A stretch of DNA of 64,000 nucleotides from a virus. The DNA is taken from IMG/VR virus record IMGVR_UViG_3300012930_000012, positions 1-64,000 of that record; one strand, 5' to 3'. Both the position numbers and the translations under genes were made by a program. Below are positions 1-64,000 of this stretch, in pieces. Under the pieces are notes generated by a model. It saw only the letters and a list, made by a program, of their open reading frames with translations, did not search any database and had not been told where the DNA came from. Each line of letters begins with the position of its first letter. The stretch's first letter is position 1.

Positions 1-13
1 AATGCGAACTGCG

Positions 14-754
14 TCACTGTTGCAAGCTCCCGGTGCCCGGGGAAAAGCCAAACGGCGCCGCGGCGTTCGATCCAGACGGACTCTGGGCGGCCGGCACCGT
101 GACACCTGTGGCCAGCGATGGGGGTAGGCCGACCGTGGGTTCGCCTCCGGACCAGGCCGGCTGGCTCTTAAAGGCGGTGGCCGCCGTTATCTTGTTCATG
201 AGGTTGTTCTGGGATTGCACAGCCTGTGACAACGTCAGCAACGGCTGGATGAAATCCCAGCGCCATTCCGACTGAGCCTGGGCCGGACCCGCCGACGTTT
301 GCTTCAATAGCTTAAGCAAGCAATCGGTGAAGATGAAGGAAGGCGTGGCTATCGTGTACGTGCCGCCGGACAGGTTGTGCTTCGTGAGCTGCGCCTGGAG
401 GTTGGTCATCGTTGCCAGCAACAGCGAATAACCCCCTGATTCACGCACCGGGCATATCATCCGCAAGGACACCGCCAGAGGGTTTTCAATAACGGCATTG
501 GCCGCGACCGATTGGTTGGCGTACGGGTACAGCGCGGCATCCTGATCCGCGAGCGATGCATCCAGCGGTATGTACTGGGCAAAGAAATCATCCAAGCCCA
601 AGTCACCGGCATTGGACAAAAGGCCGCCCGAAAAATTGTCGGGATTGGTGAGACTGATGATGGGGAGCATACCGCCCTCAACATTCTCGGCTAACCCATG
701 CGTTAGCATGATTGGGCAAACCTGGTAGTTGAGCTGGAAGCTGGCGCGATCCAT
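14..754 (-). CDS. Tail tube initiator/baseplate hub-like protein
   Basis: Directly after tape measure; YQVCPIML..G motif recalled from this myophage module. Confidence 0.55.
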   Translation of the reverse strand: MDRASFQLNYQVCPIMLTHGLAENVEGGMLPIISLTNPDNFSGGLLSNAGDLGLDDFFAQYIPLDASLADQDAALYPYANQSVAANAVIENPLAVSLRMICPVRESGGYSLLLATMTNLQAQLTKHNLSGGTYTIATPSFIFTDCLLKLLKQTSAGPAQAQSEWRWDFIQPLLTLSQAVQSQNNLMNKITAATAFKSQPAWSGGEPTVGLPPSLATGVTVPAAQSPSGSNAAAPFGFSPGTGSLQQ

Positions 755-755
755 G

Positions 756-2465
756 TCACTGCACCGCGAGCTGGCTGGTGGTGACGATGGCGCTGCCGCC
801 CGTGTTGTTAAGAATAGTAATCACGACTTTCGGGCTGATGTTCGACTTAGAATTTTCCTGCTTGGTCATGGCGGAAATGAGCGTTGATAGCACACCCTTG
901 TCCTGTAGGTTCAAGGCTTGGTCTGGCCCAAAGCCGGTGCGATTGGATATATTTTTGATGCTAGTAGCCGTGTCATTTTCGCTGTTGGGCGAGTACTTGG
1001 AGACAAATTGCCTAATGGTGTTCAACTTGTCCCGGTCCTGGTACAGCCGCAACTGGTCGGCCATAGCCTGGATGCCCGCCTCCATGGTGGGGAACTGAGC
1101 AAACCCACCCACGGTGGGCATGTTACGCCACCGCCGAAGATTGCCCGGATTATTAAGGGCAGAGCCAGGGGGTTTGTTGCGGCTACCCTCCAGGACGCCA
1201 AAACCTTGCGGCACCACGCGGCCCCTATCTAGTCCAAGATCGGGGACCACGTGCCAGCGTTGAAGGAGTGATTTCTTTTGCGGGACGAAGGTGGTGTTGG
1301 GCGGGAGAGGAGTAAACGGGCCGGAACCACCACCAACCCCTAGCCACTGCAGCGCGCTGTGGATGGCGTGCGCGAGCGCGGCGATGTCCTCGACAAATGT
1401 GCGCGTATCCTGTTGGAACTTATCCGAGGCTATGTAGTTGGCGAAGCCTTCCAACCCTTTCGCCAGGTCGCCCATCCATTCTTGGAGCTTGGGGCTGGAG
1501 GAGAAGGTCTTAACGGCGTTCGCAAATCCGTCGGATAGTTTATCCAAGACACCTGACTTAATGAGCGGGTCTAGGCCCGTGATGAACGCTGATTGAATCT
1601 TCTTGCCGGCAAGCTCGAGCTGGTAGTTGAAGTCTTGCCAACGCTTAAGCGTGCGGTCATCAAAATCTAGGGCCTGTGCGCGCCCGCCAAAGCTGCGCGT
1701 CTGTTCTGATAATTCATCTTGCGACGTGTTGCGCAAGCGCCGGAAATCTTCCAGCGAAAGGAACTGCCCGGCACCCGTCGCCTGCATCACCTGGGCTAGC
1801 TGGTCGGCCGGTGTGCGGTCGGCAAGTGACTTAAGGCGCTGAAGGGCGCGGACCGATACCTGGGCAGTATCCCCCTGTTGTTCGGCGCCAGTGAGCCCTA
1901 TGCCACCCAGGAACGCGCGCTTGCTCTGGTCCGATAAGGCTTCCGCCACCGAGCTTAGAAAGCTGTTGGGGTCCACGAAGCGTCCAAAGTTGACACCGAA
2001 CGCTTGCTGGGCACCGTAACCCACACCCAGGCCCAGCGCGGAGCGCCTGCCGGCGCCCACGGCACCCGCCAGGCGGTCCAGGCCGAACAAGCTCCCCGCG
2101 CCAACCAAGCCGGTGGCTATGCTACCAAGGGCCGTCCAGCGGAGGAGGTTTCGCGTTATGTCCGCGGCGCTCCGTGCTGTGTTTTTGGACCACTCGGAAA
2201 TGCGCCGCCATGACTTCTCAAACTTGGAGAGGGAGTCGGCTTCCTTGTTCTCGCTTTTTTCCCGCTTCTTGGAAAGCTCGGCTTGCGCCAGCATGGCCGC
2301 AACTATGGACTCGAAGCCCGTGCGCTGGGTGGCCACGGCCTTGTTCACCTTAGCCCAGTCGGCCGGCATCTTGCCCAGCGCCGTTTGGTATTTGGTCCAA
2401 AGCGCGTGGAAGCGGGTAAAAGCCGCATCGTTGATGTCGATGTCGATTGTGCTTTTTACTGTCAC
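756..2465 (-). CDS. Tape measure protein with C-terminal lysozyme-like domain
   Basis: Helical Ala/Gly-rich body after chaperone; C-terminal NNPGNLR...F.T.EAG...KYSP..ENDT motif. Confidence 0.8.
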   Translation of the reverse strand: MTVKSTIDIDINDAAFTRFHALWTKYQTALGKMPADWAKVNKAVATQRTGFESIVAAMLAQAELSKKREKSENKEADSLSKFEKSWRRISEWSKNTARSAADITRNLLRWTALGSIATGLVGAGSLFGLDRLAGAVGAGRRSALGLGVGYGAQQAFGVNFGRFVDPNSFLSSVAEALSDQSKRAFLGGIGLTGAEQQGDTAQVSVRALQRLKSLADRTPADQLAQVMQATGAGQFLSLEDFRRLRNTSQDELSEQTRSFGGRAQALDFDDRTLKRWQDFNYQLELAGKKIQSAFITGLDPLIKSGVLDKLSDGFANAVKTFSSSPKLQEWMGDLAKGLEGFANYIASDKFQQDTRTFVEDIAALAHAIHSALQWLGVGGGSGPFTPLPPNTTFVPQKKSLLQRWHVVPDLGLDRGRVVPQGFGVLEGSRNKPPGSALNNPGNLRRWRNMPTVGGFAQFPTMEAGIQAMADQLRLYQDRDKLNTIRQFVSKYSPNSENDTATSIKNISNRTGFGPDQALNLQDKGVLSTLISAMTKQENSKSNISPKVVITILNNTGGSAIVTTSQLAVQ

Positions 2466-2767
2466 GGCCGGAACCTCACAAGGAGTGCCTGCAACAGGTG
2501 ACGCTGCCGGTACTCAAGAACATCCGAGTACCGAAGGTCATACTGATCAAAGAACTGGGAAAAGCCCACGCCGGTTACCCAGTCGAGCGCAGTGGCGGCG
2601 AGGTTTGGTTCTTCTCTCCAGAATTCGCGTCCTCGGTCGATGTCGTCAAAGAGTTCGCGTACGCCGTAGAGTTTAACGACGTTGTGGACCCACCCCATAG
2701 CTTCGACCCCTCCAACGATGCGTCGAGGTCCTTCCCCCTCATCATCGAGGAGACTACAGTAAAAAAA
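2462..2767 (-). CDS. Frameshift extension of tail assembly chaperone (-1 frame)
   Basis: -1 frame open from T TTT TTT (2761-2767) to stop overlapping the TMP start. Confidence 0.6.
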   Translation of the reverse strand, partial: FFYCSLLDDEGEGPRRIVGGVEAMGWVHNVVKLYGVRELFDDIDRGREFWREEPNLAATALDWVTGVGFSQFFDQYDLRYSDVLEYRQRHLLQALLVRFRP

Positions 2768-3177
2768 GCGAGGGCGTTGTCCACCTCCGCCGCATCGTCC
2801 GCCGAGATGACCCCGCGCTTGACGGCCTCATCATAAGGCACCAGTTCCCACCCCTTGGTGGAGCCGGGCATAAGGATACTCGTCAGGCGATGTATCTCAC
2901 CGAACAGCCCGGTTTGCACGGCCTCCCAGGCCGCGGCACGAGCCTCATCCGTTGGGGGCGCCAACCGCTCTGTTTCTTGCCGAAGCATGAGCGCGGCCAC
3001 CCGGGGACCCGATATGCGCCCAACGCCATCTTCGAATATGGCCGTAAGGGTGCACGCAATAACCTTGTAGAAGCGTTCAAACACCTCCCGTCCTATGGGC
3101 ATGGAGTGAACGTGCACAATGCCCGCGGTCTCTGTCTCCACGGGTATAACCAAATTGAGCTTCCTATTGATTTTCAT
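2575..3177 (-). CDS. Tail assembly chaperone
   Basis: Between tube and TMP; GGAGG RBS; slippery T7 run. Confidence 0.7.
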   Translation of the reverse strand: MKINRKLNLVIPVETETAGIVHVHSMPIGREVFERFYKVIACTLTAIFEDGVGRISGPRVAALMLRQETERLAPPTDEARAAAWEAVQTGLFGEIHRLTSILMPGSTKGWELVPYDEAVKRGVISADDAAEVDNALAFFTVVSSMMRGKDLDASLEGSKLWGGSTTSLNSTAYANSLTTSTEDANSGEKNQTSPPLRSTG

Positions 3178-3211
3178 CCGTCCCCTCCTGGTGGGCCGGA
3201 CCCCTTAAGAC

Positions 3212-3652
3212 TTACTGGTCCCAGAGGTCGTTGTTGATTTCGTAATAGCCGCCAATGCGCACGCGGTAGCCGGGATCTGAGCCATCCATGTTGACCTCGT
3301 CCACCCCCTGGATGGAACAGTTGACAAAGTTGTACACCGGGAAGGCCCTGGTGTCCGGGCGCACCGTGATGGGGCCAATACGGGAGTCCGATTCCATCTG
3401 AGCCTTGTAGAGGCCCGATAAAAACTGGGTTTTGAGAAGGTGTATGGACACAGACACCCGCATGTACGGGTTGGGTGAGGGAACACCTCCCGTCTGCGTA
3501 TCAATAAAGTCCGTCGCATCGCCGGCCAGCGCCGCACGGATGGCCTCCTTCCCAAGAAAGCCCACGGTAACGTTCAGCTCCGGGAAGTTGGGTATGACCA
3601 CGCTGGCGATAAGCCGGTTGAGCGTACCCTGGTCGATTAGGGGATTCGGCAT
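3212..3652 (-). CDS. Tail tube protein
   Basis: 146 aa beta-rich, follows sheath; NP.I.QGTLNRL motif. Confidence 0.75.
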   Translation of the reverse strand: MPNPLIDQGTLNRLIASVVIPNFPELNVTVGFLGKEAIRAALAGDATDFIDTQTGGVPSPNPYMRVSVSIHLLKTQFLSGLYKAQMESDSRIGPITVRPDTRAFPVYNFVNCSIQGVDEVNMDGSDPGYRVRIGGYYEINNDLWDQ

Positions 3653-3665
3653 CTAAAGCTCTCCT

Positions 3666-5297
3666 CTACGGGGCGATGAAGTTGCTCACGTTGATGTTGA
3701 AGATAATGTGCTTGAATCCACGGTTGGGCACATAGGCAACCGATAGGCCAGCGTACTTGCCTATCTTAAAGTCGCCTGGGTTGGCCTTGGCGTACGGGAT
3801 GAACGGCACCGCATTGATAACCGTTTTGCCGGTGTACAAGCCGGAGTTGACGTTATTGACGAACGTCTGCTGATCCAAGTCAGTCACCACAATGTTTCCC
3901 AGCACAAGGCCGGCGGTGATACCCGATGCCATTGTGCTAACAGCCACCGCCTGGAGCCGGTTGATGCCGTCCTGGTTGTAGTAAAGCGGGTTCTGCGGGT
4001 TGTTGCTGCCGTTGATGACGGCATTGGAAATATTCAGATCCGCGTTGATTTGCACCCAGTCAACGGAGTACCAGAACGTAAAATCGTTGCCATCCTCCGT
4101 GGTACCCCAGAACAGCACGGCGTTGGATATGCCACCTTCCGCCCCGGTACCCACCACGTTCACGTTGGCCGTTTCCAGCAACGATAGAAGTGACCCCTGC
4201 CCCAGCAACGTGAAGGGCGTAACATCGAACAAATAGGAGAACGCGAACGGTGTGACCCTCGTCGCCGGCCCAGGATCATAATTAAGCGCCACCCGGAACG
4301 GAGCCGCCAAGCTGAACTCTGATGTTGGAATGCCAGCCGCCGCGTATGTGCTGGCCACAAGCGTACCGAGCACCGTCTCAACGCCTGGGTTGGTGGCCAA
4401 GCTGTAAACCAACGTCGAGCCTGTCGTGCCTGGCAGAGCTTGCCAGGTGCCGTTGTAGCCCGTTGGCGTGACCCCCAGGATGGTGAAGAACTGTCCAACC
4501 TGAACCAGGTGAGGCGTCGTCGTGGTGCCAGTCACCACACCCCCGGACCACGATATGGCCGTCAGCGCGTTGGCCGGGTAAGCCCCGTACTGCGGATTTT
4601 CGATGAGCGTGATCACATCCTTAAACAAATCCGTGTACAACGGATAATTGGTGAGGTTGGTTGTGACCCAGAAATAAGTCTTAGCCGTAAGACTCTCAAA
4701 CTGCGCTATGAGCGCCAGGAACGACGCCACACCATCCCAGCTCCGCGGTATAAGGTAGCTGTAGAATTGGTTCGGCACCGCAGTAATAAATGTGGAGAGC
4801 GCCGCCACACCGGCCGCCGGCTCACCCGCACCCAGCTCAAGAACGTACACACCCTGGTTGGCCCCCTGGGCAAAAAAGTCGTTATTCATGGCCACCAGTT
4901 CAGCCACATTACGCTGCGTGTAGGTACCGGGCACGGTCTCCGCCCCAGGGTTGAGCGTAAGCAAGTAGGTGAAGGTCGTGCCGGAGGCCACCGTGGCCAT
5001 GTACGTGCCGTTGTAACCCGCTGGCACAGCCCCGACTATGGTGGTGAGGAATTGATCCCCCGTGGTCATGCCGTGCGCGGCCACGGTGGCCGTCACCACA
5101 CCACTGGCCCAAGCGAGGGTTGTGATAGCGTGCGCCGCGGGGAGCAGGGGGGTAAGGTCAGACGGTTGTGTCAGGAAGGAAAACGTGCCGGCCGACAGAA
5201 TGCTGCCACCCTGACTAATAAACGCCCCGCGCTTCTGGAGCGTGTTGGGTGTGGGCGCGACCGTCTGGGTCACATTTACGGCGACTATGGGGTTCAT
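3666..5297 (-). CDS. Tail sheath protein (DUF3383-like) with two inserted beta-barrel repeats
   Basis: WYSVDWVQIN...PLYYNQDGINRL C-terminal sheath motif; size and position. Confidence 0.85.
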   Translation of the reverse strand: MNPIVAVNVTQTVAPTPNTLQKRGAFISQGGSILSAGTFSFLTQPSDLTPLLPAAHAITTLAWASGVVTATVAAHGMTTGDQFLTTIVGAVPAGYNGTYMATVASGTTFTYLLTLNPGAETVPGTYTQRNVAELVAMNNDFFAQGANQGVYVLELGAGEPAAGVAALSTFITAVPNQFYSYLIPRSWDGVASFLALIAQFESLTAKTYFWVTTNLTNYPLYTDLFKDVITLIENPQYGAYPANALTAISWSGGVVTGTTTTPHLVQVGQFFTILGVTPTGYNGTWQALPGTTGSTLVYSLATNPGVETVLGTLVASTYAAAGIPTSEFSLAAPFRVALNYDPGPATRVTPFAFSYLFDVTPFTLLGQGSLLSLLETANVNVVGTGAEGGISNAVLFWGTTEDGNDFTFWYSVDWVQINADLNISNAVINGSNNPQNPLYYNQDGINRLQAVAVSTMASGITAGLVLGNIVVTDLDQQTFVNNVNSGLYTGKTVINAVPFIPYAKANPGDFKIGKYAGLSVAYVPNRGFKHIIFNINVSNFIAP

Positions 5298-5321
5298 TTG
5301 AAGTCTGCCTTTCTTAGACTA

Positions 5322-5639
5322 TCACGTAACGTTGACGGTGATCGCCTGATCATCAAGCCCAAATGCGTTCGCCGCTCTGACGGTCACCGCATAGCTGCCG
5401 GCAATCGATGCAACTTTGAACGATAGGACTCCCGTTACCGAATCAATCTGGAACAGAGCCGCATTGGCCCCGCCAACGATTGAATAGGATATCACTGTCG
5501 TCCCGGTTGCAACGACCGTGGTGACGGCTGTCGCGGGAGCCGTCACCGGAATTGTCGCCGTCGGTCCACCGCCGTTCGACGTTATCGTCGGCGGGACCTC
5601 GGCGCCATGGCTTGAAGCCACGACCCCTGGAATCATCAT
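5322..5639 (-). CDS. Cadherin-like domain virion decoration protein
   Basis: PTITSNGGG.TATI.V...YSIVGGANAALFQID..TG.LSF resembles bacterial cadherin repeats. Confidence 0.7.
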   Translation of the reverse strand: MMIPGVVASSHGAEVPPTITSNGGGPTATIPVTAPATAVTTVVATGTTVISYSIVGGANAALFQIDSVTGVLSFKVASIAGSYAVTVRAANAFGLDDQAITVNVT

Positions 5640-5995
5640 GCCAGGTTACCGAACAGCGACCACGTGTTCGCCGCAACCTTGACGGCCGACCACACCGCGT
5701 ACTGCGCCGCGGTAGCGAGCTTGCCCCCGGCGCTTTGAACGGTTGCGCCCGCGCCCGCGGAAAACGTGACCGTACCGACGCCGGCCTGGCGCCCGGTGAG
5801 CACGGTTGAGATGGGGAAACTAACGACGTTGTCGGCCGGCAAGATGGCGGCCTGGCCGGAGCCGCTATTGAATTCCAGCCACTTGCCCACATCGGCAAGG
5901 GCCATCGTCCGCGATGCGGCTGTGATGGGTTTGATTGAACCTGACCGGCGTGCGGTCGTGGCGGAGAAATTTAAGGCTATGGCGTTCTGAGGCAT
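5636..5995 (-). CDS. Fibre adaptor-like beta protein
   Basis: Start MPQNA after AGGAG; C-terminal W..FGNLA typical of fibre C-terminal domains; coupled to next gene. Confidence 0.6.
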   Translation of the reverse strand: MPQNAIALNFSATTARRSGSIKPITAASRTMALADVGKWLEFNSGSGQAAILPADNVVSFPISTVLTGRQAGVGTVTFSAGAGATVQSAGGKLATAAQYAVWSAVKVAANTWSLFGNLA

Positions 5996-6011
5996 GGAGG
6001 CTTCTCCTTGG

Positions 6012-7271
6012 TTAAGAAACAACGACGGTGATTGTTTGTGTTACCTGGCCGTAAAGGTTGCCCGCCCTAACCGCGACAACGTACGTGCCAGGCACCGGGG
6101 GAGTGTTGAATACGAGCACACCCAAAGTAGTGATGCGGAACCATTCCGCGTTAACCCCTGAGAGCGCGAATGTGATGCCGGCCATACTGGACACCACCAC
6201 AACCGTTACCTGAGTCTCCGGCGCCGTGATGGCTATTGTGGCCGTGGGGCCGCCACCGTTGGAGGTGATAACCGGGGGTGCGGAACCCAAGAAGTAGTTG
6301 ACGATGATTGTCTTTATAAGCTGGCGCGCTGCGTTGCGTGCATCCGTCTGGTAGTAACTGACCTCGTAGTCGATGCTTTTGCGCTGGGCGAGCGTGTTGA
6401 ACTCCACCTGGGTACGCTTATCATCGCGCATGGCCGGCATGTTCATAACGCCCAGCAGGTCCGTGTTAACGGAAAACTGGTTCACGAAGTCCACAAACTC
6501 CATGGCATCCGAATTTCGGACGCCATATAGCGTCACCCGGACCATGTCACGCATAAGCTGGGAGTGGCTGAGCTTTGCGTCCAGGTTGGGCGCCGCGGCC
6601 AGCGCCATGGTGCCCCCTGGCTCCACGTGCACTGTGCCATACGGTGGCACCTGGTTCTGGGGTGCCAGGAACGATGGATAAAGGGTGAAGACCGGCCCGG
6701 CAAAATCCTCGTAGTCGGGCTTCACGTAGTTGTTCATGGACAACCAGATGGGCAACGAATTTGACACCACGACATTGTCGGTGTCAATTTGAGTCGGGTC
6801 GTCGATGATCTGGGTCGCCACCACGGAATAAACGGCGTGCCCAACGTAGTGGAAGATGTCCGCCTGGCGGTAGAAGCTACCCCGCGATCCAAAGGCGAAC
6901 CTAATGCCCTCGTGCTCGCCTATGTACATGACGGCGGGGTCCACGATGTTTAGGTCCACGACCTCGGTGATGCTTGTAAACACCACCCGGTTCGTGGCGA
7001 ACGACTCGGCCTCTTCCTGGCTTAAGTCAGTTGCGTAGTGGAACGATCCCTGAGCGGTAAGTGAGAGCTTACCCTCCTTGGCCTTGGGCACCTGGGAGGG
7101 GTTTATTAAGTCTGCCCGCACCCAAAACACGGTCCCATCCACTGGCATAACAAGGCGCACATAACGAAAAAACTCGACCTCGCCATCGTAAGAGATCATC
7201 TCCAGCCCCGCCGCTAGGGCGGCGTTGAGCGGGGTATTTTGCTGGGCGACTGTTTCGTCTACGCTGACCAC
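6012..7271 (-). CDS. Neck/tail-completion protein with C-terminal cadherin-like domain
   Basis: VMPVDGTVFWV and VVSNSLPIWL motifs; position before sheath. Confidence 0.65.
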   Translation of the reverse strand: MVSVDETVAQQNTPLNAALAAGLEMISYDGEVEFFRYVRLVMPVDGTVFWVRADLINPSQVPKAKEGKLSLTAQGSFHYATDLSQEEAESFATNRVVFTSITEVVDLNIVDPAVMYIGEHEGIRFAFGSRGSFYRQADIFHYVGHAVYSVVATQIIDDPTQIDTDNVVVSNSLPIWLSMNNYVKPDYEDFAGPVFTLYPSFLAPQNQVPPYGTVHVEPGGTMALAAAPNLDAKLSHSQLMRDMVRVTLYGVRNSDAMEFVDFVNQFSVNTDLLGVMNMPAMRDDKRTQVEFNTLAQRKSIDYEVSYYQTDARNAARQLIKTIIVNYFLGSAPPVITSNGGGPTATIAITAPETQVTVVVVSSMAGITFALSGVNAEWFRITTLGVLVFNTPPVPGTYVVAVRAGNLYGQVTQTITVVVS

Positions 7272-7625
7272 TTATCTCTCCACGAAGACGCCATCTTCAA
7301 GAAACCCGTGCCAGTGGTAACCTCCAGCCTTAAGCCGGCCAAAGCCTATCGAAGGTGCAAGCGTGACCTTTGGCCACTCTCCCGTCACGTCCCATTCGTG
7401 ATCCGGATTTCTACCAGAGCCGTTCATGCTTCCATCACGGAACCAGATGCACCCTTGCATCCCGCAGCCGCACGGGCAGGCGTGCCCTATGCCGAGTCTG
7501 TCAGTGGTCTGGACCCACGGTTTCTGAGATGTGTCCAGCTTGTACATGAACCAGTACGCGCCAGCTTCCTTGGCGCGCGGGTCAATGCCACTGGGCACCT
7601 CGAAGGCTACGGCGTTGCGGGCCAC
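7272..7625 (-). CDS. DUF6527-like Cys/His metal-binding protein
   Basis: CPCGCG...W...TLAPSI...HWHGFL.DG; GTG start 1 nt after upstream stop. Confidence 0.6.
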   Translation of the reverse strand: MARNAVAFEVPSGIDPRAKEAGAYWFMYKLDTSQKPWVQTTDRLGIGHACPCGCGMQGCIWFRDGSMNGSGRNPDHEWDVTGEWPKVTLAPSIGFGRLKAGGYHWHGFLEDGVFVER

Positions 7626-7626
7626 C

Positions 7627-8073
7627 CTAGTCGACCCATGCCTTGAAGCTGCTTTGGTACAGGCCAGTGTCGATGAAGCTGGGCCGCCGGCCGCTACGGC
7701 GCTTCTTGAAGCGCGAGCTGATGCCGGCCAACGCCGCCTGGGTGGGCACACCGGGATAGCCTATGCGCTCAATTTCGGACCGCGACAGAAACTGCTTGAA
7801 GCGATCTTCAATTCGCGAGGCGCCAGATGCAAAGGCATTGGTGGGGGGAGGTGCGCCTGTAAGGAGCGCCTCCAAAGAATCCTTAAGACCGTTTTCCAGA
7901 TCCTTGGCAATAAGTTCCTTCTTGACTTCAAAGAAGTTGCGCATCACGTGATACTTGTTTTCAAGAAAGCCGGCCACGTCCCCGGTCGTAACCGTAGCAC
8001 TCTTCCTAACACGCTTCTTTGATGGAGGCGTGTGCGAATACGGGATGTCTATGACGCCAAGGTGCAGGATCAA
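7627..8073 (-). CDS. Neck/head-tail joining protein
   Basis: LHLGVIDIPY...RPSFIDTGLYQ.SF motif; TTGA overlap start. Confidence 0.65.
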   Translation of the reverse strand: MILHLGVIDIPYSHTPPSKKRVRKSATVTTGDVAGFLENKYHVMRNFFEVKKELIAKDLENGLKDSLEALLTGAPPPTNAFASGASRIEDRFKQFLSRSEIERIGYPGVPTQAALAGISSRFKKRRSGRRPSFIDTGLYQSSFKAWVD

Positions 8074-8519
8074 TTTAGCCCCCAGATCGTGGGTCCGTAG
8101 CTCTGCGCAATGGACAGGTATTGCCGGCCCCACGGCGTCTTGAGGTTTTGCAAGTTGCCAAGGGTGAAGTTCTTGGCGGCCTCGATGACCTCGAGCTGGC
8201 TTGTACTTTCATCCGATGACGAGGACACCACGCCGGCTGTGAACTGGAGTATCTTCAAGCTCTTGCGCAGGTCCTCAAAGAACGTGCAACCGTTCTGGTC
8301 CGGCGCATAGGTGACCAAATTGTCCCCCGCCAGACCATACACCGCCTGCTGGTACATGAGCGGCGATGCTTGCTGGATGGCAAGGTTGACCAGTTCAATG
8401 GCAATGGTAAACGCCATTGTAATGACCGGCGCACCATCCGGCAGATCCTTGGCTTTAATGCCCATGGTCTGCCGGATGTAGATAAGAAACCCCGCCACTG
8501 TTGGCGTATAGTCAGGCAT
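8070..8519 (-). CDS. Head-tail adaptor (DUF4054-like)
   Basis: GVVSSSSDE...KTPWGRQYL motif; position. Confidence 0.65.
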   Translation of the reverse strand: MPDYTPTVAGFLIYIRQTMGIKAKDLPDGAPVITMAFTIAIELVNLAIQQASPLMYQQAVYGLAGDNLVTYAPDQNGCTFFEDLRKSLKILQFTAGVVSSSSDESTSQLEVIEAAKNFTLGNLQNLKTPWGRQYLSIAQSYGPTIWGLN

Positions 8520-8522
8520 GTT

Positions 8523-9062
8523 CTAAGCCGCGAACTTGCGGCCACCCTTGCGGCGCCCACGTGGCGGCTCACTCTCATCGCGCGTGACCCGCAAGGCTTC
8601 AGCAACCGGCGCACCTTCCTCCCCGGTCGGATTCTTACGGTCATCCTCGACGATCGTCACGTCCGTGTGGTCAAGGTTGCCCGGGATACCGCTCTCCGTG
8701 AGGCTGCGCTCCAGCATGTTGTTGGCCGCCACCGCAACGCGCTCCCGGTTGGCCTTACCCCGGTCCAGCAAGACCGTGGTGTTGCTGTGCAGCGCCATCT
8801 CAATGCCAGCCGCGGCAACCGACTTATCCACGGAGTATGCCAGCCCGGCGAACCCCTTCTTATTCTTGATTTCCTCCGCCGGGATCATGCCGTACTTACG
8901 GTGCTGCTCGATAATGGAATCGACGTCCGCGTTCGACAGCTCACCGGAGATGCGGATCTGGGCGCCAATGGGGATGTGCTGGGTGCGAACACCCGTGCTT
9001 TCAGGGAGGCGATAGGCAAACTCGACGTTTTGCCTGGTAAGGTTGGCGATGTAGAGTTTCAT
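8523..9062 (-). CDS. Conserved virion morphogenesis protein
   Basis: MKLYIANLT.Q...F.YR.PE; follows capsid; AGGAG RBS. Confidence 0.6.
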   Translation of the reverse strand: MKLYIANLTRQNVEFAYRLPESTGVRTQHIPIGAQIRISGELSNADVDSIIEQHRKYGMIPAEEIKNKKGFAGLAYSVDKSVAAAGIEMALHSNTTVLLDRGKANRERVAVAANNMLERSLTESGIPGNLDHTDVTIVEDDRKNPTGEEGAPVAEALRVTRDESEPPRGRRKGGRKFAA

Positions 9063-9199
9063 ATTGGTTGCTCCTGGGTTTAAGGCTACGGCAGTTTCTC
9101 TCCCACTGCCAAAGTCACGCTACTGAATTCTCCAAATCAATCGTCCAGGAGTGGCCGCATGAATTGGAAGGGACCAGCACGTTCTGTCCCCAGTCACGT

Positions 9200-10219
9200 T
9201 TAGCTGTATTGCATCGTCACCAGATCGATAGCCTCGGGACGGATGCCCCACCCGGAGGTGGAACGAAGTTCCGAAAGGATGTCGATGGCCCCGCCGGCAA
9301 TGGGTGTGGGTATTTCCCGCGGCGCCACCATGTCACAGAGCTGGAGCGTACAGGCCTCGAGCCCCGGCGACAGTTCAGCAAACTTGTTGGTATTGATCTT
9401 GCCGCCCGTAGGCTTCTCCACCTCGGGCATGTCGATGATGACAAGGTCATTGCCGCCGGCACCCGCGCCAATGAGGGTATCGTCGTAGCACCACAAGATG
9501 TCATCCTCGTTGATCTCGGCGACATCCTTGGTAACACCGGCCGTGCTCGTCGTGCCCGCCCCCTGGCGCTGGAACTGCACGAGCTGGACCACGTTGTATT
9601 CGAACGTGCCCAGCACCCGCTGCGGCCCCAGGATGGTGAACTTGCGCCCGATGCCAAGCTGGTTGGTGCGCGTCTTGATGGCGAGCAACCGGCTGAGCAA
9701 GAAGAACGCCATCTCACCGTTGTCGTACGTGACTACGGTGCTATTGCCGTTGGAGTCAGGGGGCAAGTTTATCGACGTTGCCCCGTTGGTGTTGACGATA
9801 CCCTCGCCGTTCGCCGGGTTCATCCCGTACAGCACGAGATCCCGGAGGAACTGGTAGTGCGCTTGCTGCATGGCGAGGCGCTGTGCCTCCACGATGCTCA
9901 CGCCCCACCGGCTCATCGCGTTGGTGTCGTGGTGATCGTACTCCGCGCGCACCCGGATGAGGTAGCTGGGTGTGCTGAGCATGGACATGGCGATGCCACA
10001 AGAAGGCAGTTCGTTGTAGCTGGACTGTCCAGCCGCAACCTTGGTGCGCACATCCGCACGGCGGATGTAGGCGGCGAGATCATCTTCGCCAAGGCGGACG
10101 AGGGGTTCCCCGCCACCCAGCAAGTCGAACGCACCCGAGGCTTGGCTGTAGGGCAGCAAGATCTCGGGCATCATGTATGACGGATGAAGCAGAACAAAGG
10201 CGGGCGCGAGATTGCCCAT
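9200..10219 (-). CDS. Major capsid protein (DUF2184-like, HK97 fold)
   Basis: 339 aa, strong RBS, ELRSTSGWGIRPEA C-terminal motif, position. Confidence 0.85.
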   Translation of the reverse strand: MGNLAPAFVLLHPSYMMPEILLPYSQASGAFDLLGGGEPLVRLGEDDLAAYIRRADVRTKVAAGQSSYNELPSCGIAMSMLSTPSYLIRVRAEYDHHDTNAMSRWGVSIVEAQRLAMQQAHYQFLRDLVLYGMNPANGEGIVNTNGATSINLPPDSNGNSTVVTYDNGEMAFFLLSRLLAIKTRTNQLGIGRKFTILGPQRVLGTFEYNVVQLVQFQRQGAGTTSTAGVTKDVAEINEDDILWCYDDTLIGAGAGGNDLVIIDMPEVEKPTGGKINTNKFAELSPGLEACTLQLCDMVAPREIPTPIAGGAIDILSELRSTSGWGIRPEAIDLVTMQYS

Positions 10220-10280
10220 GGTGTTGTCTCCTTAACTTTAGAGGTCGGGATGCGCCCGGACCTTTTGGGTTGCCGGCGTC

Positions 10281-11177
10281 CTAGCCGAGTTGAATGAGCG
10301 CCGCGGAGCCGGTGCGGTTCCACGTCGCAAAACCCGTCACCGGATCGAAGACGACGGTCATGCTGTTGCCGATGTTGATGTTGAGCACCTTGACGCCCTT
10401 CGTTGCCAGATCGGAAGAGGCGCCCGATCCCAGCGTGAGCGACCCGCCGGTAATCGTTGCCGCACCGAAACCGGAGCCGGCATTGTAGGTCACCGTGGTC
10501 CCCGTCGCGGAGAGAGCGGTGAACGTGCCGTTCAAGCTGGCGAACGCGCCCGTGCCCGTAAGGCCGCTTACGATGATGGCATCGCCCGCGTTGAACGTAA
10601 CCGGCGCCGACATGGTCAACGTGACCAAGCCCGTGCCGCTCACGTACGTGCCCGAGGAGATGGTAAGCGTCCCCAGGAACGGGATGAGGCGCTGATTGAC
10701 GAAGTCCCACGAGAAGCTGCTCGGCAAGTTGATGACCGAACCCTCCTGGCTCACAAGGGCTTGGTCCATTGCCACCGCGAGCCTGGCCTGGGAGCCCAGC
10801 CGGTAGAAGTTGACCTGGCCACCGGACGCCGCCAACGGCACGGGTGACTGGGGCGTATTGATCATGGCATGAGCCTGATCGAACACGCTGAAGCCAGTCA
10901 AGCCGCCGGCTCCGGCCGTAAGCGTCGTGGCACGGGAGATGTTGCCACCCGTTTCCCCGCCGGCAGGACCGCCCGTGACCGGGCTGGTGGTCTCGCTAAT
11001 ACCCACCCCACCCCACATGGGCTTGGTCTCGGCCGCTGCCAGCACACCGCCGGCAAGCCGGTAGCGCGCGGAAGGATCGTCCATGGCCTGGCCCTGGATG
11101 TAGCCACGCGTCTGGACGTTGAAAGACCCCGCCCCATTGGTGGTGAGGAAGGGGTTGATGGTCACATTGGCATTCAT
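10281..11177 (-). CDS. Head decoration protein with inserted beta-barrel domain
   Basis: Between scaffold and capsid; PMWGGVGISE and FYRLGS.AR motifs. Confidence 0.7.
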   Translation of the reverse strand: MNANVTINPFLTTNGAGSFNVQTRGYIQGQAMDDPSARYRLAGGVLAAAETKPMWGGVGISETTSPVTGGPAGGETGGNISRATTLTAGAGGLTGFSVFDQAHAMINTPQSPVPLAASGGQVNFYRLGSQARLAVAMDQALVSQEGSVINLPSSFSWDFVNQRLIPFLGTLTISSGTYVSGTGLVTLTMSAPVTFNAGDAIIVSGLTGTGAFASLNGTFTALSATGTTVTYNAGSGFGAATITGGSLTLGSGASSDLATKGVKVLNINIGNSMTVVFDPVTGFATWNRTGSAALIQLG

Positions 11178-11225
11178 TGGAATGTGTCTCCTTGTTTAGA
11201 AGGGTTGTACGACCAGGTGGCGGTG

Positions 11226-13160
11226 CTATGCCGATTGCCTGCCCTTAATGAGGAAGCGAGTCACGCGTCCACGGGGCGCCCGCTTAAACTGGCGGACGAA
11301 GCTGTTGCGGCCATGCGCCGTCGTCATGCGCACGCCCGTCTGGTGGTCCGTGCGCGTGATGTAACGGATCTCACCTTCTTTGAGATCGGCCGGCATGGAG
11401 GCCGCGGACTGAGCATCGGCATAGATTTGACGCTCGATGGGGCCAAAGGCGGCATCATCCGCAATGGAAGCGATGTCAACATCCTTCCACGTGGACGAAT
11501 GCACCTTGAGCTGGGTGGCCAGCCGGCGCCGGTACTGGTTGAGCGACTCCCCATCCTGGGGCCGGGAGGCTGAATCCCCGAACGCCTGAAAGACGCGGTC
11601 GGCGCCGGCCTGGGCCAGGGCCAACGCACGCCGTTCCTCCTCGCTTACCTGGCGGGGGAGGCGGCGCTTGATTTCGTCGATGTCGGCGCGGGTGACCTGG
11701 GAGTCCTTGCGGGCCTTGCGGTCGGCGTACGCCTTTGCTTCCTTCTCGTCGGCGTCCTTGCGGTGCTTCTTGGCCTTATCGGCGGCAACCTCCTTGGCCT
11801 CGCCCTTGGCCATGCGCTCCTTGGCTTCGCTCTCTTCCTCGGCGTCGTGGCGCTTTTTGAAGGTGTCGTCGTCGTCATCGTCCTTGCGCTCGGAGTACTT
11901 GGCCACCGACTCATCGTCGTCCTTCTTGGCCCGGGCGGCGTCATCATCGTCCTTGCGCTTGCGGGCGTCATCATCGTCCTTGCGCTTCTTGGCGTCGTCA
12001 TCGCGAGACTTCTTCAGCTCCGCGATTTCCGCGTCCTGCTTGGTCATACGCTCGGCGATTGAATCCAGACCGGTCAAGAGCTTGTCGAGCTTTTGGCCGG
12101 ACTCCGCGTCCGCCCGTGCACGGGCATCTTCGGCATCTTTGCGGGCCTTGGCTTCAGCGGCCCTCTTTTCCTCTTCAGTCATGTCAGTCTGGTCCTTTCC
12201 TGAGTTCAAGACCCCTGTGGGCTCGCCGCCTTTATCCCAAACACCGTGCTCGCAGATGGCGAGGTGATCCAACAAGCTCGGTTTACCTTCGATGAGCAGC
12301 TTTTCACCGCTCTCCAATTCCACTTTAACGTTGACATCGGGGTCGCGGAACACCACGGCCGGCGACGTGCTCATTTGCCCATCGGTCATCATCTTGATGG
12401 CCGCATCATCGTAAATCTTGGCTATGCCCCACACCTCATTAGCCTCGGGCTTCAGGTACGGGAGCAAGATCATACCCACGATGCGGTCCGCGAACTCATC
12501 GCTATCGATGGTGGGCTTTTTTTCCGGGTGCATCATGATGACGGGGAGGCCATTACACCTGGCCAAGAACTCATCGTTCATGTAGAGCGAGGGATCGCGC
12601 CAAACGTACTCTTTCCACTTCGTACGGTAGGCGGCACCCGTGCCGGTGATGCGGAGAGCGAACAGCGTCACATTTTCGTATCGCTGGGGGCTGGCAAGCC
12701 GGCCATCAGCTATGGCACGGGCCACGCCCAGTTCGTCCATGCCAAAGCGGTCCAAAGCCACGGCGCACCCAGGATGCAGCGGCTGGGGGGCCTGGTCAGC
12801 CGGCGCCCAGGCGTAGCCCACATGCTCGGCGTCCGGCACCGGCACAAACGGCTGGGGCACCTGGACCACGAAGGTGGTGTAGTCAACTTCCTCGCCCGCA
12901 GCGGGCTCGCCCGGCAATGTCTGAAGGGTGGCACCGCCATAAGGCGCCACCTGGCGGGTCCAGGGGGTGGGCGTGCCTGGCACCTTGACGCCGGTCTCTT
13001 CTTCGGCTTCGCGGATGGCGCACTCGATGATGGTCTCGTCGCCTTCCTGGCGCCCACCCGGGAAGCACCAGTAGCCGGGGTAGTCGCTACCCGGCCCGCG
13101 CTTTAGGTAGAGCGCCTGGTTCTTGGGGGCGAGGAAGAGTATGCCGGCGGCGCGGATCAT
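11226..13160 (-). CDS. Nudix hydrolase - prohead protease (DUF2213-like) - scaffold fusion
   Basis: Intact Nudix box G-RQEGD-E-TIIECAI-REAEEETG; CNGLPVIMMHP, STSPAV, LDHLAIC protease motifs; charged C-terminal scaffold. Confidence 0.85.
   Translation of the reverse strand: MIRAAGILFLAPKNQALYLKRGPGSDYPGYWCFPGGRQEGDETIIECAIREAEEETGVKVPGTPTPWTRQVAPYGGATLQTLPGEPAAGEEVDYTTFVVQVPQPFVPVPDAEHVGYAWAPADQAPQPLHPGCAVALDRFGMDELGVARAIADGRLASPQRYENVTLFALRITGTGAAYRTKWKEYVWRDPSLYMNDEFLARCNGLPVIMMHPEKKPTIDSDEFADRIVGMILLPYLKPEANEVWGIAKIYDDAAIKMMTDGQMSTSPAVVFRDPDVNVKVELESGEKLLIEGKPSLLDHLAICEHGVWDKGGEPTGVLNSGKDQTDMTEEEKRAAEAKARKDAEDARARADAESGQKLDKLLTGLDSIAERMTKQDAEIAELKKSRDDDAKKRKDDDDARKRKDDDDAARAKKDDDESVAKYSERKDDDDDDTFKKRHDAEEESEAKERMAKGEAKEVAADKAKKHRKDADEKEAKAYADRKARKDSQVTRADIDEIKRRLPRQVSEEERRALALAQAGADRVFQAFGDSASRPQDGESLNQYRRRLATQLKVHSSTWKDVDIASIADDAAFGPIERQIYADAQSAASMPADLKEGEIRYITRTDHQTGVRMTTAHGRNSFVRQFKRAPRGRVTRFLIKGRQSA
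11860..12005 (-). repeat. Imperfect tandem repeats encoding (K)RKDDDD in scaffold
   Basis: gtcatcatcgtccttgcgctt at 11940 and 11967, with a variant near 11874. Confidence 0.8.
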
Positions 13161-14122
13161 TTGCCCCACTTGGCTTTGGCTTTGGTGATGGCATCCCGTT
13201 CGCTACTTGCACCTTCAACAACCATTTGCTCGTTGTCTGGTTTACGACGCACAGCCCAGCCATTGGCCACGCGCCAGGCTTCGTACGTGTATTCCCCAGC
13301 GTCAATAACATCCGCCCGCATGACCTCCCGGTCCGACGGGCTGTACAAGATGATGTCCGAGCACGACTCATCACCCTTGCACGTGTTAAAGAAAGCCTCC
13401 GCGCGCTGTCGATTTTCGAATCGGGATACCTTGGCTTTGTTGCCTTCTCGATACTCCACTTCCCATGTGCCGGAGACAGCATCTGATCGTAAAACCAGCC
13501 CGGTTCGAGGGCTAAACAGAGCAATATCCGAGCATGATGGATCACTCTTGCATGAGTTGAAAAAATCCAACGCGCGCTGCCTATTTTCAAATTGGGCCAC
13601 CTTGGCACGGTTGTTCTCGCGATACTCAACTTCCCAGTCGCCCTTTGCATCCGCCCGCAAGGCATCCATCTTGGCACACGCCTCATCCAAGGCCGGCAAG
13701 CCAACGCGCTTGGTTATGCGCCTGTGCTCGGCCTCGGTGATTTCATCCATAATGGCGCACGCATCATCAATGGTTAAGTCGTCCTTCATTTGCATGGCCG
13801 CGGATTCGGCACGCTCGGCACGAATTTCCTGGACCACGGCCTTGGCCTTTTGACTAGTGGCGTAGTTGGCCGCGGCAGACTCCCAAAAGTCGGCTGCCTC
13901 TTGGAACGCCACGCGCTTGGCCCGGCTCTTGGCGCGGTTGGCCATGCGCTCGCACTCCAGCGCCTTGTCCCTGGCCTTGGTGGCGTCCGGGGGGAGGTCG
14001 GCGTCCACACCGGAGATGGTGCCGGCGTTCTTGGAGGCATAGAACACCTCCTCACCCTTCTCGGCGCCATATTCCTTTTTCATTGACGCCTTTATTTCTT
14101 CACCCTTGGCGGTGAGCGGCAT
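13157..14122 (-). CDS. Modular head-associated protein with tandem ~56-aa duplicated domain
   Basis: Start MPLTAKGEEI...VFYASKNAG; two WEVEYRE...FENRQRA..FFN.CK.D.SCSDI.L.SP copies. Confidence 0.7.
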   Translation of the reverse strand: MPLTAKGEEIKASMKKEYGAEKGEEVFYASKNAGTISGVDADLPPDATKARDKALECERMANRAKSRAKRVAFQEAADFWESAAANYATSQKAKAVVQEIRAERAESAAMQMKDDLTIDDACAIMDEITEAEHRRITKRVGLPALDEACAKMDALRADAKGDWEVEYRENNRAKVAQFENRQRALDFFNSCKSDPSCSDIALFSPRTGLVLRSDAVSGTWEVEYREGNKAKVSRFENRQRAEAFFNTCKGDESCSDIILYSPSDREVMRADVIDAGEYTYEAWRVANGWAVRRKPDNEQMVVEGASSERDAITKAKAKWGK

Positions 14123-14133
14123 GTTGGCGGCCC

Positions 14134-14475
14134 CTATTGGAGGATGGCTGCGTGGGTAACGACGGCCGGCGAGCCCGAGGCGTTGGCGATGGTTATCTTG
14201 AAATACGTGAACAGCTTGCCATCGTTGATGACCTTGTTGGTCACCGTGTTGGCCGTGATGGTGCCTTCGTTGGTGTCCTGGACCACAAAGTTGCCGGCGG
14301 GGTCGGCGTACTGGATGATGTGCAGCGTCACATTCTGGGTTAATTGAAGCCACACCGAGATGTTGGCCCCCTGTGACTGAATGATACCGCTGTCGTATGT
14401 GGCGCCGTTGGCTATGGACGTCGGGAAGGGCGTTACTGGAGGGACGTTCCGACCGGCGTTTGGGTAGGGCGTCAT
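14134..14475 (-). CDS. Small beta-sandwich (possible virion) protein
   Basis: 113 aa beta-rich; AAGGAG RBS. Confidence 0.55.
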   Translation of the reverse strand: MTPYPNAGRNVPPVTPFPTSIANGATYDSGIIQSQGANISVWLQLTQNVTLHIIQYADPAGNFVVQDTNEGTITANTVTNKVINDGKLFTYFKITIANASGSPAVVTHAAILQ

Positions 14476-14648
14476 GGACGCGGCTCCTTTTGCGGATATT
14501 TATCAATTTGGTAGCGCGGCACAAGCTGGCGCTGCTTATCCTTTGGCTTGCCGGCGTTCAGTTCCACCTCCAGGTTGCGCAGCAACGGGTAGCTTTGCAC
14601 CACGTAACCCGCCTTGAGTCCGGCGGTGAACTTCTTAACGTTGCTCAT
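14472..14648 (-). CDS. 58-aa hypothetical protein (not in ORF track)
   Basis: MSNVKKFTAG...; ATGA overlaps at both ends. Confidence 0.6.
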   Translation of the reverse strand: MSNVKKFTAGLKAGYVVQSYPLLRNLEVELNAGKPKDKQRQLVPRYQIDKYPQKEPRP

Positions 14649-15466
14649 GCCGCCATCTCCCTGCGCGCATCGGTCAGCACAGCCTCGCCCTTCTTAGTCA
14701 ACATGGCGCGCGGCATCTTGCCCAGCGCGTAAATGTACACCGCGTAGCACCGGCAATAGGGTTCCTCAGCCACGGCCGTTATCTGATCGTAATAGCCGTC
14801 CGGGCCAGCCTTAACAAAGCCCTTCTGTTGCGCCCAGTTGTCACGAATGAGGTACACCTGGCCATCGCGTTCCTTGTGATCTTCACGATAGTTGTAGCCG
14901 GCCTGGCGCCAGTTGCTCCGCCACATAAGGGCTATGGCCCCGCCATCCACGGCCACAATGTTGTTCAACGATGCTGTGAGCTTGTGCCCCTGATCAATGA
15001 GCACCCGACGTTCAACAAAGGGCAAGCTCCGTAGCGACTTCTTGATGTCCTTGCGGGCCTTGGCACCTGATTCACCACTCACCCCGCCTCGGGGGATGCT
15101 GGTGCTCCACCCGCTAAAACGCTGGAGCGTCTTGTTGATGGCTTCCTGGCGGTTGAGCTTTATAAGATTGGCCGAGGCCAAGATGCGGCGGTCAAGCTCA
15201 GCACGGAGCTGATGCCTGACCTTATCAATGGTGTACCGCGCGACATCGGGGTGGTAACGAACGATCTGACCCTTCTCCACCATGCGCCGGTAAACGGCCG
15301 TCATGGCATCACGGAGCATTTGCTCCATGACATGCTCGGGCTTCATTTGAGTCGCCGCGGCATCCCGTATCTTGCGCTCCCAGGCGGCCACGCGCTCAAC
15401 GCTGTCGTACCCGTGGGTGGCCAGATCCTCGACCGCCTCGTTTACGATGTCGAAGAAAGTGTCCAT
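14645..15466 (-). CDS. Head morphogenesis protein (MuF/SPP1 gp7-like)
   Basis: IDQGHKL, YREDHKERDG and EEPYCRC motifs; downstream of portal. Confidence 0.8.
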   Translation of the reverse strand: MDTFFDIVNEAVEDLATHGYDSVERVAAWERKIRDAAATQMKPEHVMEQMLRDAMTAVYRRMVEKGQIVRYHPDVARYTIDKVRHQLRAELDRRILASANLIKLNRQEAINKTLQRFSGWSTSIPRGGVSGESGAKARKDIKKSLRSLPFVERRVLIDQGHKLTASLNNIVAVDGGAIALMWRSNWRQAGYNYREDHKERDGQVYLIRDNWAQQKGFVKAGPDGYYDQITAVAEEPYCRCYAVYIYALGKMPRAMLTKKGEAVLTDARREMAA

Positions 15467-15738
15467 CAGTTGGCCATGCGGTTGATGGGTTTAAAGGCGG
15501 CATCGTTGCGCCAGCCCATCAGCACCACACCGCTTTCATGATAGGTGCACCCATCCGTGCACATAACGCTGGGGGTGACATTGCCATTCACATCGATGGT
15601 ATGTTCCTCGAGAGTCCCCCTAACCCCGCAATCGGGGCAGCCCACAACGGCCGTGGTCTTACCTTCCTTAAAGCGTGGCGCCCACTGGCCCTTGCCAGGC
15701 CAACCCCCCACGCACCGGGTGAATTGGTTGCGCATCAT
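15466..15738 (-). CDS. Small Cys/His zinc-binding protein (DUF6527-like)
   Basis: CPDCG...H...VTPSVMC..GC.YH...L.GW. Confidence 0.55.
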   Translation of the reverse strand: MMRNQFTRCVGGWPGKGQWAPRFKEGKTTAVVGCPDCGVRGTLEEHTIDVNGNVTPSVMCTDGCTYHESGVVLMGWRNDAAFKPINRMAN

Positions 15739-15950
15739 TTCCAGAAGAATTTATCCCGTTCGCCCGTGCTGTAATGGGGCACCGATGAGTAACTCTCCAC
15801 CGCACCGGCAACATCGATACAAAGAAGGTTGACCCACGTGTCCGGCGTTTGCTGCCCCACGTGTGTCACCAGAGCGTGACGTTCCTTGCCAAAAGAATCC
15901 ACAAAGATGACCGCATTGCCCAAGATGGGCGGGTGGGGGTTGGATGACAT
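15735..15950 (-). CDS. Small hypothetical phage protein
   Basis: P.LG..V...HALVTHV...VNL motif; coupled to next gene. Confidence 0.5.
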   Translation of the reverse strand: MSSNPHPPILGNAVIFVDSFGKERHALVTHVGQQTPDTWVNLLCIDVAGAVESYSSVPHYSTGERDKFFWK

Positions 15951-15960
15951 TTGCGTTCTC

Positions 15961-16107
15961 TCAGAATGGTCGTCTTGGACCGTGTACAGGGGGTACGCCC
16001 GATAGCATTTCAAGGCGTCGCCGCGGGGGCCGCTCCCGCGGCATGGCGCCGGAACCTACCAGCACGCCACCCAGGAACGCCAGCGTTATGATGAGATACG
16101 CGGTCAC
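15961..16107 (-). CDS. 48-aa membrane peptide (not in ORF track)
   Basis: GTG start overlapping upstream stop; MTAYLIITLAFLGGVLVG hydrophobic helix. Confidence 0.4.
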   Translation of the reverse strand: MTAYLIITLAFLGGVLVGSGAMPRERPPRRRLEMLSGVPPVHGPRRPF

Positions 16108-16316
16108 GGCTTATGCTCCGTGGCAGCAATTTCCTTGGTTGCCGCCAGCATGGAGTCCATGTAGCTCTCAAAGTTTGCGGATGCGATGAGCTGGGCCTTG
16201 GATGCGGCCTCAAAGTCCCTTCGTTCCAGCGCACCCTGAAACTCCATCAAGGCGCCATTCATGTTGCGCCAGGCTGTGCTCCCTGTGTTCAGGTGCCGTG
16301 CGATAACCGCGTTCAT
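16104..16316 (-). CDS. Small helical hypothetical protein
   Basis: ATGA overlap with portal stop. Confidence 0.55.
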   Translation of the reverse strand: MNAVIARHLNTGSTAWRNMNGALMEFQGALERRDFEAASKAQLIASANFESYMDSMLAATKEIAATEHKP

Positions 16317-17803
16317 GCCACCACCCGGGTTAGGCGCCGCTGGCGCAGCACATCGGCTATGCGCCGCACGCCACCACTATCGCCGAAGCTCGTCTTTGGC
16401 CGCGGCTCTTCTTGCTCCTCCCCAAACCCGCCCGCGCCGGGCATGATGGGCTCGAAGGTGGCAATGGCCTCATAATCTAGCTCGAGCGGGTCGCTAAACA
16501 GCAATTCAAGCTCGTTGAAGTTGTCGGCCGCCCATTGGATAAGAGTCGCCTTGTTCCCTTGGTCGAGCTGTGGAATTAGCGCCTCCACCAGCGCCACAAT
16601 GGCCTCGAGCCGTATTTCATCGACCTTGACCTTTTCGCTCTCGGGCTCGGTCAGCATGTTGGGCCATGCCGCCGTGTAGCTGTTCACCCAATCGTAGAAG
16701 CACGTGTCGTAGTCGGGTAGGTCCGGGAAGTCGTTCTTGAGTGTTTCATGGAACGCCTTGTTCCAGGCACGGTGCTGCACGATGGGGGTGAAGAAGTCGT
16801 AGCCCGGCTGGAGCCACTCGCGCACGCCATCGATGTAGTTGACGATGATCTTGGCGTCCTCTTTGCCTTCGCCAAAGCCCTCGGTGAGGGTTTCATTCTC
16901 CAACATCACGGCCGGCATGTCCGCGCTCGTGGCAATGTTCTTAAGCACGTTGGTCCGCACCACCTTGTACGGACCTTCGGCGTTCTGGAAGTTGAGCGAC
17001 TCGATGTCCTCGCCCGGCCCAACCGAAAGCACGTTGCCTGTGGCGGCGTCCTTGAGCAGCTGGCGCTTAAGCGCGAACAGCTTGCTCATGAGGTTATCCA
17101 CGACCGAGCCCGGTTGCTTAATCTTGGCCACCAGCACGCCCAGCTTGACCGTGATAAGATCGTCCGTGAGCATGGTCTGGAGGAACGTCTTAAGCGGGAA
17201 CAGCGCCCGCTGGTACACGCTCCGGCCCACAAAGCCAAAGGCGCTGGCGGTATAGGCAATGTAGATGGGCTCTTCGTTTAGGAGCACGCACGCACGGGAG
17301 CGGTGGTAGGACTTACCGCCCACGCTAATGTTGCGCACCTTCATGAAGTCCATGTCGTTGGTGTTCTGGTTGAGCACCAATGACCCGGCGGTGTTAAGCG
17401 GGTCGTACACGTTGAACGAAATGGTCTTATCGGCGAGCTTGCTGTAGTCCACCGGCACCTCAGTCTTGACCCCATCCACCAACAGCGCCACGGAGGCTAT
17501 GCCGTAGATGCGGGCCAGCCGGCCCAGGTTGAAGATGTGCTTTTCAGCACCCAGCTTCTTCCACTCGTCCTTAAAGGCCCGCACCACACGGTCCCCCGGG
17601 CTGTTGGGCACGCTAATGATACGCCCCTGGCTCTGGGCTTTCTTAACTGGGCTCTCGGCCATCTTGGCCCCCAGTGGGTGGTAAAGGTAGATGAGCTTGC
17701 ACAGCTGATAACTGGGGTCGCTACCGGCTTCAATATCGTCCGCGCCAAGGATGGCCTGCAGTTGCGTGCCGACCGTGGAGCCGTTGATGGTAATTTGAGC
17801 CAA
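16313..17803 (-). CDS. Portal protein (DUF1073-like)
   Basis: Follows TerL; ARIYG, FGFVGRSVYQRAL, GFGEGKED motifs; TTG start. Confidence 0.85.
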   Translation of the reverse strand: MAQITINGSTVGTQLQAILGADDIEAGSDPSYQLCKLIYLYHPLGAKMAESPVKKAQSQGRIISVPNSPGDRVVRAFKDEWKKLGAEKHIFNLGRLARIYGIASVALLVDGVKTEVPVDYSKLADKTISFNVYDPLNTAGSLVLNQNTNDMDFMKVRNISVGGKSYHRSRACVLLNEEPIYIAYTASAFGFVGRSVYQRALFPLKTFLQTMLTDDLITVKLGVLVAKIKQPGSVVDNLMSKLFALKRQLLKDAATGNVLSVGPGEDIESLNFQNAEGPYKVVRTNVLKNIATSADMPAVMLENETLTEGFGEGKEDAKIIVNYIDGVREWLQPGYDFFTPIVQHRAWNKAFHETLKNDFPDLPDYDTCFYDWVNSYTAAWPNMLTEPESEKVKVDEIRLEAIVALVEALIPQLDQGNKATLIQWAADNFNELELLFSDPLELDYEAIATFEPIMPGAGGFGEEQEEPRPKTSFGDSGGVRRIADVLRQRRLTRVVA

Positions 17804-17804
17804 G

Positions 17805-19181
17805 CTACACGCCCTCCGAGTCACCCAATGCTATGGCAATGCCGTAGCAATAACAGTCCAGCAAGTCATCCGCGCGCCGGGCCGCGTCCTTATCACCCAA
17901 CCTAAAGCCCGTGACCTGGGCAATCAAGTGATTGCGCGTGGCGCCCTTGTAGGTTGAGACCTTGTCATAGGCTTGCCGGGTTAGGCCCACCTCACCGCGG
18001 TAATGGGCACCAGAGGCGTTGAGCCCCCGCTCATCCTTGCCCATGGCGGTGAGCTTTGAGTCTATGGCTTGCGCCGGCCAGCCCTTGTTGTAAGCCTGTT
18101 GAATGAGCACCGAGCCGCTGGATTTGTCTTCAATGAACGCACCCAGGCTCCCCATGCGCGCCCGGTATTGCCTGGCAAATCCCTCAAGGTTCTGAAATAC
18201 CGTAGGGAGCCAAAGCTCGAGCGAAGCGCCCTCAAGCTGGAACAGCTCGTAGTCCAGTATGTGCAACTTACGAGCTGATTGCTTGTTGTAGCCAAAGTAG
18301 ATGCAGCCCGTGCCATCATTTTCAGTCTTGGCCTTAACGGCCGTGTCAATGATGGCAAACACACTGTCAATGGGTAAAGGCGGCACACAAGGCTGGCCAT
18401 TGTCCAACAACTTGGGCAAGTCAAAGAACGCCACCCCGGTCCAGTCCACGAACTCAGCCAGGTACTCCTGGCGGTAGACCAATGGATGATTGTCGGCCTT
18501 AAGCTGATCAAACACCGCGATCCGGCGCAATGCGTATGTTATATCATCCTCGCCCGGCAACCTGGCCGGGATGTAAGGATTGTTCATCGTGGGGGCGTGA
18601 AATTCTTTAAACCCAAGCTCCGGCTGATTGCAGATCTTCCAGAAGAAATTTTCCGGGTCCACACCCTTGGGGTTGCTGGGCACCAGCGCCTCGCCCCCAT
18701 AATCCAGCAACGTGGGGAGTATGCTCTGCTCCCAGATGTTAATCATGTTGGGCTTGGTGAACGCCCCTTCATCAATGACCACCAGGTGGTACTTGCGCGA
18801 ACGGCCCGCGCGCTCGTTGTCCAGCGTCCAGAAGTCCATGCGCCCACCCGTGGTGGTGCGTATAAGCCCCTCAATCTTGGATGAGGTCTTCTTAACCGGG
18901 TCCAAGATGTCAACGATGTCGTTGTACGCTTCGCTGGATATCTTGTAGTCAGGCGCAAACCAGCCAACGCTCTTGGCCTTGATAATGGCGTCGCACGAAA
19001 TAACCTTGGCCAAGTCCGTCTTGCCCCAGCGCCGGCCACACCGGATAGCCTTAAAGCGCCCAGGCATTTCGTAGGCCCGCACCTGGTCCGGATGCAGCAC
19101 AGGCATCTTGACAACAATTTCGTCATCGGTGCCCGGTATTGAAGCCTCACCCACGTCCAGCTCGAGGAAATCCTCATCCAT
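17805..19181 (-). CDS. terL: Terminase large subunit
   Basis: Walker A CGRRWGKT, Walker B VVIDE, nuclease IDTA and DDLLD. Confidence 0.95.
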   Translation of the reverse strand: MDEDFLELDVGEASIPGTDDEIVVKMPVLHPDQVRAYEMPGRFKAIRCGRRWGKTDLAKVISCDAIIKAKSVGWFAPDYKISSEAYNDIVDILDPVKKTSSKIEGLIRTTTGGRMDFWTLDNERAGRSRKYHLVVIDEGAFTKPNMINIWEQSILPTLLDYGGEALVPSNPKGVDPENFFWKICNQPELGFKEFHAPTMNNPYIPARLPGEDDITYALRRIAVFDQLKADNHPLVYRQEYLAEFVDWTGVAFFDLPKLLDNGQPCVPPLPIDSVFAIIDTAVKAKTENDGTGCIYFGYNKQSARKLHILDYELFQLEGASLELWLPTVFQNLEGFARQYRARMGSLGAFIEDKSSGSVLIQQAYNKGWPAQAIDSKLTAMGKDERGLNASGAHYRGEVGLTRQAYDKVSTYKGATRNHLIAQVTGFRLGDKDAARRADDLLDCYCYGIAIALGDSEGV

Positions 19182-19632
19182 CTGTGGTGGCCGGTGGGGC
19201 AGGGGGTGGGTCGGGTGCCGGCAACGGCTTGGGTGGTAGCCCGCCTATGATGCGGATGCGGCGCTGAACGTCTTTTTCCACTGTGATGGCCGCCAGCTTG
19301 GGGTGGATGTATGGGGCGGCGTCGGTGGCACACTTTTCACTCATGTCGCGTGCGCGAAGGAAATGCCCAAGCATCTCGCGTATTCGTTGTAAACCATCAA
19401 CGTCTAATAGCTGGGCGCCACCGCCGGCTAGACTTCGTTCGTAGTCTGTGACAAACTCATTAAGGCGCGTACCCAGCCGCACGGCTTCTTGATGCCAGAA
19501 GAGCATGTTCTCGTACATGACCTGGAGCGGCGTTAGCCCTTGCTCCTGGTAACGTCTAACTTCTTCAATTCTGGCCAGGGTCCGCTTGTTGAGCTGGCCC
19601 TTTTTGCGTCCGGCTCCTTCTGGCCGGGGCAC
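19174..19632 (-). CDS. terS: Terminase small subunit
   Basis: GAGRKKG..NK, TPL.VM, AAPYIHPKL; directly upstream of terL. Confidence 0.75.
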   Translation of the reverse strand: MPRPEGAGRKKGQLNKRTLARIEEVRRYQEQGLTPLQVMYENMLFWHQEAVRLGTRLNEFVTDYERSLAGGGAQLLDVDGLQRIREMLGHFLRARDMSEKCATDAAPYIHPKLAAITVEKDVQRRIRIIGGLPPKPLPAPDPPPAPPATTDG

Positions 19633-19636
19633 CGGA

Positions 19637-20233
19637 TTAACCTTCCCTTATTCTTTTGGAGTGCATTGCTGGCCCTGGCGTGGCTACCGCACGGCGGCCC
19701 TCGCGGAGCACCTCACCGGCAACTTCAACGCAATCTCTTGGAAGCCGGGTCCTACGCTGAGCGCCGGCAAACCAAAGAAGAACGTCGATACGCGCGCCAC
19801 GGTCCGCTTCTGCTATCGCATTCCGGTCGCGGTAGGGGCCAAGTAAGACCCGGAGCAAGGTGCCCGGTTCGATGTACTTTGGCCGACTTGCGGTAAGGGT
19901 GACCACCCCGCCGTGCTCCGCCAGGCGCGCGAACAGCGCGTCCATCTCGATTAGCGGCACGGGCGTAGGGAGGTCCCTCTCTGTCTGATAACCCAACAAT
20001 CCCCTGATTCCGTAGGTGTAGCAAACCTGCTTCCAGGGATCGGTCTGGGGGTCGAACTGCACAAACACGTAGCCGGTGAACAACGGGCGCACCACCTCCA
20101 CAAGGAGGCCGTCGGCACGCCGTACTTCCATACGGGCCAGGGGGAGCGATGTTGTCCAGCTTTTTGATAGCTCGCGGGCCGCGCGCTGTTCTTGTGAGTG
20201 ATGCGCCGTTGCGACGTACCAGTTGCAAGTCAC
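19637..20233 (-). CDS. nusG: NusG/RfaH-family transcription antiterminator
   Basis: WYV...PLFTGYVFV NGN domain and KOW-like G..V.V..GPY; GTG start with GAGAGG RBS. Confidence 0.85.
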   Translation of the reverse strand: MTCNWYVATAHHSQEQRAARELSKSWTTSLPLARMEVRRADGLLVEVVRPLFTGYVFVQFDPQTDPWKQVCYTYGIRGLLGYQTERDLPTPVPLIEMDALFARLAEHGGVVTLTASRPKYIEPGTLLRVLLGPYRDRNAIAEADRGARIDVLLWFAGAQRRTRLPRDCVEVAGEVLREGRRAVATPGPAMHSKRIREG

Positions 20234-20367
20234 GAGCCCCTCTCTCGAATAAGCCTGGCTGCCTAGAGCTTGCCGGCGCTGGTGTAAAGGCCCCAGCCGC
20301 GGCCGGCGGCATGGAAATGGCGGCCCCTCTCGGCTGGCCCTCCGCCACCCCACTCCTTTAGAACAGC

Positions 20368-20716
20368 TATTGGCTTTATTACCTATATTGTGTTGGGGGA
20401 GAAATTCGTGTTTTTATTTTTAATTTTTCGCAAAATTATTGGCAACTGCAGCTACATCCTTGAATATACATAACAAAATACAAAAGTTCGAGCTAATAAG
20501 AGAAAATAATCATATAGCTGTGCTAATTTTCTCCTACCTATTCCACAGAAATAAAAACGTACAAGGGTGGACGGACGATTAACTTCACGTAATCTACACA
20601 AGGTATAGGGGGTACATCTTAATGTACACTGCTATCCGCCCCGCGACCTTCAAAACACGGTTTTAAAATAATTTTTGGAATTTCGTCCCCAACGCAATAT
20701 AGGCAATAAGCCAATA
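20368..20716. repeat. ~40-bp imperfect inverted repeats flanking an AT-rich core (divergent control region/possible origin)
   Basis: 20368-20407 versus reverse complement of 20678-20716: 35 of 40 aligned positions identical by manual alignment. Confidence 0.8.
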
Positions 20717-20849
20717 CCCTCCCGGTCACCGCCGGCACCCACCACATTTACCCCCTGTCTCTCCCACCAAGCCGCTTGCGCCCACCCCGGGTGCCGTGCA
20801 AGCCTGTCCGTGTTGGGTCGCACCCCAGCAGTAGAGCTAAGAGAACCCA

Positions 20850-22463
20850 ATGCAACCATCGGACTACCTGCCCAAACGGAATCCGCGCGCCAAGCAACTC
20901 GAGGCCTTTACCAAGTCCGCGGAGGTGGTGAACTACGCACTGTTGATGGAACAACGCACGGGCAAGACCAAGGTCATCCTTGATACGGTCGCCTACCAAT
21001 ACGAGCGCAACCTTGCCAACAGCCAGGAGGGCATCACTGCTCTCCTGGTCGTTGCCAACCCCGGCCGCGTGCACCGCAACTGGGTGGTCAAGGAAATACC
21101 CCAGGACTTACCCGACCGCATCCCGCGCATGTGCTTGGTGTGGGACGCCGGCCGCATAGCCTATGACAAAAAGAAACGCCGGTTCGTGGGGCCACTAGCC
21201 ACAGAGCTTGAAGCTTTGCTTCAATTCCGTGGCTTGGCTGTGCTGGCTGTAAACGGCGGCGCTGTAATAACGGAATCATTCCGCCGCTACGCGCTCAAGT
21301 TCTTGCTGGCACGTAAGCGGGTACTTGCCGCGGCGGATGAGTTCACCCTTTTGCTTAAAACACCCAACGCCAAGACCACCAAGGTGCTCTGGCATATGGG
21401 CGAGCACAAGGCTGTGGTAATGAGGAGAATACTCGATGGAACCCCCGTTGGAAACGGGGGTCCCCTCGACCTTTACGGACCCTTCCGCTTTCTTGACTGG
21501 CGTATCTTAGGGCACCAAACCAATGCCAGTTACAAGGCCCACTTCGCCAAGTGGGAAACAGCGGTGGTGCACCGCGCCGGCAAAGAAGAAACTTATCCGG
21601 CTCTCATGAGAGAGCCGGACGGCACGCCCATGTACCAAAACCTGGATGACCTAGCCACCCGCATGGCGCCGGTATCGTTTAGGGTCCTTCGTTCAGAATG
21701 CTGGGACGCGCCGGCTAAGGTGTACCAGGTGTACCCATTCCAGCTATCGCCAGAGCAACGCAAAGTTTACGATAGCCTCCGCGACGAATACGAAGCCGAG
21801 CTTCATGATGGTTACCATGCCTCGGCCACCCATGCGTTGACACGCATGATGCGCTTGCAACAGGTGGCAAGTAATTACTGGCCGCCGGAAAAGATTGGCT
21901 TAGTCCACGTGGCTTGCAAAGGAGAGGGATGTCTTGAATGCGATGACTTAGGTGTCATCCCATCCAAGACGCCCCTCCGCCGCATCGATCCCAAACGCAA
22001 TCCCCGCGTGGATGCAGCGCGAGAGATTTTCGCGCTGAATCCTGGGCCTGGTATTGTGTGGTGCCGCTTCCACGAGGATGTGGACAATGTGCTCCAACTG
22101 GCCAGTCAAATGGATCGCCTGGCCTACAGGTATGATGGACGATCCACGGACCAGGAAAAGGATCTAGCTGAGGACTCCTTTCAGACAACGGTCGCCGGCT
22201 TGCTGGTGGGTAATCCGGCATCCGGCGGTCGCGGCCTACGCCTCGATAACGCCGGCTGGATATTAAACTACTCAAATCAGTTCAGTTTGCTCACCCGCCT
22301 ACAGGGCGAGGACCGCGCGGAAGCCGAGGGCAAGCTCGCCGGCACCGGCATAATTGACTTGGTAGCCGAGGACACTGTCGACGAAACCATCGTTGATTCT
22401 TTGCGTGCCAACAAAAGCATCGCCGACTTCGTCTTGCGGGAACGGGGCGGCAAATGGTTGTGA
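20850..22463 (+). CDS. SNF2-family helicase
   Basis: MEQRTGKT, ADE, GTP, LQQVAS, GGRGLRL, QGEDRA motifs. Confidence 0.9.
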   Translation: MQPSDYLPKRNPRAKQLEAFTKSAEVVNYALLMEQRTGKTKVILDTVAYQYERNLANSQEGITALLVVANPGRVHRNWVVKEIPQDLPDRIPRMCLVWDAGRIAYDKKKRRFVGPLATELEALLQFRGLAVLAVNGGAVITESFRRYALKFLLARKRVLAAADEFTLLLKTPNAKTTKVLWHMGEHKAVVMRRILDGTPVGNGGPLDLYGPFRFLDWRILGHQTNASYKAHFAKWETAVVHRAGKEETYPALMREPDGTPMYQNLDDLATRMAPVSFRVLRSECWDAPAKVYQVYPFQLSPEQRKVYDSLRDEYEAELHDGYHASATHALTRMMRLQQVASNYWPPEKIGLVHVACKGEGCLECDDLGVIPSKTPLRRIDPKRNPRVDAAREIFALNPGPGIVWCRFHEDVDNVLQLASQMDRLAYRYDGRSTDQEKDLAEDSFQTTVAGLLVGNPASGGRGLRLDNAGWILNYSNQFSLLTRLQGEDRAEAEGKLAGTGIIDLVAEDTVDETIVDSLRANKSIADFVLRERGGKWL

Positions 22464-22587
22464 CCGCGGCCAGGCGGGGGTACGCCCCCGGGCATCGATC
22501 CGAAGAGCCGGTGGTTAATGAGCCGGCCTTTGAAACCTTTCGGGGAGCCTGGGTGACACGGCCCCCGCTTGCGGGGCGTGAGCGGCT
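22464..22587 (+). ncRNA. Candidate structured intergenic RNA
   Basis: Stems closed by UACG, UUCG and CUUG tetraloops; CCAGGC/GCCTGG long-range pair. Confidence 0.45.
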
Positions 22588-22803
22588 ATGAACTGGGCGC
22601 CCATCTATTGCTTGCTGTGCCGCAAGGAAATAACATCCCTTAATCCAGGGCTTGTGCTGGCAGGAAACTTTTTTCATTCATCGTGCATCCCTGAACCCAA
22701 GTTCACCGTGGATGACGTCGACCTAATGGCTGACACCCGGGCACGCCCCGCTATGAGCGACATCGAGTGGCGTCGTATGTACCTAAATGAGTATAAACCA
22801 TGA
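22588..22803 (+). CDS. Small zinc-finger-like protein
   Basis: CxxC...HxxC; coupled to next ORF. Confidence 0.5.
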   Translation: MNWAPIYCLLCRKEITSLNPGLVLAGNFFHSSCIPEPKFTVDDVDLMADTRARPAMSDIEWRRMYLNEYKP

Positions 22804-23003
22804 AAGACACTGAGATTCGCGTCTTTGATGGTGGCACGCCCGTGTGCACGTGCACCGTATCTGAACTCCCTTCACCATTGCTTTTGCGCATCCTGGGCAA
22901 CTTGAAGGGGATACGGGTGCTGAGCGGAGACGGCACATTGGAGGAAGGGCTCGAGCGCCTTCGCATTGAAGTTGTGGCCCGGCAACTGGAGGGGCGGCTA
23001 TGA
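22800..23003 (+). CDS. Hypothetical protein
   Basis: ATGA overlaps both ends. Confidence 0.55.
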   Translation: MKDTEIRVFDGGTPVCTCTVSELPSPLLLRILGNLKGIRVLSGDGTLEEGLERLRIEVVARQLEGRL

Positions 23004-23191
23004 TAGAGATAATCATTATCAGCGACCCCGGGATCGTGGCCGGCGACTACATAACCGTGGGCAACACACACCTCCGCGTTATATCGCGGGACGGCTGCGC
23101 CCTTCGTGTGGAGCGCACGTGGCGCTGCGTATGGTTTGATTTTTGCGCACGGGTGCTTGACGCCTGGTCGCGCATTGGAGGCTTACTTTGA
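23000..23191 (+). CDS. Hypothetical protein
   Basis: GGAGG RBS, overlapping chain. Confidence 0.5.
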   Translation: MIEIIIISDPGIVAGDYITVGNTHLRVISRDGCALRVERTWRCVWFDFCARVLDAWSRIGGLL

Positions 23192-23574
23192 GCAACATGC
23201 CCCGCGTGTTTGTAGTCAACGAGCCACTAAAACTCGATGAAGCCACCGGAAACTGGGTTCGCTATCTAAACCTCCGTCGTGCCACGGATCACGGCGAACT
23301 AGTCTATTTGCTGCCCGGCGGCCCGCTGGCCGACGACCCCCGTCCCTCCATTGCGGCGCTCACCGCCGGCTTAGCCGACTTCACATCAGAGGATTTCTTG
23401 CTGCTGGTGGGTGACCCCCGTGCCATAGCCTGGGCCGCAGCCATTGCGGCTGACCGCACGGGCGGCCCGTTGCGCTTGCTCCAGTGGAAGCGCGAGCAAA
23501 AACGCTACGACCCGGTGGTTGTTGACGTATTCCCTGAATCCTACGAGGCCCTAGCCCCGGTGGAGGATGTATGA
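23188..23574 (+). CDS. Conserved phage replication-region protein
   Basis: RVFVVNE...GEL...DFLLLVGDP...LLQW motif. Confidence 0.65.
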   Translation: MSNMPRVFVVNEPLKLDEATGNWVRYLNLRRATDHGELVYLLPGGPLADDPRPSIAALTAGLADFTSEDFLLLVGDPRAIAWAAAIAADRTGGPLRLLQWKREQKRYDPVVVDVFPESYEALAPVEDV

Positions 23575-23906
23575 AGAAACTAATGCCCATACTAGAACGC
23601 AGCGCGATAGTGGCCTATGTACCGTGGTCTCTGTTCGCACCTAATGACGAAGTATGGGCACAGCAAAATCACCAACAATCCCTTGCCCGACTCCGGGAAC
23701 GAAGTGGCTTAGGGATTTGTGAACTTGTTGCCATTCTGGATGGACGCCCTTGGCGCCACATGCCCTTATCAGACGTGGACCAGGGGGAGTTCGCCACCAG
23801 GCCCCATCGGGATCACGCTTGCCAGGCGTGTGGCTTTGTCTGGCGCCCTGCGCTGGTGAATACGGTGGGTGTGCAGTTTTTGCCTGGTTACAAGGACGCG
23901 CCCTGA
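23571..23906 (+). CDS. Hypothetical two-module protein
   Basis: NHQQSLARL.ER.GL module joined to H..HACQ.CG.VW module. Confidence 0.55.
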   Translation: MKKLMPILERSAIVAYVPWSLFAPNDEVWAQQNHQQSLARLRERSGLGICELVAILDGRPWRHMPLSDVDQGEFATRPHRDHACQACGFVWRPALVNTVGVQFLPGYKDAP

Positions 23907-24247
23907 TGCCACTCACATTTGACCGCAGCATAGATGATTTGCGTGACTACATCCGTAGCATGCCAAAGCCAACGGATGATATGGTGCGCATTGGCGAGGC
24001 CGCCTTGGATGACTACTACGCCGGCACCAAGGATGCACCCATCGAAGGTTCCTTTGTGCACGTATACCAGGCCATGGCGGCCTTGGCGCCTAACCGCGAG
24101 GAGGATGCGCACAACGTGGCATTGGCCGCGGCTTTGTTACGCTCCAAGGACTATGAAGTAATGGCCAAGCGATTAGATGTTGTGGCGGAGCGTTTGTGGC
24201 CAAAGCTGTTGGAAGATCTAGCCCAATCGCAGAGAGAAAACCAATGA
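23906..24247 (+). CDS. Hypothetical protein
   Basis: TGATG overlap start MPLTFD. Confidence 0.5.
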   Translation: MPLTFDRSIDDLRDYIRSMPKPTDDMVRIGEAALDDYYAGTKDAPIEGSFVHVYQAMAALAPNREEDAHNVALAAALLRSKDYEVMAKRLDVVAERLWPKLLEDLAQSQRENQ

Positions 24248-24453
24248 CCTCTGATTGGCAACCAGCGGCGACCGCACCCGTGGGCGTTTGGTTGCGGACC
24301 AAACGCGAAGGCGAAGACGGGGAAAATGTAAGCGCTCGAGCGCCCAGCCAACCCGGAGAAAATGACGCCGTAGAATGGATTGAACGAGACGGCGGACACA
24401 CAACCATAACGCATTCTACGTTTCTGCCGCCAACCCATTGGAGGTATCTGTGA
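24244..24453 (+). CDS. DUF551-like protein
   Basis: WQP..TAP ... PTHW motif. Confidence 0.6.
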   Translation: MTSDWQPAATAPVGVWLRTKREGEDGENVSARAPSQPGENDAVEWIERDGGHTTITHSTFLPPTHWRYL

Positions 24454-24818
24454 CCCCCGACCAGCGCCGCCAGTTTGCAGCCAATGCCAGCACGGGTGCT
24501 GACCTATCCCCCGGTGACCCGGTGGACGCCGCGGCGTTGGACCACATCTTCTTACTTGAGCGTGCCCGGGACACGTTGTTTGACGCTATTGTTCACGGTG
24601 ACGCGGAGCATAAAGCATGGCTTAAGACCGCTATTGATGCACATTTCGCCGGTGAGCCTGTGCCCCCGGTGGCTGGTGCCGGCAACAAAGAAGCACGTAT
24701 AGCCACGCTTGAAGACGCCTTGCGCCGTGTACGGGTGGAGGCGGAGCGGTCCAGCCGGCAATTCGTGTGCATGAGCGAGACGCTGATTAAGAAGATTATT
24801 AAGGAGGTGCTGCCATGA
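24450..24818 (+). CDS. Hypothetical protein
   Basis: GGAGG RBS plus GTG; LFDAI.HGD.EH.AWL motif. Confidence 0.55.
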   Translation: MTPDQRRQFAANASTGADLSPGDPVDAAALDHIFLLERARDTLFDAIVHGDAEHKAWLKTAIDAHFAGEPVPPVAGAGNKEARIATLEDALRRVRVEAERSSRQFVCMSETLIKKIIKEVLP

Positions 24819-25000
24819 GCCTTGCCACGCTTGAAAATGCAATCGTCGAGGAAGCCTCCAGCATTAAAAAGCGTAAGCTCAAGAAGAAAGACCTCATGGA
24901 ATGGTCAACAACACCTATTGAAGCAAAACCAGGAGAATTCCTTGTGCGTTGCCCTAAGATTGGCGCGTACGCCGCCTTTAAGGAGACTATGAAGAAGTAA
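24815..25000 (+). CDS. Small basic hypothetical protein
   Basis: GGAGG RBS, ATGA overlap. Confidence 0.5.
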   Translation: MSLATLENAIVEEASSIKKRKLKKKDLMEWSTTPIEAKPGEFLVRCPKIGAYAAFKETMKK

Positions 25001-25020
25001 CCCAGAGCCAGGAGAGCCAC

Positions 25021-25659
25021 ATGAACAAGTTACGCAACGCCCAGCACGAAGATGAAATGCTTATGCCCGACCCGGAGGTGGAAGCCGCCCCGGTGCCCGA
25101 TGCCGCGGACCTAAAGCAAGTGGCTGATGTGGCCAAACGCTACGTCGAGCTTGAAACGGACATTGCCACGCTGGAGGAACAGCTTGCCGCAAAGAAGGCC
25201 GCGCTAAAGGCAGTTCGAGAAGCCGAACTGCCTTTAGCGATGACTACCGTGGGGTTGGAATCCTTTCAGCTGGTGGGTGGGGGCAAAATAGAGCTTAAGA
25301 AGCTTACGGCCGCCAGCATTACCGACGCCAATAAGGACGCCGCCCACAAGGCGCTTGAAAAAGCCGGCTACGGCTCCATCATCAAGCACGAGATCAAAAT
25401 ACTATTCGGCCGCGGTGAGGAAGCCTGGGCCGCCAAGTTCTTGCGTGACATGGCCCAGCGTAAAAAGCCGATACCATTCACCCGCAAGGACTTCGTCGAG
25501 TACCAGACGCTGCAAAAGCAAGCGCGTGAGATGGTGGAGCAAGCTCGCGCCCAAGGGCTCGAGCCGTCGGAAGCCATCCCCAATGACCTCCACCGTTTGC
25601 TGGGTATTTACGAGATGCGCTACGCCGACTTAAAGCTCCCCAAGGAGCAAAAGCCATGA
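25021..25659 (+). CDS. Conserved coiled-coil replication-module protein
   Basis: LP.AM...G...GSIIKHEI.I.FGRGE motif; strong RBS. Confidence 0.7.
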   Translation: MNKLRNAQHEDEMLMPDPEVEAAPVPDAADLKQVADVAKRYVELETDIATLEEQLAAKKAALKAVREAELPLAMTTVGLESFQLVGGGKIELKKLTAASITDANKDAAHKALEKAGYGSIIKHEIKILFGRGEEAWAAKFLRDMAQRKKPIPFTRKDFVEYQTLQKQAREMVEQARAQGLEPSEAIPNDLHRLLGIYEMRYADLKLPKEQKP

Positions 25660-25949
25660 AGACGGAAGTGTGCGACCACGATTGCTTTGCTGAGGCGGCC
25701 ACAGAATCACAGGCCATGCCAGGCCGGGTGGGCTGGTTCATCTACGTGGCCAACGATGACGACTCTCACACCCATTTCCGCGGCAACACGGCGTTCGCCG
25801 GCAGGGCGCTGGCGGAGCTAGCCCAGAAGGTTATTGCCGGGCACGAGAACACCGGCTGTGTGCAATGTGACACCACGGCCTTGGCTCTTGCGAATGCTTT
25901 GAAGGTTTACCAGGCCACCATGGCATACGCCCGGGGACCAAAATGCTAA
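25656..25949 (+). CDS. Hypothetical Cys/His protein
   Basis: AAGGAG RBS; overlapping chain. Confidence 0.5.
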   Translation: MKTEVCDHDCFAEAATESQAMPGRVGWFIYVANDDDSHTHFRGNTAFAGRALAELAQKVIAGHENTGCVQCDTTALALANALKVYQATMAYARGPKC

Positions 25950-26833
25950 CCCCCTTGGGCGCCCTTGTGCATTGGGTGAGAGAACGCGAATTGATTCGCG
26001 TTCAGAAAGACCGCGGTGAACCTTTCCCGTGGACCGACGATAAGATCCTTCGCACCTATCGCTTTTGCAACGTGCGCCGCGAGGATGACCGGGTCACCGT
26101 ATGGATCGCGAAGAACATTCGCGAGCCATACGCGGACCACCATCACCTCTGGTTCATGCTGTGCACGGCCAGAATGATAAACTGGCCGCACACGTTGGGC
26201 CTCCTTATAGGAGACCCAACACGCCCCCCAGAAGAGCGCATCTACCCCAACGCCTGGCCGGACTCAGCGTCCTTCTCACCCTCCGCCATGGCCGATGGGC
26301 TCGAGGACGTAGCGTCCATGGGCAAGGCGTTCACGGGCGCCTACATCATCCCATCGCCCGGCAAGGGGGAAAAGAAGCCACGCTGGATGGCCCAATGGGT
26401 GCTGGGTAACCTGTGGAAGGCCCGCGCCAGGTTTGAAACCCACTTTTCCCGCAATCCGTCGCTGCGGAGCACGCACAACCTTTTGACGACATTTGATTGC
26501 TGGGGCAACTTCTTAGCCTACCAGGCCATCATCGACATGCGCCACACGAGCTTGCTCTCAGAGGTCCCTGATCGGAACACCTGGTGCGCGGCCGGGCCAG
26601 GGACGATAAGAGGTCTGAATCGCCTTGCGGGCAGACCTCTTATCGCCCCCCTGACCCAGGAGCGAGCGCTCCTTGAAATTCAGTCACTCCAGCCCGTGGT
26701 GTGTCGGGAAACTGGCATGGACTTTGAACTGTACGAAATAACCGGCATCCTCTGTGAGACCGACAAATACCTCCGGGTAATGAACGGTGAGGGGGAGCCG
26801 CGGGCACGCTACGTGCCGGGGAGGGGGGCGTGA
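25943..26833 (+). CDS. aGPT-Pplase1 / 5-hmdU DNA kinase helical-domain family protein
   Basis: PWTDD.IL..YRFCNVRREDDRVT, FTGAY, FLAYQ..ID, GPG..RGL, LCETDKY motifs. Confidence 0.85.
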   Translation: MLTPLGALVHWVRERELIRVQKDRGEPFPWTDDKILRTYRFCNVRREDDRVTVWIAKNIREPYADHHHLWFMLCTARMINWPHTLGLLIGDPTRPPEERIYPNAWPDSASFSPSAMADGLEDVASMGKAFTGAYIIPSPGKGEKKPRWMAQWVLGNLWKARARFETHFSRNPSLRSTHNLLTTFDCWGNFLAYQAIIDMRHTSLLSEVPDRNTWCAAGPGTIRGLNRLAGRPLIAPLTQERALLEIQSLQPVVCRETGMDFELYEITGILCETDKYLRVMNGEGEPRARYVPGRGA

Positions 26834-27183
26834 CCGAATTCCTTCAGATGAGCGATGTGCCCGGTGTCAAAGGCGGGAGAATTAAGGGTGCTTGGGCCGT
26901 CTCCGTGACGGATTGCATGAATAAACTAAGGCGATACCGTTGCGTCACGAGCGCGGGGACAAATGGTGCCATAAACGTGTGGAGAGCTGATGGAGGAAAA
27001 TATCGCTGTACATTCTGCGTCTACCGTGTGGCCAGAAGTGAGCCCATTTACCGCACCAAAAAAGAAGTGAAAGCGTGGCTAAAAATTTGGTTCCCTAGAC
27101 AATACAGAACCTCGCCTGGGGGCACCGGGCACGCCGTTCGCCGGCAGCGGCTACAAACCGCCGGCAATAGGAGAAGACCATGA
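26830..27183 (+). CDS. Basic hypothetical protein
   Basis: Overlaps with both neighbours. Confidence 0.5.
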   Translation: MTEFLQMSDVPGVKGGRIKGAWAVSVTDCMNKLRRYRCVTSAGTNGAINVWRADGGKYRCTFCVYRVARSEPIYRTKKEVKAWLKIWFPRQYRTSPGGTGHAVRRQRLQTAGNRRRP

Positions 27184-28031
27184 CTGAAGAAGTGAAGAGT
27201 GGGCAAGAAAATCCGTTACCTCCTACCCCGCAAGCGGGCCAGGAGGTAACCGTTTACGACCCTGGCAGCGATGCCGGGGCGGGCATGGAAAATGTCACCC
27301 GTGATGAATACGCCATACCATTCATCCGCATCCTTGACGCCAAGAGCCCACAAGTATCCCCGCCGGCAGCCGGTGGCATACCGGGCGCCAAGCCGGGGTC
27401 CATTTTTAACGTCTCGACCAACGAGGTCTACGACGGGGATAAGGGTGTAGAATTTATCCCCGTGCACCGCGACCACCACTTCGTGGAATGGATTCCAAAG
27501 AAGGAGGACGGCTCCGGTGGCGGCTTTGTCGGCATCCGGGCGGTGGACGATCCTTTGGTCACGGAGCTGCGGGCCAAGCACGGCCAGTTCGGTAAGCTCC
27601 CCACGAGCGACGGCCACGAGCTGGCGGAAACCTATTACCTGTACGGCTTGCTGGTGGTGGAGGGCATGGCCACCCCGGTGCTCATTGGTTTTTCCAGCAC
27701 GCAGATAAAAAAGTACCGCAACTTCATCACCCGGGTCATGGGCATCACGTACCAGGGGGAGAAGACGGCCGCCAATCCCAACGGGATCATACGACCTCCT
27801 ATGTGGGCGCACCGCTGGCGCTTTCAAACGGTCTTCGAGAAGAAGGGAACGTTTTCCTGGTACGGCTGGCGCATTGGCTTGGTGGAGGACCCACCGCTCA
27901 AAAGCCGGCTTAAAACCACGGACCCGTTCTACATCCAGGGTCGGGAACTTTACAACACCATCAAAGAAGGGCGCGTCGTGGTGAAACACGACACCGAAAA
28001 GCAGCCCGTGGACGAAGAAATACCGTTCTAA
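27180..28031 (+). CDS. Putative ssDNA-binding/annealing protein
   Basis: GMENV..D..IPFI.IL...SPQ motif; acidic C-terminal DEEIPF tail. Confidence 0.7.
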   Translation: MTEEVKSGQENPLPPTPQAGQEVTVYDPGSDAGAGMENVTRDEYAIPFIRILDAKSPQVSPPAAGGIPGAKPGSIFNVSTNEVYDGDKGVEFIPVHRDHHFVEWIPKKEDGSGGGFVGIRAVDDPLVTELRAKHGQFGKLPTSDGHELAETYYLYGLLVVEGMATPVLIGFSSTQIKKYRNFITRVMGITYQGEKTAANPNGIIRPPMWAHRWRFQTVFEKKGTFSWYGWRIGLVEDPPLKSRLKTTDPFYIQGRELYNTIKEGRVVVKHDTEKQPVDEEIPF

Positions 28032-28093
28032 GGACGTAACGTAAGGTTGGCGGCGCCGCTCCGCAAAGGGCGGCGTTGCCGCCTGGGGGTTAC

Positions 28094-29623
28094 ATGTCAC
28101 TTGCCGGTGATTTCAAACGCCTGTTCGATGGGCTAGACCGCTCTTACGGCCGCTATGTCGTGCCGACCGGCGCGCGTCCAAACGATAAGGGCAAGCTCCA
28201 CGACCCATCCTGGGCACGCACCGTGCACGGGGAGGTAACGCTTGAGCTTTGGGAACAGCACCTTGAAGGACGCTTTGGGCTAGGGATCGTTCCCATTAGG
28301 GACGATGCCACGTGTGTCTTTGGCGCCATAGACGTTGACATCTATCCGTTGGATCTTATAGACCTTGTAGCCTACGTTAAAAAGATGGAACTCCCCTTGG
28401 TGGTGTGCCGCACCAAATCTGGCGGCGCCCACCTGTACTTGTTTCTCACAGCCCCCGCCTCGGCGGAGCTTGTGAGAAGCAAGCTAATGGAATGGGCCGT
28501 GGTGCTGGGCTACCCCGGCGTTGAAGTATTCCCCAAGCAAACCAGGCTAGCCTCCGAAAAAGATGATGGTTCCTGGATCAATGCACCCTACAACGGTGGC
28601 AAACGATCAACCAGGTACGCGCTTAAACCCGACGGTGCCGCCATGTCGTCGGAGGAGTTTGTCATCGCTGCGCAACGCTCAGCCATAACCCCGCAAAAAC
28701 TGGCCGACTTTGAAATCCCCGCCGATGAAACCTCCGGCGACCTATTCTTAGGCGGCCCCCCTTGCCTCCAGACGCTATCCCGTAAGGGGTTTGGAGATTG
28801 GCAGAACAATGGGCTGTTCAACGTGGCGGTCTACCTCCGTAAGCGATGGGGCGACGGTTGGGAGGACAGGCTCGACGCTTACAATCATAAGTACATGAAC
28901 CCGCCGGTCTCCTCGAAAGATTTAGCCAACATCATCAAGTCGGTTAAGAAAAAAGCGTACTCGTATATGTGCAAGCAAGAGCCCATCTGCGGCGTGTGCA
29001 ACCGCCAGGTTTGCCTCACTCGGGACTTTGGTGTGGGCGGCCTTGGCGACGACCCCGGCGCCGTGCTGGGGGAGCTGTTGAAGCTCGAGACCGACCCGCC
29101 CACCTATATTTGGGACGTGGATGCGGCCCGTATTGAACTTACAGTCGATGACCTCATGGACCAGCGGCGCTTCCACAAGCTGGTGGTACAGCGCCTTAAC
29201 AAGTGGCCCAACATGGTCAAGCCATCTGTGTGGCAAACCATCGTCCGGGATCGGCTGGCCCGGGTTGAGGTGGTTGAAGTGCCCGAAGACGCCACGCGAG
29301 AGGGTCAGTTCTGGGTGCACGTGCAACGGTTTTGCACCTCCAAGGTTCGCGGCCGGAGCATGGATGAGCTATTGCTGGGAAAGCCTTTCACCGAGGATGG
29401 CCGCACCTACTTTTGCTCGACCGACCTCATCCAGTATTTGAACCAGCACCGTTTTAACGGAGTCACCGATAAGGAGGTTTACAAGTGGATGCGTAAACGC
29501 GGGGTGACGCACCACTCAGGCAACCTCAAGGGCAAGTTCGTCAACTACTGGAGCTTGCCGGCATTTCCAGAGCAAACCGTGGACCACGATGTACCGCACG
29601 CGGCCCCGGTGGAGCGTATGTAA
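28094..29623 (+). CDS. AEP-superfamily primase (primase-polymerase)
   Basis: FGAIDVD, RTKSGGAHLY, EVFPKQ, PPCL; Cys cluster. Confidence 0.85.
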   Translation: MSLAGDFKRLFDGLDRSYGRYVVPTGARPNDKGKLHDPSWARTVHGEVTLELWEQHLEGRFGLGIVPIRDDATCVFGAIDVDIYPLDLIDLVAYVKKMELPLVVCRTKSGGAHLYLFLTAPASAELVRSKLMEWAVVLGYPGVEVFPKQTRLASEKDDGSWINAPYNGGKRSTRYALKPDGAAMSSEEFVIAAQRSAITPQKLADFEIPADETSGDLFLGGPPCLQTLSRKGFGDWQNNGLFNVAVYLRKRWGDGWEDRLDAYNHKYMNPPVSSKDLANIIKSVKKKAYSYMCKQEPICGVCNRQVCLTRDFGVGGLGDDPGAVLGELLKLETDPPTYIWDVDAARIELTVDDLMDQRRFHKLVVQRLNKWPNMVKPSVWQTIVRDRLARVEVVEVPEDATREGQFWVHVQRFCTSKVRGRSMDELLLGKPFTEDGRTYFCSTDLIQYLNQHRFNGVTDKEVYKWMRKRGVTHHSGNLKGKFVNYWSLPAFPEQTVDHDVPHAAPVERM

Positions 29624-30765
29624 TGGACCTCAAACCCCTAAGCCCAGTAACCATTGACCGCGAGCGAACAAAGCTGGGCAAACGCGGTGAGCTACGCTGG
29701 CTGCACGTAAGACAGCTGGTCGTGGACCCTCGATACCAGCGGGCGGTTGGCCTTAAAGGCACAGACAATATCAAAAAGATCGCGAAGGAATTCTCCTGGA
29801 GCTTCTTTTCCCCGGTCATCGTCTCCCCACGAAAGAGCGGCCAATACGCAATAATAGACGGGCAACACCGCGCCACGGCGGCCGTATCGCGTGGGGATAT
29901 CGAGGAAATCCCGTGCCTGGTGCTGGCGGCAACACCAGAGGAAGAGGCAATGGCCTTCGCCAAGATCAACGGTACCGTAACAAAAGTCTCGCCGCTGGCC
30001 ATCTTCCGCGCCGAGTTTATGGCGGCCAAGCCAGACGTGATGCGCCTAACCGAAATTGTCTTCCGCGCCGATGTTGTAATCTTGGGCTATCCCAAAACCA
30101 AAGACAAGATGCTGGTCGGGGAAACCATGTCTGTTGTGTCAATTAAAGATTGCCTACGCAAGTTTGGGGAAAAGGTTTTGGTGGCGGCCTTGCGGACCAT
30201 TACCAAAACGGGGAATGGGAACCCTGGAATGCTAAAGGAAGAGGTTATATCCGGCACGTGCGACATATTGTCCAATCACCCCCATTGGTGGGTAGATGAA
30301 CCAAAGCTCTTAGCAACCGTGAATGCGGTTGGCATAGTGGAACTCCACAGGCGAGCATCCATAGCCAAAGGTGCCGCCGGAAAAGGCAGCTATCGCGAGC
30401 ACTACGCCTCCGCGTTTCTATCAGCCGTAGCACCGGCCTTTAAACCCACCCAGGTAGCCGTGGGTGTCCATGCCCCCCTGGCTTCGCTACCTACACTACA
30501 AAAACCTGTCAACCACGATCGTGCTCTCATTGAGGCGGCCTTGGCCGCCGGCAAGGTACGACGGTTTGACACCTCAGATTCCAGTGAGTTTTGGGTGCTA
30601 GCGGAATACATGCTCCATCGCACTGGTAAGGAATACAAACTTCTTAAGCGCAAGCCATCGCTGGATGGCCGAATCCTTGATTGGGACAAGTTCTATGAAC
30701 TTGTAAACCGCGAACGTGTCAAGGAAAAGAAACCGCCTATAACCCCCAAGCAAGGAGCAAAATGA
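29623..30765 (+). CDS. ParB/DndB-like (DUF6551-like) protein
   Basis: VDPRYQR ... IIDGQHR motif. Confidence 0.75.
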   Translation: MDLKPLSPVTIDRERTKLGKRGELRWLHVRQLVVDPRYQRAVGLKGTDNIKKIAKEFSWSFFSPVIVSPRKSGQYAIIDGQHRATAAVSRGDIEEIPCLVLAATPEEEAMAFAKINGTVTKVSPLAIFRAEFMAAKPDVMRLTEIVFRADVVILGYPKTKDKMLVGETMSVVSIKDCLRKFGEKVLVAALRTITKTGNGNPGMLKEEVISGTCDILSNHPHWWVDEPKLLATVNAVGIVELHRRASIAKGAAGKGSYREHYASAFLSAVAPAFKPTQVAVGVHAPLASLPTLQKPVNHDRALIEAALAAGKVRRFDTSDSSEFWVLAEYMLHRTGKEYKLLKRKPSLDGRILDWDKFYELVNRERVKEKKPPITPKQGAK

Positions 30766-30906
30766 TGGACGAGGATGAGCGCTACAGACGCACTCGGGAG
30801 CGGCTAGGCATAGGCAACTTGCCCCCTGACCAAAGAATGAAAGAACGCAATTCAACAAACCAGGCGGCCAACCCAACCAAGGGCAGCAACCAAAGGAGCA
30901 TTCACA

Positions 30907-32649
30907 ATGGGACCCCAGACCAAAGCAGCTGACGACCTCCACGCCATGAAGTACCGTAGCCGGAACGAGGATTTCCGCGAGGCCATGAATCGGGTGGCTT
31001 TTGGCCTCAAGGATTCTGACGCCCACTACCACGAGTTCCGCGAGATATTATTGGAGCAACGCTTCCTTCCCGGGGGGCGGGTCCAGGGGGCGGTGGGGGC
31101 GACTAGGCACACCACGGCATTCAACTGTTATGTCTCCGGTACCATCGTGGATTCTTTTACTGATGGGCCTGGTAGCATTATGGCCCGGGCGCACGAGGCC
31201 GCGGCCACCATGCGGATGGGGGGTGGTATTGGCTATGACTTTTCCACATTACGCCCGCGCGGTGCATTGGTGCGCCGGCTCCAAAGTTCCTCGAGCGGCC
31301 CCATCAACTTCATGCGCATCTTCAATGAAATTTGCTTGTGCACGGCATCCAGCGGCCACCGTCGTGGTGCCCAAATGGGTGTCATGCGGGTGGATCATCC
31401 CGACATAGAGGAGTTCATCCTCGCCAAGCAAAACGCGGACAAGCTCACGGGCTTCAACGTGTCCGTGGCGGTCACCGATGAGTTCATGGAAGCGGCGCTG
31501 GCCGGCAAGGACTTTGATTTGAAGTTCAATGGCGAAGTGCACCGCACGGTGCAAGCGGATTACCTCTGGGAGCGCATCATGCGGTCCACGTGGGACTTTG
31601 CCGAGCCTGGCGTGCTTTTTATCGACCGGGTGAATTCCATGAATAACCTCTACTACGGCGAGGTTATCGCGGCCACTAACCCGTGTGGGGAGCAGCCCTT
31701 GCCGCCGTTTGGGGCGTGCTTGTTGGGATCGTTCAACCTGGTCAAGTACCTCAATAAAAGCGCGTCCGTTGTGCGCACCGACCAGGGTAAGGCTGTTGGT
31801 GTTGACATATTGGGCTATAGCTTTGACTGGGACCAGTTCCACCACGATATCCCTATCGTGGTGAGGGCAATGGATAACGTAACCGATAGGACACGCTACC
31901 CATTAGCGGAGCAGCGTGCGGAGGCTGTGTCAAAGCGGCGCATGGGCTTGGGTGTAACTGGCCTTGCCAACGCGGCGGAGGCCCTGGGGCACCCTTATGG
32001 AAGCCCTGCGTTCCGTGGCTTTGAGGAAGATGTTTTGGGTCACTTGCTGCGTTTGGCCTATATCGCATCCACGGATCTAGCCAAGGAAAAGGGTCCTTTC
32101 CCACTATTCGATGCGGAGCGCTTCCTCGCCGGCAAATTTGCGCAAACGCTGGATTCAGTGGTCAAGCAAGCCATACACGACAAGGGACTCCGCAACAGCC
32201 ATTTGACAAGTATCGCGCCAACCGGGACCATCTCGATGTGCGCGGACAATGTGTCCTCGAGCATTGAGCCGGTGTTCGCCTACCAGACCCAGCGGCCGGT
32301 GAACACCCCGGACGGCCAGCAAGTCATGACCATCGATGACTATGGTGCCAGTATTCTTAGCGTCAAGGGCCGGTTAGCCGCGGAGGTGACGGCGGCCGAG
32401 CATGTGGCGGTGCTTACCACGGCCCAGAAGTATGTTGACTCAGCGGTGAGCAAGACGGTCAACATGGATGGGCGCACCATGCCCTGGGCGGAGTTCAAGG
32501 ATCTGTACAAGCGGGCATGGGAGGGTGGCGCCAAGGGCTGCACCACATTCAACGTGGCTGGTTTGCGCGGTGCCTTGCTCTCCGATGCAACCGAGGGCAC
32601 GGCGGCGTGCGCCATTGACGGGGAAACCGGGCGGAGGGAGTGTGCATGA
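30907..32649 (+). CDS. nrdJ: Class II (B12-dependent) ribonucleotide reductase
   Basis: TNPCGEQPL, SIAPTGTIS, C-terminal Cys pair; no beta subunit gene in window. Confidence 0.9.
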   Translation: MGPQTKAADDLHAMKYRSRNEDFREAMNRVAFGLKDSDAHYHEFREILLEQRFLPGGRVQGAVGATRHTTAFNCYVSGTIVDSFTDGPGSIMARAHEAAATMRMGGGIGYDFSTLRPRGALVRRLQSSSSGPINFMRIFNEICLCTASSGHRRGAQMGVMRVDHPDIEEFILAKQNADKLTGFNVSVAVTDEFMEAALAGKDFDLKFNGEVHRTVQADYLWERIMRSTWDFAEPGVLFIDRVNSMNNLYYGEVIAATNPCGEQPLPPFGACLLGSFNLVKYLNKSASVVRTDQGKAVGVDILGYSFDWDQFHHDIPIVVRAMDNVTDRTRYPLAEQRAEAVSKRRMGLGVTGLANAAEALGHPYGSPAFRGFEEDVLGHLLRLAYIASTDLAKEKGPFPLFDAERFLAGKFAQTLDSVVKQAIHDKGLRNSHLTSIAPTGTISMCADNVSSSIEPVFAYQTQRPVNTPDGQQVMTIDDYGASILSVKGRLAAEVTAAEHVAVLTTAQKYVDSAVSKTVNMDGRTMPWAEFKDLYKRAWEGGAKGCTTFNVAGLRGALLSDATEGTAACAIDGETGRRECA

Positions 32650-33161
32650 GTACGCACGCGCTAAAGCCAAGCATAGCCGTGAAGCCGGTTTGTGTCTTTC
32701 AGGACTGGCTGTTCGCTCTTACAATGCAGCAACAGTCTGTTTTGGTATTGGCGTGTCGTGGGCCTGATGGGGTGGCTAAGTTTCATCCGGTCAAGCCAAT
32801 CGTAGCACGTTACCGCGCAACCGTACTCAAAGCTGCTTATCTTGGCCGGGCGATGCGTGTGGACGAAGGTGATGACACTACCTTCATGACACTGATAGAT
32901 TTTAGCAATGATGAGCACTGGATAGCCATGTGCCAAAGCTTCTTTGACAATGTCGATGAGGCACCCCACCACTACTACATGCACTTGTTACACGGGGCTC
33001 AGATAATTGGTTACAAGCACCCTATGGAAACGTTCCGCCATCGTTGGGGTGAATTTTATGCAAGGTGCTGCCGCGACCTTCACCTGTACCCAGAAAGTGA
33101 AGAACAAATGGATAAACGACTGGGAGACTGGAATCGTAAACACTGGGATGTACTCAAATGA
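32646..33161 (+). CDS. Conserved His-rich helical phage protein
   Basis: QDW...RGPDG...PHHYYMHLLH..QIIGYKHP. Confidence 0.65.
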   Translation: MSTHALKPSIAVKPVCVFQDWLFALTMQQQSVLVLACRGPDGVAKFHPVKPIVARYRATVLKAAYLGRAMRVDEGDDTTFMTLIDFSNDEHWIAMCQSFFDNVDEAPHHYYMHLLHGAQIIGYKHPMETFRHRWGEFYARCCRDLHLYPESEEQMDKRLGDWNRKHWDVLK

Positions 33162-33355
33162 CATTTTTGACGGTTTACTTGCTGATTGGAACCCTACTGG
33201 GTTTTATGGTCTTGTCAGAACGCGAACACAGAGTCTGGCAGCAGTGGCTCCTCTACCCGGTGCTTTTCGCTCTCCTAGGCGGCTTTTTTCTCTTGTTCCG
33301 CATAATGGCAAACAACGCCCGGGACATAGCCGAAGACCTGGATGCGAAAGAATGA
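33158..33355 (+). CDS. Small two-TM membrane protein
   Basis: Two hydrophobic segments; ATGA overlaps. Confidence 0.55.
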   Translation: MTFLTVYLLIGTLLGFMVLSEREHRVWQQWLLYPVLFALLGGFFLLFRIMANNARDIAEDLDAKE

Positions 33356-33525
33356 CACCGGGCCAACACGCTGACCGCGCTTTAACCTTGGTCAACCAGG
33401 CCAGTGGGTCGTTGGGTTATATGGTCATCAAGCGCAAGCTCCAGCGGTGGCGGCTGGCTGAGGTGGTGCGCAAGCTAGAAAGCGCCTTGGCTGACCTAAA
33501 ACGTGCCACGGGGGAGGATTTGTGA
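33352..33525 (+). CDS. Small hypothetical protein
   Basis: MTPGQH start; overlaps both neighbours. Confidence 0.5.
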   Translation: MTPGQHADRALTLVNQASGSLGYMVIKRKLQRWRLAEVVRKLESALADLKRATGEDL

Positions 33526-34976
33526 AACGCACACTCGTCCTCGGTGGCCCTGGCGCCGGCAAGACCCGCCGGCTCCTGGGTGTCATGGAGGAGGCACTCG
33601 ACCAGGGAATCCCACCCGGTCGAGTAGCATTTGTGTCATTCACCAAGGCGGCTGTCAATGAAGCCCGCACCCGCGCGTGCGAACGCTTTGGGCTCCAACC
33701 ACGAGACCTACCCTATTTCCGCACCTTGCACAGCCTGGCCTTCCGCGAGCTTGGCCTTCAACGCCATGACATCGTCGGTGAGGAGCACCTGGCCGAGCTT
33801 GCTCTCACCACGGGCGAGCTGTTCACCGGAGACGCCACCACGGAAGGCCCAGCCGCCGGCCGCAACGCCGACCCGTTGCTAACGCTAGACCATTACGCCC
33901 GCACCACCATGACAAGCCTTCGCGACGCATGGCAAGACCACGGCGGAGAGGTTGAATGGTTCCGGCTTAAGCGGTTTAGCGATGCTTACCACGACTACAA
34001 ACGCGAACGCGAAATAATGGACTTCACAGACTTACTCATCGCCTACGTGGATTCCGCCTTGCCACCCGTTGGCGTGGATGTGGCCGTGGTTGATGAAGTC
34101 CAGGACCTAACGCTGCGCCAGCACGCCGTGGTGGATAAAGCCTTTGCCAATGCAAAGGCTTTGTGGTGGGCCGGCGACGATGATCAAAGCATCCACCGCT
34201 GGGCCGGCGCCGCCGAGGACCGCCTCTACGCGCTGGAATGCGACCGCGAAGTCCTCCCCCTGTCCCACCGCTTGCCGAGCGAAATTTTTAATCTCTCTCA
34301 GCAAGTCGTTCGCCGCATTGGCCGGCGCTTTGCAAAAGACCAGGGGGCGGTGCGTACGGGTGGCCGGGTGGAGTGGGTTTCCGGTGCCGATGAGGTGGAT
34401 CTTTCTTCTGGTACATGGTTGTTGCTCGCGAGGACTCGCGCTCAGCTGGACCATCACGTGCAGCTGGCCCGGGAGCAAGGCGTGGTCTACCGGCTCAAGG
34501 GGGAAACAAGCGTCAAGGCGGAGCACGTGCGGGCCATACTGGCGTACGAGAATCTGCGTGCCGGGAGGCGTGTGGATGGCCTAATGGTGGCGGATGCGCT
34601 CCGGGCCGCCGGGGTGCGCAAGAATATCGATGAGGGTTCCTCCTATACCGCGGATGAACTTGGTTTTGATACGAAACCCATCTGGCATGATGCGCTGGTG
34701 CGCATACCGCTCGAGGATCGTGAATACTACCTGACGTGCCTCCGACGAGGGGAAAAGCTCACCGAGCCGCCCCGGGTGCGGGTTGAAACCATCCATGGCG
34801 CCAAAGGGCTTGAATCTGAGAGCACGCTGCTTATCACAGACATGACCTACCGTACTCACAGGGGCTACGAATTAGACCCTGATTCTGAGATGAGGGTTCT
34901 TTATGTTGGGCTAACCCGGGCATCCGATAACCTGGTGCTGGTGGCGCCCCAAACGGCGTACGGATATTCTTTTTGA
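33522..34976 (+). CDS. UvrD-like SF1 helicase
   Basis: GGPGAGKT, VDEVQD, GDDDQSI, TIHGAKGLE, YVGLTRA. Confidence 0.92.
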   Translation: MKRTLVLGGPGAGKTRRLLGVMEEALDQGIPPGRVAFVSFTKAAVNEARTRACERFGLQPRDLPYFRTLHSLAFRELGLQRHDIVGEEHLAELALTTGELFTGDATTEGPAAGRNADPLLTLDHYARTTMTSLRDAWQDHGGEVEWFRLKRFSDAYHDYKREREIMDFTDLLIAYVDSALPPVGVDVAVVDEVQDLTLRQHAVVDKAFANAKALWWAGDDDQSIHRWAGAAEDRLYALECDREVLPLSHRLPSEIFNLSQQVVRRIGRRFAKDQGAVRTGGRVEWVSGADEVDLSSGTWLLLARTRAQLDHHVQLAREQGVVYRLKGETSVKAEHVRAILAYENLRAGRRVDGLMVADALRAAGVRKNIDEGSSYTADELGFDTKPIWHDALVRIPLEDREYYLTCLRRGEKLTEPPRVRVETIHGAKGLESESTLLITDMTYRTHRGYELDPDSEMRVLYVGLTRASDNLVLVAPQTAYGYSF

Positions 34977-34983
34977 GAGGGGG

Positions 34984-35012
34984 TTTACTTTTGCCTAAAC
35001 GTTCTTTATGGG
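34984..35012 (+). promoter_or_regulatory. Repeated early promoter motif (TTTACTTTTGCCTAA)
   Basis: Near-identical to 47788 and 49511 motifs; intergenic. Confidence 0.6.
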
Positions 35013-35036
35013 TGGCGACAGAGCAAGGAGAACCAC

Positions 35037-35222
35037 ATGCAAACCTTCGAAGTTGATCGTGAGATCTTCCATCAGATGATGAGGCAGTTGGCCGGCGGAA
35101 CCTTTCGCGGTGAGCCCATGAGTGCTAACGCCATAAACGAGATGCACCTTGTGGCGGAAAAGCTGGCGCACGCCACGGCCATCAAGCAAAACGGCGCGAC
35201 CGTGGAAGTGGTTGTGCCGTGA
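35037..35222 (+). CDS. Hypothetical protein
   Basis: Conserved AGAGCAAGGAGAACCAC leader. Confidence 0.6.
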   Translation: MQTFEVDREIFHQMMRQLAGGTFRGEPMSANAINEMHLVAEKLAHATAIKQNGATVEVVVP

Positions 35223-35455
35223 CCGTTTCCAAGGAGCTGGCCGCACACGAGGCTTGGGTGCGCGACAATGCCGCCTACTACTCGGCGGTTATCTTCCGCG
35301 GCCGGGGACAATTCTACCGCAAGGAGGCCCCCACGCTGGAGGGTATCCGTGCGCTGGCACGCGAGATGCTTGTGGAGGTGGGCGGCTTGCGCCCGGCCGG
35401 CATCTACGCGGTGCGGGACGCCTACGAGGTTCATGTGGAGAACGTGATACCATGA
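35219..35455 (+). CDS. Hypothetical protein
   Basis: Overlapping chain. Confidence 0.55.
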   Translation: MTVSKELAAHEAWVRDNAAYYSAVIFRGRGQFYRKEAPTLEGIRALAREMLVEVGGLRPAGIYAVRDAYEVHVENVIP

Positions 35456-36087
35456 GCGTGTACCTCATTACCTACCGTAACTACTTGGAGCGTGTGCGGG
35501 TGTACCGCTATGAGACGATACAGGATGCGGATCGGGCGCTGGCGCTGCCGGACGCCGACCAGGCGGTAAGCGGCTTTGTTGCCTCCGTGCCGCACAACAG
35601 TGTGAATACGAGCACCACGCTCCTCCAGGATTTGCTTGACCAGTGGCGCAAGCCAGATGAACCTGAACATGATCTTGGAACCCACGGCAAGGTGAAGCAA
35701 CGCTTCTTTACCGTGCTTGAATCAACTTACGGCCACATTCCTCTGAGTGTGGCACCAGCCTTGCCGGCACCTGGCGCACCGGCCGCTGAAACCAACCCCG
35801 CGCCAACAATGGAGACTGCAATGGCAAAGAAGGCAAAAAAGACACCGAAGGCGAAAAAGGAAGCCAACGGCCCAAAGGCGCCCCGCGCATTGAAGCAGGG
35901 CATGGTGTTCGCGCTCAAGGGCTTCGTGCTCAAGAACCCGGGCATCACGGACGAAGACTTGATGGCGAAGCTCAAGGGCGACGGCTTCAAGCCGGCCGAA
36001 TCCTCGGTGGCCACGTTCCGCCAGGACTTTGTGCACTCCCTGAGGTTTCTCAACCTCCAGGGCTACAAGGTGCCGGAACCCGGCTAA
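35452..36087 (+). CDS. Two-domain protein with Lys-rich linker and wHTH-like C-terminus
   Basis: ATGA overlap start; MAKKAKKTPKAKK segment with internal GGAG-ATG at 35821. Confidence 0.6.
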   Translation: MSVYLITYRNYLERVRVYRYETIQDADRALALPDADQAVSGFVASVPHNSVNTSTTLLQDLLDQWRKPDEPEHDLGTHGKVKQRFFTVLESTYGHIPLSVAPALPAPGAPAAETNPAPTMETAMAKKAKKTPKAKKEANGPKAPRALKQGMVFALKGFVLKNPGITDEDLMAKLKGDGFKPAESSVATFRQDFVHSLRFLNLQGYKVPEPG

Positions 36088-36863
36088 TGTTGGACATACA
36101 CACCTTCGCGTACTTGGATTCACCTACGCCGGTTCAGGTGCGCGAAGGTGTGTTCCTAAAGCGGGACGATTTATTTCTCGCAGCTGGAGCACCGGGTGGC
36201 AAGGCCAGGACTTGCTGGCACCTGTCACAAGGCGCAAAGGGCCTTGTGACAGCGTCCAGCCGGGCATCGCCACAAATGAACATTGTGGCCCGCATTGCCG
36301 CCCACCTGGGCATCCCAGCCAGGCTCCATTGCCCCCAGGGTGCTTTCACACCGGAGATGAACGAGGCCCGCTCCTTTGGAGCGGTCATCGTTCAGCATCG
36401 CGCCGGCTACAACTCGGTCATAAAGGCCCGCGCCAAGGCCGACGCTTTGACACTTGGTTGGACCCACATACCGTTTGGGATGGAATGCCAGGAGGCCGTG
36501 AAGCAAACGGCCACACAAGTGGCACATCTTCCGGCGGAAATACGCCGCGTGGTCATGGCCGTTGGTAGCGGCATGTCGCTGGCCGGCGTGCTCAATGGGC
36601 TCACCCAGCACCGGCTAAACATCCCCATCCTAGGTGTCGTGGTGGGCGCCGACCCCACGGCCAGGCTCACCCAGTACGCCCCACTATTCTGGCGCACTGT
36701 GGTGGAATTGGTGCAGCCCGGCATCGATTATCACAAACCCGCACCATTGACGGACATCGGAGATGTCCATCTTGACCCCATCTACGAGGCCAAGTGTTTG
36801 CCATATCTTAAAGAGGATGACCTCTTTTGGCTGGTGGGCATACGGGCGAGTGCCATGCAATGA
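36087..36863 (+). CDS. PLP-dependent enzyme (fold type II)
   Basis: LKRDD...GGKAR (PLP Lys), SPQ, VGSGMS, LDPIYEAK. Confidence 0.85.
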   Translation: MLDIHTFAYLDSPTPVQVREGVFLKRDDLFLAAGAPGGKARTCWHLSQGAKGLVTASSRASPQMNIVARIAAHLGIPARLHCPQGAFTPEMNEARSFGAVIVQHRAGYNSVIKARAKADALTLGWTHIPFGMECQEAVKQTATQVAHLPAEIRRVVMAVGSGMSLAGVLNGLTQHRLNIPILGVVVGADPTARLTQYAPLFWRTVVELVQPGIDYHKPAPLTDIGDVHLDPIYEAKCLPYLKEDDLFWLVGIRASAMQ

Positions 36864-37633
36864 CTGACGACCTCCTCTTTAGCAAGAAGAGTCAAAACCG
36901 CCTCAACGAAATCATGAGCGGAACGGAGGATGGTGGATTTTCAACCGGCACCTCGATCTTCGACCCCGTGCTGTGTGAACTGGTGTACCGTTGGTTCTGC
37001 CCAGGGGGGGGACAGATCATTGATCCCTTTGCCGGCGGGTCCGTGCGCGGCATCGTGGCCGCCAAGTTAGGCTATGCCTACACAGGTATTGACTTATCTA
37101 GCAGACAGCTGGAAGCAAACCGCATCCAGGCCGCCACCATTTGCAAGGATGGGCCAACGCCAACCTGGGTGGACGGCAACAGCCTGGAAATTGAAGCCTT
37201 ACTGGAAGACGTGCGTGCGGACCTTGTATTTTCCTGCCCACCATACGCTGATTTAGAAATTTATTCGGATGACGAGCGGGACCTCTCAACCATGCCGTAT
37301 GAAGAATTCCGTTCGGTGTACACAGAAATCATCGCCGCGTGCGTGCGGATGCTTAAACCCAACCGCTTCGCCTGTTTCGTGGTGGGGGACATCCGCGATA
37401 AAGACGGCTTTTACCGCGGGTTCCCATGGCATACGGTCCAAGCGTTCCAAGATGCAGGTGCCCGGCTGTACAACGAGGCCATCCTTGTTACGGCCGTGGG
37501 GAGCTTGCCGGTGCGCATCACCCGGCAATTTTCAGGCGGGCGCAAGCTAGGCAAGACGCATCAGAACTTATTTGTCTTTTGCAAGGGAGATCCCATGTTA
37601 GCGGCGAGGGCGTGCGGAGCCAAAGATGACTAG
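36860..37633 (+). CDS. DNA amino-methyltransferase-like protein (N-terminally truncated)
   Basis: TSIFDPVLCE, DPFAGG SAM motif, SCPPY catalytic motif, KTHQN. Confidence 0.85.
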   Translation: MTDDLLFSKKSQNRLNEIMSGTEDGGFSTGTSIFDPVLCELVYRWFCPGGGQIIDPFAGGSVRGIVAAKLGYAYTGIDLSSRQLEANRIQAATICKDGPTPTWVDGNSLEIEALLEDVRADLVFSCPPYADLEIYSDDERDLSTMPYEEFRSVYTEIIAACVRMLKPNRFACFVVGDIRDKDGFYRGFPWHTVQAFQDAGARLYNEAILVTAVGSLPVRITRQFSGGRKLGKTHQNLFVFCKGDPMLAARACGAKDD

Positions 37634-37871
37634 TCTACCCATTGACTATCGACGCCGGCCCTGGAAGGCCAAGTACATAGACACCGAGTGTCTAGCAACA
37701 AATCGCTGGTGCATCTTGGGAGAATATCAAGATGGCACTGTTAGCATCACAGACGGAACAGACGATATAATGGAACACGTGCCAAAAGACGTGGCTCAAA
37801 ACATCGTTGATGCCCGTAACACCTTTGTTGACACCCTCATGAAGCACATTGGCTATGCACGAAACGATTAA
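37626..37871 (+). CDS. Hypothetical protein
   Basis: GGAG RBS, overlapping chain. Confidence 0.5.
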   Translation: MTSLPIDYRRRPWKAKYIDTECLATNRWCILGEYQDGTVSITDGTDDIMEHVPKDVAQNIVDARNTFVDTLMKHIGYARND

Positions 37872-38811
37872 CTTCCTAAAACGCGCACTATCCCGCGCCC
37901 CTAATGCCGGCATGTTCGGCTGCTACCACGTGAGCGAAGGCTACATGTTCGCCCAGAACGAAAGCCTCCAGGCCGTGGTCCCGCTTGAATCATCCGATAG
38001 CTTTTCCGTGCCCGGCGAGGAGCTTGAAGCCATGCTGGCGCGGATGCACAGCGACCCACACGTGGAAATAGGCGACGGCGAGCTACGCATCAAGAGCGGT
38101 AGGCTCCGCGGCAACATCCCGTGCGTGCCCGGCACCCCACCCAGCATATTCACCCGCGACGTCGACTGGCTCCCCCTGCCCGACGCCCTGGTGCCGGCGT
38201 TGCAAAAGGCCACCCAGTTCCTCGTGGGCACCAGCCTCATCGGGTGGACAGGGGGCGTGCGGCTCATGGACGGGCGATTGACGACCGTCAATAATCTGTG
38301 CGGCATTGACTTGGCGGTGCCGGGTTGGCAATCCACGCCATCAATTCTCACAAAGGATGGGGCGGAGTTTTTGATGGCAGATCCGCCGTGCGATTACGCG
38401 GCCAAGGCTGGGGCTTTGTTGTTCCGCTGGCCCGATGACCGCTCGGTCCAGTGCCAGCTTATTGACCAGGTGATGCCTGAGCTGGTGGACGACATCTTTG
38501 CCAAGGCTGGCCAGGATGCGCCCGTGGAAATAACCGCCGAGTGGCGCGATGCCTTCGCGGATGCCGCAGCCATATCAGATGAGACGGTCGAGCTACATGC
38601 GGGTCATCTCAAGGTGGGTAAAGGCTCATCCAAGGTCACCCTAGAGGTTTCCACGGCTGTGCCGGCGGACCACGTGTCGTACTGGAACACCAAGGTGCTG
38701 GCTCCGATGGTAGCGGTGGCCACCCATTGGAATCCGCTGGCGCACCCCAAGCCGGCGCTGTTCCGTGGACCGGGGCTGTACGGCGTTGTGATGGGAGTGA
38801 TGCGGCGATGA
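37855..38811 (+). CDS. Putative sliding-clamp (beta-clamp-like) protein
   Basis: ~318 aa alpha/beta repeat pattern, C-terminal F.G...GVVMG, directly upstream of polymerase. Confidence 0.6.
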   Translation: MHETINFLKRALSRAPNAGMFGCYHVSEGYMFAQNESLQAVVPLESSDSFSVPGEELEAMLARMHSDPHVEIGDGELRIKSGRLRGNIPCVPGTPPSIFTRDVDWLPLPDALVPALQKATQFLVGTSLIGWTGGVRLMDGRLTTVNNLCGIDLAVPGWQSTPSILTKDGAEFLMADPPCDYAAKAGALLFRWPDDRSVQCQLIDQVMPELVDDIFAKAGQDAPVEITAEWRDAFADAAAISDETVELHAGHLKVGKGSSKVTLEVSTAVPADHVSYWNTKVLAPMVAVATHWNPLAHPKPALFRGPGLYGVVMGVMRR

Positions 38812-41231
38812 GTGACAAGAAAGAAACCCCATCGCTCGCGGGTGGGCTAACGTTTGGGATGACCAGCGGCCCATACGATGGCCGCGAGGAGCGTCGTAAG
38901 AATAAGGCAAAGGTCGATAGTGCGTTGTACGGGGACGGGCTATTGGGGGATTCGCTTGCGCCCAAACGTAGCGGCGAGCTGGCCAACAAGTTCATGATAC
39001 CGCCGTTCACCGTGTTCAACGCGCGTGAGGGTTGGTGGCAGGATCGCAAGGCAGCCTGGCTGGCGCTGGGCATCCAGAGCGAGCTAGGGCGCGGTGGGGA
39101 TGAAATTGCCGTGGCGGATGCCGCGGCGCTGGACAGCGCCCGCGCTCGAAGCAAGGCCAGTAGCCAGGCGGTAGTCGGCGGCCGTGGTACGGCCATGTCA
39201 AACGCTCTGGCACCCCGAAAACGCAACACCATCCATCGCGCAGACCCCAGCATAACCGTGGTGCATAACCCACCCCCATTGATGGAGCGGGCGGCACCGT
39301 GGGTGGCCCCGTCAGAACTCCCATCACTTCGCGGCGTGAAACGATTATGCGCCGATGTTGAGACCAGGGATGAGCAACTGCTTGAAATAGGCCCCGGTTT
39401 CCACAGGGGGACCTCCTACATCGTGGGGCTCGGCATAGGCACCAACGATGGTCGGCGTTTCTACTTCCCCACCAGACACGAGGGTGGCGGTAACTTAGAT
39501 GAGGGCGTGGTCCAAAAATGGGCGCGCGAGGAGCTAAACGCTTATGATGGCGAGCTGGTTGGCGCCCATAACATCTACGATCTCGAGGCGCTAGGCACCT
39601 GGGGGGTCACGTTTCCTAACGTTAAGGTCCACCACGATATCCAGGTATGTGAACCCTTGCTGGATGAGTGGCGCAACTCGTACACACTGGAAGCCATCGC
39701 CCAGGACTACCTTGGCGAGGGCAAAGTGGAGGGTACGCTCCGGGAAGCCGCGGCGTTGCACGGCGCCACCACCAATTCTCAAATCAAAAAGATCTTATGG
39801 AAATTGCCGGCCGGGTACGTGGGAGCTTACGCGGAGGGGGATGTCGATCTCCCTCTGCGCATTCTCCCGCTCCAGCTAAAGCGCCTCACGGAAGAAAACC
39901 TCGATGAAGTTTACACCGTGGAGCGCAAGCTCATCCCCATCTTGCTCGCCATGCGCCAGCGCGGGATACCCGTCAACACCGACCAGGCGGAGTACGTGCG
40001 GGAACAGCTCACTTTCACCCGCGATGCGGCGCTTAAGCGGGTACGGGATATCGCTGGCCCACAGGCGGAGCTTATGGCCCCGGAGAGCTTTGCCCAGGCG
40101 TTTGTGGACCGCGGGCTGACACCACCTCTAACACCTAGTTCGGGCAAGCCACGGAGCGGCGGAGGTTTTAACCCAGACAAGTTTTCCATCACCAAGGACT
40201 GGCTCAAGGCGCACCAGAACGACGAGCTGGCCGCAGCGCTGTTAGAGGGCCGCGGGGTAGAGCACATCATCAACACCTACATCAACGGCCATATCCTAAC
40301 GCACTCGGTCAACGGCCGGGTGCATTGTGAATTTAACCAGTTAAAATCAGAGGATGAAAAGGGAACCATAGCCCGTTTCTCATCCTCCAACCCCAACATG
40401 CAAAATTTACCTATGCGGGAGGAAGAGCTGGCCGCCATGATCCGCGGCATGTTCCGCCCCGAGGATGGTGAGACCTGGGTGCGGCACGACCTCTCCCAAA
40501 TTGAATATCGGCTACTGGCTCACTTTGCCGTTGGGCCGGGGTCTGAGGAGTGCCGGCGCCAGTACCGCGAGGACCCCAAGACCGACTACCACAAGCTGGT
40601 GGCCACCTGGCTTGGGATTGATCCCGGCGACAAGCACCGCCGAGTCCAGGTTAAAGGCATCAACTTCGCCAAGGGCTATGGTGCTGGGGCACGCAAGCTG
40701 GCCTACCTCATCGGTTGTTCGTTATCGGAGGCCGAGGAGTTCGTTGCCCTTTACGAACAAAAGTTACCGTTCGCCAAGAGCACCTACGATGCCGCCATGC
40801 GATGGGCGGAAAAGCAAGGATACGTGACGACGATCCTTGGCCGCCGGCAGCGCTTCCTCCTTTGGGAACCCTTTGACAACTACCAGCGCGAGAATCCTCC
40901 GTTACGGCACGAAGCCGCGCTTAAGGAGTACGGCCAGCGCATCAAACGCTTCAAGAGTTACGCCGCGCTCAACCGCAAGCTTCAAGGGTCCGGCGCCGAC
41001 GTCATCAAGAAAGGCATGGTGGATGCTTACGAGGCCGGCACGTTTGCCGTACTCGGCGCCCCCCTGGTCACGGTGCACGACGAGCTAGGATGGTCGGTAC
41101 CGAACACGCCTCAAGGTACTGAGGCGTGTTCAGTAGCCCATCGTTGCCTGGAAAAGGCAGTGACGCTCAAGGTGCCGGTGTACGTGGATGAAGGACGTGG
41201 CAAGGATTGGGGGGAGGCCAGCGCGGGATGA
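38808..41231 (+). CDS. polA: Family A DNA polymerase with N-terminal extra module
   Basis: Exo DVET/HNIYD/YAEGD; RFSSSNPNMQN; DLSQIEYR; R...KGINF..GYG; TVHDE. Confidence 0.95.
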   Translation: MSDKKETPSLAGGLTFGMTSGPYDGREERRKNKAKVDSALYGDGLLGDSLAPKRSGELANKFMIPPFTVFNAREGWWQDRKAAWLALGIQSELGRGGDEIAVADAAALDSARARSKASSQAVVGGRGTAMSNALAPRKRNTIHRADPSITVVHNPPPLMERAAPWVAPSELPSLRGVKRLCADVETRDEQLLEIGPGFHRGTSYIVGLGIGTNDGRRFYFPTRHEGGGNLDEGVVQKWAREELNAYDGELVGAHNIYDLEALGTWGVTFPNVKVHHDIQVCEPLLDEWRNSYTLEAIAQDYLGEGKVEGTLREAAALHGATTNSQIKKILWKLPAGYVGAYAEGDVDLPLRILPLQLKRLTEENLDEVYTVERKLIPILLAMRQRGIPVNTDQAEYVREQLTFTRDAALKRVRDIAGPQAELMAPESFAQAFVDRGLTPPLTPSSGKPRSGGGFNPDKFSITKDWLKAHQNDELAAALLEGRGVEHIINTYINGHILTHSVNGRVHCEFNQLKSEDEKGTIARFSSSNPNMQNLPMREEELAAMIRGMFRPEDGETWVRHDLSQIEYRLLAHFAVGPGSEECRRQYREDPKTDYHKLVATWLGIDPGDKHRRVQVKGINFAKGYGAGARKLAYLIGCSLSEAEEFVALYEQKLPFAKSTYDAAMRWAEKQGYVTTILGRRQRFLLWEPFDNYQRENPPLRHEAALKEYGQRIKRFKSYAALNRKLQGSGADVIKKGMVDAYEAGTFAVLGAPLVTVHDELGWSVPNTPQGTEACSVAHRCLEKAVTLKVPVYVDEGRGKDWGEASAG

Positions 41232-41701
41232 TACTCTCACTTCAAACCATCAGGGATGCGGGCATCATATCGCCATGGTGTGAACGCAGCGAGTTCAAAG
41301 GCCGCCATGGGGTGCTCACCTACGGGGCCTCCAGCGCCGGGTACGACATCCGCGCTGAGTTTGATTCAAAGGAGCGCCTTGCGTTCGTGGAGCTGCGCCC
41401 AGGGGGGTTCAGGCTGGCGTCCACGGTGGAGCGTTTTACCATGCCGACCGACGTGGTGGGCATTGTCCATGATAAAAGCTCGTGGGCTCGCCGCGGCCTG
41501 TGCGTGCAGAACACGGTCATAGAACCCGGGTGGTGCGGATACCTCACTCTGGAACTAACCAACCATGGGGTTGGTTGGTTGCATCTAGAGCGCGGGGTAC
41601 CGCTGGCTCAAGTGGTGTTCCACCGGCTGGATAAGCCATCGGAACGGCCCTACACCGGCAAGTACCAGGACCAGGCCCGTGGGCCGCAGGAGGCAAAGTG
41701 A
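41228..41701 (+). CDS. dcd: dCTP deaminase
   Basis: AGYDIR, DKSSWARRG, EPGW.G.LTLE, GKYQDQ. Confidence 0.9.
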   Translation: MILSLQTIRDAGIISPWCERSEFKGRHGVLTYGASSAGYDIRAEFDSKERLAFVELRPGGFRLASTVERFTMPTDVVGIVHDKSSWARRGLCVQNTVIEPGWCGYLTLELTNHGVGWLHLERGVPLAQVVFHRLDKPSERPYTGKYQDQARGPQEAK

Positions 41702-41892
41702 ACTGGGAACGGGTCACAAAGGACAATCCTCCGGACAATAGGTTGGTATTGGCCAGCGATGGCGTGGGCCGGTGGTTAGATACACGATCCTCGTGGTGTC
41801 GCTCGTTGGTTTGCTACTTAGGTGGGCAGCGTCGAGTAGCAACTCATTTCATCCTACTAACCAATGACATGCCGCCCAAGGAGAGACCGTGA
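41698..41892 (+). CDS. DUF551-like small protein
   Basis: W.RV....P....VL ... THF. Confidence 0.45.
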   Translation: MNWERVTKDNPPDNRLVLASDGVGRWLDTRSSWCRSLVCYLGGQRRVATHFILLTNDMPPKERP

Positions 41893-42332
41893 ACCTCAAG
41901 GATAAGGTGTTTGCCGCGCTCGAGAATGCCCTGGCCAACGGCTACAACATGCGCGCGGACCCTGTTGACTCAGTGTGCGTGGACCTGTGCACCTACGACG
42001 CCGATCTCGAGGATTACGATCCCGGGGAGTTGCGGGTGCACGTAACAGAATGGCAAATGGAGAAAAAACACATGCAGACCTTAGATTTAACAACACCAGA
42101 CACCGATGGGTATATCCCCGACCTGAGGCTCTTTGGGTCCAAGTGGCGGCACGCCGGGAACGGGCTCACGTACGAGATCACGGGGTTCGTGTTCTTCGGC
42201 GATGAGGACCGTTGGGCGGTTATACATCGACGTGATGGCGCCCCGGTCATGTTTTCGCGGACCGTCCGTAACTTCTTTGGGCAACGCGGCAATGAGCCAC
42301 GGTACACCGTTGTGAATAAGGTGCCGCGATGA
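41889..42332 (+). CDS. Hypothetical protein with DUF1653-like C-terminal domain
   Basis: WRH..NG..YEI...F.R....F motif. Confidence 0.5.
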   Translation: MNLKDKVFAALENALANGYNMRADPVDSVCVDLCTYDADLEDYDPGELRVHVTEWQMEKKHMQTLDLTTPDTDGYIPDLRLFGSKWRHAGNGLTYEITGFVFFGDEDRWAVIHRRDGAPVMFSRTVRNFFGQRGNEPRYTVVNKVPR

Positions 42333-43264
42333 TAGCCGCTCAGGTCGTTTGCGACAGCATTAGCGTGCAGGAACATCGCCCGCTGACGTTCAAACTGCGA
42401 TACCCGAAGTTCATCCATGGCGAGTTCATGACCCACCGCCTCATCAGCCGCAACGCGAGTTCGTCCCGTGCGATCCCGACGAGCAAGCTCATCGAGGAGG
42501 TGCGGTCGGACGCGCTCCGGGCCGGGCCGGTGTTCTGGGGCGCAAACCAGAAGGGAATGCAAGCAGTAGAAGAACTAAGCGATGACCATTACCAAGGCAC
42601 TCGTTTATCCCCCCGAATGCTAGCGCAAAATTATTGGAAGGATGCCGCACTCGAAGCGATGCGGATCGCTGAAGTTATGGTTGAGATTGGCGTTCACAAG
42701 CAGATCGTCAACCGCCTTCTCGAGCCGTTCTCCCACATTAACGTGGTGGCCACCGCCACCGAGTGGGACAACTTCTTCGGCCTCCGCCTGCACCGCGACG
42801 CCCAGCCCGAGATGCGGGCGCTGGCCGTGGCCATGTGGGAGGCGCGCAAGGCGAGCACGCCCCGTCTGCTGAGGCCCGGCGAGTGGCACCTGCCGTTCGT
42901 CGACGGAGACGATGGGAAGGGCCATCCGATAACGTGGGACGAGAAGCTGGACGACATACAAGTCGCTATAAAAGTCTCCGTCGCCCGCTGCGCAAGAGTT
43001 TCTTACGAGAGCTTCGAGACCGGCAAGCGGTCCACCGTCGAGGAGGACCTGCGGCTGTATGATCGGCTCCTGGGCGCGCAGCCGCTCCACGCGAGCCCGG
43101 CTGAGCACCAGGCGACGCCGGACATCCAAGAATGGGTAACGGCTAATGAATTAGGACCGCAATGGCTTCATCTTGGAGAGCACGGTAATCTCGTCGGCTG
43201 GCGTCAGTACCGTAAGATGCTGCCGAACGAGGCCGTCGCGCCGCTGCCGGAGGGTTATTCGTGA
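42329..43264 (+). CDS. thyX: FAD-dependent thymidylate synthase ThyX (phage type)
   Basis: THR..SRNASSSRAIP, HKQIVNRLLEPF, ARCARVSY, HASPAEHQA. Confidence 0.88.
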   Translation: MIAAQVVCDSISVQEHRPLTFKLRYPKFIHGEFMTHRLISRNASSSRAIPTSKLIEEVRSDALRAGPVFWGANQKGMQAVEELSDDHYQGTRLSPRMLAQNYWKDAALEAMRIAEVMVEIGVHKQIVNRLLEPFSHINVVATATEWDNFFGLRLHRDAQPEMRALAVAMWEARKASTPRLLRPGEWHLPFVDGDDGKGHPITWDEKLDDIQVAIKVSVARCARVSYESFETGKRSTVEEDLRLYDRLLGAQPLHASPAEHQATPDIQEWVTANELGPQWLHLGEHGNLVGWRQYRKMLPNEAVAPLPEGYS

Positions 43265-43743
43265 ACTCGCGTACCATCTACGTCGATCTTGACGGTACGC
43301 TGGCGGATTTTGATCGCCACTATCTATCCACCATAGGAGGGTTGTTGCCGCCCAAGTGGCGCCACCCCGACAACGCCCAAGATGTCGATTGGGAACGAAT
43401 TGACGCCATCAACTTTTACGCCACCATGCCGCCCATGGATGACCACCGCTTGCTTTGGGACTACATAACGCCGCACGGCCCGATCATTCTCACCGGGTGC
43501 CCCAAGATTGGCCGGGAGGGTGCCGAGCGTAATAAGCGGGAATGGGTAGCCCGGCACCTGGGGCCAACGGTGCCGGTCATAACCTGCTTTTCAAGAGAGA
43601 AGGCACGCTACGCCAGCCCCGGCGCCATCCTTATTGACGATTGGGAGAAGTACAAGCACCTCTGGCTGGCTGCCGGCGGCGTGTGGGTGACCCACACCAG
43701 CGCCACGGCGACCATTGCATTGCTGAGGAGTCATGGAATTTAG
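43261..43743 (+). CDS. HAD-family 5'(3')-deoxyribonucleotidase
   Basis: DLDGTLADF, ILTG, LIDD. Confidence 0.85.
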   Translation: MNSRTIYVDLDGTLADFDRHYLSTIGGLLPPKWRHPDNAQDVDWERIDAINFYATMPPMDDHRLLWDYITPHGPIILTGCPKIGREGAERNKREWVARHLGPTVPVITCFSREKARYASPGAILIDDWEKYKHLWLAAGGVWVTHTSATATIALLRSHGI

Positions 43744-43759
43744 AGCAAGGAGAACCACA

Positions 43760-44434
43760 ATGTACGACCCTGTGAAGGCCCGTGCCAACCTAGCCACCCA
43801 CCAGCTTGTTAAAACCGGCGACCCTGACGCCATGGGCGCCATAGTAGACCGGAACGGCGAGGTCGTCCTCGGCTATTGCCGGCGGTGCCACGGCGGCGAA
43901 GCTGAGCTTGAAGATCAAAGCTGCCTAGAGCGTCTTGTTGCGATGTCGATTGCACACGAAAAAGCAATGACATCAATTCAGCGGGCGGTGTCCCATGCCC
44001 AGGCCCGACGCTCGTGGGTCATTGGGGAGATGATGCTGACTTACCTAGACCTCCGTCGCGAGGATGCATTGGCCCGCTATAATGAGATGCTGCCAGAGGG
44101 CGCCTTGCTGGCGGAGTTTGAGAGCCGCAACTCGGCCGAGCACGTGGCGGCCGACGGCACCGTGCGCAAAAGCCACTACGGCCCCGGGCGCCAGCCCTGG
44201 GATGATATTATGGCCGCCGGCTGGGGCGCACCGTTCGCGGCATCCTGTGTGCTCCGCTATCTCCGCCGTGATAAGGAACCCGAGCACAGCATCAAGAGCG
44301 CCCGCTGGTACTACACCAGGCTGAACGAGATGGTTGCCGCCAGCCGCCGTGTGCCCATGAGCTGGGAGGGCGAGGTACTAGCCAAGCTGAACCATCTTTT
44401 GAGCGATGAGGAGAAGGCGAGGTTGGTGCCATGA
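43760..44434 (+). CDS. Protein with C-terminal DUF3310-like domain
   Basis: SHY....QPWD...LRYL.R.K....KSARWY; conserved leader before ATG 43760. Confidence 0.6.
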   Translation: MYDPVKARANLATHQLVKTGDPDAMGAIVDRNGEVVLGYCRRCHGGEAELEDQSCLERLVAMSIAHEKAMTSIQRAVSHAQARRSWVIGEMMLTYLDLRREDALARYNEMLPEGALLAEFESRNSAEHVAADGTVRKSHYGPGRQPWDDIMAAGWGAPFAASCVLRYLRRDKEPEHSIKSARWYYTRLNEMVAASRRVPMSWEGEVLAKLNHLLSDEEKARLVP

Positions 44435-44655
44435 AACGTTTCATCGTAATGCGTACGGCCAAGAACGACACCTACGAGCACGTGGTGGGGCATGTGGCGG
44501 AAGGGCACAATTCCCACGCCCAAGCGGAAGTGGTTGCCGCAACCATGGCACGCCGTTTCCCCGCCTCCACGTTTGTTGTCTTTGAGCGCATCGTATCACG
44601 CTCCATGGTGCTTGAGGAACGCTCGACCGTTGACAAGCCGCGGGTGGGGTCGTGA
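44431..44655 (+). CDS. Hypothetical protein
   Basis: ATGA overlap; AE.LA...P...F.VF pattern. Confidence 0.5.
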   Translation: MKRFIVMRTAKNDTYEHVVGHVAEGHNSHAQAEVVAATMARRFPASTFVVFERIVSRSMVLEERSTVDKPRVGS

Positions 44656-44813
44656 CCATCCGTTGGAAAACCGGCAAGAAGCCCACAGAGAAAGAGGTGC
44701 GCCAAGTCATATTTAACTCCGTGCACCATTTTAATTTAAATCGTCCAGATGTGGAAGCCATTGCCGAAGCTATAGTCAAATTCTATGAAGATCGTGTGGA
44801 GGGAAAAAGATGA
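44652..44813 (+). CDS. 53-aa hypothetical protein (not in ORF track)
   Basis: GTGA and ATGA overlaps. Confidence 0.45.
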   Translation: MTIRWKTGKKPTEKEVRQVIFNSVHHFNLNRPDVEAIAEAIVKFYEDRVEGKR

Positions 44814-45454
44814 TTTTGTTTTTGGATACAGAGACATCTGGCTTGGTTCAAGACAGCCTACCCCACGACCACCCCTCCCAGCCACACCTGGTACAGCTTG
44901 GCTGCGTGCTTGCCGACGATGACGGTTGTACACGTGCAACCGTCGACATGATCGTAAAACCCGAAGGATATCAGATACCAAAAACAGCTTCGGATGTGCA
45001 CGGCATCACAACGGAAACCGCACTCCGCTGCGGACTCCCCCTGGTCTTGGTCGTGGGCGTCTTTGTCAACCTCCGTGCTAAGGCGGACATTATTGTGGCC
45101 CACAACCTCCCGTTCGATGAGCGTGTCATGGCCACCGCCATTCACCGAACGGGCAGGAAAGTTTCCCTGCCCGTTCCTGTACAACGATTCTGCACCATGG
45201 AGATGGCGGAACCCATTTTAAAGATACCTGCGACCCCACGCATGGTGGCCGCCGGCAGAGCAAACCAGTTTAAGAAGCCCAACCTCAAGGAGTGCTACAA
45301 GTTCTTCTTTGATGAGGAGCTTGCAGGCGCCCACAACGCCATCATCGATGCCGGCGCCTGTGCCAAGGTGTACTTTCAAATGAAGCGCACCGGGGCACGG
45401 TCGGAAAAGAAGACCTGGTTCCAGCGGTTTGTTGACTACTACCAGTGGAGCTGA
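44810..45454 (+). CDS. DEDDh 3'-5' exonuclease (DnaQ-like)
   Basis: DTETSG, AHNLPFD, AHNA..D. Confidence 0.9.
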   Translation: MILFLDTETSGLVQDSLPHDHPSQPHLVQLGCVLADDDGCTRATVDMIVKPEGYQIPKTASDVHGITTETALRCGLPLVLVVGVFVNLRAKADIIVAHNLPFDERVMATAIHRTGRKVSLPVPVQRFCTMEMAEPILKIPATPRMVAAGRANQFKKPNLKECYKFFFDEELAGAHNAIIDAGACAKVYFQMKRTGARSEKKTWFQRFVDYYQWS

Positions 45455-45750
45455 TGATGGGGTCCGTATTGTGGGACAAGGTTGTGACAGCACGGACGTG
45501 GCACCATTGCGACCAATGCCAAAGGCGCATCACCAGGGGGGAACGGTATCGGCGGCAGGTGCACACGTTTGATGGTTTTCAGGTCTACCGTGCCCACGAG
45601 GACTGTGATCAGGCGGCTTCGGAACTGCACGCCAACGGCAATCTCATGAGCGATGAATATGTCACCCTTAGCGAAGACGCTGATCGTCCCGCGGATGAAC
45701 AATGGATACGAGAAAAATATCCGGCCGTGGCTAAGAGGCTGTGGGCATAA
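45454..45750 (+). CDS. Zinc-finger protein
   Basis: AR..H.CDQC...I.RGERY...H..C. Confidence 0.6.
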   Translation: MMGSVLWDKVVTARTWHHCDQCQRRITRGERYRRQVHTFDGFQVYRAHEDCDQAASELHANGNLMSDEYVTLSEDADRPADEQWIREKYPAVAKRLWA

Positions 45751-46118
45751 TGCCGCTCGAGCGTCGCAAATTCATCACCCGGGATATGCTCCGCGCCGAG
45801 CCTAACGTGCTCTTCGTGTTCGGCGACAATCTCGCGCGTTGGGGACGCGGTGGCCAGGCCGCGGAAATGAGGGGCGAGCCCAACGCGGTTGGCCTACCTA
45901 CCAAGCGGTCTCCACACCTGTATCTCACAGATACAGATCTGCGTGAAGTTATGCTAGACTCACTCGCCGAGCGGGATCGGCTCATCCAACATATCTGTGA
46001 CGGCGGCACGGTAGTGTGGCCAGCCGATGGCATTGGTACCGGGTTGGCTCGGTTGTGCGAGTGTGCGCCGGCCATCGCGGACTTTTATAATAGGCTTCTT
46101 ATGGCGCTGGAGGTTTGA
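45750..46118 (+). CDS. Conserved phage protein (FVFGDN...GGQA; possibly macro-like)
   Basis: FVFGDN..R.G.GGQA..R.EPNA.G.PTK and GIGTGLA. Confidence 0.6.
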   Translation: MPLERRKFITRDMLRAEPNVLFVFGDNLARWGRGGQAAEMRGEPNAVGLPTKRSPHLYLTDTDLREVMLDSLAERDRLIQHICDGGTVVWPADGIGTGLARLCECAPAIADFYNRLLMALEV

Positions 46119-46534
46119 TGAAACTCAAGGATTTTTTACTCCTCAAAAAATTGATGCAACTCACCACCAGCGAAAGCGATGCCGAGGCATTACAAGCTCT
46201 CCGCCGAGCCAATGCTATTCTTTCACAGAATAGCGTTGGCTGGGAGCGCGTGTTTGACCGCCTGGTAACCGTGGTGGCCGATGTGGAGCCGGCGCCGGTC
46301 GACGATCTATCTACGGAGGCGGAGCGCCGGGCGGAGAACTCCGAGATACTTGCGGCGTTCGAAATTGTGGAGGCCACCAACCCCAAGGGGGACTTCGGCG
46401 ATTTCATCCAAAGTCTGCGCGAACAATGGGATGCTAAAAAGTCATTGTCGCCCAAGCAACGGGACGCGTTGCGCAAGGCCGCGCAACGAGTCAACGAAGA
46501 CCGCGACAATTTCAGAGGTGGGAGATTTCGATGA
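46118..46534 (+). CDS. Hypothetical protein
   Basis: TS..D.EAL.A...AN module and F..SL..Q......LS.KQ module. Confidence 0.6.
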   Translation: MKLKDFLLLKKLMQLTTSESDAEALQALRRANAILSQNSVGWERVFDRLVTVVADVEPAPVDDLSTEAERRAENSEILAAFEIVEATNPKGDFGDFIQSLREQWDAKKSLSPKQRDALRKAAQRVNEDRDNFRGGRFR

Positions 46535-46731
46535 GAATAAAAACGGACAACAGGCTTGGCCGAGGATCAGTCATGGGCTTCCGTGATGGGGCTGTGGTTT
46601 GGTACGGACCAATAGAAAAATACCCGCCCAACCGCGCCTTGGATGAGGTTGCCTTAAACAGCGCCGACGTGGAAAGCTTCCGCCGGCAACTAAACGAAGA
46701 TCCGCGCAGTAAGGGACTGCTAAGCCCATGA
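46531..46731 (+). CDS. Hypothetical protein
   Basis: ATGA overlaps. Confidence 0.5.
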   Translation: MRIKTDNRLGRGSVMGFRDGAVVWYGPIEKYPPNRALDEVALNSADVESFRRQLNEDPRSKGLLSP

Positions 46732-46976
46732 GGCCCGCACTGGAGGCCGCCATCGAGCGCAACATTGCCGCGGGCGTGCTGGGGCCGGAGCTTGATGTTG
46801 CGCTCGCGGTATTGGATGAAATGGACGGCGACTCTGACTTTGAATCTCCGGATGATGAGCCCGATGATCTCGAGGACGGCTGTCCGGACAACATTCCGCT
46901 CCTTTGCGTGTGCACGTGCGGGCACCGTCACAGCCTCGGCACCTGGCCAGATATTGAGAGGATCGATGTGGCATGA
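46728..46976 (+). CDS. Acidic hypothetical protein
   Basis: ATGA overlaps; D/E-rich with C.C.CGH. Confidence 0.45.
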   Translation: MRPALEAAIERNIAAGVLGPELDVALAVLDEMDGDSDFESPDDEPDDLEDGCPDNIPLLCVCTCGHRHSLGTWPDIERIDVA

Positions 46977-47413
46977 GCGAACCCTCTCTCTGGCAACGCA
47001 CCCGTGACAATCTTAAACCCTTTGGCAGACTGGTGCGGGTGGAAAATCCCATCGACCCCGGCACGCCGGATGTGTGCTACTGCCTGCGCCGTCTACCCAC
47101 CATGCCCAAAGGTGCCACCGGCTGGATAGAACTGAAGCACGTGCACAAGTGGCCCGTGCGCTCCGCCACGGCCCTTGTCATCAACGAACTCACACGCGAG
47201 CAAGTCGATTGGCACACATTCTGGGCACTCGCGGGGGGCACCAGTTGGTGCCTTCTGCAAGTGGATAGAACCATCTTGCTCCTGGACCACCATGCCATCG
47301 CCCAGGTGTTCGCCCGGGCACACACGCGAACCAGCCTATCCGCGTCCGCTGCCGTCGTCAGCGAAAACGTATTCCCCACCGCGGAGCTTGTAAAATGCCT
47401 GACAAGGACTTAA
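46973..47413 (+). CDS. PD-(D/E)xK nuclease (VRR-NUC/Holliday junction resolvase-like)
   Basis: RVEN...GTPD...WIELK...Q..W. Confidence 0.8.
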   Translation: MSEPSLWQRTRDNLKPFGRLVRVENPIDPGTPDVCYCLRRLPTMPKGATGWIELKHVHKWPVRSATALVINELTREQVDWHTFWALAGGTSWCLLQVDRTILLLDHHAIAQVFARAHTRTSLSASAAVVSENVFPTAELVKCLTRT

Positions 47414-47763
47414 CCCACCGCACCCCCGCCGAGGAGCTGTGGCTCAACCGTATGCGGGCGGGGTTGTCCCAGACCGCCTACGCGGCCCGGCTAGGTGTGT
47501 CACGCAACACCCTAGCCAATGCCGAGCGAAACGGCCCCAGCAACCGCCTGCGCGCGGCTGCCGCCCGGAAAACCACCGCGACTACCCCCCTGCTCCTTGC
47601 CCTGGCCCGGCGCCGGCATGGGCTTTCGCTCCGGGCCACCGCCGTGCTGGTGGGGACGAGCCACACCACCTTGCTCGACTGGGAGGTTAGGGGGGCGGTG
47701 ACTCTGGTATCTTGGTGGGAGCGGAGGGGGTGGCATTTTGGGGCGCAGCGCGCGCTAAAATAG
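47395..47763 (+). CDS. Tandem XRE-like HTH regulator
   Basis: GLSQ..YA.RLGVSRNTL..AE and GLSL..TA.LVG.SH.TL.DWE. Confidence 0.75.
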   Translation: MPDKDLTHRTPAEELWLNRMRAGLSQTAYAARLGVSRNTLANAERNGPSNRLRAAAARKTTATTPLLLALARRRHGLSLRATAVLVGTSHTTLLDWEVRGAVTLVSWWERRGWHFGAQRALK

Positions 47764-47787
47764 TTGAACTATTTTTGTTCGAGGGGC

Positions 47788-47816
47788 TTTACTCTTGCAC
47801 AAGCACCTTCTAAAGT
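47788..47816 (+). promoter_or_regulatory. Sigma70-like early promoter TTTACT-N17-TAAAGT
   Basis: Canonical spacing, T-tract upstream, motif repeated three times in window. Confidence 0.7.
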
Positions 47817-47823
47817 GATCTTT

Positions 47824-47913
47824 GGGAGGTTACCCAATACCAGCGGCTCCAGCTAAGTGCCAGCTCCTCGAGAGCGACCAGGGTAGAGCGCCAGCGAAAG
47901 AAGGTAACCTCTC
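47824..47913 (+). ncRNA. Candidate structured leader/small RNA
   Basis: GAGGTTACC/GGTAACCTC closing stem; five CCAG(C/G) motifs. Confidence 0.45.
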
Positions 47914-47932
47914 GTAGAACCAGGAGAACCAA

Positions 47933-48031
47933 ATGAGCTACAAAGCAACAATCGAGGCACCATCGCGCACCACCCGCCGGGACAACCGCCACGGCGTAGG
48001 CGGCCGAGTTCCCGGGAATGTATTGACATGA
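47933..48031 (+). CDS. 32-aa peptide (not in ORF track)
   Basis: Conserved CCAGGAGAACC leader; ATGA overlap with next gene. Confidence 0.55.
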   Translation: MSYKATIEAPSRTTRRDNRHGVGGRVPGNVLT

Positions 48032-48486
48032 CCAGACTCCGCCCCCTGCCCATCGGCAACTTCTACTGCGGCCCATCGGCCGTGGCCACCGTGACCGGCG
48101 AACACCCCAAGGGCCGCGTGCGCGCGCTCATCAACGAGCGCCGCGGCCGGCCCGCGAACCAGGGGGTGTGCAACTCAAGCTCCCGGGATTTGCAGTTCGC
48201 TTTGCGCTACCTGGGCTACTACACCGACTGGTACAGCCAGGGTGACATCGAGCGCATGTACGGGGTACAGCGCCCAACGCTGCGCGCGTGGGCGGACGAC
48301 CAGGATGGGGACGATGATTGCCTTTTCCTGGTGAACGTCACTGGCCATTGGGTGGCGTACGACGCCAAGACGAAGGAGGCTTGCGACAATCACTCGCGAA
48401 TAGCCAGACCTATTGGGCTATTCCCTGGCAACCGCAAGCTGGTCAAGGGTTACATCAAAATCTTCGGACAAATAAAGGGAGCCTAA
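48028..48486 (+). CDS. Papain-like cysteine peptidase-fold protein
   Basis: YCGPSAV ... GHWVA ... CDN (Cys-His-Asp). Confidence 0.6.
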   Translation: MTRLRPLPIGNFYCGPSAVATVTGEHPKGRVRALINERRGRPANQGVCNSSSRDLQFALRYLGYYTDWYSQGDIERMYGVQRPTLRAWADDQDGDDDCLFLVNVTGHWVAYDAKTKEACDNHSRIARPIGLFPGNRKLVKGYIKIFGQIKGA

Positions 48487-48487
48487 G

Positions 48488-48853
48488 ATGCAACTGGGAC
48501 GAGAGACGGCCAATGTCATGAGCCACATCATGACTGAATCAAAACAGCCGGAGCCCAAGGTGGGCGATGGCGCCACCGTGTGTTGGTACACGGACCGTAG
48601 CCCGGGTACTATCATCGAGGTGGGCACGAAGCAACGCCGCCCCATGGTGGTGGTGCAGGAGGATCACGCCACCCGCACCGACAGCAATGGGGTAAGCGAT
48701 TCCCAGGACTACGCCTACGCGCCCAACACCGCCGGCCGCAAATGGACTTTCACTTTGCGCAAGGACGGCCGCTGGCGGGAGCTGGGGCGTAGCGCCTCAT
48801 CGCTGGGCCTGGCTATTGGCTTCAGGCGCAAGTACCACGACTTTTCATTCTAA
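48488..48853 (+). CDS. Conserved phage early protein
   Basis: PKVGDGAT..W.TDR ... R.KY.D.SF. Confidence 0.65.
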   Translation: MQLGRETANVMSHIMTESKQPEPKVGDGATVCWYTDRSPGTIIEVGTKQRRPMVVVQEDHATRTDSNGVSDSQDYAYAPNTAGRKWTFTLRKDGRWRELGRSASSLGLAIGFRRKYHDFSF

Positions 48854-48871
48854 GGAGGCGACAATGGCTTG

Positions 48872-49222
48872 ATGGACACCTACCAAGGCTACCGAAAAGG
48901 AAACGGTGGGATTGGCACATGCGTGGTGACGGTAGGCCCGCTTAACGGCAAGCGGCGCCGCCTACCGCTCCACACGAAGATATTCAACCACAGCCCCACG
49001 GGGTTCGAATGGGGCTACGGCGGGAGCGGCCCCGCCCAGCTTGCCTTGGCCATCTTGGCCGATGCCACCGGGGACGAGGAATTAGCCGCACGGCACCACC
49101 AGCAATACAAGTGGGATGTCATCTCGCGGCTTGATACCGCCAAGCCATGGACCATTGCCAAGGAGGATGTGTTAGCCGCGGTGGAGCGATACAAGGTTGC
49201 AGTGGCCAGCGGAGAAGGCTGA
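48872..49222 (+). CDS. DUF6166-like protein
   Basis: NHSPTGFEWGYGGSGPAQLALAIL. Confidence 0.75.
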   Translation: MDTYQGYRKGNGGIGTCVVTVGPLNGKRRRLPLHTKIFNHSPTGFEWGYGGSGPAQLALAILADATGDEELAARHHQQYKWDVISRLDTAKPWTIAKEDVLAAVERYKVAVASGEG

Positions 49223-49300
49223 CCGCAGCTGGGAGGGCACTGGGGACCAGCGTATCGCCGGCCCAGTGCCCTAACAGGTACGATTAGGAGTGTGTAGGCC

Positions 49301-49498
49301 ATGAAGAAGGTCGGTTTAGTGCTAGATTCTGTTGCCGAGGCGGTTGCCCTGGCTGGCACCGAGGGAGTTTCCGGAGGAACGCTTTATGCCATCCTCATGG
49401 GGTATGGCTGTTCCTACAATATGTTTGAAGCTTTGATGGACACCCTTGTTCGCGAAGGCAAAGTCAAGAAACGAGGGCAAAGTTATTTTACAGAATAA
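49301..49498 (+). CDS. Small wHTH-like protein
   Basis: G..GG.LYA.LM...F..LM..L...G.V. Confidence 0.55.
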   Translation: MKKVGLVLDSVAEAVALAGTEGVSGGTLYAILMGYGCSYNMFEALMDTLVREGKVKKRGQSYFTE

Positions 49499-49510
49499 TG
49501 AACTCAGGAG

Positions 49511-49538
49511 TTTACTTTTGCCCAAATAGGTTTACCGT
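49511..49538 (+). promoter_or_regulatory. Repeated early promoter motif TTTACT-N16-TACCGT followed by leader hairpin
   Basis: Matches 34984 and 47788; GTTCCG/CGGAAC stem downstream. Confidence 0.6.
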
Positions 49539-49598
49539 GCGTGCGTTCCGGCGGTGATGCGACACGGCGCCTCGGAACATAGAGCCAGGAGAGATAAA

Positions 49599-49838
49599 AT
49601 GCTAAGAGCCATTGAATACACAGACACCACCAGCAAGGAACCAGCAGCCAAGGAAATTTTCTCCTGGCTCCAGACCCAGGTGGACTACCTAGGCGGGCGC
49701 ATACTGGAACCCTCGCCGGCGAAGCCCGGCTGGAGGGTGCAGGTTATCTTCCAGGATTGCGGACACGATCTTCCGCTCCCGGATGGCTGCCGCCGCGTAT
49801 TTTGCCCCAGCTCCTTCCTCCACACGTTGGGGGTGTGA
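49599..49838 (+). CDS. Hypothetical protein
   Basis: Conserved AGAGCCAGGAG leader. Confidence 0.55.
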   Translation: MLRAIEYTDTTSKEPAAKEIFSWLQTQVDYLGGRILEPSPAKPGWRVQVIFQDCGHDLPLPDGCRRVFCPSSFLHTLGV

Positions 49839-49839
49839 C

Positions 49840-51420
49840 ATGAGCAAAACCTTCACCCCCTCCGCGTACCAACAAGCCATCTTCGACTGGGTTGCAGATG
49901 GAACCGGCTCGGCCATCGTTAAGGCGGTGGCAGGTAGTGGAAAGACAACCACCGTGAAACGATGTTTGCCTTTCATCCCCGAGCACAAGAGCGTGCAATT
50001 GCTCGCCTTCAACAACTCGGCCGCCAAGAGCCTCAAGGAGGCCATCGCGATGCTCGTTCAAGAGAGCCGCGATGGACGCCAGTACAAGGGCGTGCGGGCC
50101 AACACCTTCCACTCACTCGGCTACGGCGCCATCCTAAAGCGCCTGGCATTGAAGCCCGAGCAGATTACCACCACCGACAAAAAGATACGCAACGTGGCCA
50201 AGAGCCTGTTGGGCGATCTGGAATACGATGTTTACGCCGATTTCTGCGTGCACCTGGTTGGCTTAGCCAAGGGCGCCGGCATTGGCCCCCTGACTCCTGA
50301 CGTGGCCGATGCCTGGTACACGCTTATTTCCCACCACGACCTTTACCTGGATGATGTGGAAGCCACCGAAGAACGTGCCATTGTTATAGCGCGGGATCTT
50401 CTTCGCGAGAGCAACAGGCTGGCCGAAATACGACCCGGCTCCGCACCCATCATCGACTACGATGACATGCTTTATTTGCCTCTCCTTTGGAGATGCAAAT
50501 TGTGGCAAAACGATTGGGTTTTTGTTGATGAAGCCCAGGATACAAGCCCCGCGCGCCGTGCGCTAGCCAAACTTGCACTGCGGCCAGGGGGCCGGCTGGT
50601 GGCGGTAGGTGACGACCGACAAGCCATCTATGGCTTCACCGGCGCCTCGGCTGATGCGATGGACCTCATCCGCGAGGAGTTTCGTTGCGTGGAACTTCCC
50701 CTCACCGTTAGCTACAGGTGCCCCAAGGCGGTTGCCGTTAAGGTGCGTGACTTAGTGCCGTACTTTGAGGTGCCGGAGTCCGCCATTGAAGGCGAAGTGA
50801 AATCGTGCACGCTGGCTGATGCCATGACGGTGCTGGGGCCTCAGGACGCCATCTTATGCCGGCAGACCGCCCCGCTGGTGGAGCTGTGCTTCAATCTCAT
50901 TGGACGCGGCAAGCCCTGCGCGGTGCTGGGCAAGGATATCGCCACGGGGTTAGTTAGCCTCATCAATCGCCAAAAGGCTAAGGGCCTGGATGCGCTCATC
51001 GCGAAGCTGGAAGACTACAGAGACCGCGAAGTGGCCAAGCACATGGCCAAGGGCGAGGAAGGCAAGGCGGAAGCCGTATCGGATCGTGTTGCTTGCATCT
51101 TGACCATCGCATCGCACCTCAACGAGCGGGAGCGCACGGTGCCGGCGCTGGTGCGCAAGATTGAGGACATGTTTACCGAAGGCAACGACGTGCTCTCGCT
51201 GGCCACCATCCACAAGGTTAAGGGCCGCGAGTACCGCCGGGTTGCCATCTTGATGCCCGAGTTAATGCCATCCAAGTGGGCACGCCAGGAGCACCAGTAC
51301 CAGCAAGAACTGAACCTTCAATATGTGGGCTGGACGCGGGCCATGGAAACGCTCATGGAACTCACCACCAACACATTGCCGGAGCCGCGCAAGGTGGCCC
51401 CGGCGGAGGTGGTGGCATGA
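49840..51420 (+). CDS. Second UvrD-like SF1 helicase
   Basis: AVAGSGKT, VDEAQD, GDDRQAIYGF, SYRCP, TIHKVKGRE. Confidence 0.92.
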   Translation: MSKTFTPSAYQQAIFDWVADGTGSAIVKAVAGSGKTTTVKRCLPFIPEHKSVQLLAFNNSAAKSLKEAIAMLVQESRDGRQYKGVRANTFHSLGYGAILKRLALKPEQITTTDKKIRNVAKSLLGDLEYDVYADFCVHLVGLAKGAGIGPLTPDVADAWYTLISHHDLYLDDVEATEERAIVIARDLLRESNRLAEIRPGSAPIIDYDDMLYLPLLWRCKLWQNDWVFVDEAQDTSPARRALAKLALRPGGRLVAVGDDRQAIYGFTGASADAMDLIREEFRCVELPLTVSYRCPKAVAVKVRDLVPYFEVPESAIEGEVKSCTLADAMTVLGPQDAILCRQTAPLVELCFNLIGRGKPCAVLGKDIATGLVSLINRQKAKGLDALIAKLEDYRDREVAKHMAKGEEGKAEAVSDRVACILTIASHLNERERTVPALVRKIEDMFTEGNDVLSLATIHKVKGREYRRVAILMPELMPSKWARQEHQYQQELNLQYVGWTRAMETLMELTTNTLPEPRKVAPAEVVA

Positions 51421-51611
51421 GGACCTTCCACACACCTGAGCACGTGCGGGTGCTCAATGAATCAGTGGCCGCTCACCTAGACCCGCACACGGCCGTGGCC
51501 GCCTGGTTCAACGACGTGTCCTACGATGCTGTGACGCGCGAGCAACGCATCCAGGCCAAGAACGCAAACTACATCTACCTGTATTCAAACTCTAGCAAGC
51601 TGGGGGCATAA
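51417..51611 (+). CDS. 64-aa protein resembling Pol I fingers/O-helix fragment
   Basis: DPHTAVAA.F..V..D.VT.EQR..AK..NY...Y; GGAGG RBS, ATGA overlap. Confidence 0.65.
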   Translation: MRTFHTPEHVRVLNESVAAHLDPHTAVAAWFNDVSYDAVTREQRIQAKNANYIYLYSNSSKLGA

Positions 51612-52523
51612 ATGCCGCACATGACCTATAAGACCAAACGCTTCTCGCCGGAGAGTGAGAGCATCATCGACAAGGCCGAGGAGATTTGTACCGAGTACAT
51701 GGGCCAAGGCTACACGTTGACCTTGCGCCAGCTCTACTACCAGTTCGTGGCCCGGGGCTTGCTGGCCAACAACGACAAGAACTACGACAGGCTTGGGTCC
51801 ATCATAAACGATGCCCGGCTAGCCGGCCGCATTGACTGGGCTGCTATTGAGGACCGCACGCGCCACCTCCGTAAGCTGGCATCGTGGGACTCGCCCAAGG
51901 ACATTCTGGAAGCCAGCGCCGCCCAGTTCCGCTACGACCGCTGGGGCAGCCAGCCTACGCGCGTAGAGGTGTGGATTGAAAAAGACGCCTTGATTGGCGT
52001 TATTGAGCCCACGTGCAACGAGTGGCGGGTACCCTACTTCGCTTGTCGCGGCTACTCCAGCCAATCAGAGCAGTGGCGTGCCGGCCGGCGCTTCCTGGGA
52101 CACCGAGAGAACGGCCAGCACGTGCTGGTGCTCCACTTGGGCGATCATGACCCCAGCGGCATCGACATGACCCGCGACAACGACGAGCGCCTAGCCATGT
52201 TCGCCGGCACCGAGGACGGCGAGGACCTGGACCTCGAGTATGACCTGACCATTAAGCGCATCGCGCTCAACATGAACCAGGTGCGCCAGTACAACCCACC
52301 ACCCAACCCCGCCAAGCTCTCGGACTCCCGGGCCGCGGATTACATCAAGCGATTCGGGAACGAAAGTTGGGAGTTAGATGCACTGGACCCCAAGGTTATC
52401 GCCGCCATGCTTCGCCGGGAATTTGAGGCTGTGCTGGATGACGACGCCTGGGCTGAGGCCATCGCAAAGGAGAAGACAGCCCGCACCCGCATCGCCGAGA
52501 TGGCCAAGAAGTGGAAGGATTGA
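51612..52523 (+). CDS. Toprim-domain protein (Topo VI-A/JetD-like)
   Basis: TLRQLYYQ, WIEKDAL, GY.S, GDHDPSG, ELDAL. Confidence 0.8.
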   Translation: MPHMTYKTKRFSPESESIIDKAEEICTEYMGQGYTLTLRQLYYQFVARGLLANNDKNYDRLGSIINDARLAGRIDWAAIEDRTRHLRKLASWDSPKDILEASAAQFRYDRWGSQPTRVEVWIEKDALIGVIEPTCNEWRVPYFACRGYSSQSEQWRAGRRFLGHRENGQHVLVLHLGDHDPSGIDMTRDNDERLAMFAGTEDGEDLDLEYDLTIKRIALNMNQVRQYNPPPNPAKLSDSRAADYIKRFGNESWELDALDPKVIAAMLRREFEAVLDDDAWAEAIAKEKTARTRIAEMAKKWKD

Positions 52524-52527
52524 GGCC

Positions 52528-52770
52528 GTGACTACGATCCAGCTCCACCGCATCAACGCCACCACCTACACGGTTGTGAACACCCCGCTCATCATACGCC
52601 GGGTGGACCCGCAATTTAGCGGCCAGCCAGCCGCCACCTGGGACCTTGCCAGCACCAGCGGAGCAATGATTGAATCAGAGCTAGCCACACTGGCCCAAGC
52701 CAGATACCAGGCCGGCAAGTTTATCACGGAAACTCTCCAAGCTGAAATCAACGCATGGGATCAAGCATGA
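52528..52770 (+). CDS. Hypothetical protein
   Basis: GTG start; ATGA overlap downstream. Confidence 0.45.
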   Translation: MTTIQLHRINATTYTVVNTPLIIRRVDPQFSGQPAATWDLASTSGAMIESELATLAQARYQAGKFITETLQAEINAWDQA

Positions 52771-53672
52771 CCCTCATGCTCCCCCACCTCATTGACGATC
52801 TTGAAGGCCGGGTCAAGCATTCAACTTTAATCAAGATACCTGGCAGCGAGCACAGCGTGGATAACTTCCTCGTGCTCGTCAAACAAGCCGAAAAGTTCTC
52901 CTTTGGCGAGATACCACTCGAGCGTAACCCAAACCCCAAGGAAGCCATCGCCGGCATACCCGTGTGGATGCAGCCAGAGATCACAGAGGTAGAACAAGAA
53001 GCCTGGGATCTGGGATTAATTCCATTACCGGCGCCCATTTGCTGGTACGAATACATCCTCGGCGGGGAACCCAGCGGCTGCCTGGTTATCGGCACCGGAG
53101 GAGAAATCCGTGTGCAGCGAGTGGATTACAACGCCAAGCAGCGCAAAGGGGTTTTTAGCGGCGTGTTCGTGGAAAAGGAATCCCCCGGACAATACATCGC
53201 CCACGGCCCAAAACCGGCCACGGATTTCATCCGCAACTTACACAAAGCCGGCAAACGAGTGATGAACTTATCAGCCGATCATTACCTGGTCACCTACTTG
53301 ACTCTTATGCTATCATCCCTCACCACCGACATCCATGTGGTGCCCGCACCACATCGCTTAAACAAGTCTCGCATGAAAGCCGGCAACGCCCCCCTGCCTC
53401 CGCACCGGGTGGTGACCATCGTGCCGGACCGCTACGTGGACCGGGGGCCAAGCCAGGGGGGCACGCACCGTAGCCCGCGGCTGCACTGGCGGCGCTCCCA
53501 CAAGCGGCACCACGAACACCGCACACCCTCCGCGGTTTACTCCCCACACGAGGTTCACAAAGGGCTAACGGGGTGGTGGATCACGCTCATCGCCCGCCAG
53601 CTTGTGGGGAAGAAGGAAGCGGGTGAGGTTAGCCACGAATACTTCGTTCGCGATAAGGAGACGATGTCATGA
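52767..53672 (+). CDS. Conserved phage protein (SPRLHWRRSH motif)
   Basis: LNK.R.K.G..PL ... SPR.H.RR.H.R. Confidence 0.65.
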   Translation: MTLMLPHLIDDLEGRVKHSTLIKIPGSEHSVDNFLVLVKQAEKFSFGEIPLERNPNPKEAIAGIPVWMQPEITEVEQEAWDLGLIPLPAPICWYEYILGGEPSGCLVIGTGGEIRVQRVDYNAKQRKGVFSGVFVEKESPGQYIAHGPKPATDFIRNLHKAGKRVMNLSADHYLVTYLTLMLSSLTTDIHVVPAPHRLNKSRMKAGNAPLPPHRVVTIVPDRYVDRGPSQGGTHRSPRLHWRRSHKRHHEHRTPSAVYSPHEVHKGLTGWWITLIARQLVGKKEAGEVSHEYFVRDKETMS

Positions 53673-53922
53673 AGGAACTTATCTCACACACGGCCATGAA
53701 GCCCGGCGTGCCCATCTTGCTGGTAGCTCGTTTGAGTACCATCCAGTGCATGGTGCTCCAGTTGGGTAGGATGGATCGCCGATTCGAGGGTATCATCAAG
53801 GTGGCAAGTGTGTCTGGCTAAATGATGGCCGGCGCGTGGAGTTTGAAACCACCGGGGATGGTGGTTTTATCGGAACGCTCTCGAAAGAACCGGACCCGCT
53901 GTACCCGGGGAGGGAGACATGA
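53669..53922 (+). pseudogene. Small gene apparently frameshifted at a (GT)3 run
   Basis: 5' frame and 3' frame each overlap a neighbour by ATGA; removing one GT at 53808-53813 joins them. Confidence 0.4.
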
Positions 53923-54242
53923 GCCTGGACAACCACCTCAAGAAGGTTACAGCCACCCACTGGGTGACCAAAGACGGACGGCGACTGACACCCGCCCAGA
54001 TGGGCACAAACCACCTCCGCAACACGGTGAATTTGCTCAAGCGTTGGGGTTGGCACGAGAAGCTGCGGCGAGAACTTCAGCTGTGCATGGTCAATCCAAA
54101 CACCACCGGGGACGGGGCGTTTGATGCGGTGATGAGCGAAATGTACGCGCTCGAGCGCCAGACGGTGGACGACTTCCTGTGCTGGGTGGTACCCACCTAC
54201 CGGGCACTGGTTACTGAACTGAGGTTGAGGGCTTATGGATGA
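53919..54242 (+). CDS. Conserved phage hypothetical protein
   Basis: W.TKDG......M...HL.N motif. Confidence 0.6.
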   Translation: MSLDNHLKKVTATHWVTKDGRRLTPAQMGTNHLRNTVNLLKRWGWHEKLRRELQLCMVNPNTTGDGAFDAVMSEMYALERQTVDDFLCWVVPTYRALVTELRLRAYG

Positions 54243-54421
54243 GCAACGGCCATAATGCGCAAGCGCGTAAGGGTCTAGAGACCGAGAAGGTCAACCGCCG
54301 GCACATGCACGCCCGACGCAAGAACAAGAAGGATTCCTGGGAGGCCAAGCACCGCGGAAGCAAAAGACAGTACGCCCGCGAATACCATGAAATGGAGGAA
54401 GACGATGCCCGCGATGACTAG
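54239..54421 (+). CDS. Small basic protein
   Basis: GAGG RBS, ATGA overlap. Confidence 0.45.
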   Translation: MSNGHNAQARKGLETEKVNRRHMHARRKNKKDSWEAKHRGSKRQYAREYHEMEEDDARDD

Positions 54422-54702
54422 GTTTTTAGGGTTGGTGGTTTTGGGGCTGGTATGGGCTGTGGCGCTCATGCTCGTTTATGTAGCGTGAGCGCGCACGTGC
54501 CGGCGCCCTGGCGCCCTACCATGTGGGACCGTGCTCTAGCATGGGCGGCCGTAACCGCCATTGGCCTGGCCGTTACAGGCTGGTGGGTGTGGATGGCCTG
54601 GACCCTGGACGGGCTGCTATGTGCAAACTGATTAACGGAGCCTTGTGCCTCGTGGGCGCGCTCGTGTGGCTCTGGGTGTGGGTTGTTTACTTCCAGGACT
54701 AA
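54414..54702 (+). CDS. Three chained membrane micro-peptides (54414-54488, 54485-54631, 54619-54702)
   Basis: 24, 48 and 27 aa, each one hydrophobic helix, overlapping starts/stops. Confidence 0.5.
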
Positions 54703-54726
54703 AAAAAAAGGCCCCAACCGGGGCCT
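54701..54726 (-). terminator. Intrinsic terminator of the late (minus-strand) transcript
   Basis: AGGCCCC-GGTT-GGGGCCT stem followed by a U run (A9 on plus strand). Confidence 0.85.
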
Positions 54727-54739
54727 AGGAGGCATTTAA

Positions 54740-55069
54740 ATGAGATGGAAATGGCTGGAACGGTTAGCCGAGCGTTGGCTCAATCACGAGCGAAGCTTCG
54801 TTGGGGTTGCCTTTGGCACGCTTGACACCAAGGGTGATTTCGTCATCATGGCTGAGCACGATGTTCAGGTTGTCGTGTTCAACGGCGTGGTTTTTAACGC
54901 GAAGTACGAAATCTTCACAGCCACACGGGTTTTTTTGGTCACCCACTTCGCCTGGAGAACAGCCGAGGGGACTTTGGCGGTGCGTCCTGCGGATGAACGG
55001 GTGCAGATGGTTGCCAACGACAGCATCGGTCTAAGACGGGAGAAATTCAAGCTGGCCTTAAAGGATTAG
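54740..55069 (+). CDS. Hypothetical protein
   Basis: AGGAGG RBS; converges with late operon. Confidence 0.55.
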   Translation: MRWKWLERLAERWLNHERSFVGVAFGTLDTKGDFVIMAEHDVQVVVFNGVVFNAKYEIFTATRVFLVTHFAWRTAEGTLAVRPADERVQMVANDSIGLRREKFKLALKD

Positions 55070-55386
55070 CAGGCCGGATTATCCACCTTGAATAAGAACG
55101 GGGTCGAGATAAGCTTCACGCTCGGACCGGATTCGTAAGTCAAGAAGACCTCCCAGTCGCCGGCCTGGTCAATATCGCCGGCGACAAACGTGTACTGGAC
55201 GTATTGATTAGCCAAGAACGTTCCCAGCGACGTCGGCACGGTGGTGGCTCCAAGAGACACGGCCGGGTTTGTCTTGATTAGGAAACTTTCATCGGGCTTC
55301 GTAAATGTCAACGTTAGCGCCGTCCATGCGCTCATGTCGTAGTTGGCATCAAACCTAAACAACACGCCGTACTCGCCAATCTTCAT
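55066..55386 (-). CDS. BppU-like beta-sandwich adaptor
   Basis: D.S....L...KPD ... GDIDQAG.W motif. Confidence 0.6.
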   Translation of the reverse strand: MKIGEYGVLFRFDANYDMSAWTALTLTFTKPDESFLIKTNPAVSLGATTVPTSLGTFLANQYVQYTFVAGDIDQAGDWEVFLTYESGPSVKLISTPFLFKVDNPAC

Positions 55387-56549
55387 GGGAATCTTCCCCT
55401 CGCATTGAAAGTGATGGGAGGCACTGGCGGGCCGACTCGTGTGCGTAAAGAAGCCACAGCACGGGCCAGCGCAAAGAGGCTTACGCCCACGAACCGGGAT
55501 GCCATCCCTACCACGCCCGCCGCTGCTGTAATATTCTTACCAACTTGACTCAGTCTGCTGGCCATGGGCGCGCTCTCCGCCTGAAGTGATTTGCCAACAG
55601 AGGTGATATCCAAGGTTGCCGCCGGGGCGGTCTGCGCTGAGGCGCCCACCGGTCGTCCCTGTGTTAAGGTGGCCAGAACCGAACCCAACGCCGGCAGCGC
55701 AACGGCGACCTGTTTCCCCAGAGAACCGATCGTGCTCCCCACCACCGTAATCACCTTACCCACCACGTTTCCTAGCTGAGCCATCGATACCGCTGACGCG
55801 CCCCTGAGCAAGCCCGACAGCCGCGAAACCGTCGCAACCGGCGTGGTGGTAGCGGCTAAGGGGACAGTGGCTCCCTTAGCCGCTGTAGCCGCTGGCGCCG
55901 TCGCAACGGCCAGGGGGGCGGTAGTCTGGCGGGCGGCTTGGGCTGTGGGGGCGGTTTGCGCCTGGACAGGAACGGAGGTGGCCCTGGTTGTGGAAGCCAC
56001 CTGGGTGGCTAAGGCTAAAAGCGCCTTGGCAACTGACTCCAAGGCGGTGGCCGTCGTGGTGGCTAAGGCTAGCGCGACTTTGTTGTTGGCTCGAAAAAGC
56101 GTTGCCGAGGGATTCGTGGACGCCGCTGCCGGCTTGCCGGTTTGCCGAACGTCCGTGGCCACGGGTGCCGTGCTCGCGGCAAGCGGCTTGCCGGTTTGAT
56201 TTGTGCGGGTGGCTGATGGTGACGTGCTTGCCTGGAATAATTTGGACAGAGATCGTACAAGGGAAGCAAGCGGTGAAGTTGACGCTTGTAGAGATTTTGC
56301 GGTCAGATTATCCAGTGAAGCGGTGGGCGAACTTGAGGCATTAACTGGCTTGGAGGTGGCATTATCTAACGAAGCACTAGGGGAACTTGAGGCGCTGAGC
56401 GGCTTTGTAGTGGCATTGGCCAATGAAGCGCCTGGCGAACTGGTTGCCTGAAGGGAGCTTGTGTTTGAGTTCGGCGTCGCCTGGGGCCGGAGCCGCACGT
56501 CCGGCGGGCTCGCCTCCCCCGCATAGAGCTTCTGGATGTCAAAAGTCAT
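55383..56549 (-). CDS. Ala/Ser/Thr-rich protein of ~19 tandem 18-aa repeats (fibre ruler-like)
   Basis: Start MTFDIQ (ATGA overlap); K(P/S)L.AS..P.A(S/T)L.... period 18. Confidence 0.75.
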   Translation of the reverse strand: MTFDIQKLYAGEASPPDVRLRPQATPNSNTSSLQATSSPGASLANATTKPLSASSSPSASLDNATSKPVNASSSPTASLDNLTAKSLQASTSPLASLVRSLSKLFQASTSPSATRTNQTGKPLAASTAPVATDVRQTGKPAAASTNPSATLFRANNKVALALATTTATALESVAKALLALATQVASTTRATSVPVQAQTAPTAQAARQTTAPLAVATAPAATAAKGATVPLAATTTPVATVSRLSGLLRGASAVSMAQLGNVVGKVITVVGSTIGSLGKQVAVALPALGSVLATLTQGRPVGASAQTAPAATLDITSVGKSLQAESAPMASRLSQVGKNITAAAGVVGMASRFVGVSLFALARAVASLRTRVGPPVPPITFNARGRFP

Positions 56550-56845
56550 GACGCCGTGAGGGTGTTGGTGGATGTGCCGAAGATGTCGGGGGCGCCGGTT
56601 AAGTAATCCACGGTGAAGAAAGTCAAGCTGCGATCCCCAGCAATCTCTACCGCATACAAGCCATTTGCATCGGATATGGCTCTTCCCCGCCACGCCTTTG
56701 ATACCGTTTCGAACACATCCACCGTGCAAAAGCCCAAGGCGGCGCCGTTAAGGTCCCTGGTTACCCCAGATACGGTATAGCGGGACGTTTGCTCCGGGGA
56801 AACGAAGAACCTTCCGGCGTTGCTGATCCCAATTGCTCCCGGCAT
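56546..56845 (-). CDS. Small prealbumin-like beta-sandwich fibre adaptor
   Basis: VSGVTRD.NG......V.....SDANG.Y; TGATG overlap. Confidence 0.6.
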   Translation of the reverse strand: MPGAIGISNAGRFFVSPEQTSRYTVSGVTRDLNGAALGFCTVDVFETVSKAWRGRAISDANGLYAVEIAGDRSLTFFTVDYLTGAPDIFGTSTNTLTAS

Positions 56846-57537
56846 CAGTTTAGCGACTGAATAGCCGCGAACTGCGTCGTGATGGATCCCGCGGTCGTGC
56901 CCCAAATGATTGACACACCGATGCCCGTAGCAATGCCTACATCGACTGTAGCGACCGACGTACCACCCATCGTGAGAACAAACGGCGCGGACCCGGTTGT
57001 AAGCAAGCCCTGAGTCTTGAATTCGCCCCAACCGATAAAGGTCGAGTTCGCACCGGCCGTTGCCGAGACAGCGCGACAGAGGACATAAAGATCAAGAAGC
57101 CATGGACGGTTGGTTGTGGCGCCGGGCGAGAAGAGCGCACCGGAGGCGCCAAGTGACGAGCTAGTGACGAGAAGACCCACACGTGGCGTGAGGGTTATAG
57201 AGCCAGTGGAGGCCGGCAATGTGATGATGCCACCCGCCGTTATTTTGTAGACCTTCCCCGGTTGGGCATCATTGGCGTTGATTGGTGTGTTAATGGCAAC
57301 GGGCCAGAGGAGAGCTTCTGTCGTCACCGTCGAGTAGGTAAGCAAATCAGCCAAAATTGGCGGCTGGATTAAGTCCATGAAATTTTGCCGGGACATCATA
57401 GCCCAGGCGGAATCCGGCACTATCGACCGAATGATAGCCGGAGACTTGGGAACGAACGGAGCCCGCAAACGGACGGCGCTTACATCGATCTTTTTGATCC
57501 GATCATGGTCAGCTGGTTTGAGTATCATGGCAATCAC
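56845..57537 (-). CDS. Virion beta-sandwich protein, paralog of 59510-60169
   Basis: Shared TE......AN...G....IT..G...G..T...R.G pattern and SLN end. Confidence 0.6.
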   Translation of the reverse strand: MIAMILKPADHDRIKKIDVSAVRLRAPFVPKSPAIIRSIVPDSAWAMMSRQNFMDLIQPPILADLLTYSTVTTEALLWPVAINTPINANDAQPGKVYKITAGGIITLPASTGSITLTPRVGLLVTSSSLGASGALFSPGATTNRPWLLDLYVLCRAVSATAGANSTFIGWGEFKTQGLLTTGSAPFVLTMGGTSVATVDVGIATGIGVSIIWGTTAGSITTQFAAIQSLN

Positions 57538-57989
57538 CCTGGGACAAACTTAAGACCGAACGTGAAGGCAATGCTGTCGGCGGACACCACGTTGACTGCG
57601 GAAAATACCGAGCGGATGAGCATATTGCCCGCCGATACCGCATCAAAGAGCCCAGCCTCAGTAATAGCGAGGGTAGAGCCCGCCGTTACCGTGCCAGCCA
57701 CCTGGTAGTTATCATTGGTGTTGGTCACGGTCGTGCGCGATTCGGTGCCCACAGTGCGCCCACCGGCCGTGGTGGGAGCACTCTCTGTTTGAAGCGCCGT
57801 ATCGGTGACCGCCGCGGCGTTGGTGCCGATGCCCCAGCCAATATTCTTGGGTGCCGTACCGGCTTGGATGATGCGGTTGGTCACAATGGCTGCGCCCGCG
57901 TTGGTAAACACGGTCGCCAATAAGATGATGCCGCCGGCAATGGCGCCGCGCAGCGCCCCTTTAAGGGAACCCAATGCTCTGGTGTTCAA
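57534..57989 (-). CDS. Tail-collar-fibre-like subunit
   Basis: T.AG...IGWG.G...DTAL.TE...ITEAGLFDA...GNML...F..VN. Confidence 0.65.
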   Translation of the reverse strand: MNTRALGSLKGALRGAIAGGIILLATVFTNAGAAIVTNRIIQAGTAPKNIGWGIGTNAAAVTDTALQTESAPTTAGGRTVGTESRTTVTNTNDNYQVAGTVTAGSTLAITEAGLFDAVSAGNMLIRSVFSAVNVVSADSIAFTFGLKFVPG

Positions 57990-58238
57990 TTAAGCCTCCT
58001 TGGTCCAACTGTGGACGACGACCGAGTCTATCGCAAAGACTTCGGCGATGCGCTTGCGATCCTCGGCTGTCGGAGTTAATTCGCGCAGCGTAATGGTGTG
58101 GGTGTCCCGCGGATCGACGGGCACAAGTTCAATAATGGAGCACGGCATGTCTCCCTCGATGTCGTGTCCCTCCGGCGTCTTGGCCGGCACCTTAACGGTG
58201 GTGTCGTGCCGGCTGTGCACTGTGTACTTCTTTCCCAT
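57990..58238 (-). CDS. Hypothetical protein
   Basis: AAGGAG RBS. Confidence 0.5.
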   Translation of the reverse strand: MGKKYTVHSRHDTTVKVPAKTPEGHDIEGDMPCSIIELVPVDPRDTHTITLRELTPTAEDRKRIAEVFAIDSVVVHSWTKEA

Positions 58239-58243
58239 GGGTA

Positions 58244-58510
58244 TCATCTCCTTTCGATGAATTTGGCCAGATCCTTGAGTCTTGCAGCAAACCAAAACAA
58301 GAGCCGAGCTAACGGCGGCACCTCCGCCGTAACCTCAGCTTTGACCAACTGATGGTCCGTCAAGTTGGGCGCCCCCTGTCCGCACGCCGGGCACGCTGCC
58401 AGCGCCCGAGGATTGGCGGCGCCGCACGCCGGGCACGCCGGGATACGGACCAAACCCAGCTGAGCCTCGAACCGAACCTCCCGCTCACCTTTCTTGTTGG
58501 TTACGGTCAT
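58244..58510 (-). CDS. Small zinc-ribbon protein
   Basis: Two CPACG motifs; ATGA overlap. Confidence 0.55.
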   Translation of the reverse strand: MTVTNKKGEREVRFEAQLGLVRIPACPACGAANPRALAACPACGQGAPNLTDHQLVKAEVTAEVPPLARLLFWFAARLKDLAKFIERR

Positions 58511-59499
58511 GAAAGAACACCTTCCGCGTCTTGCTCGTTTCTAATAAGTCCACGTGCCGCCAATTGGGGAGATATTACACCGGCACCGAAGAACAGGGGG
58601 GAGGTCGTGGCTGCCCCAGAATCCTTGGGGGATAGTGCTTCGTTTATGAATGCCGCCATGACGGCGCGGGCGCTAAACACATCGAGGGGTTCCAGCGTTT
58701 CCGCTACGTCAGCCTGAAAGAAGAACCCGGCCGTTTGCGCATCTTCTAATGATAGGGTCTCCTGTACAAAGGAAACCATGTGCTGGTTTGCCGACACCTC
58801 ATCAAGAGGGTTAACGACTTCTTCGATGAAAGAGGCAAAAGTTTGGCTAGTTGAGAATGCATCGGTCGGCGTCACGTTTTCTTGTATGGAAGCGCTCGCC
58901 CTTAATGCGGCGGAGAACGTAGCAACAGGCGTTAAGGTTTCTTGAATGGAGGCGCTTGTCAGTAACGCGGCTGAAACTGTGTCAGCAAGCGTTAGGGTTT
59001 CTTGGATGGACGCTATATAGGTGGCGCTGTACTGACTTAATTTCCGACGTTGTAACGGATACGGGCGGCCGGCGTAGTTGTGTAGAATGTAGTCTTGCCG
59101 GGCAAAAGCGACGAGCCGGTCCTTGCCCTTGCCTGGTGGCGGTCCTTTAGGTGGCTTGGGTGGCGGCTTGTGCGGTGGGGGAATAAAAGGCGGTGGTAGA
59201 GGCCCTTCCGATGTTGGCGATGCGCGGAATCTGTGTGGACGTGGAGAAAATCCGTATGGTCCAAAACCATCGTCTTTCTGATAGAATCCAATGGGTGACC
59301 GGGCAGCGGCAATCCACGCTTCCACCGCAACCCTGGTGATGTTAACAGTTGTTGCTGGTGCATCAACGGTAACCCAGGCTTCCACGGCCAGGCGAGTGAC
59401 CCGCGCGAAGTTGCCGGCAGGGCCGGTTTGTATAGTCTCCTGCGGGCGAAATCTCCAAGGTGGAACGCCGAGGAAGCTGGGAGGTCCGATACTGGCCAT
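58507..59499 (-). CDS. Fibre-associated protein with Pro/Lys hinge and seven 20-aa repeats
   Basis: ASIQETLT..D..SA repeats; duplicated TR.AVEAW. Confidence 0.7.
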   Translation of the reverse strand: MASIGPPSFLGVPPWRFRPQETIQTGPAGNFARVTRLAVEAWVTVDAPATTVNITRVAVEAWIAAARSPIGFYQKDDGFGPYGFSPRPHRFRASPTSEGPLPPPFIPPPHKPPPKPPKGPPPGKGKDRLVAFARQDYILHNYAGRPYPLQRRKLSQYSATYIASIQETLTLADTVSAALLTSASIQETLTPVATFSAALRASASIQENVTPTDAFSTSQTFASFIEEVVNPLDEVSANQHMVSFVQETLSLEDAQTAGFFFQADVAETLEPLDVFSARAVMAAFINEALSPKDSGAATTSPLFFGAGVISPQLAARGLIRNEQDAEGVLS

Positions 59500-59509
59500 T
59501 CATTCACGA

Positions 59510-60169
59510 TCAGTTCAAGCTCTCATACGTAGCTTGCTGAATTTGAATGTTCGTTGGGTTGGTGTTAACGGAGAATTGCGCCGTCACGGAAAGCGCCGTC
59601 GCCGACACGAGATCCAATGTGCCAACCGCGGCCTGGCCCGAGGCAGGGATCAGGTCAACGCGTCCGGTAACCGAGGCCGATAAACCAAGGCAACACCACC
59701 CTGAAACAATAAGCGTGCCGGGGTTTCCCTTCGTCCGGCAAGTAAGCCTAAGCTGTATAATGACTTGAGCATTCGTCTGTGCTACAATGTTCAAAGCAAT
59801 GGCCGCGCTGGCAACCAAGAGCGTGCCGGCGACGCCACCCCAGCGACAACGGAACGTGAGCGTGCCGGGGGTTGTTACCACGTTGCTCATCTTGCCGATG
59901 AGGGTGATCTGAATCGTTCTTCCCTCAACCAAGTAGTTTGCCGGCACGGTGAAATCGGGAACAAGAACCGTCTCGGCCGTACTGTTGCTTATTTGCGTTG
60001 CATCAGTAACCGAGGCGGAGAGGGTTTCCTCCCAGGAATTCGTGGACATTCTGGCATACTGGGATGGACTAACCTTTGATATGATCGCCCGCAAAGGAAC
60101 GTAGCGTGGAAGCTCGACCTTTGATATGATTATAGAGGGGGCTACACCGGACATGAGTTGATGCTTCAT
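59510..60169 (-). CDS. Virion beta-sandwich protein, paralog of 56845-57537
   Basis: See paralog; GAGG RBS. Confidence 0.6.
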   Translation of the reverse strand: MKHQLMSGVAPSIIISKVELPRYVPLRAIISKVSPSQYARMSTNSWEETLSASVTDATQISNSTAETVLVPDFTVPANYLVEGRTIQITLIGKMSNVVTTPGTLTFRCRWGGVAGTLLVASAAIALNIVAQTNAQVIIQLRLTCRTKGNPGTLIVSGWCCLGLSASVTGRVDLIPASGQAAVGTLDLVSATALSVTAQFSVNTNPTNIQIQQATYESLN

Positions 60170-60182
60170 TTTGATTTTCCTC

Positions 60183-61706
60183 TTACGATGAAACCTTTGG
60201 CCCTATTTGAAGAGCATTGACGGCGGCCGGTAACCACGCCAAGCCGGTGGCGGGATCAGTGCTCTTGAATGAATTGAACTGCGAGAACGAGGTGGTCAGC
60301 GCGTACTCGGTGCTGTCAAAAGCAACACCCCCAGAGCTGGCCGTGATCTTAAAGCCCCTTGCGGTAGCTTGAGACTTCTGCACCAGTGCCCGCAAGTTAA
60401 CGCCTACCACACTTGCCGGCGTGTACCAGAGCCCAAAGATATTATAGAGGTCCGAGTGGCCAACAACATTGTCTTGGAGGTAGGTGGTGAGCGTATCTTG
60501 AAATTCGTCACTCACGCAACCAGCATTGTTCGCGGTTAGCGTGACTGATATTGTAGGCGATTGGGCTGCCGGCGCCGCCACGTTGAGCCCGGTCAAGGAG
60601 TTGGGGAAGCCAGACACGTAGCTCCCCGTATAAACGAACTCGGTTCCACCGCTGGTCGAGCTTACCGTACAGTTGGTGTCTGTTAGAATGGCGAAGAAGT
60701 ATGAATAACCCTTCATCATCCCAACTGGGTTGGCGAACGTTGCCGTATTGGCCCCAGTGGCCGGGTTGACAATTTCATTTGAGACCGCGATCAGCGTCCC
60801 CGGCTGGTTGTCCGGCACACCCCCCTGAACATTACCATCCGCCAGGTAAAGGGCTATCTTGGCCTTCCCCGTGAACCCCGCATTCATAGCAAAGGTGCAG
60901 GAGGAAAACACACCCCCCTGGGTCACGGAAAATCTAGTGGTCGTCCACAGCTGATTGGCCACAATGGCCCGGGTTGAGTTTGAGGTCGATATGCCAGCAA
61001 CCAAGCTGCCTGTACTTACCCGGGCAAAGGCCGTAGAGATATCCAAAGTCGGCGGGAGCTGAACAGCTCTAACATCCCCAATCCAATCATTGGGCGTGTC
61101 GCTAACGTTGCCGTTATAAAAGAGAAGATCATCGAACCTGGTGAACGATCCCGACTCCTTGCGCAAGCAGACGGCGTTCGCGTAGTTGTTGGCTGTACCG
61201 CCGCGGGTGTTGACGCCCGTGACGACGTACGTGTCCGACGTGGCCCCGTCCTTTCTGATGTGGACCTCGCCGGCCGTGTTGTGAATGATCGCCTTGATCT
61301 GAAACTGGTGCCAATCGTTGGCCACCGGGAGCGCGCCCAGGAAGGTGGCCAGCACGGCCCCGCCCACGGCCCCGGAGTAAACGACGATCGAACCGTTGCC
61401 CTGGAACGCCACCGTGCACTGAGCCGTACCGCCGTCCCTGAAGGCAACCGCTATCATGGCCACCGCGGCTGTGTTCACGGTCGCAACCGCGATGCTGGCG
61501 AACCATGTGGCTTCGTTCGTGCTCCCGGTCTTGGTAAAACAATCTCCGGCAAACCCGGAGTTGTTTATGAGGATGCACTGACCCGTTCCAAAGCGGGTGA
61601 ACGTGGCATCGATGTTGGCCCCAACACCCGAGGTCTCCCAAAAATTGGCCCCGCCATCCGTGACGGCAGCGTACCAATCAAAGCCATCGCCGATGAAATA
61701 CGTCAT
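60183..61706 (-). CDS. Putative receptor-binding/lectin-like fibre protein
   Basis: DGFD N-terminus, concanavalin-like W..F.IK...G.V, DP.TG.AW..AAVNALQIG C-terminus. Confidence 0.65.
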   Translation of the reverse strand: MTYFIGDGFDWYAAVTDGGANFWETSGVGANIDATFTRFGTGQCILINNSGFAGDCFTKTGSTNEATWFASIAVATVNTAAVAMIAVAFRDGGTAQCTVAFQGNGSIVVYSGAVGGAVLATFLGALPVANDWHQFQIKAIIHNTAGEVHIRKDGATSDTYVVTGVNTRGGTANNYANAVCLRKESGSFTRFDDLLFYNGNVSDTPNDWIGDVRAVQLPPTLDISTAFARVSTGSLVAGISTSNSTRAIVANQLWTTTRFSVTQGGVFSSCTFAMNAGFTGKAKIALYLADGNVQGGVPDNQPGTLIAVSNEIVNPATGANTATFANPVGMMKGYSYFFAILTDTNCTVSSTSGGTEFVYTGSYVSGFPNSLTGLNVAAPAAQSPTISVTLTANNAGCVSDEFQDTLTTYLQDNVVGHSDLYNIFGLWYTPASVVGVNLRALVQKSQATARGFKITASSGGVAFDSTEYALTTSFSQFNSFKSTDPATGLAWLPAAVNALQIGPKVSS

Positions 61707-62204
61707 TTACCCACGCTCTACGTAATCCAGCCCACCGGAAAGATGCACTGTGCCAGACGGAGCGTTTAACAGCTCAAACACGACCGCCTGCTGCAATGTG
61801 TTGTTGCACGGTATGGGTATTGGCTCTTGCCCCTCCGAGGCGGAGTCGAACCCGGTGTTGACGTAGCAGCTCTGCTCATCCAAAGTTACCGCGGTGCCGT
61901 TCGTCCCGGACTTGGATGTATCGTTCGTGTGCGCCGTACATTTGGCGGCCGAGTCCCCGGGATCCAGGGGGGTGGGCGTTGGGGTTGCGCCGCCGGACCC
62001 TGGCGTGACCGTTGCCGGCAAGAAGCGCAGCCGGAGCGCCATCATCTGGGGCGACGGAACTGCTACATCCGTGGCGCACACCCAATAGCGCACGATGTCG
62101 ATGGCTTTGAAGTTGGCCACGCTTGTGGGAAGCAATAGCGTGACGAGATCCTGGGGTTGCCCGGCGAGTACTTGTTCAAATGGGATTCGATAGAGTCTGG
62201 GCAT
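61707..62204 (-). CDS. Virion beta-sandwich protein
   Basis: QDL...GSGG..PTP..LDPGD.AA; in fibre cluster. Confidence 0.55.
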   Translation of the reverse strand: MPRLYRIPFEQVLAGQPQDLVTLLLPTSVANFKAIDIVRYWVCATDVAVPSPQMMALRLRFLPATVTPGSGGATPTPTPLDPGDSAAKCTAHTNDTSKSGTNGTAVTLDEQSCYVNTGFDSASEGQEPIPIPCNNTLQQAVVFELLNAPSGTVHLSGGLDYVERG

Positions 62205-62205
62205 A

Positions 62206-63039
62206 TCACATACTCAACTGCCAAGAGACATTAAGCTGGTCGCCCCCAAACACAGCACGGTCTCCTGTAAGAAATAGCCCGGCGGAAAAAAGTATGCCGG
62301 TGGTGCTGTCGATGGTACTGACGGCACCCGCACCGAATACCAAGAAGGCACCCTTAACCGTGCCGGTGCCGGTGAATGTGAAGTTTACGGCCACGGAGGT
62401 GGCCTTAACCCCGCCGGCCGCGGCGGAGAAGGCAACTGTTCCTCTGGGGGCGGTGTATGTTGGCGGGTTGGCAAGTCCGGCTTCCAGCCAGCCACCGTGC
62501 GCGGTCATAGTGTCGCTGAGCTTGATACCGTAGGTGACGTTGCCGCCCGTAATGGTGCTGGCGCCGAGGCCAATCGTGCCGGTGAAATTGAGCGTCGTGC
62601 CCGTCGTGCCGGCGGTGGCCACCCAGGTACCGTTGAGGCCGGCGAAGCCCCCCGTGCCGGTAAGAGTGTTGAGCGTAAACGAATCGCCGACGGCCAGGTT
62701 GTGGTTGCCGGCGGTGGTGATGTTGACGGCGCCCGTGCCGTTGTTGTAGGTGCCGCTCGTAATCGTCGTGATAGTGGGGCTGTACCCGGTTAAGGCTATG
62801 AGCCCCATGAAGGGTCCGGTCACGCTGTAGGCGGAGCCGGATAATGATTGATCCTCCATCGCGTTCTTGCCAACGGTGACGACGAGATTTGGAAATTCCT
62901 CTCGCCACACAACTTTGCCTTCACGCACAAGCTCGGCTGTGAACACGCCACAGGGTTTCAGCTTTTCAGCAACGCCACAAACTCCGACGAGCGCCGCATC
63001 CACGCTGTCATCTGCATTAAGTGTCTCGCCCATGTTCAC
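62206..63039 (-). CDS. Fibre subunit with inserted beta-barrel domain
   Basis: W.E.FPNLVVT.GKN, DTM..H.GW.E, G.LFSAG.F..GDR.V..GD.LNV. Confidence 0.65.
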   Translation of the reverse strand: MNMGETLNADDSVDAALVGVCGVAEKLKPCGVFTAELVREGKVVWREEFPNLVVTVGKNAMEDQSLSGSAYSVTGPFMGLIALTGYSPTITTITSGTYNNGTGAVNITTAGNHNLAVGDSFTLNTLTGTGGFAGLNGTWVATAGTTGTTLNFTGTIGLGASTITGGNVTYGIKLSDTMTAHGGWLEAGLANPPTYTAPRGTVAFSAAAGGVKATSVAVNFTFTGTGTVKGAFLVFGAGAVSTIDSTTGILFSAGLFLTGDRAVFGGDQLNVSWQLSM

Positions 63040-63112
63040 TGTCGTAGTCTCCTTTTGGAGGTATGCGCCCGGCAATGCGCCGGGCGCAGCATCTCATAAA
63101 AGTCGGTACTTT

Positions 63113-63547
63113 TTAAGCGTTGGGAGTGAACGCGATATCGCCGCTGGCCGCCTCGGCCGGGACGACCGTGATGGTGCCCGTGCTCACGATGGTGTCCACG
63201 CCTGGCGTAGGATCGCCCTCGGCCGTGACGGTAACGACAACATCCCCCAGGGCGCCGGCCGCATCCGTGGGCACAAAGTTGGCCGAAAGGCCATCGGGTG
63301 CAACGGTCATATCGAGAACCCCGTCGGTACCCATTGCCCACGTTGGCACGCCAACGATGGCAGCCGGATTGCCTTTCTTATCCTTGTACGACGCCGACGC
63401 GGAAACGCCATTCGAGTCTGATTTGATCGTAATCTGCGACATGTCTTCTCCTAACGGCGCAAGAAAGAGTTGACCGGACACGGCTCTGTGGCGCTTGCGC
63501 TTTCGCCCTTCACCCCGGCATGTAAAGATATTGAAGACAAGTTTCAT
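63113..63547 (-). CDS. Ig-like protein, two possible in-frame starts (63547, 63442)
   Basis: D..GNPA....PTW...V.PDG.SA; RBS before both ATGs. Confidence 0.55.
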   Translation of the reverse strand: MKLVFNIFTCRGEGRKRKRHRAVSGQLFLAPLGEDMSQITIKSDSNGVSASASYKDKKGNPAAIVGVPTWAMGTDGVLDMTVAPDGLSANFVPTDAAGALGDVVVTVTAEGDPTPGVDTIVSTGTITVVPAEAASGDIAFTPNA

Positions 63548-63600
63548 CTTTATGACTCCCTTTTCTTTGAGTCACGGCAACACGGCGCTAAGAAAATAGG

Positions 63601-63825
63601 CTAGTAGATGCGAGCAGCGCCCACCTGGCCAAACGGTATGAGCGGCACGCTACCGAGAAGGATGCCGATGCAAAACACACCGGCCGCCACCGTCAAGATG
63701 AGCCACACCAACCACATGAACGGCGCGACGATTGCTACCTTTGATTCAATTACGCCAGCCATCCAGTAAATGACACCGAATACTAGACCATAGATGAACA
63801 GAGTCCAAATAAGGGCGAGCCACAT
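63601..63825 (-). CDS. Small two-TM membrane protein (holin-like)
   Basis: 74 aa, two hydrophobic helices, GGAG RBS. Confidence 0.5.
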   Translation of the reverse strand: MWLALIWTLFIYGLVFGVIYWMAGVIESKVAIVAPFMWLVWLILTVAAGVFCIGILLGSVPLIPFGQVGAARIY

Positions 63826-63831
63826 GGTTGT

Positions 63832-63999
63832 TCACTCCGGTGTGTTAGGGTCAAAGCGCAACCCGGTGGCGGCCAGCTGAGATTGACACGCCCCAAGTTG
63901 ATTGGTCAACTCTTTGAGCGACACTTGGCTGCTGGTGTATCCAGTCCACCTGGCGGCCTCCTGGAGCCCCGGGATCTTCTCGGTGTGATAGTACCTGGC
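63832..63999 (-). CDS. 3' end of a gene truncated by window edge
   Basis: Open frame ...ARYYHTEK...FDPNTPE*. Confidence 0.4.
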   Translation of the reverse strand, partial: ARYYHTEKIPGLQEAARWTGYTSSQVSLKELTNQLGACQSQLAATGLRFDPNTPE

Positions 64000-64000
64000 G

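Follow-up and report, generated by a model that had tools for sequence, protein, structure and literature searches.

Can a phage DNA methyltransferase (MTase) be divided so that one of its parts travels on the replicative polymerase? The question is raised by a 64,000-nucleotide stretch of viral DNA (positions 1 to 64,000 of IMG/VR record IMGVR_UViG_3300012930_000012; hereafter, the window), in which a first-pass annotation noticed an MTase gene devoid of a conserved N-terminal block, a similar block ahead of the exonuclease domain of the family A DNA polymerase (PolA) and a clamp-like gene between the two, and proposed that the enzyme is reconstituted in trans on the polymerase. Our analysis makes it probable that the MTase core at 36860-37633 and the block on the replicative family A polymerase constitute a two-part DNA amino-MTase, an arrangement by which the modification of DNA is probably tied to its replication. 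Our literature search found no paper describing an MTase block carried by a phage polymerase.

The MTase core and the polymerase-borne block

All of the elements named in the first-pass annotation were found where it had placed them, including the clamp-like gene (phrog_947) between MTase and PolA (Table 1). The MTase start codon overlaps the stop codon of the upstream gene for a PLP-dependent enzyme as ATGA, indicative of translational coupling, and PolA (38808-41231) is joined to the clamp-like gene by the same ATGA overlap of start and stop codons. The PLP-enzyme gene, which has weak NCBIfam matches to the CuyA, DcyD and IlvA families, encodes a frequent partner of the family that lay outside the earlier account; the 81-aa ORF gave zero significant matches in Pfam and PHROG scans. 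The whole genome (73.5 kb) contains exactly one block and one core, and additionally encodes a dCTP deaminase and a ThyX-type thymidylate synthase.

Table 1. Genes and gene parts of the MTase-polymerase locus, in window coordinates
Feature	Position	Strand	Evidence
Fold-type II PLP-dependent enzyme (ACC-deaminase / D-Cys desulfhydrase / Thr-dehydratase-like)	36087..36863	+	PF00291, E 2.6e-13
MTase catalytic core, 257 aa, without N-terminal block	36860..37633	+	PF01555, phrog_12517
81-aa ORF between MTase and clamp gene	37626..37871	+	ORF only
Clamp-like DNA polymerase processivity factor	37849..38811	+	phrog_947, E 1.9e-21
PolA N-terminal leader, residues 1-57	38808..38978	+	GGLTFG-type and LYGDGLLG motifs
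Block, PolA residues 58-96	38979..39095	+	Predicted beta-strand and helix; homology to MTase blocks
Ala/Pro/Ser-rich linker, block to exonuclease domain	39096..39330	+	Low conservation in alignment A4
Family A DNA polymerase proper (3'-5' exonuclease and polymerase)	39331..41231	+	PF00476, E 2.8e-54; phrog_17, E 7.5e-87

The MTase carries motif X, motif I (DPFAGGS, residues 55-61) and motif IV (SCPPY, residues 125-129), scores 39.5 bits against PF01555 (cut-off 26.7) in two separate stretches, and is 51-66% identical to the 39 other cores of A3. It retains every family-invariant residue of this 40-core alignment, in which D55, P56, F57, G59, G60 and S61 of motif I are invariant, as are the PPY of motif IV and the Cys that precedes it. 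The canonical catalytic motif IV is (D/N/S)PP(Y/F); because the motif here starts with Cys instead, plain amino-methylation is an assumption. Motif I precedes motif IV (126-129), the reverse of the beta-class order (IV before I), and the fold of the core fits gamma-order amino-MTases. The nearest folds are the NPPY-type amino-MTases TrmN (Z 18.6, rmsd 2.1, 177 aligned) and aTrm11 (Z 18.0); the nearest enzymes by sequence are DNA N6A/N4C MTases, and the family profile matches solved members of that group (2zie, 9.1e-13; CcrM, MboIIA and PvuII) with the motif order permuted. The core family is a large phage group related to the PF01555 N6-A/N4-C MTases, with the motif order X-I...IV(CPPY).

Judged by alignment, the gene at 36860 encodes a complete MTase core, which starts a few residues past the block end of fused relatives. 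As the earlier annotation had maintained, the MTase polypeptide has no block N-terminal to the core, the only one in the genome being on PolA, and the window core aligns with fused relatives (e.g. that of locus L035) from just past the block. PHROG coverage is complementary: residues 21-254 of the MTase match positions 75-313 of the 316 in phrog_12517, and those only (E 7.8e-97), and the part of the profile nearer its start, positions 21-68, is matched by residues 49-99 of PolA.

When PolA residues 1-181 were compared by tblastn with 50,697 phage records, the N-terminal part of the MTase genes of Erythrobacter phages ZS04 and R6L was matched with 80.5% identity (E 8e-15). The block also matched ZS04 gp7 by BLASTP (E 3e-21) and phrog_15396 (E 3.1e-14), as expected from the claim that it aligns with MTase N-terminal parts, and at the DNA level the window core and the PolA block both mapped to a single ZS04/R6L gene (78% identity). 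These matches, far above the chance level, establish PolA 58-96 as a true homologue of the block that stands before the core in an MTase family widespread among phages. Of the limits first given for the block, about 38973-39095, the end stands and the start lies 6 nt later, at 38979. The figure of about 160 aa ahead of the exonuclease domain was roughly right, the phrog_17 match, which begins at PolA residue 175, indicating about 165-175 residues; the match to PF00476 (184.9 bits, cut-off 34.3) covers residues 401-803.

Among the best 120 listed matches to PolA residues 1-180 were 17 diverged block-carrying PolA proteins. Although these are only 45-64% identical overall (the range for the window PolA against its 16 relatives), the block is the best-conserved stretch of the PolA N-terminus, with 21 invariant positions within residues 62-96 and variable flanking parts (alignment A4), and nearly the same set of positions is invariant in 33 fused MTases. 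In the leader, G42, L45 and L50 are invariant in A4, and the GGLTFG-type and LYGDGLLG motifs recur among other block carriers; regions of the L035 model that match the window PolA linker have low pLDDT. The block had zero Pfam or NCBIfam matches and so corresponds to no named domain, and none of the solved structures searched covers its sequence.

Pairing of block and core across the phage family

The family, which numbers at least 584 viral loci, was sampled through the block (80 loci) and through the core (73 loci). The block-sampled set comprised 44 split and 34 fused loci, one locus with a block only (L049, at a contig end) and one, at a contig edge, without a block ORF; in the core-sampled set, 25 loci were fused, 38 had the block on an adjoining ORF and 10 had no block. 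Each of these ten has less than 1.5 kb upstream, so that all 63 informative core loci have the block, and among the loci searched no block-bearing locus with adequate flanks was without a core. In 34 of 34 fused loci, and in all fused classes of stored proteins, the block stands ahead of the core in the chain, and three tandem BLOCK-CORE-BLOCK-CORE proteins have kept one block per core. From this co-occurrence, every family member seems to need the approximately 40-residue block, either covalently or from another protein.

About half of the family members have the block on a separate ParB-domain protein, and the usual place of the block is internal, in the order ParB, block, core. The block had been described as the normal N-terminus of the MTase; it does precede the core, but it is mostly internal, behind ParB, and not a true N-terminus. 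Carriers of the block that have no core in the same chain comprise ParB proteins, two polymerase families, small proteins of 71-132 aa and five ParB-block-PLP proteins. Because so many members of the family, about half, are split, the unusual feature of the window is the carrier, a polymerase, and not the split.

The same split was also found in other phages. Genomic context was in hand for three of the 17 PolA-block proteins, those of the window, L199 (P0005) and L005 (whose 804-aa PolA is taken to be P0006 from its length and contig size), and the independent contigs L005 and L199 repeat the window layout of block-less core, clamp and block-PolA. In all five block-polymerase loci with upstream context (the window, L005, L199, L202 and L203), a block-less core lies before the clamp gene, and the clamp gene is directly 5′ of the polymerase gene in L005, L017, L035, L199, L200, L201, L202 and L203. 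A whole MTase is joined to PolA in two loci, L201 (a 968-aa protein of the same clamp-PolA lineage, with PolA 50% identical) and L161 (a 1086-aa protein), and 238 stored proteins include 22 of the form BLOCK-CORE-POLA and three variants. In a PolA tree (quick IQ-TREE run, 44 rows, SH-aLRT supports only, with a long L160 branch), the fused L201 and P0237 are nested within the split clade (SH-aLRT 99), which implies that the core there re-joined the block in the canonical order. The N-terminal module is found, in addition, on a polymerase of a second, unrelated family (phrog_1252, E 6.7e-161), the carriers being L202 and seven database proteins; L202 encodes this block-polymerase and a separate block-less core, and its non-PolA polymerase shares the window leader (54% identity over residues 4-130). 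The arrangement is maintained across a whole phage lineage.

Predicted docking, proposed mechanism and competing readings

A complex model of the PolA block with the MTase core, a check suggested in the first-pass annotation, scored 0.74, and the best of three controls scored 0.00. Of 80 solved complexes, 58 attain the mark used for such scores, as do 2 of 110 mismatched pairs; these counts calibrate the result only roughly because custom alignments were used. Runs shared at least 34% of contacts with a partner pLDDT of at least 47, the fold of the partner (the PolA block) being uncertain at a pLDDT below 50 in at least one run. In the natural fused enzyme, AF2 modelled the block as a strand (68-72) and a helix (76-87) with a pLDDT of about 80-87. 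The predicted interface involves PolA 62-73 and 77-94 and core 32-45, 59-69, 80-94 and 205-213; PolA 66-73 pairs with core 205-213, the block helix lies on motifs X and I, and the block is thereby predicted to dock on the core beside the SAM motifs. The passing score may reflect intramolecular contacts known from single-chain relatives rather than intermolecular affinity.

We propose that the core obtains its block from the N-terminal part of the replicative family A polymerase, that the block strand would extend the edge strand of the core sheet (core residues 205-213) and that the block helix would pack onto motif X and motif I beside the SAM pocket. The core would be held on the polymerase by the block and would possibly be competent only then, the block being required for catalysis or for recruitment only; fresh phage DNA would be methylated at the fork, most plausibly as restriction protection. 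We infer physical binding of block to core, and with it reconstitution on the polymerase, which is supported by block-core co-occurrence, the whole-MTase-PolA fusions, the second polymerase family and the complex model that passed its controls. A bolder version, which we consider unlikely, holds that the block completes the cofactor site, that the core is switched on only at the polymerase and marks nascent phage DNA while leaving all other DNA alone, with a non-methyl group in which the PLP partner and the Cys take part, and that the block is a portable activation tag; if so, evolution would have moved it among ParB, two unrelated polymerases and small adaptor proteins.

Were the block instead an autonomous module with its own DNA or replisome job, making contact with nucleic acid or a replication protein and serving the same pathway as the MTase without forming one enzyme with it, then its core-less carriers and its conserved Arg, Lys and Trp residues, which could bind nucleic acid, would find an explanation, and the zero solved structures covering its sequence leave room for such a role. 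We judge this distinctly unlikely, given that in shared chains the block always stands N-terminal to the core, that 1:1 pairing survives tandem duplication, that no informative core locus is without a block, that the sole block-only locus ends at a contig edge, and that in the model the block docks on the core, whereas each of the three controls scored 0.00.

The coupling of the PLP-enzyme gene to the core hints that the chemistry may exceed methyl transfer. A PLP gene adjoins 23 of the 80 block-sampled loci, and a PLP domain is inserted between core motifs III and IV in ZS04, Pam4, L163, L164, L167 and about 44 stored proteins. Core and PLP enzyme might in that case install a larger amino-acid-derived group, and the polymerase tether would serve replication-coupled hypermodification, a reading to which the invariant Cys at the first position of motif IV and the dCTP deaminase and thymidylate synthase of the genome could be fitted. 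The other 57 loci have no PLP gene nearby, however, and none was seen within the fetched flanks of L199 and L201; SAM motif I is invariant, the nearest folds and sequences are those of ordinary amino-MTases, and the gene at 25943 matched phrog_2396 in the PHROG scan, so that membership of a 5-hmdU-kinase family was not borne out. We therefore hold hypermodification to be very unlikely. Barely credible is a decaying rearrangement relic or assembly artefact on PolA with a crippled pseudo-enzyme as core, for which the poor conservation of the window PolA past the block and the degenerate form of the relatives' 'APGGS' motif might be cited, and which is effectively refuted by conservation: the layout is common to independent contigs of different samples, no other part of the PolA N-terminus is conserved as well as the block, the core has all family-invariant residues, and the genes are intact and translationally coupled. 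Misassembly, or a split confined to a single contig, was likewise rejected, the invariant block residues being kept in the 17 diverged PolA proteins and the module recurring on the unrelated polymerase and in the whole-MTase-PolA fusions.

A two-part enzyme tied to the polymerase would bear on how phages modify their DNA quickly enough against restriction, a problem of timing that it would solve at the source. The family provides natural, repeated evolutionary evidence for polymerase-coupled DNA methylation, in two polymerase families and three architectures. It also defines a short, highly conserved and unannotated module, and the two-protein form of the enzyme in about half of its loci bears on the annotation of 'ParB-like' and 'DNA methylase' genes. 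For proximity-dependent DNA labelling, a 40-residue tag of natural origin that docks or activates an MTase could be of use, and the close tie to a PLP enzyme poses the testable question of a novel DNA modification.

Comparison with known systems

The closest counterparts are the ParB-linked phage MTases (phrog_12517, phrog_498 and phrog_15396), including ZS04 gp7, the ParB and MTase pair of Microcystis phage Mae-JY30 and gp77 of Listeria phage B054, which have the same core (51-66%) and the same block, and whose two-gene ParB-block and core forms are split at a point identical to that of the window. These proteins are annotated, and we found no characterisation of them in the literature. They carry the block on a ParB protein, whereas in the window it is on a replicative polymerase with no ParB domain attached.

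Other MTases that depend on a second polypeptide differ more. As summarised in PMC3404938, M.AquI and M.EcoHK31I are two-polypeptide enzymes whose subunits must associate, one MTase fold being made from two polypeptides, as is proposed for the window; they belong to the C5-cytosine MTases, their split falls within or after the variable region or at motif IX, and their small subunits are dedicated proteins and not a polymerase domain. Trm112, as described in PMC5372719, activates Trm11, Mtq2/HEMK2, Bud23, Trm9 and METTL5 by adding a beta-strand to the MTase sheet and burying hydrophobic surface, and is needed for SAM binding. The nearest solved folds to the core are Trm11, TrmN and Trm14, and the logic proposed for the block would resemble that of Trm112. 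In contrast to Trm112, a Zn-knuckle protein that zips to strand beta3 (PMC5372719), the block, a strand and helix of 40 residues, is predicted to add at the other edge of the sheet (core 205-213, read as beta6); there is zero sequence relationship between the two, and the substrates of the Trm112 enzymes are RNA or protein, not DNA.

With respect to the polymerase, the UDG-PolA proteins of SP-15/YerA41-like phages have an N-terminal fused DNA-processing domain (PMC13697223) and likewise use the phage PolA N-terminus as a platform that couples base processing to replication. They fuse a whole active enzyme; the window PolA would fuse a docking or completing fragment, with the remainder recruited in trans. 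The earlier evidence that we found for polymerase-coupled methylation comes from the Pol I-associated ssDNA MTases of the M.EcoGIX type (M.EcoGIX and M.BceJIII), whose activity, according to PMC7736820, follows Pol I in co-purification and co-immunoprecipitation and disappears once Pol I is lost, and from engineered MTase::PolI fusions, which are active. These are PF01555-superfamily amino-MTases tied to a family A polymerase, as proposed here, but by the same source they are single-chain beta-class enzymes (DPPY) bound non-covalently to host Pol I, whereas the window core has the order I then IV and CPPY. A tblastn search of 72,556 plasmids with a fused member returned four records, none from E. 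coli or Burkholderia, and on sequence grounds M.EcoGIX and M.BceJIII are not close relatives of the window family. By analogy with them, the window lineage, L161 and L201 look like natural versions of Pol I-MTase coupling.

The window operon and the polymerase-borne block

The viral record containing the window (73,467 bp, rated 100% complete) carries at 36.0-41.3 kb a tightly packed plus-strand operon that encodes a PLP-dependent enzyme, a DNA methyltransferase (MTase), an 81-aa ORF, a clamp and a family A polymerase (PolA; see the table). The best-supported explanation of this locus, and one that we regard as probable, is that the MTase is split and is reconstituted in trans on the polymerase, the catalytic body (core) being encoded by the MTase gene and the ~40-residue conserved module that precedes it in relatives (block) residing on PolA. 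ATGA stop-start overlaps occur at both the PLP/MTase and the clamp/PolA junctions, and the PLP gene is translationally coupled to the MTase core.

Features of the window, with the matches that identify them
Feature	Coordinates	Strand	Match or position
Gene with PHROG match	25943-26833		phrog_2396 (no annotated function), E 3e-60 (PHROG scan)
Primase gene	28076-29623		
ParB-like partition protein gene	29623-30765		phrog_1033, E 2.1e-25; PF02195 below cut-off
Fold-type II PLP enzyme	36087-36863	+	PF00291, E 2.6e-13
MTase	36860-37633	+	PF01555, 39.5 bits; phrog_12517, E 7.8e-97
MTase motif IV	37232-37246		MTase residues 125-129
81-aa ORF between MTase and clamp gene	37626-37871	+	no family match
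Clamp-like processivity factor	37849-38811	+	phrog_947, E 1.9e-21
Family A polymerase (PolA)	38808-41231	+	PF00476, E 2.8e-54
GGLT(F/W)G...Y motif	38841-38858		PolA residues 12-17
Block	38979-39095	+	PolA residues 58-96
(A/T)PGGS..P...Y motif, degenerate	about 39170-39230		

The first-pass annotation had described a long N-terminal extension of PolA that includes an MTase-like segment, and this was borne out: approximately 170 residues precede the exonuclease domain, and the block lies within them. Its homology to MTase N-termini was likewise upheld, both by tblastn and BLASTP matches and by the fact that the PolA N-terminus and the MTase cover complementary stretches of a single family, phrog_12517 (positions 21-68 and 75-313, respectively). 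In the Erythrobacter phages ZS04 and R6L, one gene is aligned by both the window's MTase core and the PolA block (78% identity in DNA), and the block matches the ZS04/R6L MTase with 80.5% protein identity (E 8e-15; BLASTP E 3e-21). The proposal that the window's MTase lacks the block and starts about where the block would end also stood when it was aligned to a single-chain relative, the enzyme of locus L035. In this enzyme the GRG end of the block is followed by residues that align with the start of the window's MTase, which places the split point in a short linker directly after the block. The PolA N-terminus also matches phrog_15396, a "ParB-like" family (positions 147-233, E 3.1e-14); neither the block nor PolA residues 1-181 matched a Pfam or NCBIfam family. 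Misassembly or a frameshift as the origin of the split was ruled out, since many independent contigs show it.

The genome contains one copy of the block and one of the core. The possibility that a ParB gene at another site in the genome carries a second block was dismissed, as the ParB-like gene, which adjoins the primase gene, has none.

Modularity of the block-core family

The family is modular, and the split is a family-level trait. Three layouts are already displayed by the named relatives ZS04, Pam4 and Mae-JY30. ZS04 gp7 (812 aa) consists, in order, of ParB, block, linker, the motif-I half of the MTase, an inserted PLP domain and the PPY half of the MTase; Pam4 gp70 (829 aa) has the same Pfam domains, with an alignment that runs through the motif-I half; and Mae-JY30 has three adjacent genes, encoding ParB plus block, core and PLP enzyme.

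The family was sampled both by block (80 viral loci) and by core (73 further loci). Among the loci sampled by block, separate genes for a ParB-block protein and a core were found in 34 of 80, a separate core together with a block protein in which no ParB was detected in 9, and block-PolA plus a separate core in 1 (L005); a further 34 were fused (28 with ParB and 6 without), and the remainder comprised one locus at a contig end that had only a block and one at a contig edge where no block ORF was found. Among the 73 sampled by core, 25 were fused, and in 38 a neighbouring ORF carried the block. Upstream sequence is <1.5 kb in all 10 core loci without a block, and the block is therefore present at 63 of 63 informative core loci. 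In addition, three stored database proteins of 716-724 aa (P0143, P0145 and P0147) have a tandem block-core-block-core arrangement, in which a duplicated MTase retains one block for each core. The block therefore behaves like a component that the enzyme cannot do without, whether it is encoded in cis or in trans.

ParB-domain proteins are the usual carriers in trans. Some chains combine ParB, block and a PLP domain but have no core (P0063, P0069, P0080, P0081 and P0106), so that a ParB-PLP fusion can also carry the block. Matches to the block-core MTase in a Borrelia turcica plasmid (H17; NZ_CP028891.1, a linear-plasmid record; 31% identity over 80% of the query) and in Haloarcula californiae tailed virus 2 (H49; 44% identity) extend the family across bacterial and archaeal mobile elements.

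Polymerases carrying the block or a complete methyltransferase

PolA residues 1-180, searched against a large protein collection, gave 266 hits, the best 120 of which included 17 PF00476 proteins with the block, the window's among them. Overall identity among these 17 is 45-64%, yet within residues 62-96 they share 21 invariant positions, a set that recurs almost unchanged in 33 fused MTases. Seven further hits have the same N-terminal module on a second polymerase family, their polymerase parts being 46-73% identical to that of locus L202, whose polymerase matches phrog_1252 (E 6.7e-161); in the L202 polymerase PolA was not detected, and Pfam gave only a weak "divergent family B" hit.

Locus context was obtained by pattern-based retrieval from viral and metagenome contigs, which covered some of the fusions and 3 of the 17 PolA-block proteins, namely the window's, P0005 (identical to that of L199) and that of L005 (its PolA presumed, on length and contig size, to be P0006). 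The same split was present in other phages, L005 and L199 sharing the order block-less core, clamp, block-PolA. Where available, the context of block-polymerase loci is consistent. The order in L202 is PLP enzyme, block-less core, clamp and block on the phrog_1252 polymerase, and in L203 core, clamp and a block protein interrupted by the contig end. L017 has a small block protein, PLP enzyme, core, clamp and PolA without block, and L035 a fused block-core, clamp and a phrog_1252 polymerase without block.

Two short motifs recur among these proteins. Polymerases of both families that bear the block have "GGLT(F/W)G...Y" at their extreme N-terminus (also L202, 5784-8561); the motif is further found on the MTase in L017 (2052-3047), where PolA has no block, and twice in L035 (9869-11017), and it may be a second replisome-contact motif. 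"(A/T)PGGS..P...Y" lies close to the block, on either side of it (e.g. P0005, P0007, P0009, P0014 and P0016); 37 of 133 non-redundant split carriers of the block have it versus 10 of 277 fused enzymes, counts that are not independent events because the sequences are related. Intein/homing-endonuclease domains (precomputed Pfam PF14890, PF14528 and PF05204) lie within the polymerase of P0004, P0008, P0134 and P0149.

Complete MTases fused to polymerases also occur. In L201, a 968-aa block-core-PolA protein with a complete MTase lies behind the same clamp gene, its PolA part being 50% identical to the window's, and in L161 a distant PolA carries a complete MTase (1086 aa), between an upstream PLP gene that overlaps it and a downstream clamp gene. 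The block-core-PolA architecture was found in 22 of 238 stored proteins, plus one more with an intein, and core-PolA, probably N-truncated, in 2 of 238. L160, from an AT-rich phage, has a PolA gene followed directly by a fused block-core gene. Neither the L201 nor the L161 fusion was present in any of 50,697 deposited phage records; L201 matched 338 of these through its polymerase part only, none with at least 80% query coverage, and the MTase part of L161 matched 27, annotated as MTase, ParB-like or hypothetical.

A tree of PolA domains (44 rows, quick IQ-TREE, with SH-aLRT support only; intein-bearing P0134 and P0149 and the duplicate L199 excluded) has two deep clades. One comprises 23 fully fused forms; in the other, the block-less PolA of L017 branches first, followed by 17 split forms, and the split forms enclose a fused pair, L201 and P0237, with 99% support. 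The cheapest reading of this topology is that in the L201/P0237 sub-lineage the core was re-inserted between block and polymerase, which would have restored the canonical order. If block and core were not parts of a single enzyme, such a re-insertion would be difficult to account for.

Predicted fit, chemistry and relation to known systems

In an AlphaFold2 model of the fused L035 enzyme (33-row alignment; mean pLDDT 70.5), the core is confident and the block forms a strand (68-72) and a helix (76-87) with pLDDT of about 80-87, between disordered linkers. For a complex between the window's core and PolA residues 36-135, the prediction scored 0.74 (runs 0.78, 0.66 and 0.74), against 0.00 for the best of three controls. 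In calibration, 58 of the 80 solved complexes and 2 of the 110 mismatched pairs attained that mark, counts that apply here only approximately because our own alignments were supplied. The runs share at least 34% of contacts, with partner pLDDT of at least 47, and the pass may stem from the model's knowledge of single-chain relatives. The predicted interface pairs PolA 66-73 with core 205-213, read by alignment with the L035 model as edge strand beta6, and places the block helix and the loop after it (residues 77-94) against core 32-45 (motif X), 59-69 (motif I plus the helix that follows) and 80-94. An arrangement of this kind suggests that the cofactor side of the MTase fold is completed or stabilised by the block.

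A family profile of the core matched solved DNA N4-C/N6-A MTases in the PDB (2zie, 9.1e-13; CcrM, MboIIA and PvuII), with the segments in permuted order. The nearest folds by VIA-align are m2G amino-MTases (TrmN, Z 18.6, rmsd 2.1, 177 aligned; aTrm11, Z 18.0; Trm14, Z 17.3), with PrmC and METTL5-TRMT112 also among the matches and no counterpart of the block indicated; Foldseek against the PDB gave generic class I MTases only. Motif I is canonical and invariant. The first position of motif IV in amino-MTases is usually D, N or S; here the motif is S-C-P-P-Y, with the Cys conserved without exception across 40 cores and 33 fused enzymes. On account of these profile matches, folds and motifs, the enzyme is read as an exocyclic-amine DNA MTase, with m6A or m4C the most likely product. 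A PLP gene is adjacent in 23 of the 80 block-sampled loci, and in many relatives, the ZS04-type proteins, the PLP domain lies inside the MTase, between its motif-I and PPY halves (L001, 2326-4764; L163, L164 and L167); no PLP gene occurs within the fetched flanks of L199 and L201. This insertion and coupling hint at chemistry beyond methyl transfer, and a non-methyl modification is possible.

The statement that no example had been described agrees with a literature search, covering main texts outside subscription journals, which gave no natural MTase-polymerase fusion or polymerase-borne MTase fragment. A reclassification of family A polymerases and a preprint on "jumping DNA polymerases" make no mention of methyltransferase, methylase or MTase, and the Erythrobacter phage name retrieved unrelated papers only. 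The high interest of the finding lies in the fact that several natural architectures, independent of one another, converge on coupling DNA modification to a polymerase.

Its components have precedents. Single strands are methylated by the beta-class enzymes M.EcoGIX and M.BceJIII, whose activity accompanies Pol I in both co-purification and co-immunoprecipitation, and engineered MTase::PolI fusions retain both activities (Fomenkov et al., PMC7736820). The natural fusions in the window's family also indicate this principle, although M.EcoGIX and M.BceJIII are not close kin and differ in motif order; membership of the window's enzyme in their family was dropped because tblastn of a fused member against a plasmid collection gave 4 records, none relevant. 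For the division into block and core, the comparison is with known two-polypeptide MTases such as M.AquI and M.EcoHK31I, C5 enzymes with dedicated small subunits (PMC3404938). Trm112, which activates Trm11, Mtq2, Bud23 and Trm9 via strand addition and is required for SAM binding (PMC5372719), is a mechanistic analogue of the block, with no kinship, and a phage PolA with a fused UDG (PMC13697223) is an analogue for the PolA N-terminus serving as a platform. The arrangement in the window is thus a variant of split MTases, partner-activated MTases and polymerase-associated methylation.

What the first reader, a model, noticed from the sequence alone, without database searches (positions are those of the whole stretch)
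51417..51611. Stand-alone 64-aa mimic of the DNA Pol I fingers (O-helix, motif B)
Seen: LDPHTAVAAWFNDVSYDAVTREQRIQAKNANYIYLYS matches the bacterial Pol I pattern D.H..TA..F.V....VT.EQR..AK..NF...YG (RxxxKxxxF/YxxxY). It looks more like host Pol I than the phage's own polymerase. It has its own GGAGG RBS and is translationally coupled between a helicase and a Toprim gene. Inference: a triphosphate/nucleotide-binding mini-domain or a decoy for defence systems that sense polymerases.
Basis: partly seen in the sequence, partly recalled or inferred. Interest (0 to 1): 0.72.

Follow-up and report, generated by a model that had tools for sequence, protein, structure and literature searches.

The report
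Free-standing polymerase fingertip mini-protein in phage
A soil phage carries a real 64-residue gene that is a free-standing copy of the nucleotide-gripping fingertip of DNA polymerase I, one of a small, undescribed family of such phage mini-proteins whose job is still unknown.

Summary
Window 51417-51611 (+) is a 64-aa ORF with a GGAGG site 7 nt upstream, an ATGA overlap with the UvrD-like helicase gene and a TAAATG junction with the next gene. It matches Pfam DNA_pol_A positions 176-223 of 381 (E 4.5e-6, below the curated cut-off).

It is not a lone relic. An exhaustive HMMER search of 1.84 billion proteins found 14 stand-alone homologues of 46-73 aa and no full-length polymerase. Their profile hits KlenTaq and Klenow at about 1e-12. 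The triphosphate-contacting His, Arg and Lys and both aromatic O-helix residues are kept.

The 20 mini-proteins form one branch apart from 38 polymerase fingers (support 98/94). AlphaFold gives a confident three-helix fold matching Klenow fingers.

The phage's own PolA is intact and only distantly similar. The closest relatives lack the gene. Similar small ORFs occur in cultured Pectobacterium and Acinetobacter phages.

It cannot polymerise, because motifs A and C are absent. Its function is inferred: most likely a nucleotide-triphosphate-binding accessory module. A protein-level fingers decoy is the main rival.

The parts
51405..51409 (+). GGAGG Shine-Dalgarno-like site, 7 nt before the ATG of the mini-gene
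   Evidence: Read directly. The second family context, L096, has AAGGAGG 11 nt before its ATG.
51417..51611 (+). 64-aa ORF (P0001): free-standing PolA fingers-tip protein. The start overlaps the helicase stop (ATGA); the stop abuts the next ATG.
   Evidence: PF00476 E 4.5e-6. 14 short homologues. Clade support 98/94. Codon-position GC like neighbours.
51435..51470 (+). Residues 7-18: predicted helix 1. It carries the family-specific E8-H9 motif and aligns to the stretch just after motif A of PolA.
   Evidence: AlphaFold2 helices, mean pLDDT 88.7. Column table.
51480..51509 (+). Residues 22-31: D22-P-H24 and the helix N equivalent. H24 aligns to Taq His639.
   Evidence: Profile alignment to Taq 632-675. 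H24 in 16 of 16 and D22 in 15 of 16 non-redundant minis. Helix 23-31.
51537..51587 (+). Residues 41-57: O-helix equivalent with motif B. R44, K48, N51, Y52, L55 and Y56 align to Taq R659, K663, N666, F667, L670 and Y671.
49783..51420 (+). Context: UvrD-like SF1 helicase gene, upstream neighbour
   Evidence: PF00580 4.2e-22 and PF13361. Generic GajB/UvrD hits in PADLOC.
51612..52523 (+). Context: 303-aa gene of phrog_6247 ('DNA topoisomerase'), downstream neighbour
   Evidence: PHROG 8.4e-112. No Pfam family. 118 relatives in IMG/VR.
38727..41231 (+). Comparator: the phage's own complete family A DNA polymerase, with its own motif B
   Evidence: PF00476 3.1e-54, profile 11-381 of 381. 28% identity to P0001 over 40 residues. 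8.8 bits against the mini-family profile.

Best explanation
Shown: the ORF is a genuine, selected gene for a free-standing copy of the mobile fingers tip of a Pol I-type DNA polymerase. It spans the stretch from just after motif A to just after motif B, that is helices M/N/O. It belongs to a distinct clade of roughly 46-74-aa phage mini-proteins. It cannot be a polymerase, because the palm with the catalytic carboxylates (motifs A and C), the thumb and the exonuclease are all absent. It does not complete the phage's polymerase, which is intact. It is an accessory gene sitting in a variable slot of the replication module.

Inferred: the family keeps the fingers residues that grip the incoming nucleotide's triphosphate and sugar/base in PolA (His, Arg, Lys, Tyr/Phe, Tyr). 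The protein therefore most likely works as a small module that binds a nucleoside triphosphate or a nucleotide-derived ligand. That ligand could be dNTP/NTP, pyrophosphate or a nucleotide-derived signal. The protein would bind or sequester it during infection rather than catalyse anything.
For: Real gene:
- Ribosome-binding site, tight ATGA and TAAATG junctions, and no competing ORF spanning it on either strand.
- Codon-position GC like neighbouring genes.

Family:
- 14 stand-alone homologues of 46-73 aa at E 2.5e-12 to 3.8e-4 in an exhaustive search of 1.84e9 proteins, with no full-length PolA at E <= 1e-3.
- One more member, P0017, found by profile search.
- A 'longer' search found only ordinary full-length PolAs, best 58 bits, against 74-109 bits within the family, or 50 bits for the divergent P0017.
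- No gaps between positions 22 and 57 in the 15-sequence alignment.
- All 20 minis lie on one side of a branch against 38 PolA fingers segments, support 98/94, in 99% of bootstrap trees.

Fold:
- AlphaFold2 mean pLDDT 88.7 and pTM 0.74, with three helices.
- The best Foldseek PDB match is Klenow 1d8y_A (probability 1.00, rmsd 1.7 A over 46 columns). All listed matches (ranks 1-50, near-duplicate chains collapsed) are family A polymerases.

Ligand-site conservation in 16 non-redundant minis:
- H24 in 16 of 16, R44 in 15, K48 in 16, N51 in 15.
- Position 52 is Y in 12, F in 3 and H in 1. Y56 is in 14, with F in the other 2.
- These align to Taq H639, R659, K663, N666, F667 and Y671.
- In KlenTaq the triphosphate contacts Lys663, Arg659 and His639 (passage read in PMC7155079).

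Precedent: a synthetic 50-residue Pol I peptide was reported to bind substrate and DNA (Mullen, Shenbagamurthi and Mildvan 1989). I saw only the title, in the reference list of PMC4082485. That the peptide covers the O-helix region is recalled.

Accessory status:
- The closest relatives (helicase 61-62% identical) carry other genes in this slot.
- 5 related virus records hold no mini copy.
- The second context seen, L096, is again a phage replication-type neighbourhood with a strong ribosome-binding site.
Against: - No binding or expression data exist.
- In PolA the nucleotide site is completed by the palm (metal-binding carboxylates and the Gln613 backbone). An isolated fingers tip holds only part of it.
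- The conserved residues could instead be kept for folding, or because the protein must look like a polymerase to a partner.
- Related small ORFs in cultured phages do not all keep the site. Acinetobacter phage MRABP9 gp07 has Tyr, Gln and Arg in place of His, Arg and Lys. CP14's 69-aa ORF lacks the position-52 aromatic.
- Net charge is near neutral (pI 6.9), so there is no strong electrostatic signature.
- Genomic context could be inspected for only two independent members of the clade.
- The gene is dispensable in close relatives.
Confidence: 0.4

Rival explanations
1. Protein-level mimic or decoy. The mini-protein presents the conserved face of a polymerase fingers domain to a host factor or anti-phage sensor that normally recognises a family A polymerase. 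It blocks or titrates that factor. Nucleotide binding is incidental.
For: - The gene is accessory and sporadic, lying in a variable slot.
- Similar mini-ORFs in two groups of T7-like phages lie in the early region, among small genes of unknown function. These are PPWS2 ORF5 at 1964-2146 of a 44.7-kb genome, CX5 QFP93595.1, and MRABP9 gp07 at 3393-3572. From general knowledge, this is where T7-like phages keep host-takeover and anti-defence genes.
- The Friunavirus version keeps the scaffold but not the His/Arg/Lys triad. That fits a shape-based role better than a ligand-based one.
- Family-specific surface changes occur: W30 in 13 of 16, P23 in 11 of 16, the E8-H9 motif, and loss of the two PolA glycines.
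Against: - No partner is known.
- P0001 has no match in PADLOC or PHROGs.
- In the window's own clade the ligand-contact residues are the most conserved positions. A pure shape mimic does not require that.
- The cultured-phage ORFs may be of separate origin: P0057 falls among polymerases in the tree, although joining it to the minis is not rejected (p-AU 0.448).
Confidence: 0.27
2. Replisome accessory subunit. The mini-protein binds the neighbouring UvrD-like helicase or the phage PolA and tunes their activity. Its expression is coupled to the helicase through the ATGA overlap.
For: - The start overlaps the helicase stop.
- It lies inside the replication module, which includes an RNR, two helicases, a clamp-like protein, PolA, ThyX and an exonuclease.
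- CP14's 69-aa ORF also lies in a replication/recombination module.
Against: - Relatives with a 61-62% identical helicase lack it.
- In L096 the neighbours are DUF7352 and unknown small ORFs, not a helicase.
- Overlapping start and stop codons are common in phage genomes whatever the function (general knowledge).
- The own PolA already has a complete fingers domain.
Confidence: 0.1
3. Functionless relic. A polymerase gene fragment left by recombination that happens to remain open and is decaying.
For: - It is very short and below Pfam's curated cut-off.
- It is absent from the nearest relatives.
- Automatic pipelines label such ORFs as DNA polymerase fragments.
Against: - There are 16 non-redundant members at 33-58% identity to P0001, with conserved length, start and end, and no internal gaps across positions 22-57 in the 15-sequence alignment.
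- They form a single well-supported clade distinct from polymerases.
- They have family-specific conserved residues not found in PolA.
- Ribosome-binding sites are present in both contexts seen.
- The predicted fold is confident.
- There are no flanking polymerase remnants.
Confidence: 0.06

Closest known systems
Fingers subdomain (helices N and O, motif B) of family A DNA polymerases: E. coli Klenow, Taq, Bst Pol I (Pfam PF00476)
   Same: Homologous sequence (profile E about 1e-12). Same helix N, loop, helix O hairpin (rmsd 1.7 A over 46 columns to Klenow). Same His, Arg, Lys, Asn and Tyr positions.
   Different: Only 64 aa. It has no palm, thumb, exonuclease or motifs A and C. The motif B Phe is mostly Tyr. 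The two PolA glycines (positions 53 and 57) are not kept. It gains W30, P23 and an N-terminal E-H motif. It is a separate clade.
Synthetic 50-residue substrate-binding peptide of E. coli Pol I (Mullen, Shenbagamurthi and Mildvan, J Biol Chem 1989; Mullen, Vaughn and Mildvan 1993)
   Same: An isolated Pol I segment of about the same size, reported by its title to bind substrate and DNA. I saw the titles only, in the reference list of PMC4082485. That it covers the O-helix region is recalled.
   Different: A laboratory fragment, not a natural gene. The natural family starts further upstream and ends sooner. The paper itself is not held, so affinities could not be checked.
Split family A polymerases of some T7-like phages (exo and pol domains in two genes; PMC10201439)
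   Same: Pieces of a PolA encoded as separate phage genes (abstract and passages read).
   Different: Those pieces together rebuild one working polymerase. Here the phage has a complete PolA and the mini-gene duplicates, rather than completes, its fingers. That survey removed sequences under 350 aa, so it would not have seen this family (Methods passage).
Small PolA-like ORFs of cultured phages: Pectobacterium phages CX5 and CX5-1 (QFP93595.1) and PPWS2 ORF5 ('DNA polymerase', 60 aa); Acinetobacter phage CP14 UYL86205.1 (69 aa); MRABP9 gp07 (59 aa)
   Same: Stand-alone ORFs of 59-69 aa matching the same PolA stretch. PF00476 E-values are 5.9e-12, 6e-4 and 1e-4. Scores against the mini-family profile are 50, 32 and 22 bits.
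   Different: They lack the N-terminal helix and motif of the window's clade. P0057 groups with polymerases in the tree. MRABP9 gp07 has lost the His/Arg/Lys triad. Three sit in early regions of podophages rather than in a replication module.
Phage nucleotide 'sponge' proteins (Tad1, Tad2, Acb2); named from recall, no call
   Same: In concept only: small phage accessory proteins that act by binding nucleotide-derived molecules.
   Different: No sequence or fold relation was found or tested. Binding is unproven here.

Membership tests
Family A DNA polymerase (functional enzyme, PF00476) | Motif A with the catalytic aspartate in the palm | tested here: not met
   The match covers only profile positions 176-223 of 381. 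In the column table, residue 2 of the protein aligns with the Arg that 34 of 38 PolA segments have at that column. That this Arg ends motif A is recalled. Nothing precedes it.
Family A DNA polymerase (functional enzyme, PF00476) | Motif B, the O-helix RxxxKxxxFxxxYG | tested here: met
   R44, K48, Y52 and Y56 align to Taq R659, K663, F667 and Y671. The final Gly is Ser in P0001.
Family A DNA polymerase (functional enzyme, PF00476) | Motif C with the second catalytic carboxylates, plus thumb and exonuclease domains | tested here: not met
   The protein ends 8 residues after Y56. There is no further PF00476 match nearby or elsewhere in the record except the true PolA.
Family A DNA polymerase (functional enzyme, PF00476) | Score at or above Pfam's gathering threshold (34.3 bits) | tested here: not met
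   26.3 bits.
Stand-alone PolA fingers-tip mini-proteins (the clade defined here) | Complete ORF of about 46-74 aa, homologous over nearly its whole length to other members | tested here: met
   64 aa. Matches to P0002-P0015 cover most of the query, for example residues 2-57 or 1-58. Alignment.
Stand-alone PolA fingers-tip mini-proteins (the clade defined here) | Groups with the minis and apart from polymerase fingers in a tree | tested here: met
   20 minis against 38 PolA segments plus P0057: one branch, support 98/94, in 99% of bootstrap trees. Only 63 columns were used, so inner branching is unresolved.
Stand-alone PolA fingers-tip mini-proteins (the clade defined here) | Family-specific residues: W30, P23, E8-H9, Tyr at position 52, no Gly at position 53 | tested here: met
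   P0001 has E8, H9, P23, W30, Y52 and I53.
Stand-alone PolA fingers-tip mini-proteins (the clade defined here) | No polymerase remnants flanking the gene (truly stand-alone) | tested here: met
   The window's flanks are a helicase and a phrog_6247 gene. L096's flanks are DUF7352 and unknown ORFs. The other members' contigs could not be inspected.
Nucleotide-binding or nucleotide-sequestering phage accessory protein (functional class) | Measured binding of a nucleotide ligand | not testable with these tools
   Only the conservation of PolA's triphosphate-contact residues is shown.
Known anti-phage defence proteins (PADLOC) and known phage families (PHROGs) | Significant profile match | tested here: not met
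   0 families in PADLOC at E <= 0.01 and 0 in PHROGs at E <= 0.01.

The most novel reading that the evidence does not exclude
Phages have repeatedly turned the nucleotide-gripping fingertip of DNA polymerase I into a free-standing 60-residue protein. It would act as a counter-defence or host-takeover tool in one of two ways. Either it soaks up a nucleotide-derived immune signal or (d)NTP through the retained His/Arg/Lys/Tyr site, or it serves as a polymerase look-alike that blinds a host sensor or factor. This would be a new class of domain-fragment mimic, with members in early regions of T7-like phages.
Probability: 0.22. Interest if true: 0.85.

Novelty: new variant of a known kind. Interest (0 to 1): 0.62.

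Why it matters
The polymerase I fingers and O-helix are among the best-studied pieces of any enzyme, yet I found no description of a natural, conserved, free-standing version. Four full-text searches turned up nothing. The one large PolA survey I read discarded sequences under 350 aa.

If the family binds nucleotides, it is a minimal natural triphosphate-binding fold and a possible new kind of phage sponge. If it is a decoy, it points to a host factor or defence that reads polymerase fingers.

Either way it is directly testable. The protein is tiny, is predicted to fold well, and has relatives in cultured Pectobacterium and Acinetobacter phages where the gene can be deleted. It also shows that automatic labels such as 'DNA polymerase' on 60-aa phage ORFs can hide a distinct gene family.

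Tried and rejected
**Family members in IMG/VR.** Scans with P0001, P0002, P0010 and alignment A4 found none. The record of the window itself may be left out of those scans.

**GTDB genome contigs.** Alignment A4 and P0013 found none.

**JGI metagenome contigs.** Alignment A3 gave 4 loci. L096 and L097 are the same phage with identical DNA over 6,206 bases, so no dN/dS was possible. L098 and L099 are ordinary bacterial Pol I genes of 895 and 899 aa.

**tblastn of the 95 loci then held (helicase and phrog_6247 relatives) with P0001.** Only the window's own copy matched.

**GenBank phages by tblastn.** For P0001, all 10 records matched were full polymerase genes or unannotated records. For P0013, P0015 and P0007, only 25 to 60 rows of 529, 189 and 126 records were seen.

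**One hit dropped.** P0016 (411 aa, a repetitive protein matched over 26 residues) was left out of all alignments and counts as a likely chance hit.

**phiM1 M1-23.** This small toxic ToxIN-escape protein was considered as a possible equivalent of the Pectobacterium mini-ORF. It was rejected because it lies between an exonuclease and an endonuclease gene in the DNA-metabolism module, not in the early region (passages of PMC5377504). Its sequence was not compared.

**A -1 frameshift fusing the helicase to the mini-ORF.** The frame stays open back to 51276. This was considered and set aside. The upstream stretch reads as Gly/Pro/Ala-rich off-frame sequence, and homologues have their own starts.

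**Self-association.** Complex prediction with 2 copies returned 'no answer' (score 0.00 against a mark of 0.42). This is no evidence either way.

**Expression.** No RNA holder was listed. One soil DNA run holds an identical 181-base contig over 51424-51604 at low depth. It may be the source sample, so it is not independent support.

**ESM Atlas.** It listed short, mostly viral clusters with scores of 0.89-0.92: 63 aa with 196 members, 72 aa with 64, 48 aa with 112, 58 aa with 58, and 65 aa with 53. These are leads that the family is larger. They carry no alignments and are not counted as members.

**Closed or unavailable sources.** Supplements were not requested. Table S2 of PMC5377504 might bear on M1-23. 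The Mullen 1989 paper is not held.
Full report
**What is there.** Window 51417-51611 (+) is an open frame of 64 codons (P0001).
- GGAGG lies at 51405-51409, 7 nt before the ATG.
- The ATG overlaps the TGA of the upstream gene (ATGA, 51417-51420).
- The TAA at 51609-51611 is followed directly by the ATG of the next gene.
- No ORF on either strand spans the region in competition.
- GC at codon positions 1/2/3 is 0.57/0.40/0.75. This is the same pattern as the helicase (0.62/0.43/0.72), the downstream gene (0.60/0.42/0.81) and the polymerase (0.65/0.46/0.70).

The window is bases 1-64000 of a 73,467-base virus record rated 100% complete.

**Neighbourhood.**
- Upstream is a UvrD-like SF1 helicase at 49783-51420 (PF00580 4.2e-22).
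- Downstream is a 303-aa protein of phrog_6247, 'DNA topoisomerase' (8.4e-112). It has no Pfam, NCBIfam or PADLOC family.
- Further upstream on the same strand lie a ribonucleotide reductase, a second helicase, a methyltransferase, a clamp-like protein, the family A polymerase (38727-41231), ThyX and an exonuclease.

So the gene sits in the replication and nucleotide-metabolism module.

**Is the Pol I likeness real?** Yes.
- P0001 matches Pfam DNA_pol_A at E 4.5e-6 (26.3 bits, profile 176-223 of 381). That is below the curated cut-off of 34.3 bits, as expected for one eighth of a domain.
- In the whole virus record this is the only PF00476 match apart from the true polymerase.
- Alone against PDB sequences the match is weak: E 0.12, Bst Pol I residues 375-419.
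- The profile of the family found below hits KlenTaq at 1.7e-12, Klenow at 2.9e-12 and Bst at 5e-11, aligned to Taq residues 632-675.

That alignment equates D22/H24 with Taq D637/H639. It also equates R44, K48, N51, Y52, L55 and Y56 with R659, K663, N666, F667, L670 and Y671.

The phage's own polymerase is complete: PF00476 profile 11-381, E 3.1e-54, with its own R...K...F...YG. It is only 28% identical to P0001 over 40 residues. The family profile gives it 8.8 bits, and only with filters off. It gives 37 other PolAs 32.8-57.6 bits, two of them bacterial Pol I genes from metagenome loci.

The mini-protein is therefore not a recent copy of the phage's own gene. It is much closer to canonical Pol I-type enzymes.

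**It is a family, not a lone fragment.**
- A word-indexed search among proteins of 35-112 aa found only the protein itself.
- The exhaustive HMMER search of 1.84 billion representatives found 15 proteins at E <= 1e-3. Fourteen are 46-73 aa long, with E from 2.5e-12 to 3.8e-4 and 37-60% identity, matched over nearly the whole length. The fifteenth is a 411-aa repetitive protein matched over 26 residues, which I dropped. No full-length polymerase reached the threshold.
- A profile search added P0017 (74 aa). It showed that sources label some members 'DNA polymerase I-like protein'.
- Cluster look-ups added near-copies P0018-P0021 and showed contigs of up to 46.8 kb.
- A 'longer' search returned only ordinary PolAs of 214-1235 aa. 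The best scored 58 bits, against 74-109 bits within the family, or 50 bits for the divergent P0017. No fusions to other domains appeared.
- All 15 aligned members hit PF00476, best 1.3e-10.
- The 15-sequence alignment has no gaps between positions 22 and 57. Its invariant residues are H24, A28, K48, N51 and L55. D22, V39 and R44 are nearly invariant.

**One clade.** I built a maximum-likelihood tree from 20 minis (16 non-redundant), the matching segment of 38 PolAs and one Pectobacterium-phage ORF. The 38 PolAs were the 35, the phage's own PolA and two bacterial Pol I from L098 and L099. The tree puts all 20 minis on one side of a branch, with ultrafast bootstrap 98 and SH-aLRT 94, in 99% of bootstrap trees. 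A quick tree gave SH-aLRT 92.

Two caveats apply. Only 63 columns were used, so inner branching is unresolved. The PolA sample consists of the polymerases most similar to the profile.

**What changed and what was kept** (16 non-redundant minis against 38 PolAs).
- Kept in both: D22, H24, A28, V39, T40, Q43, R44, A47, K48, N51 and Y56.
- Changed in the minis:
  - position 52 is Tyr in 12, Phe in 3 and His in 1, whereas PolA has Phe in 37 of 38;
  - the glycine at position 53 (PolA 31 of 38) is lost;
  - the glycine at position 57 (PolA 37 of 38) becomes Ser in 7 and Gly in 6;
  - gained are W30 (13 of 16), P23 (11 of 16), and E8 (9 of 16) with H9 (11 of 16) near the N-terminus.
- Residue 2 aligns with an Arg that 34 of 38 PolA segments carry. 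By recall this is the last residue of motif A. The mini-protein would then correspond to the stretch from just after motif A to just after motif B.

**Fold.** AlphaFold2 with the 15-row alignment gives mean pLDDT 88.7 and pTM 0.74, with helices at 7-18, 23-31 and 41-57. Foldseek against the PDB lists only family A polymerases (ranks 1-50, near-duplicate chains collapsed). The best is Klenow 1d8y_A, with probability 1.00 and rmsd 1.7 A over 46 columns. E-values are weak (0.17 and above) because the query is short.

Over all 62 columns the rmsd is about 7 A. Part of the chain is therefore placed differently from the enzyme. I take this to be helix 1, packing back on the hairpin, but I could not check that in the model.

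**Distribution and context.** The closest relatives found have a helicase 61-62% identical (L003, L004). Between the helicase and the phrog_6247 gene they carry a 70-aa ORF and a 347-aa ORF instead. The 347-aa ORF has an N-terminus that looks DUF2786-like by eye, but I did not scan it. Five related virus records searched whole hold no mini copy; the one match lies inside an 852-aa polymerase frame.

The only other clade member whose DNA I could see is P0006 on L096/L097, one phage. It sits after an ATP-dependent ligase gene, a DUF2786/DUF7168 gene and a DUF7352 gene, and before small unknown ORFs. AAGGAGG lies 11 nt before its ATG.

The gene is thus accessory and sporadic. It is placed among replication-type and small unknown genes.

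**Related small ORFs in cultured phages.** Foldseek against viral models listed small proteins of 66, 60, 61 and 59 aa among polymerases. Following these and the tblastn hits gave five cases.
- **Pectobacterium phages CX5 and CX5-1** encode a 60-aa 'hypothetical protein' (QFP93595.1) in a run of small early-type ORFs.
- **Pectobacterium phage PPWS2** has its 92% identical ORF5 at 1964-2146, 2 kb from the left end, annotated 'DNA polymerase'. This protein (P0057) hits PF00476 at 5.9e-12 and the mini profile at 50 bits. In the tree it falls among polymerases, though joining it to the minis is not rejected (p-AU 0.448).
- **Acinetobacter phage CP14** (Saclayvirus) has a 69-aa ORF in its replication/recombination module (PF00476 6e-4, 32 bits).
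- **Acinetobacter phage MRABP9** (Friunavirus) has gp07, 59 aa, in the early region (PF00476 1e-4, 22 bits). There the His, Arg and Lys positions read Tyr, Gln and Arg.
- **Vibrio phage KarBoss** has a weak fingers-like piece (PF00476 0.007) inside a 284-aa protein. That protein has one weak zinc-ribbon Pfam match near its N-terminus and Cys-x2-Cys pairs at both ends.

Free-standing or re-used fingers tips thus seem to have arisen or spread in several phage lineages. Whether this happened once or several times is open.

**How it most likely works.**

Shown:
- It cannot polymerise, because motifs A and C, the thumb and the exonuclease are absent.
- It does not complete the phage's polymerase.

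Inferred: in KlenTaq the triphosphate of the incoming nucleotide is held by Lys663, Arg659 and His639 and by the backbone of Gln613 (PMC7155079, section 3.4.2; passage read). The mini-family keeps exactly those three side chains, H24, R44 and K48, at 16, 15 and 16 of 16. It also keeps the two aromatic O-helix positions. Meanwhile it is free to vary at 33-58% identity overall.

Surface Arg and Lys residues are not needed to fold a three-helix bundle. Their retention therefore points to a ligand or partner that reads the same face.

There is an old precedent. A 50-residue Pol I peptide was reported to bind substrate and DNA (titles seen in a reference list; details recalled).

I therefore put a nucleotide-triphosphate-type ligand first, at about 0.4. 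A protein-level fingers decoy is second, at about 0.27. It is favoured by the early-region location in T7-like phages and by the Friunavirus variant that lost the triad. A replisome accessory role is third, at about 0.1. A functionless relic is about 0.06. The rest is left open.

**Novelty.** P0001 has no PHROG or PADLOC family. Its NCBIfam hits are only weak matches to whole-polymerase models. Four full-text searches found no description of a free-standing fingers or O-helix protein in phages. The broad PolA reclassification removed sequences under 350 aa (Methods passage).

I rate it a new variant of a known kind: a well-known domain living as an independent, conserved phage mini-protein.

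**Limits.**
- Genomic context was seen for only two independent clade members.
- There are no expression data.
- No dN/dS was possible.
- The Atlas hints of larger short viral clusters are unaligned leads.

Noticed in passing
L003 1685-2937 and L004 1388-2640 (slot equivalent to window 51417-51611): In the closest relatives, the slot between the helicase and the phrog_6247 gene holds a 70-aa ORF and a 347-aa ORF instead of the mini-gene. The 347-aa ORF has an N-terminus that looks DUF2786-like by eye; it was not scanned. The slot is a variable accessory site.
   Followed up: partly
L103 1916-2770 (Vibrio phage vB_VibS_KarBoss, PQ758715.1): A 284-aa hypothetical protein has one weak zinc-ribbon Pfam match near its N-terminus and Cys-x2-Cys pairs at both ends. 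It carries a weak PolA fingers-like piece at residues 194-226 (PF00476 E 0.007). It may be a fused form of the fingers tip.
   Followed up: partly
L101 3495-3677 (Pectobacterium phage CX5); L102 1964-2146 (PPWS2 ORF5); L104 2492-2701 (Acinetobacter phage CP14); L105 3377-3556 (MRABP9 gp07): Cultured phages encode 59-69-aa ORFs matching the same PolA stretch. Three lie in early regions of T7-like phages. One is annotated 'DNA polymerase'. MRABP9 gp07 has lost the His/Arg/Lys triad.
   Followed up: partly
window 37849-38811 and 38727-41231: The clamp-like gene (phrog_947) and the earliest TTG start of the PolA frame overlap by 85 bases, so the true PolA start is probably further downstream. The first roughly 427 residues of the 834-aa PolA frame have no Pfam match.
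   Followed up: no
window 51612-52523: The 303-aa phrog_6247 protein is common in viral contigs (118 relatives) and is annotated variously as DNA topoisomerase, topoisomerase VI or DNA-binding protein in Xylella, Xanthomonas, Stenotrophomonas, Microbacterium and other phages. It matches no Pfam, NCBIfam or PADLOC model.
   Followed up: no
window 55383-56729 (- strand): A 448-aa ORF is rich in Ala, Thr and Ser, with many loosely repeated units of about 14 residues. No family was sought.
   Followed up: no
L096 5760-6020, 7020-7295 and about 6194-6305: Two DUF7352 paralogues lie near the P0006 mini-gene. A short hydrophobic ORF appears to start at a GTG overlapping the mini-gene's stop.
   Followed up: no
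window 51276-51416: The mini-ORF's frame stays open for 141 bases upstream, in the -1 frame of the helicase gene. No slippery site was sought, and the stretch reads like off-frame sequence.
   Followed up: no
window 52755-53672: A 305-aa ORF downstream has no match in Pfam (only a 0.19 chance-level hit), PHROGs, NCBIfam or PADLOC.
   Followed up: no
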